Assembly: GCA_039809905.1 (NCBI GenBank)
Contig: JBDHVY010000001.1
Span: forward strand, 150,001 to 182,000
Origin: Candidatus Babelota bacterium
GTDB taxonomy: Bacteria > Babelota > Babeliae > Babelales > Vermiphilaceae
Length of the DNA: 32,000 nucleotides
Direction: 5' to 3'
The notes beneath the pieces were generated by a model. The model ran no database searches, was not told where the DNA came from, and worked only from the letters and a program-made list of their open reading frames with translations. The stretch's first letter is position 1; each line of letters opens with the position of its first letter. Positions 1-32,000 of the stretch are shown piece after piece. Made by a program: the position numbers and the translations under genes.

Positions 1-18015: not shown

Positions 18016-18957
18016 TTATTTACCTACAAATCTTAAACGATTGCTATTTAAATCTTTAGGACCAATAGCTTCCCTATTAAAAATTAACTTAGGCACACTG
18101 TGCTGCATATAGGGAAAATTATCCCTATTTTTAAAATCCTGAGATTGTTGGACAATCTGGCGCATGGCAGGCATTACCACCTGATCACGTACAGCCTCTC
18201 TGGAAATTAATAGTTCACAAGTTTCAGAAACCCTACAAGTATCTTTTGGCTTATGTTCACGAGCATTAAGAACATCTATATCCCCACCATGAAGCAATAA
18301 TCTTTCAGCCACTGGCCTCTTTAATAAGCGAGAATGCATTATATTACTTCCATCTGCTGTTCTTCTTGTTAGGTCCGTTTTTGCGCATAATATATCGAGA
18401 ACCTCCAATTTCTGCGGATCAGACTTTATATCATCATTAGCAGATAAATATGATAACGGCAATACTCCATCAACAGTGCAAATATTGGGGTCAACACCTG
18501 CTTCTAAAGCTCTTTTCATCCGCTTAAAATCTAAATCCATTGCAGCAGAAGATAATACCGTCATACCAGTAGTTACGTTTCTACTATTAACATCTGCGCC
18601 ATTTTCTATAAGAATTTTAAAATACTCACCACTTTTTCTTTTTTTGCATCCATCAGCTATAAAAAGAATCGTTTGGCCAGAAGCATCTTTTTCATTCAAA
18701 GAATCTTTATCATAGCTTTTACGCCACTCAGCTTCAGCCCTAAAACCAGCCATATCATTTGCATTAAAAAAAGAAAACAAACTTCTTCTCTGTTTATTTT
18801 CCTCGATTTTGATTTTTTTTAAAGGATTTTCTGTTACATTCGTTTCTTCAAGAGAACGCTTCATAGAGTTTATTTGGAAAGAAATCGAACCAATTACTAT
18901 TACCATAATCAATTTTTTGATCATCTCAGACCGCCTTGATATTTTTAAAACAGACAT
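18016..18957 (-). CDS. Ankyrin-repeat protein with N-terminal hydrophobic segment
   Basis: ANK-type repeats (GQTILFIA...LIENGADVNSRN, GMTVLSSAA...LEAGVDPN, LLHGGDIDVLN). The stop lies 13 nt before the hydrolase start, so the two are likely co-transcribed. An alternative start is ATG 18924. Confidence 0.85.
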   Translation of the reverse strand: MSVLKISRRSEMIKKLIMVIVIGSISFQINSMKRSLEETNVTENPLKKIKIEENKQRRSLFSFFNANDMAGFRAEAEWRKSYDKDSLNEKDASGQTILFIADGCKKRKSGEYFKILIENGADVNSRNVTTGMTVLSSAAMDLDFKRMKRALEAGVDPNICTVDGVLPLSYLSANDDIKSDPQKLEVLDILCAKTDLTRRTADGSNIMHSRLLKRPVAERLLLHGGDIDVLNAREHKPKDTCRVSETCELLISREAVRDQVVMPAMRQIVQQSQDFKNRDNFPYMQHSVPKLIFNREAIGPKDLNSNRLRFVGK

Positions 18958-19011
18958 ATAAATAGAATACGATACTTAATTTTAGCATGTTTTAAAAAAA
19001 CAAGCGATATT

Positions 19012-19517
19012 CTATATGGATTTTTCGTGAAGGTTTTGAAAAATGGTTATTAAATCATTTAATTCGAGCTGATTTTTCACCACAAAAACTTTCTTGTTAT
19101 GCGTATATCTTTGCAGCAACATCATAACTTCCACTTTTTGCTTTTTATTAAAAGTCCAGACATACTTCAAAAATTCCCAACTAGGAAAACGTTCTTCACA
19201 TCCTGGAGCACTGGAAAAAAATACTTTACCAAAATTAAGAAAGGCTCTTGTAAAAATACGATACAAACAAACATAAAGGGGTATATCAAGAAAAATAATA
19301 ATATCAGCACGTTGTAATCTGTATTCAAAGTGGCTAATCGCCATCCCTTTAGCCCCAGCTTCGTTACTCTTCGCCGGGGTCCCCGTGTGAAGAGAATCGG
19401 AACATGGGGTAAAAAATATTAGTCTATGTGAAAAAGAGGAATATGAAGAATATGATGAAGTTTGAATGCTAAGGTAGATTTGCCAGAACCAGGACTACCA
19501 ATGACTGCTATTTTCAT
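19012..19517 (-). pseudogene. Disrupted P-loop NTPase (adenylate-kinase-like / topology-modulation-protein-like family)
   Basis: The N-terminal fragment MKIAVIGSPGSGKSTLAFKLHHILHIPLFHID runs from 19517 to a TAA at 19419-19421. The C-terminal fragment (19344..19012, ...RLQRADIIIFLD...) is in a different frame. The expected middle of the protein is replaced by a GC-rich palindrome. Confidence 0.75.
19353..19409. repeat. GC-rich imperfect palindrome (MITE/REP-like element) inside the pseudogene
   Basis: CCCC...CTCTTC-GC-CGGGG-T-CCCCG-TGT-GAAGAG...GGGG, centred at 19380. It is much more GC-rich than the flanking sequence. Confidence 0.6.
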
Positions 19518-19528
19518 ATGAGATCTCC

Positions 19529-19567
19529 AAAAAAAAATCCCGCCAATTAGTCAAACTAAATGGCGGG
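19529..19567 (-). terminator. Terminator of the tRNA operon, using the tRNA-Asp 3' end as one stem arm
   Basis: TGGCGGG (19561-19567, the tRNA 3' end on the minus strand) pairs with CCCGCCA (19539-19545). The A-run at 19529-19537 gives a U-tract on the minus transcript. The loop is long at 15 nt. Confidence 0.45.
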
Positions 19568-19638
19568 GTGGACGGGACTTGAACCCGCGACCTTCCGCGT
19601 GACAGGCGGACGCTCTATCCAAGCTGAGCTACCACCCC
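19561..19638 (-). tRNA. tRNA-Asp (GTC), CCA encoded
   Basis: Hand-folded cloverleaf: GGGGTGG TA GCTC..GAGC G TCCGC CTGTCAC GCGGA AGGTC GCGGG TTCAAGT CCCGT CCACCCC G CCA. Confidence 0.92.
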
Positions 19639-19671
19639 ACAAGAAGAAAAACCAAACAAGCTTACCTTGAA

Positions 19672-19705
19672 TGGCGTACCAGCTGAAGCTTTATGCGTAA
19701 GCTGG
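19672..19705 (-). repeat. 34-nt tRNA-spacer hairpin repeat, copy A (3' of tRNA-Asn)
   Basis: The plus strand reads TGGCGTACCAGCTGAAGCTTTATGCGTAAGCTGG. The minus transcript forms CCAGCT/AGCTGG, where the first CCA is the tRNA-Asn CCA end, and it ends in CGCCA. Confidence 0.7.
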
Positions 19706-19777
19706 CTCCCCGGGCAGGGATCGAACCTGCGACCCAACGATTAACAGTCGTTTGCTCTACCTCTGAGCTACCGAGGA
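19703..19777 (-). tRNA. tRNA-Asn (GTT), CCA encoded
   Basis: Cloverleaf: TCCTCGG TA GCTC..GAGC A AACGA CTGTTAA TCGTT GGGTC GCAGG TTCGATC CCTGC CCGGGGA G CCA. Confidence 0.92.
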
Positions 19778-19816
19778 ACAAAAATTCAATTTAGATGATA
19801 AATAAGAAACCTTTTA

Positions 19817-19850
19817 TGGCGCGCCAGACGAAGCTTTATGCGTAGTCTGG
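19817..19850 (-). repeat. 34-nt tRNA-spacer hairpin repeat, copy B (3' of tRNA-Val)
   Basis: The plus strand reads TGGCGCGCCAGACGAAGCTTTATGCGTAGTCTGG. It is identical to copy A at 28 of 34 positions, and four of the differences are compensatory within the stem (CCAGAC/GTCTGG). Confidence 0.7.
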
Positions 19851-19922
19851 TGGGCGATGTAGGTTTCGAACCTACGACCCCCAGTTTGTAAGACTGATGC
19901 TCTACCACTGAGCTAATCGCCC
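19848..19922 (-). tRNA. tRNA-Val (TAC), CCA encoded
   Basis: Cloverleaf: GGGCGAT TA GCTC..GAGC A TCAGT CTTACAA ACTGG GGGTC GTAGG TTCGAAA CCTAC ATCGCCC A CCA. Confidence 0.9.
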
Positions 19923-19950
19923 CTTATAATCCCACCTAACTCACAGGGAA

Positions 19951-19979
19951 AGTGTAATGGATATATACTCAAAAGTCAA
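19951..19979 (-). promoter_or_regulatory. Candidate sigma70-type promoter of the tRNA Val-Asn-Asp operon
   Basis: The minus strand reads TTGACT (19979-19974) - 17 nt - TACACT (19956-19951), about 30 nt upstream of the tRNA-Val 5' end. Confidence 0.4.
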
Positions 19980-20045
19980 AAAAAATTATATGATACTTAA
20001 TCAATATCTAAAAATGGCTATAAATTTTACCTTTAAGGCCCTATT

Positions 20046-20732
20046 ATGACTCTATTTGAATCAATTAAAAGCATTATTGCAATCACTATATTTCTATGTC
20101 TTGCTCCTTTTTTAATTGAAAGCATTACAAAACAATATACTCCTCTTTTCGAGCCCAGAACCAATATTGCCATCGTTTCCATAACTCAACAATTGTGTAG
20201 CACATCTTGTATTGATCAACTCCATAGTTTTTTCAAAGATCCTCTTATTAAAGGCATACTTATAAAAATAGATTGTTCCAATGCTCCAGCAGGAACAAGC
20301 CAAGCTCTATTTCATGATCTTCGTCAATTAAAAAAACAATACCCCAAGCCTATTATTGCGTTAGTAGAAAATATTTGTGTTTCTGGAGCATATCTTATTG
20401 CAAGTGCATGCGATTATATTATTGCACCTGAATCGGCAATCATTGGAAATATTGGCACATCTTTTTGCGCATCGTCATTAGAGCATATAAAGTCTGATAA
20501 AAATGATACTTTTCAAGGCATAGAAACAGAATCATATCACCAGTTAATTAAACAAGTTGCTTTAGGAAGAAAATTATCGCTTACTACAACTGCCAATTGG
20601 GCTGAAGGGAAAATATTTACCGGAACTCAAGCCTTAGCTCTAGGATTAATTAATGAAATTGGATCTTTATGCACTGTTATAAAAGTGCTCAAAGAAAAAG
20701 CTCTTATTGAAAATGAAATTGAATGGATATAG
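20046..20732 (+). CDS. sppA: Signal peptide peptidase SppA-like (S49 family, short form)
   Basis: N-terminal TM segment. IKGILIKIDCSNAPAGTSQALFHDLRQLK...PIIALVENICVSGAYLIASACDYIIAPESAIIGNIG and GKIFTGTQALALGLINEIG are typical of S49/ClpP-fold SppA. Confidence 0.7.
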   Translation: MTLFESIKSIIAITIFLCLAPFLIESITKQYTPLFEPRTNIAIVSITQQLCSTSCIDQLHSFFKDPLIKGILIKIDCSNAPAGTSQALFHDLRQLKKQYPKPIIALVENICVSGAYLIASACDYIIAPESAIIGNIGTSFCASSLEHIKSDKNDTFQGIETESYHQLIKQVALGRKLSLTTTANWAEGKIFTGTQALALGLINEIGSLCTVIKVLKEKALIENEIEWI

Positions 20733-20746
20733 CCCTATAAAATTTT

Positions 20747-21598
20747 TCATTTCTCAACATCTTCTTTAGATATCAATGTACAATATCGCAAAGTTTTAAA
20801 ATCGAGCGCAGATTGAACAGTAATGTCATAAAACAATTCTCCTTTATCTGCAGCAACAATTTTACCCAACGCAAAACCTTTTGGAAACACAAGGCCTTCA
20901 CCACTGGAAAGCACCATATCATTTTCATTTACTTTTTCTAAGTGGCTCACATACCGCATGGTTGCATTATGTAGATCATTACAACCTTCATGAATACCAT
21001 ACGCACCTTTTTTTGCTAATCTTTTTCCTTTTGTCAGTACATTAGAGACATCAGATTGGCAGCACATTGATGCAACTTTACAATCAGCGTCGGTAATCAA
21101 ACAAACCTTGCAATACCATGGATATACTTCAGAAACTCTCCCAACAATGTTATTGCAATACAATGCCACCATATCCTTTTTGATTCCTTGTGAAACACCA
21201 GCATTAACCAAAAAAAACTGATTATTTGAAGAAAAATGTCGTGCCAATACTTGAGCAGTAATACCAGAGTTCAACACATATCTTTTATTAAAATTATGTA
21301 ATTCAATCGTTTCATCCGTATATGCAACCCCTGCCTTTAATGCAATATGCTCTGCATATAGCATTTCATATTGCTTTCGCATTTCTTCAATATTATGCTC
21401 AAGCTCATGTACTCTTGCAGATCGTTGTATCTTTGCTGCAATTGGATCGATAATCAATTGTTGAATACGCAGTAATGGGTATAAAAATGATGATGAAACC
21501 TTCTCTACCATCGAAATGCCAGGTACCACACAATGGCGAAAAACAAAAAAGGATATAATTATAAAAACTACAATAATAATTGTTGTATTTTTATTCAC
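20747..21598 (-). CDS. mreC: Rod shape-determining protein MreC
   Basis: N-terminal TM segment, a coiled-coil segment (ELEHNIEEMRKQYEMLYAEHIALK), then beta-rich domains ending in SSGEGLVFPKGFALGKI. Confidence 0.75.
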   Translation of the reverse strand: MNKNTTIIIVVFIIISFFVFRHCVVPGISMVEKVSSSFLYPLLRIQQLIIDPIAAKIQRSARVHELEHNIEEMRKQYEMLYAEHIALKAGVAYTDETIELHNFNKRYVLNSGITAQVLARHFSSNNQFFLVNAGVSQGIKKDMVALYCNNIVGRVSEVYPWYCKVCLITDADCKVASMCCQSDVSNVLTKGKRLAKKGAYGIHEGCNDLHNATMRYVSHLEKVNENDMVLSSGEGLVFPKGFALGKIVAADKGELFYDITVQSALDFKTLRYCTLISKEDVEK

Positions 21599-21692
21599 AA
21601 TACTAAACTCTTGCTTTTGAAATTAAATAATTTTATGGTAAGCATCATCAAATTAGTCATAAAAATCAATCTATAAAAAAGAAAGTTTTATA

Positions 21693-22421
21693 ATGAAGCA
21701 TATTACTTTTTTCGCATTATATATTGTAACACCATTAAGTATCTATTCTATGAAACCCACGCTTCAACTTACTATTTCTCCAGAAATAACTCAGCATTAT
21801 GAAGAATTTGACACTCTTTGCAAAAAATCATGCTCTATGCTTCAAAACTTTGAACAAAACAATATAAAAAGCGCAAAAAAATTGATAAAAGTAATCGAGC
21901 TTACTAAAGCTTTAAAACTTGCAAACATAACTGAAACACACCTTGGCTTATCTTCGCTTGCAAAACATCATAACCAACAACCATTGCTTCGTGAAATGAC
22001 AGAATCAATAAAAAACAAATTCGTTATCAATCAAAACCTTGTCACACCTTTTCATACAGCACTCTTTTTTAACCTTCTTTCTTCTTACAATCAAAGCCTT
22101 ATGGAATCTACGCTGGTATTACCTTCTATAGTTGATGTTAAAAATCATTGGGGTATTGAAAAGCGAAAAGCAATAGCAGCCAGAGGTCTTACATTTGGAA
22201 TTAACATTCCCATAAGTACACTCAATGCAAAAAAAATATTAATCAATCCATCTGCTGACGTAGAATCATTTGATCATTTTATGGCCAATATCAAAGCAAT
22301 GTTATTAGAAAAGCCAAAAATTATTAAAGCCTTAGCAGAATTCATCTATTGTAACGGATCACAGAATGTCTCAGTGCCTTCAGATTATACCCAGCTCGAA
22401 GATTCTACAGAAAATTCCTAA
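21693..22421 (+). CDS. Secreted hypothetical protein
   Basis: Signal-like MKHITFFALYIVTPLSIYS. No recognisable motif. Confidence 0.55.
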   Translation: MKHITFFALYIVTPLSIYSMKPTLQLTISPEITQHYEEFDTLCKKSCSMLQNFEQNNIKSAKKLIKVIELTKALKLANITETHLGLSSLAKHHNQQPLLREMTESIKNKFVINQNLVTPFHTALFFNLLSSYNQSLMESTLVLPSIVDVKNHWGIEKRKAIAARGLTFGINIPISTLNAKKILINPSADVESFDHFMANIKAMLLEKPKIIKALAEFIYCNGSQNVSVPSDYTQLEDSTENS

Positions 22422-22524
22422 CTAACCTTTTTATAAATTTTTTTGATACAATTTGCCGTATCATAAGACGCATGATACAATAAAATCTACTTATTTCTTT
22501 AGCTTTTCAAGAAAATGGATCATT

Positions 22525-23679
22525 ATGCATTATGATATTTCGGCTAATACTCGCTCTTTATACATTCATTGGCCGTTCTGCCCTTATCGATGTCATTACT
22601 GTCCGTTTGTGGCTTTAGCATCACATGATCCTTTTATGGAACGCTATCATAATGCACTAATAAAAGAAATCCGACTTTTCGGCAAAAATTATTCAGAAAA
22701 ATTGCCCATTGATACCGTTTATTTTGGCGGCGGAACACCAAGCACATACCCAGATCATCTACTACTTGACATGTTTGGTATACTAAGAGAGTATTTCACT
22801 TTTGATGCTCATACAGAAATAACGCTTGAAGTTAATCCAGGAACGGTACGCTTTGAGCAGCTCGCTTTATGGAAGCAGCTCGGCATCAATCGCATCAGTA
22901 TTGGCGTGCAGAGCCTTAATGATTCGGTATTACAAAAATTAAATCGTCTACAAAAGGCAACTGATGTTTATTCTTTGCTTGAAAAAGCCCCTGCATATTT
23001 TGATAACATCTCTGTGGATGTAATTTTGGGACTACCTGGCGTGGATAGAGCTGAATGGGAGGATTTATTAAAAAAAGTAGTTACATGGAATATCACGCAT
23101 TTATCAATGTATATTTTGGAAATTCATGATACTACTCCATTGTTTTTCAATGTAAAATCAAAAAAAGTTACCTTGCCATGCGATGATGAAGTTGTTGATG
23201 CATACTATTGGTCGCGTGAATTTCTTGCAACACACGGATTTAATCAATACGAAGTTTCTAGTTTTGCGCGAATGGGAAAAGAATCCCGACACAACACAAC
23301 GTACTGGGAACGCAACCCATATCGTGGATTTGGATTAGGAGCATGTTCGTTTGATGGAAAAACAAGATTGCAGAACGAGAAGAATTTAATGAAATACTTG
23401 GAAAGCATCGAAAAAGATATGTATGCACCAATATTTGCAGAAACTATCACTAAAGATCAGATATATGCTGAAAAAATTATGCTCGGATTGCGAAGAATAA
23501 AGGGGGTTTGTTGGGAAGACATTAATAATGATTTAAATAATGAACAAAAAGAAAAACTCGCCATAACAATCAAAACATTGCAAGAACAAAAACTGATTGT
23601 TGAAAATAATGGACGTCTACAATTAACTCCTGCCGGATTAGTTCTAGAAAATGAGATTATAACAAGGCTTTCTTTATAA
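22525..23679 (+). CDS. hemW: Radical-SAM HemW-like protein (oxygen-independent coproporphyrinogen-III oxidase family / heme chaperone)
   Basis: LYIHWPFCPYRCHYCPF (CxxxCxxC), YFGGGTPS and ISIGVQSL. The start was placed at ATG 22525 (MHYDIS...) rather than the upstream TTG 22453. Confidence 0.88.
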   Translation: MHYDISANTRSLYIHWPFCPYRCHYCPFVALASHDPFMERYHNALIKEIRLFGKNYSEKLPIDTVYFGGGTPSTYPDHLLLDMFGILREYFTFDAHTEITLEVNPGTVRFEQLALWKQLGINRISIGVQSLNDSVLQKLNRLQKATDVYSLLEKAPAYFDNISVDVILGLPGVDRAEWEDLLKKVVTWNITHLSMYILEIHDTTPLFFNVKSKKVTLPCDDEVVDAYYWSREFLATHGFNQYEVSSFARMGKESRHNTTYWERNPYRGFGLGACSFDGKTRLQNEKNLMKYLESIEKDMYAPIFAETITKDQIYAEKIMLGLRRIKGVCWEDINNDLNNEQKEKLAITIKTLQEQKLIVENNGRLQLTPAGLVLENEIITRLSL

Positions 23680-23798
23680 AAAATCGTTTTTTAATCTCAT
23701 TTCTTTCTGTTATCGGACCCCAATTGAAATGTAATATAAATTGGGAATAAAAATTTGTATGATAGTAATAATATGTATTTATGTAAGTTAGGGTATTC

Positions 23799-24260
23799 AT
23801 GGCAAAACATGTTGGTGTAAAATTACCAGAAGATTTATTGGCAGTATTGGCAAAGGGCCAAACCGTAGGGATCCTTGCAACATTTTCTGAAAAAGGATTG
23901 CCGAACACCACTCCCGTTCAGTGTATTGCCGCAAAAGGACTTGAAAGTCTTTTACTCACCATTCACAAAGATCATACTGGATACCACAACATGGTATGGC
24001 AGAAAAAAGTTATGATTTGTTTTTTAGACGAAGGTAATGTTGCTTATAGCGTTTTAGGACGTGCAGGTGTTGTACGAGCTCCTTCCGTTGTACATCCTTT
24101 TATGAACGTTGTTCGCATTGATATTATTGATATTAAATCTGACAGATCTCCTCTAACTAGAGTAGATAGCGGTGTAAAATGGAGTTATACTTCATCCGAT
24201 GCTGAAGAATTATCAAATGCTTTAATGGATGAACTTAAAGAACTCTCTGAAGATCTCTAA
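23799..24260 (+). CDS. Pyridoxamine-5'-phosphate-oxidase-like FMN-binding split-barrel protein
   Basis: About 150 aa. The pattern LPEDLLAVLAKGQTVGILATFSEKGLPNTTPV...LLLTIHKDHTGYHNM...VMICFLDE...AYSVLGRAGVV is typical of the PNPOx-like/general-stress-26 fold. Confidence 0.5.
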   Translation: MAKHVGVKLPEDLLAVLAKGQTVGILATFSEKGLPNTTPVQCIAAKGLESLLLTIHKDHTGYHNMVWQKKVMICFLDEGNVAYSVLGRAGVVRAPSVVHPFMNVVRIDIIDIKSDRSPLTRVDSGVKWSYTSSDAEELSNALMDELKELSEDL

Positions 24261-24280
24261 AATCAAAAAGGAGAATTGTA

Positions 24281-25648
24281 ATGATTATGCCTATAATGAT
24301 GATCATGATGATGTTTGTAATGGTATCTTTTTTCACGGTTACCCAAGAAGCTCCTGCATCAAATGAAGAATCCTCTCTGATGGAATCTTCTGCATCTGCT
24401 GCATCAGCAGATACAGAATCTACGCAAACAGCTGACGAAGAACCGCAAACAACATCTGATGAGCAAACACAAGAAACACCATCAGGTGAAGAAATTTCTA
24501 CCGAATCTTCTTCACCTGATACTTCCGACTCCGCGCAAGATTTACCGGAGACATCTTCTGAAGCAGCATCAGATGAGCTAGCAGATACAGCAACAGCTCA
24601 GCCTGCCACAACAGATAACACAGAAGAACCTCAACCACTCCTTGCAACAAAGCAAGATTCTTCTTCTACCAATCAAACTCCTAAGGATGCGACAACAGCA
24701 GCAGATATGTCACAATCATCTGTTATACCTGAAGCTCCAGTTCCAGCACCCGAAGAAAAATTAGTAATACCTGAAGAAGAAACTGAAAAAGAAGAACCCG
24801 TTGGGATTGATACAGTATCTCTTGAAAATCCTCAAGGCAATTGGTTATTCAAACGAATTTGGTGGGAGCGTGCTGAAGAAAGATATGAAAAAATCCGCAT
24901 TCTCGTCGATTCCATATGGGAATCTCGCAACACATTTTTTCATGAACGTAACCAATTAGATAGAACTATCTTAGATCCATTTTATATTAATATTGGAATT
25001 GATCGCGGAGAACTACAAACAATACTTTCTGAAATCAATGATTTTCTTGAAAAACAACGCGAGCAAGAAGGAACTTTAAGCGAACAAGAACGCGTTATTT
25101 ATGAAACATATGCAACAGAAGAAGAAACATTAAAACAACTTAAAGCTGATGTTGATGCTATTGTTAGTCTTGATCATGCTATTGATGATGCACTTGGCAC
25201 ATTCATGAATCAAATTAATCGCGTCAGACAGTTTGAATCACAGGCATGGAATAATTTCAAAGAAATAGCTCATATACTCAATGATACACGTGCACGAGAA
25301 TTATATTATATGATAGAAGGTGCTGCACGTAATATAAAAACAATCAGCAACTATCTTGAGCAAGAATTTCTTGATCATTTTCATAAACTTATTGCTAATG
25401 CAAAAACACGCGTAAATCGTGTACAAACACAAATGAATGCACTTAAAGAAAAAGGTGTATTATTCCAACGCCAAGCAGAACTTCTTGAACAGCAAGCTGC
25501 TCAAGAAGAAGAAATAGAAGAGGAAGAAGATGTTAAACCAAAACCAAAATTAAGCTGGTTTGGTTGGATTTCTTCAGGAATTTCTAATGCTTTCAGTTAT
25601 GTATGGGCAATTATTCGATTACCATATGATATGATCTTTAAAAAGTAA
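24281..25648 (+). CDS. Membrane-anchored acidic low-complexity / coiled-coil protein, hypothetical
   Basis: AGGAG 7 nt upstream. Met-rich hydrophobic N-terminus, an S/T/E/D/Q-rich region of about 150 aa, a long helical region, and a C-terminal hydrophobic segment LSWFGWISSGISNAFSYVWAII. Confidence 0.7.
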   Translation: MIMPIMMIMMMFVMVSFFTVTQEAPASNEESSLMESSASAASADTESTQTADEEPQTTSDEQTQETPSGEEISTESSSPDTSDSAQDLPETSSEAASDELADTATAQPATTDNTEEPQPLLATKQDSSSTNQTPKDATTAADMSQSSVIPEAPVPAPEEKLVIPEEETEKEEPVGIDTVSLENPQGNWLFKRIWWERAEERYEKIRILVDSIWESRNTFFHERNQLDRTILDPFYINIGIDRGELQTILSEINDFLEKQREQEGTLSEQERVIYETYATEEETLKQLKADVDAIVSLDHAIDDALGTFMNQINRVRQFESQAWNNFKEIAHILNDTRARELYYMIEGAARNIKTISNYLEQEFLDHFHKLIANAKTRVNRVQTQMNALKEKGVLFQRQAELLEQQAAQEEEIEEEEDVKPKPKLSWFGWISSGISNAFSYVWAIIRLPYDMIFKK

Positions 25649-25676
25649 AAACTCAAACTTATTAGTTTCAAGAAAA

Positions 25677-25710
25677 CCCACGTTGAATTTTAATTCACGT
25701 GGGTATTTTT
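25677..25710 (+). terminator. Rho-independent terminator
   Basis: CCCACGTTGAATT / AATTCACGTGGG stem with one bulge (25677-25703), followed by TATTTTTG. Confidence 0.65.
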
Positions 25711-25711
25711 G

Positions 25712-25739
25712 TTGATAATACCTAATTTATCGCTATACT
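25712..25739 (+). promoter_or_regulatory. Candidate sigma70-type promoter for tRNA-Leu
   Basis: TTGATA (25712-25717) - 16 nt - TATACT (25734-25739), 20 nt upstream of the tRNA 5' end. Confidence 0.4.
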
Positions 25740-25758
25740 AAAAACACATTGATAATGT

Positions 25759-25845
25759 GCCGGGGTGGTGAAATTGGCAGACACGCAGCCTTGAGGTGGC
25801 TGTGGGAGAAATCCCATAGGGGTTCGAGTCCCCTCTCTGGCACCA
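25759..25845 (+). tRNA. tRNA-Leu (GAG), long variable arm, CCA encoded
   Basis: GCCGGGG TG GTG AAATTGGCAGA CAC G CAGCC TTGAGGT GGCTG TGGGAGAAATCCCAT AGGGG TTCGAGT CCCCT CTCTGGC A CCA. Confidence 0.9.
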
Positions 25846-25993
25846 AACTTTTAGCCCAATCTACGCTGCGCTACGATCGGGCGCTCGTATAAAGATTAAT
25901 ATAGTATACCCGTTTATCCTTTGGATGCGGGTTTGTTAGTAAAAAAGTACAAAAAAAAGAGAGTTTCCCCAAATTTTTTAAGGAGTTTTTTCG

Positions 25994-27550
25994 ATGAGTT
26001 CAACAGTTAAACGTTTAGCAAGTTCTGAATTAATGATTTGGGTATTGGTTTGTGTCATTGGTATGTATTTTATGTATCCATTACGCAAATCTTTACGTTT
26101 CGGTATAGATTTAGTTGGTGGAACATATTTAACACTTGAAGTACAAACAGATAAAGCTCTTGATGCTGAATTACTGAGCAAACTGCAAAGTATCGATGCT
26201 AAACTTAAGCGCGAACGATCTATTTCTGTTATATCAAAGACTATTGCTGATCAAAAAATTATTCTTACTTTTGAAAATCAACAACAAGCTCAAGAGGCTC
26301 ACCGCATACTCAAAAAAGAAATAACCGATTTAGAGCAAACTGTTCAAAGAAACACGATAACCTTAAGTTTTTCCGATCAAATAGAAAAACGCATTAAATC
26401 TGATGCCGTTTCACGAAACATTGCTGTATTACATACGCGTCTAGATAGATTTAGCGTTGCAGAAATTCTCATTATTCCTCAAGGCGAAAAAAATATTATT
26501 GTTGAACTTCCTGATGTTGCCAATCCACAAGAAGCAAAAGATGCTATTGGTCGCGCAGCACTTCTTGAATTCAAAATAGTAGAAAAAGTTGGCACAAGCG
26601 AAAGAGAATTATTGCTTGAATATGATGGTGAACTTCCTGATGATTTACAAATTTTGCCAGGTGAACGTGAAAACGGAAGAAACTTATATTACGTGGTACA
26701 AAGATTTGCAAAAGTAACGGGAAACATGCTTACTGATGCAAAAGCTTCTATTGCAAGTGAAATGGGAGGCGTAAAGCCAGTTGTAGCTTTCTCATTCGGT
26801 GATGAAGGCGCTGAGAGATTTTATGATCTGACAAGCAAAAACCTGAAACGTCAACTTGCTATAGTTCTTGATGGTGAAGTAATTTCTGCTCCTTCAATAA
26901 ATAGTGCTATTCGTGGCAGCGGTCAAATTGAAGGCAATTTCACAACTGCAGAAGCAAGAAACCTGGCATATCTTCTTAAATCAGGATCATTTGCTGCACC
27001 TGTTACCTTTGAAGAAGAACGTCAAATTGGACCATCTTTGGGTGCTGAATCAGTACGTAATGGTTTAATGTCTTGCCTTGGTGGTTTTTTAATTGTCTTA
27101 TTATTTAGCTTATATTATTACAAACTCTGTGGATTGCTTGCAGCAATCACCTTGCTCTATAACTTGGTATTAATACTTTTCGGTATAAAATGGATGGGTG
27201 CAACACTAACATTACCTGGTATTGCGGGAATGGTACTGACCATTGGTATGGCGATTGATGCATCAATTCTTATTTTTGAGCGCATTAAAGAAGAATTGGC
27301 AAAAGGAAGCAGTGTAAAAAATGCTGTTGATAATGGGTTTGCTGGCGCAATGGCAGTTATTTTGGATGGTAATATTACTACCTTTATTAGTGGTATTGTT
27401 CTCTATCATTTAGGATCAGGACCGATCCAAGGTTTTGCAGTAACCCTTATGTTAGGAATTATAGGTACATTAATTGCAACATTGTTTTTCTTAAGATCAT
27501 CTTTTAAGTTTATTTTAAGTAATTTTAGCATTCAAAAGCTTTCCATTTAA
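25994..27550 (+). CDS. secD: Protein translocase subunit SecD
   Basis: AAGGAG 8 nt upstream. N-terminal TM segment, GIDLVGGTYLTLEV, a periplasmic domain, IGPSLG, and a C-terminal six-TM bundle (LPGIAGMVLTIGMAIDASILIFERIKEE). Confidence 0.9.
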   Translation: MSSTVKRLASSELMIWVLVCVIGMYFMYPLRKSLRFGIDLVGGTYLTLEVQTDKALDAELLSKLQSIDAKLKRERSISVISKTIADQKIILTFENQQQAQEAHRILKKEITDLEQTVQRNTITLSFSDQIEKRIKSDAVSRNIAVLHTRLDRFSVAEILIIPQGEKNIIVELPDVANPQEAKDAIGRAALLEFKIVEKVGTSERELLLEYDGELPDDLQILPGERENGRNLYYVVQRFAKVTGNMLTDAKASIASEMGGVKPVVAFSFGDEGAERFYDLTSKNLKRQLAIVLDGEVISAPSINSAIRGSGQIEGNFTTAEARNLAYLLKSGSFAAPVTFEEERQIGPSLGAESVRNGLMSCLGGFLIVLLFSLYYYKLCGLLAAITLLYNLVLILFGIKWMGATLTLPGIAGMVLTIGMAIDASILIFERIKEELAKGSSVKNAVDNGFAGAMAVILDGNITTFISGIVLYHLGSGPIQGFAVTLMLGIIGTLIATLFFLRSSFKFILSNFSIQKLSI

Positions 27551-27635
27551 AAAATCTTTTGATATAATTAATACCCATCAAGCATTACGTTTGATGGGTG
27601 GTTTCAATAAACCAATACAACCTTGATAGTTAAAT

Positions 27636-27712
27636 GACGGCGTAGCTCAGTTGGTTAGAGCGGCGGAATCATAATCCGTAGGTCCGGGGTTCAAATCCCT
27701 GCGCCGTTACCA
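27636..27712 (+). tRNA. tRNA with CAT anticodon (elongator Met most likely; Ile2-lysidine type not excluded), CCA encoded
   Basis: GACGGCG TA GCTC AGTTGGTTA GAGC G GCGGA ATCATAA TCCGT AGGTC CGGGG TTCAAAT CCCTG CGCCGTT A CCA. It lacks the initiator-type 3 GC pairs in the anticodon stem. Confidence 0.85.
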
Positions 27713-27720
27713 TAATTTTA

Positions 27721-27769
27721 CCCCAACTTCATAAATTACGTTGGGGACTCTGCAGAAAAATTTACTGCA
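27721..27769 (+). terminator. Two hairpins after the CAT-anticodon tRNA (terminator or processing site)
   Basis: CCCCAAC (27721-27727) / GTTGGGG (27740-27746), then two copies of the self-complementary hexamer CTGCAG at 27749-27754 and 27764-27769. Confidence 0.45.
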
Positions 27770-27799
27770 GTAACCAAACAAAACGATCTCACATTACTC

Positions 27800-28384
27800 A
27801 TGGCTGACAAACACATTTCTTTACCAATGCTTTTGACTTATATACGATTAATTGGCGCACCACTTGTGTTGCCTTTTTTTATTGTATATCTTTTGTCTTA
27901 TAACATCGTTTGGCTCAATTGCTGTTTATCTTTCTTATTTTTTTTATTTGGATTAACTGATTTTTTTGATGGATACCTAGCTCGTAAATATAATCAAGTT
28001 ACACCTCAAGGAGCAGTGCTTGATCATGTTGCCGATAAATTCTTATTATATTCAACACTTATCGCACTCGTTGATGCACATAAATTACATTTTTTTTGGG
28101 CAATACTATGGATTGGTAGGGAGTTTTTTATAATGGCATTACGCCAGGTTGCTTTAGAAAAAAATTTTTCTATCACTGTCTCTTCATATGGCAAACTCAA
28201 AACGGTTGTGCAAATAGCATGCTTAACCCTTATAATTGGCAATCCTGATCACTCTCTCAATCTATTTTCATCGTATTGTAATATAGCAGAAATGACATTA
28301 CTCATTATTGCAACAATGTTATCATTGGTAAGTGCTTATAATTATTTTTCCGTTTTTAGGAAAGAACTGCTTCATAAGAGTTAA
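27800..28384 (+). CDS. pgsA: CDP-diacylglycerol--glycerol-3-phosphate 3-phosphatidyltransferase
   Basis: CDP-alcohol phosphatidyltransferase motif DFFDGYLARKYNQVTPQGAVLDHVADK (D-x2-DG-x2-AR-x8-G-x3-D-x3-D). Polytopic membrane protein of 194 aa. Confidence 0.9.
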   Translation: MADKHISLPMLLTYIRLIGAPLVLPFFIVYLLSYNIVWLNCCLSFLFFLFGLTDFFDGYLARKYNQVTPQGAVLDHVADKFLLYSTLIALVDAHKLHFFWAILWIGREFFIMALRQVALEKNFSITVSSYGKLKTVVQIACLTLIIGNPDHSLNLFSSYCNIAEMTLLIIATMLSLVSAYNYFSVFRKELLHKS

Positions 28385-28401
28385 TTTTTTTCATAAAAAA
28401 A

Positions 28402-28430
28402 CCTCATGCATTATTTAAATATGCATGAGG
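28402..28430. terminator. Bidirectional terminator between convergent genes
   Basis: CCTCATGCAT (28402-28411) / ATGCATGAGG (28421-28430), with A-rich sequence upstream. Confidence 0.6.
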
Positions 28431-28447
28431 CTAAAAGTAAATTTTAT

Positions 28448-29209
28448 TTATTTTTTTTGATTCGCTTCAATATATTCTAGCATAAGTCTTTTATAGTTTT
28501 GCAGTTCAGATTTTTGTGTTACAAACAGCTTAAGTTCATCATATTCTGGATGTGATGATATAAAATCAATAATCGCTTTGAATATAATTGGCGCTGCTTT
28601 ATCTCTGGGAAAACCAAGATCGATGCTTAGTTGCTGCAGCACCACTTTCTTTTTATTGATTATTTCTTCAGAATCCAGAATCCCTTGTAGAAGATTTTTA
28701 TAACAATTATACAAATCTACACCTGCTGCCTGTAAAGCTACATCTCCCAAAAGCGGCCTTCTTCGATTAGACGGAGTAAAATATTCATAATTTTTAGGAT
28801 TTTTATACATTCTTCCATATCCAATACGTGGCTCATAAACAGTTACAAGATCACAGCTGACTGTGTAATTTACTGCTTGCTTATATAACGATTTACTTTC
28901 TTCACCTTCCCAAGATCTATATACATCATCGCTAGAACCACTATCATATCCCGGAGGAATAACCCTGACCATCTTTTCTTTGGAAACAAACATATCACCT
29001 AATTTGTACACATCATCAAACTCTGGTTCCGATAAACTGCTTTGCTGATTTAATCCAACAACCATTACACCACAATCCGAATGCCTATTATACATGTTGC
29101 CTTTGGCAACACAAAAAGTAGTTTTGTTAATTGCAATCCGATAAGAATTACTTTCTGCTGCACGTAAACTTGAAAACAAAACACATAGTATTATTATACT
29201 TTTTTTCAC
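28448..29209 (-). CDS. Secreted hypothetical protein, divergent macro-domain-like
   Basis: GTG start at 29209 with AAGGAG 5 nt upstream. Signal peptide VKKSIIILCVLFSSLRA. AKGNMY...CGVMVVGLN, DLVTVYEPR, DLYNCYKNLL and VVLQQLSIDLGFPRDKAAPIIFKAIIDF follow the order of the macro-domain motifs (GDIT, VNAAN, HTVGP, AY-N-L, SIAFPAISTG..P..AA.I) but lack the Gly-rich loop. Confidence 0.5.
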   Translation of the reverse strand: MKKSIIILCVLFSSLRAAESNSYRIAINKTTFCVAKGNMYNRHSDCGVMVVGLNQQSSLSEPEFDDVYKLGDMFVSKEKMVRVIPPGYDSGSSDDVYRSWEGEESKSLYKQAVNYTVSCDLVTVYEPRIGYGRMYKNPKNYEYFTPSNRRRPLLGDVALQAAGVDLYNCYKNLLQGILDSEEIINKKKVVLQQLSIDLGFPRDKAAPIIFKAIIDFISSHPEYDELKLFVTQKSELQNYKRLMLEYIEANQKK

Positions 29210-29495
29210 GAGAGCTCCTTTTTTATTATATTTTATAACCCATCTCAAAATACAAAGTAAAAAAGTAATAACACAAAAAAGTCATTTTTCATAGCTGATC
29301 TTGATGCCTACGCACCCTATCCTAAAATATTTCAAACTGAAACAAGACCCCTAGTTTCTTTATCCAAAAAGAAGATTACTATGTTTTCAACTTGACTTTT
29401 TTAATCAATACAAGCAATATTATAATATTATTACTATTTTGAATTCCTTTTACATAAGGCTTTAATTGCCATAAAATTTCTAATTGAAGGTTATT

Positions 29496-31154
29496 ATGAA
29501 TTACAAACATACTCTTCTTTTTATCACAAATGCGTTCTTGCTCTCTATATCATTGACAACAAGCCCAATGAATACTAAGCGCGCAGCTCTTCAACAAAAA
29601 TTAAAAGCTAAACAGACCGATAAACTTGCTGCTACAGAAGGCCTTATAATAGCATGCCGTAAGAATAATCCTGTGCTAGCTCAAGCGTGGATCAAAGATG
29701 GAGCGAATGTAAATCATCAATCCAATATAGATGGTACTCTGTATACACCTTTACACATTGCTTGCATAAACAATAATCCTGACCTATCAAAGTTGCTTCT
29801 TGATCACGGAGCAGATGCATCTTGCCTTACAACAGTCAAGAAAGATAATGAAATTCATATGCAACCTAGTCCATGGCTTATTGCCTGTGAAAATGGCTTT
29901 GCCGATATTTGTGATCATATGATTACTAAAGACCATAATGTCATTTTTTCTTCTACACCAGCAGGATATGTTGGTCTTCATTTATCAGCACAAAATAAGC
30001 ATATTGATATTACACAAAAAATTATTGCCGCAGACAGAAAAAAAATCTTAATAAATAAACAAACAACGATCAGACAAGAAACACCTCTGCATTTATCTGT
30101 TTTTAACAAAGACATGGAAACAACAAAGATTCTAGTCGAAAGTGGTGCAAATGTTGATTGTCGATTGAAAAATGGTACAACACCACTTTTTTATGCCGTT
30201 AAAAATAATCTATATCAGATTGCAGAGTATCTGCTTAAAAATAGAGCTAATCCGAACATATCCTTTGAAGCTGGTATCTCGCATTTGCACATAGCCTGTT
30301 TAGAAAATCTTGCCGATATGGCAAAACTGCTGATCGCTCATAAAGCAAATCCCAATACACAAACAAAAAATGGAATATCTCCGCTTTTTGGAGCACTGAT
30401 TAAGAAGGATATTCCTATCTTCAAAATACTTTTAGATGCTGGTGCGAATGTGAATGTAGCAAGTGCAAAAGGCATTACTCTTCTGAATCATGCTGAAGAA
30501 ATGAATCACCCAGAAATCATAAAGCTTCTAGAAGAAAAAGGACTACGTCTAATCTCTCAAAAAGAAGCTGCAATAAAAAGTAATTCTTTTTTTGAAACAC
30601 TTAACCAAGAGACTCCTTGCTCAGAAAACAAGGAAGAAATACAGCACGCTCTTCTAGAAACTAAAGATGCTTCCTCAAAGCCTGAAATCGTTGTGCCACA
30701 TACTTCTGATAATCAAATAATAGATAATGATAATAAAGAAAATACACCTATTATTATCAACGTTCCAGCAAAAGTTGCTACTATACAACGCGTTGAAAAA
30801 AAGCCTACTAAATCTCAAGCGCAACCTTCGAACAGCAAACAAAAAGCAACAAAAATAGCACAGAAACCAAGCGAATCACCTAAGCGCATCAAATATACCG
30901 TATTACAATCTAAAAACTTTAATTGGCCTCGATCTCTTTCTTCCCAACAAGAACAAAATTTCATGAACCGCTTAAAAGATTTACAGGATATAACTTCACC
31001 AGATTTAAGCTCTGACATTAAACCTCTTAAAGGAGAATTGGCAGGCAAATTCAGAATGCGCGTTGGTGGCCATCGTGTTCTTTTTTCTGTTGATCACCAA
31101 AAACAGGAAGTTATTATTCACGGCATTCAACTGAGAAAAAACGTCTATAAATAA
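29496..31154 (+). CDS. Ankyrin-repeat protein with C-terminal RelE/ParE-type toxin domain
   Basis: ATG 29496 with GAAGG 5 nt upstream (the ORF opens at TTG 29484). Hydrophobic N-terminus, about 8 ANK repeats (TPLH(I/L)A...GA(N/D)(V/A)N) and a K/P/S/Q-rich linker. The last 88 aa (30888-31151) read IKYTVLQSKNF...IKPLKGELAGKFRMRVGGHRVLFSVDHQKQEVIIHGIQLRKNVYK. Confidence 0.85.
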   Translation: MNYKHTLLFITNAFLLSISLTTSPMNTKRAALQQKLKAKQTDKLAATEGLIIACRKNNPVLAQAWIKDGANVNHQSNIDGTLYTPLHIACINNNPDLSKLLLDHGADASCLTTVKKDNEIHMQPSPWLIACENGFADICDHMITKDHNVIFSSTPAGYVGLHLSAQNKHIDITQKIIAADRKKILINKQTTIRQETPLHLSVFNKDMETTKILVESGANVDCRLKNGTTPLFYAVKNNLYQIAEYLLKNRANPNISFEAGISHLHIACLENLADMAKLLIAHKANPNTQTKNGISPLFGALIKKDIPIFKILLDAGANVNVASAKGITLLNHAEEMNHPEIIKLLEEKGLRLISQKEAAIKSNSFFETLNQETPCSENKEEIQHALLETKDASSKPEIVVPHTSDNQIIDNDNKENTPIIINVPAKVATIQRVEKKPTKSQAQPSNSKQKATKIAQKPSESPKRIKYTVLQSKNFNWPRSLSSQQEQNFMNRLKDLQDITSPDLSSDIKPLKGELAGKFRMRVGGHRVLFSVDHQKQEVIIHGIQLRKNVYK

Positions 31155-31218
31155 ATATTGATCTATATTTTTTGATTCATTAGGTCTCCTTCGAAGCTAA
31201 ACAAATTGATTGTATTCT

Positions 31219-31343
31219 GCGCGCTCATTCTGAACTTGTTGAAGAATCAAAGCGCGCTATTATTCTTTTCACCCAATTTCCACTTCGTTTCTATTGGGTA
31301 CCCGCCTAAAGACACTGAAGGTGGGTTTAAGCTAATGAGCGCG
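31219..31343. other. GC-rich multi-hairpin intergenic element (candidate small RNA or relic mobile element)
   Basis: Hairpins GCGCGCT/AGCGCGC (31219-31257), ACCCAAT/ATTGGGT (31271-31299) and ACCCGCC/GGTGGGT (31300-31326). There is an alternative long-range pairing GCGCGCTCATT (31219-31229) / AATGAGCGCG (31334-31343). Confidence 0.35.
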
Positions 31344-31390
31344 TAGGAAATTTAAGCTAAAATAGTATAGAAAGAAGTCTGATTCAATTA

Positions 31391-32000
31391 CTATTTTGAC
31401 TTTGAATATAAAGCTGGTGCAGCTTTATCACATAATTCTTTATAATATTCATAGAGATCTGTGGGCTGAGGATTGCCATTCTCACGGGCATGTACTATGC
31501 ATAACCATATAGAATCATAATCATGAGGTTTTTTATGTACATATGCAAAAATAGTATCAACAGCAATTTTTACTACATCTTTCCAAGGAATGCCACTTCT
31601 GAGACCAAGAGGTAAAAAAGCTATTTTACGAGACGATCTGTTATCTCGCGCAAAAGAATTTAATGCGTTTTGATAACACCAAGCAAGATCTTTTTTGGCT
31701 TCTTCTAATGCTTGAACACCACGAAAATCAACGCTAGTTGAAAAGATTTTTTCTGCTCTCAATTTCGCTCGTACTGTTTCATATACATAATTATTGGTAT
31801 ATTTTTTTGCTTCTCCATCCCAACATTCTTCTTGCGCTAAACGTGGCTCTGCTACAAGAATAACTCTGCTAAGCATCATGGTGTGACGAACACTATTACT
31901 ATTTCTGTTTTTCCCATAAGAATAATCAAATGGTTCATAATTAATCTGTTTTGGTAAGCAAATGATATTACCTTGAGAGTAATATAACCTTCCCGCTAAT
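31391..32000 (-). CDS. Macro-domain-like protein, N-terminus outside the window
   Basis: The frame of the 31391..31879 ORF stays open to the window edge (...GRLYYSQGNIICLPKQ...). VILVAEPRL, LAWCYQNALNSF and RKIAFLPLGLRSGIPWKDVVKIAVDTIFAYV resemble the macro-domain C-terminal half (HTVGP, AY-N-L, SIAFPAISTG-x-YG-x-P...IA). Confidence 0.5.
   Translation of the reverse strand, partial: LAGRLYYSQGNIICLPKQINYEPFDYSYGKNRNSNSVRHTMMLSRVILVAEPRLAQEECWDGEAKKYTNNYVYETVRAKLRAEKIFSTSVDFRGVQALEEAKKDLAWCYQNALNSFARDNRSSRKIAFLPLGLRSGIPWKDVVKIAVDTIFAYVHKKPHDYDSIWLCIVHARENGNPQPTDLYEYYKELCDKAAPALYSKSK

Follow-up and report, generated by a model that had tools for sequence, protein, structure and literature searches.

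The window analyzed here, a 32,000-nucleotide stretch of the genome of a Candidatus Babeliales (Dependentiae) bacterium, contains a gene whose protein product joins a hydrophobic N-terminus and a stack of ankyrin (ANK) repeats to a C-terminal RelE-type domain. This fusion is no one-off: it recurs in at least 43 protein clusters and characterizes a sizeable monophyletic family that is unreported so far. With slightly better than even confidence, we regard the gene as belonging to a family, specific to Babeliales, of effectors that are exported, act on the host and carry a RelE warhead.

The coding sequence (29496..31154, + strand) specifies 552 amino acids and a stop codon. A separate gene prediction for Logan contig SRR27308757_560085 (locus L001, 7187-8845) chose the same in-frame ATG and the same stop, and thus confirmed the open reading frame proposed in the earlier note; the longest version in the ORF listing begins with TTG (29484..31154, + strand, 556 aa). 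A promoter-like sequence TTTACA-17 nt-TAAAAT (29449..29477, + strand), identified by a consensus scan with 10 of 12 matches, and a Shine-Dalgarno (SD)-like GAAGG read from the sequence (29486-29490, + strand) are consistent with, though short of proof of, a start at 29496; the scan found 12 such promoter-like sites versus 8.8 expected from shuffled sequences, which is no enrichment. An internal start at Met25 was rejected, as no SD-like sequence precedes this codon in the window.

The upstream intergenic region (29249..29495) leads to a divergent gene, as the earlier note had stated, and the downstream spacer (31155..31390) leads to a convergent one. In the ORF list, the former has no antitoxin-like ORF and the latter no antitoxin or immunity ORF. 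The spacer was indeed found to be 236 nt long, and its description as structured received mild support (z=-2.06): a 15-bp closing stem (31215-31229 / 31333-31347) surrounds three hairpins. An Rfam scan of the spacer identified no family, and the closing-stem sequence has no other copy within the window, so that an explanation by a repeat element is unsupported.

Five parts can be distinguished in the protein: an N-terminal hydrophobic helix, about eight ANK repeats, a cap helix, a linker of about 86 residues, and a 92-residue RelE-fold domain. The full-length structure model used to delineate them was computed without the L002 rows in the alignment. Residues 1-24 (29496..29567; this and all following parts on the + strand) comprise MNYKH and a hydrophobic helix resembling a signal peptide or membrane anchor. 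Its best 12-residue window starts at residue 7 (KD 2.22), and residues 3-20 are helical in the model, in agreement with the hydrophobic N-terminus noticed before. A near-invariant methionine, M25, conserved in at least 90% of the family alignment, follows. Among the 40 listed Met-initiated proteins, the window protein included, 26 have a hydrophobic leader; the other 14 show no clear leader, and some of them are probably start-codon miscalls or fragments. Residues 25-55 (29568..29660) form a long, basic, Gln-rich helix that runs into the ANK stack in the model, and similar K/R/Q-rich stretches follow the leader in many homologs.

The ankyrin solenoid spans residues ~81-350 (29736..30545) and was identified both by Pfam (Ank_2, E=1.3e-38; Ank, 1.1e-34) and in the model, where eight helix-pair repeats, as many as had been estimated from the sequence, are seen, with pLDDT >90 for the pairs of residues 85-347. 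TPLH-like motifs occur at residues 82, 194, 227, 260, 293, and 326. Matches of the protein to the NCBIfam 'Dot/Icm T4SS effector Ank*' models scored 24-108 bits, far under the cutoffs of 500-1400, and membership in these effector families was rejected as ANK-repeat noise. The cap helix (residues 355-372, 30558..30611; residues 355-370 helical in the model) carries FFETLNQE, a version of the family motif FFAELNQE that forms a conservation block in the alignment. The linker that was expected before the RelE domain is a K/E/P/S/I/Q-rich, unconserved stretch (residues 375-460, 30618..30875), disordered according to the model (pLDDT<50), in which the mean identity of homologs to the window residue is 0.08-0.12.

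The C-terminal domain was delineated by profile and structure model at residues 461-552 (30876..31151). The window sequence alone is below the thresholds of NCBIfam and Pfam (ParE_toxin, PF05016, E=0.12, 13.4 bits versus a cutoff of 23), and phmmer matched it in the PDB to Rv2866/RelG at E=4.7e-4. A profile built from 42 family domains, in contrast, gave significant matches to aRelE (1WMI) at 1.1e-9 over the full length and to 3BPQ at 4.9e-7, with further matches to 3G5O and 9G12, and to E. coli RelE (4V7K/4FXE) at ~1e-3; all PDB matches of the profile are RelE or YoeB mRNases, with no characterized ParE among them. Similarly, 31 of the 42 family members match PF05016 at E<=0.01 (best 1.2e-7), and in exhaustive phmmer searches bona fide PF05016 toxins are linked to the window domain with E-values of 1e-7 to 1e-3. 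The AF2 model of the domain (pLDDT 85.7, pTM 0.77) contains strands at residues 468-471, 508-510, 518-523, 526-533, and 538-546, a helix at 483-498, and a short helix at 547-551. The top 18 Foldseek matches of this model are all RelE, YoeB, or YafQ structures, the best PDB match being 3G5O_C (TM 0.75-0.79, probability 1.00). The C-terminal toxin domain first suspected from its motifs is thus borne out by both profile and fold.

Examination of the alignment of the 42 fused domains, which are 34-86% identical to the window domain, revealed four invariant residues (R62, R67, F70, and Y91, in domain numbering) and three conserved in at least 90% of them (R60, R87, and K88). In the HMM alignment to E. 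coli RelE, R67 (R527) corresponds to R61, R87 (R547) to R81, and R60 (R520) to K52, whereas Y91 (Y551) holds the position of the C-terminal Tyr, Y87. Mutation of R61, R81, or Y87 cripples RelE (PMC2807027). The equivalents of these three residues are present and nearly or fully invariant: 41-42 of the 42 fused domains retain them, just as 106-117 of the 117 free-standing relatives retain the same active-site residues. From the alignment, R520, R522, R527, R547, K548, and Y551 are predicted to form the active site.

This conservation makes a re-use of the fold as a non-catalytic module less likely. Such a module could bind the ribosome or RNA, or dock to a protein, bringing the ANK stack to ribosomes or stalling them without cutting, and several departures from canonical RelE would suit it. 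A single long helix is modeled where RelE has alpha1 and alpha2, alpha1 being replaced by a conserved KWPRSL coil whose W477-P478 is a feature of the fused clade only; the two-residue insertion that bears RelE K54 is absent, leaving this lysine without an equivalent, as in aRelE; and the window sequence scores below the family thresholds on its own. Moreover, the catalytic basic residues also bind rRNA and mRNA, so that their conservation by itself is no proof of cleavage. Nevertheless, the top profile match, an archaeal RelE (1WMI), lacks the K54 insertion too and yet is described as an active toxin (Takagi 2005, as cited in PMC2807027). On this evidence we consider a non-catalytic role unlikely.

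An exhaustive HMMER search yielded 43 long matches with the domain at the C-terminus, 42 of which belong to the ANK-RelE family (197-818 aa); each of the 22 members scanned is an ANK protein. The search for other such fusions proposed in the earlier note thus returned a whole family. Its RelE domains form one pure clade, apart from the 117 free-standing relatives, and the members all lie on metagenomic contigs of ~35% GC (33-37% at the fusion loci). Tandem arrays are found in L002, L073, and L157 and reach 4-5 paralogs, in reduced genomes of ~1-1.5 Mb. Within arrays, the RelE domains are 83-97% identical and the rest of the protein 49-59%; across the family, RelE is the most conserved part, with an identity of 0.25-0.65 per 20-residue block versus the low values of the linker.

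The fused family surfaced solely in the exhaustive search. When the last 102 residues were searched against a word-indexed protein collection, no match was obtained, and a search of this kind with the 42-sequence profile found free-standing toxins and a single split copy only. At the DNA level, the pattern [FY]R[LM]RVGG[HY]R[IV] (derived from 8 sequences) recovered few fused loci (L003, L073, and L078) and many ordinary RelE genes, and DNA-level counts therefore understate the family. A tblastn search of viral contigs gave two weak matches (1e-6 and 6e-6), neither of which was placed in a long ORF by the family profile. No description of ANK-RelE fusions was found in the literature; the sole prior recognition found is in IMG, where two automatically assigned product names read 'ankyrin repeat protein/mRNA-degrading endonuclease RelE'.

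No antitoxin was detected next to the window gene or any of ten other family genes (11 fusion genes examined), in line with the initial observation at the window locus. The small ORFs flanking the window gene match no Pfam family at E<=1, and the array spacers of ~150 nt contain no ORF. In a control set of free-standing loci, a small same-strand ORF was seen upstream in 89 of 108 cases by a stop-to-stop criterion; since the same criterion found downstream ORFs in 73 of 108, it is unspecific, and it was replaced by homology searches with the upstream ORFs. None of the 118 candidate antitoxins encoded upstream of free-standing relatives has a homolog in six fusion-bearing sequences; the sole match, at E=0.017, is insignificant given so many comparisons. 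Likewise, the fusion ORFs showed no homology to antitoxins, and Pfam and NCBIfam identified only ANK in the first 460 residues, with no antitoxin or DNA-binding domain. The locus therefore departs from a type II relBE-like system on two counts, namely that no antitoxin gene was detected beside it and that its toxin, instead of standing free, is joined in frame to 460 residues upstream. The 1.23-Mb genome could encode an antitoxin at another site.

Release factor 1 (RF1) places the window genome in Candidatus Babeliales, being 89% identical to proteins named for that group. Babeliales are obligate intracellular parasites of protists. Signal peptides are predicted for 78% of the ANK proteins of Chromulinavorax (PMC6561590) and for 79 of the 126 of Babela (PMC4378268), and secretion of these proteins into the host is presumed; TM6 genomes retain Sec and a type II secretion system (T2SS) with two gspD copies (PMC4776705). 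By analogy with these proteins, the origin and leader of the window protein fit its reading as a secreted host-directed effector. The leader itself is ambiguous and may not be a cleaved signal peptide: after the hydrophobic segment come TTSP-M, in which a proline adjoins any likely cleavage site, and then the strongly basic KR..K.KAK. By the positive-inside rule, the basic stretch could make it a membrane anchor that keeps ANK-RelE in the bacterial cytoplasm. Sec export by itself ends in the periplasm, from which T2SS, vesicles, or lysis are possible routes to the host cytosol.

An N-out/C-in anchor of this kind would suit a protein acting on its own cell, that is, a membrane-tethered or cytoplasmic RelE toxin restrained in cis by the ANK repeats and used for growth arrest, developmental switching, or abortive defense. 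Ankyrin repeats are known as immunity domains (Imm-ank; PMC3482391), and single genes fusing toxin and antitoxin exist in the RelE/ParE superfamily (PMC11980606). The full-length protein also matches the PADLOC candidate defense models PDC-M72A (1.4e-47) and 'Ankyrin', but both matches are confined to ANK residues 166-348 and the RelE domain has none. No antitoxin-like domain is present in the polypeptide, and the variable ANK region and disordered, unconserved linker are the opposite of what is expected for a co-evolving pair of inhibitor and toxin. The leader is common to ordinary ANK proteins of the phylum for which secretion is predicted, and arrays of up to 4-5 paralogs in such small genomes suit effector families better. 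We consider a self-directed toxin unlikely.

An exported toxin could also be aimed at bacteria sharing the same protist host, in the manner of the polymorphic toxins. Tox-RelE domains are found at the C-termini of polymorphic toxins exported by Sec/T2SS (PMC3482391), amoebae house many co-resident bacteria (PMC4378268), and the genome owns polymorphic-toxin parts, since a PT-HINT + Ntox21 cassette lies at 13096-14034 in the same window. However, none of the 11 fusion genes is followed by an immunity gene, no RHS, filamentous, or HINT pre-toxin module was found in the protein, and no route is known for an ANK protein into the cytoplasm of another bacterium. The polymorphism is reversed as well, with a constant toxin and variable N-terminal repeats. 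A role in inter-bacterial competition thus appears very unlikely.

Finally, that the domain is a ParE-type gyrase poison instead of an mRNase, as the name 'ParE_toxin' of its sole matching Pfam family might suggest, is highly improbable and was rejected, because E. coli RelE also belongs to PF05016, as does an mRNase subcluster (PMC11980606), the structural matches, like the profile matches, are to RelE-type mRNases except for one titled 'YoeB/ParE toxin' (6N90), and the catalytic residues of BECR RNases, absent from ParE toxins (PMC11980606), are conserved here; judged by profiles and models, the domain belongs to the RelE type within the RelE/ParE superfamily.

We return to the host-directed effector as the preferred reading, for which the following mechanism can be proposed. 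The N-terminal Sec-type leader would move the protein out of the bacterial cytoplasm, the variable ANK stack would provide binding specificity for a host component, and the disordered tether would hold the constant C-terminal warhead. The latter would be a catalytically competent RelE-type nuclease that enters the ribosomal A site and cuts the mRNA codon there, so damping or reprogramming host translation. An antitoxin might be dispensable because the toxin domain is made last, would exit the bacterium as part of a protein that is by then bound for export, and would target host ribosomes. The 460-residue N-terminal extension might block entry into the A site unless the domain is released. Multidomain RelE homologs have been reported to cut A-site codons (PMC11980606). 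On eukaryotic ribosomes, E. coli RelE cuts codons in the A site (Andreev 2008, as cited in PMC2807027, PMC11980606).

We further suggest, more tentatively, that the RelE warheads are adapted to eukaryotic 80S ribosomes and that the ANK arrays direct each of them to its own compartment, ribosome population, or partner. If so, tandem paralogs would cut different subsets of host mRNAs, and the family would represent the first natural, antitoxin-free RelE-family effector against eukaryotic translation; no natural effector of the RelE family directed against a eukaryote was found described in the literature. RelE itself is the textbook example of a ribosome-dependent mRNase from bacterial toxin-antitoxin systems and serves as a laboratory tool on eukaryotic ribosomes. 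The family would show how a toxin-antitoxin toxin loses its antitoxin and turns into a virulence module in an obligate protist parasite. Dependentiae have very large ankyrin repertoires with no enzymatic activity assigned (PMC4378268, PMC6561590, PMC4776705), and ANK-RelE would offer the first testable biochemical function for their ANK proteins. Such proteins could possibly also serve as 'addressable' translation-cleaving enzymes, with the address taken from the ANK array.

Comparison with known systems places the protein closest to the Tox-RelE polymorphic toxins and the signal-bearing ANK effectors. It shares with type II RelE toxins (E. coli RelE; aRelE of P. horikoshii, 1WMI; M. jannaschii RelE3, 3BPQ; M. 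tuberculosis RelG/Rv2866, 3G5O) the fold of ~90 residues and the Arg/Arg/Arg/Tyr constellation (R61, R81, Y87), and its tail R-K-N-V-Y-K resembles R-G-R-A-Y-K of aRelE. Unlike them, the domain makes up the C-terminal ~17% of a larger protein without a RelB-type antitoxin gene or domain, and the fused domains, with their coil in place of alpha1, branch separately from free-standing toxins. Single-gene toxin-antitoxin modules carry an antitoxin domain (RHH, HTH, Phd/YefM, etc.; PMC11980606), whereas none was found in the window protein. The same recent survey of multidomain RelE/ParE proteins omitted, among others, those without an antitoxin gene or domain, the class into which ANK-RelE falls since neither was found; the word 'ankyrin' is absent from the paper and its supplements (PMC11980606).

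The concept of a C-terminal RelE toxin module on a secreted protein is already described. As in ANK-RelE, the Tox-RelE domain of polymorphic toxins is located at the extreme C-terminus of a large repeat protein with a Sec-type leader, putative in ANK-RelE, and both would follow the logic of an exported protein with an RNase warhead derived from a toxin-antitoxin system (Zhang, de Souza, Anantharaman, Iyer, Aravind 2012, PMC3482391). The Tox-RelE proteins have RHS repeats, HINT pre-toxin peptidases, and an adjacent Imm54 immunity gene (PMC3482391), whereas the window protein has ankyrin repeats and none of these was found. Tox-RelE was reported from Actinobacteria, Proteobacteria, Bacteroidetes, Cyanobacteria, Firmicutes, and Fusobacteria (PMC3482391), and ANK-RelE occurs in Dependentiae; the former systems vary in their toxin tips, the latter in its N-terminal repeats.

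The signal-bearing ANK proteins of Babeliales (126 ANK proteins in Babela massiliensis, 98 in Chromulinavorax destructans) have in common with ANK-RelE the phylum, the leader-plus-ANK layout, the presumed secretion into a protist host, and the expansion and clustering of paralogs. The published descriptions treat these proteins as protein-interaction modules of unassigned function, with no enzymatic C-terminal domain or RelE mentioned (PMC4378268, PMC6561590, PMC4776705). ANK stacks ending in a toxic or enzymatic domain recur in other intracellular organisms. Spiroplasma Spaid reportedly combines a signal peptide, ANK, and OTU, and the latrotoxin-CTD proteins of Wolbachia and Rickettsiella are of the ANK-plus-toxin type. 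In mimivirus, Ntox19, an RNase of the BECR fold, is fused to ANK (PMC3482391). These three examples share the C-terminal placement of the effector domain with ANK-RelE but belong to other enzyme families and lineages, and none has a bona fide RelE-family domain. Finally, Rickettsia VapC provides a precedent for action on host RNA by a toxin-antitoxin-type RNase of an obligate intracellular bacterium (PMC12321070); it is a PIN-domain RNase encoded as a free-standing pair with VapB, whereas the ANK-RelE proteins appear to have lost the antitoxin and carry their toxin fused into what would be an effector scaffold.

The open reading frame at 29496-31154, which an earlier note had read as a signal-bearing ankyrin protein ending in a RelE/ParE toxin and lacking an antitoxin, was recovered both in the ORF listing and by an independent gene call. 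In the window the frame is open from a TTG (29484..31154, + strand, 556 aa); the in-frame ATG at 29496 was chosen by the independent gene caller on the identical Logan contig (L001 7187-8845, 552 aa) and lies downstream of an SD-like GAAGG (29486-29490, + strand). A consensus scan revealed a sigma-70-like TTTACA-17-TAAAAT at 29449-29477 (+ strand); since promoter-like matches are not enriched over shuffles, this site is at most consistent with a start at 29496. The protein matches ankyrin repeats strongly (Pfam Ank_2 1.3e-38, Ank 1.1e-34), and its full-length AlphaFold2 model, built on an alignment of 24 homologues (mean pLDDT 81.2), contains a hydrophobic helix at residues 3-20, a long basic helix at 25-55, eight ANK helix pairs between residues 85 and 347 (pLDDT >90), in agreement with the eight or so repeats counted before, a cap helix at 355-370, a disordered linker at 375-460 (pLDDT <50) and a folded C-terminal domain at 461-552.

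As a lone sequence, the C-terminal domain gives borderline results: it matches ParE_toxin at E=0.12 (13.4 bits vs a cutoff of 23) and Gp49 at 0.14 in Pfam, has no NCBIfam match, and retrieves M. tuberculosis Rv2866 (RelG) at 4.7e-4 and weaker RelE matches from the PDB sequences by phmmer. An exhaustive HMMER search with this domain covered 1.84 billion representatives and yielded 135 hits at E<=1e-3, including 43 long proteins (197-818 aa) with a C-terminal match. All of these except P0117 (42/43) form an ANK-RelE family matching at the extreme C-terminus, and every family member scanned among the long hits (22/22) is an ANK protein. The remaining hits are short, mostly ~58-130 aa. Ten of them were scanned against Pfam: each of the nine free-standing proteins hits PF05016, with six scoring higher than the Pfam cutoff and the other three falling below it at E about 1e-3, and the tenth, P0011, which has no match, is the split-off tail of an ANK-RelE gene.

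A profile of the 42 C-terminal domains (alignment A1), the kind of search that had been suggested as a check, matches RelE structures in the PDB at 1.1e-9 to 8e-3. In particular, P. horikoshii aRelE (1WMI) is matched over its whole length at 1.1e-9, M. jannaschii RelE3 at 4.9e-7, and E. coli RelE (free, RelB-bound and ribosome-bound) at 1e-3 to 8e-3, with Rv2866, M. tuberculosis RelE1 and YoeB also found and no characterised ParE among the matches. Individually, 31 of the 42 domains match PF05016 at E<=0.01. Similarly, in a Foldseek comparison of the AF2 model of the window domain (pLDDT 85.7, pTM 0.77) with the PDB, the best 18 matches are all RelE, YoeB or YafQ toxins, headed by 3G5O_C (TM 0.75/0.79) and including 6N90, which bears the title 'YoeB/ParE toxin'. 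Because the family-profile matches, the PF05016 matches and the structural comparison agree, the domain is identified as a RelE-type member of the RelE/ParE superfamily, and the toxin tail described earlier is borne out.

The catalytic residues were not lost on alignment. In domain numbering, to which 460 is added for the protein residue, R62, R67, F70 and Y91 (R522, R527, F530 and Y551) are invariant in the 42 domains, and Y7, W17, R60, G64, R87 and K88 (Y467, W477, R520, G524, R547 and K548) are at least 90% conserved, as are the L21, L36, D47 and I79 columns. Aligned by HMM to E. coli RelE in its ribosome-bound form, R60, R62, R67 and R87 fall on K52, R56, R61 and R81, respectively; hhalign concurs on the positions of R61 and R81, and Y91 occupies the C-terminal Tyr position, like Y89 of aRelE. 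Neubauer et al. demonstrated that RelE is crippled by R61A, R81A and Y87A and that R81A/Y87F abolishes its activity, K52A and K54A having little effect (PMC2807027). Among 117 free-standing relatives, 106-117 carry these residues in the corresponding columns, whereas W17 is peculiar to the fused clade. No other region of the protein is as well conserved as the RelE part: mean identity to the window residue, per 20-residue block, is 0.25-0.65 there, about 0.05-0.4 over the ANK region and 0.08-0.12 along the linker. This pattern bears the signatures of a RelE domain that is probably under selection for canonical chemistry. The same basic residues also bind RNA, so their conservation is compatible as well with a second reading, in which the domain may be a non-catalytic ribosome-binding module.

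No antitoxin was found beside the gene or beside the related fusion genes that were compared; one may be encoded elsewhere in the genome. Gene calls confirmed the flanks as described: the upstream region is non-coding up to a divergent gene, and 236 nt downstream a convergent gene follows, hence the ANK-RelE gene is not operonic with its neighbours. Five small ORFs in the two flanking spacers match no Pfam family, even at E<=1. As queries we took 118 small ORFs that immediately precede the genes of free-standing RelE relatives; 68 of these ORFs are homologous to others of the set and therefore represent real antitoxin families. None of the 118 has a significant homologue among the 1,315 ORFs, fusion proteins included, of the window and the related loci L001, L002, L003, L073 and L078. 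In the array of ANK-RelE genes at L002, complete copies are separated by three spacers of about 155 nt, and no copy is adjoined by an antitoxin-like ORF; the genes for the homologues P0008 and P0017 have housekeeping neighbours and no small partner gene.

In a neighbour-joining tree with the free-standing relatives, the 42 fused domains form one pure clade, as would be expected if the fusion arose once and then radiated. L002 carries four consecutive copies, one of them split, and a fifth ANK gene that runs off the locus; L073 has two tandem copies, and the two at L157 follow the ATP synthase a/c genes, at a site syntenic with that of the L002 array. Among the L002 paralogues the RelE domain is 83-97% identical vs 49-59% for the rest of the protein (70% vs 54% at L073). 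What stays constant among array paralogues is the toxin, and what varies is the ANK region. The arrays (L002 4383-12249, L157 5691-10238) share the order WD40, Sua5, ATP synthase a and c, array, and differ in copy number between the two related genomes (at least 5 vs 2). At L002 the leading copy is broken into a 523-aa ANK ORF and an 82-aa RelE ORF (P0011), and the L003 copy is apparently frameshifted (2425-3021 plus 2978-4270). The varying copy number of syntenic arrays, together with these two damaged copies, suggests rapid birth and death. All fusion-bearing loci have a GC content of 33-37%. The fused homologues come solely from metagenome or MAG sources (Logan, ENA, JGI; one NCBI). Curated names are absent; for two of the homologues the product name assigned automatically by IMG reads 'ankyrin repeat protein/mRNA-degrading endonuclease RelE of RelBE toxin-antitoxin system'. 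The 233-aa P0117 is another fusion, with a PF05016 domain (1e-7) after an N-terminal region of ~140 aa that opens with a hydrophobic segment; it is unrelated to the ANK family and may be of the membrane-associated type discussed in PMC11980606.

The division into constant and variable parts bears on a third reading, a self-directed toxin for which the ANK stack may serve as cis-inhibitor or sensor. Imm-ank immunity domains do exist (PMC3482391), but of the two halves it is the ANK part that evolves fast, the linker between them is disordered, and PADLOC matches are limited to ANK.

The hydrophobic N-terminus noted earlier recurs in much of the family: among the 40 listed proteins that start with Met, made up of the window protein and 39 homologues, 26 open with a short polar or basic stretch and continue with a strongly hydrophobic 12-mer. 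The leader consensus, from window 29496-29580 and homologues (alignments A3/A4), is MNxK-hydrophobic-...AM..K, and the Met that directly follows the hydrophobic helix (M25 of the window protein) is at least 90% conserved. The hydrophobic segment of the window protein ends ...SLTTSP-MNTKRAALQQKLKAK, an atypical signal-peptidase context, and many basic residues follow, so that the segment may instead be a signal anchor. A conserved FFAELNQE motif lies between the ANK stack and the linker. Some cluster representatives start precisely at M25 or at FFAELNQE (P0016 and P0018; P0009 and P0033); processing sites, shorter isoforms and systematic miscalling of starts are possible explanations. The RF1 encoded in the window is 89% identical to RF1 proteins named 'Candidatus Babeliales bacterium', and more distant matches carry the name Dependentiae. 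Members of the Babeliales live as obligate intracellular parasites in protists and encode very large repertoires of ANK proteins. Chromulinavorax has 98 ANK proteins, with signal peptides on 78% (PMC6561590); in TM6 genomes Sec is conserved, as is a type II secretion system with gspD in two copies (PMC4776705).

Besides housekeeping genes (RF1, SecD, MreC, HemN, tRNAs), the window contains a gene for a 312-aa protein (13096-14034, - strand) with a pre-toxin HINT region (PT-HINT/Hint_2/Intein_splicing) at residues 28-154 and a C-terminal Ntox21 (E=5e-10, above the Pfam cutoff), a polymorphic-toxin-type cassette in a reduced intracellular genome. A 170-aa ORF without a Pfam family, downstream on the same strand (12529-13041, -), could be its immunity gene. 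This cassette gives some ground for regarding the ANK-RelE protein, too, as a possible inter-bacterial polymorphic toxin, but no immunity gene was found for it, it has neither RHS nor HINT, and its polymorphism is reversed. A ParE-type gyrase poison is contradicted by the conserved residues and by the PDB profile and Foldseek matches.

The spacer between the ANK-RelE gene and its convergent neighbour (31155-31390; fold z-score -2.06, + strand) holds a GC-rich 15-bp closing stem (TTCTGCGCGCTCATT ... AATGAGCGCGTAGGA) around three hairpins at 31215-31348. The element matches no Rfam family and occurs only once in the window; a bidirectional terminator and a small RNA are both possible readings of it. 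The two flanking genes, at 28448-29248 (- strand, with a signal-like N-terminus) and from 31391 to beyond the window end (- strand; L001 9082-9888), are distant paralogues (26% identity, 140 aa, E=8e-4); no Pfam family is significant for either of them, and one has a sub-threshold Macro-domain match (E=0.064). The same 32 kb includes a eukaryote-like or virulence-type gene cluster (PLA2_B lysophospholipase, clostripain-family C11 peptidase, HIT/DcpS-like, PLD-like and short ANK proteins) at 4026-5666 (-), 5725-6930 (-), 9181-10245 (-), 14242-15111 (+) and 18016-18957 (-). An ATP-dependent DNA ligase gene lies just beyond the window (L001 10565-12406).

The above analysis of sequences and models confirms the earlier observation of an ankyrin protein with a C-terminal toxin and no adjacent antitoxin and supports, as far as computation reaches, its interpretation as a possible secreted effector; from the observed architecture we infer a mechanism in four steps. 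The leader would engage Sec ahead of synthesis of the C-terminal toxin domain, and therefore the RelE domain would never fold beside bacterial ribosomes. The protein would then exit the cell by the T2SS, in vesicles or by lysis. Outside, the ANK stack would bind a host target, and the flexible tether of ~86 residues would let the RelE domain reach the ribosomal A site, or clipping would free it. Finally, the domain would cleave the A-site codon. The last step is plausible because E. coli RelE also cuts A-site codons when the ribosomes are eukaryotic (Andreev et al. 2008, as cited in PMC2807027 and PMC11980606), and because multidomain RelE homologues are reported as A-site codon cleavers (PMC11980606).

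We found no description of an ANK-RelE fusion in literature searches. The text and supplements of the Gerdes 2025 survey of mono- and multidomain RelE/ParE proteins do not mention ankyrin or Dependentiae; that survey omitted multidomain proteins without an identifiable antitoxin or from families with too few members (PMC11980606). The three Dependentiae genome papers (PMC6561590, PMC4776705, PMC4378268) say nothing of RelE domains in ANK proteins. By its features the protein is neither a type II TA module, nor the product of a fused TA gene, nor a classical polymorphic toxin; it belongs with the RelE fold and catalytic family and with the Babeliales ANK proteins. The closest described concept is Tox-RelE, in which RelE stands at the C-termini of polymorphic toxins exported by Sec/T2SS, with RHS/HINT and Imm54 immunity (PMC3482391). 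The ANK-RelE protein likewise has a C-terminal RelE domain but differs in that no RHS, HINT or immunity gene was found. A mimivirus protein combines a toxin of the BECR fold, Ntox19, with ankyrin repeats (PMC3482391).
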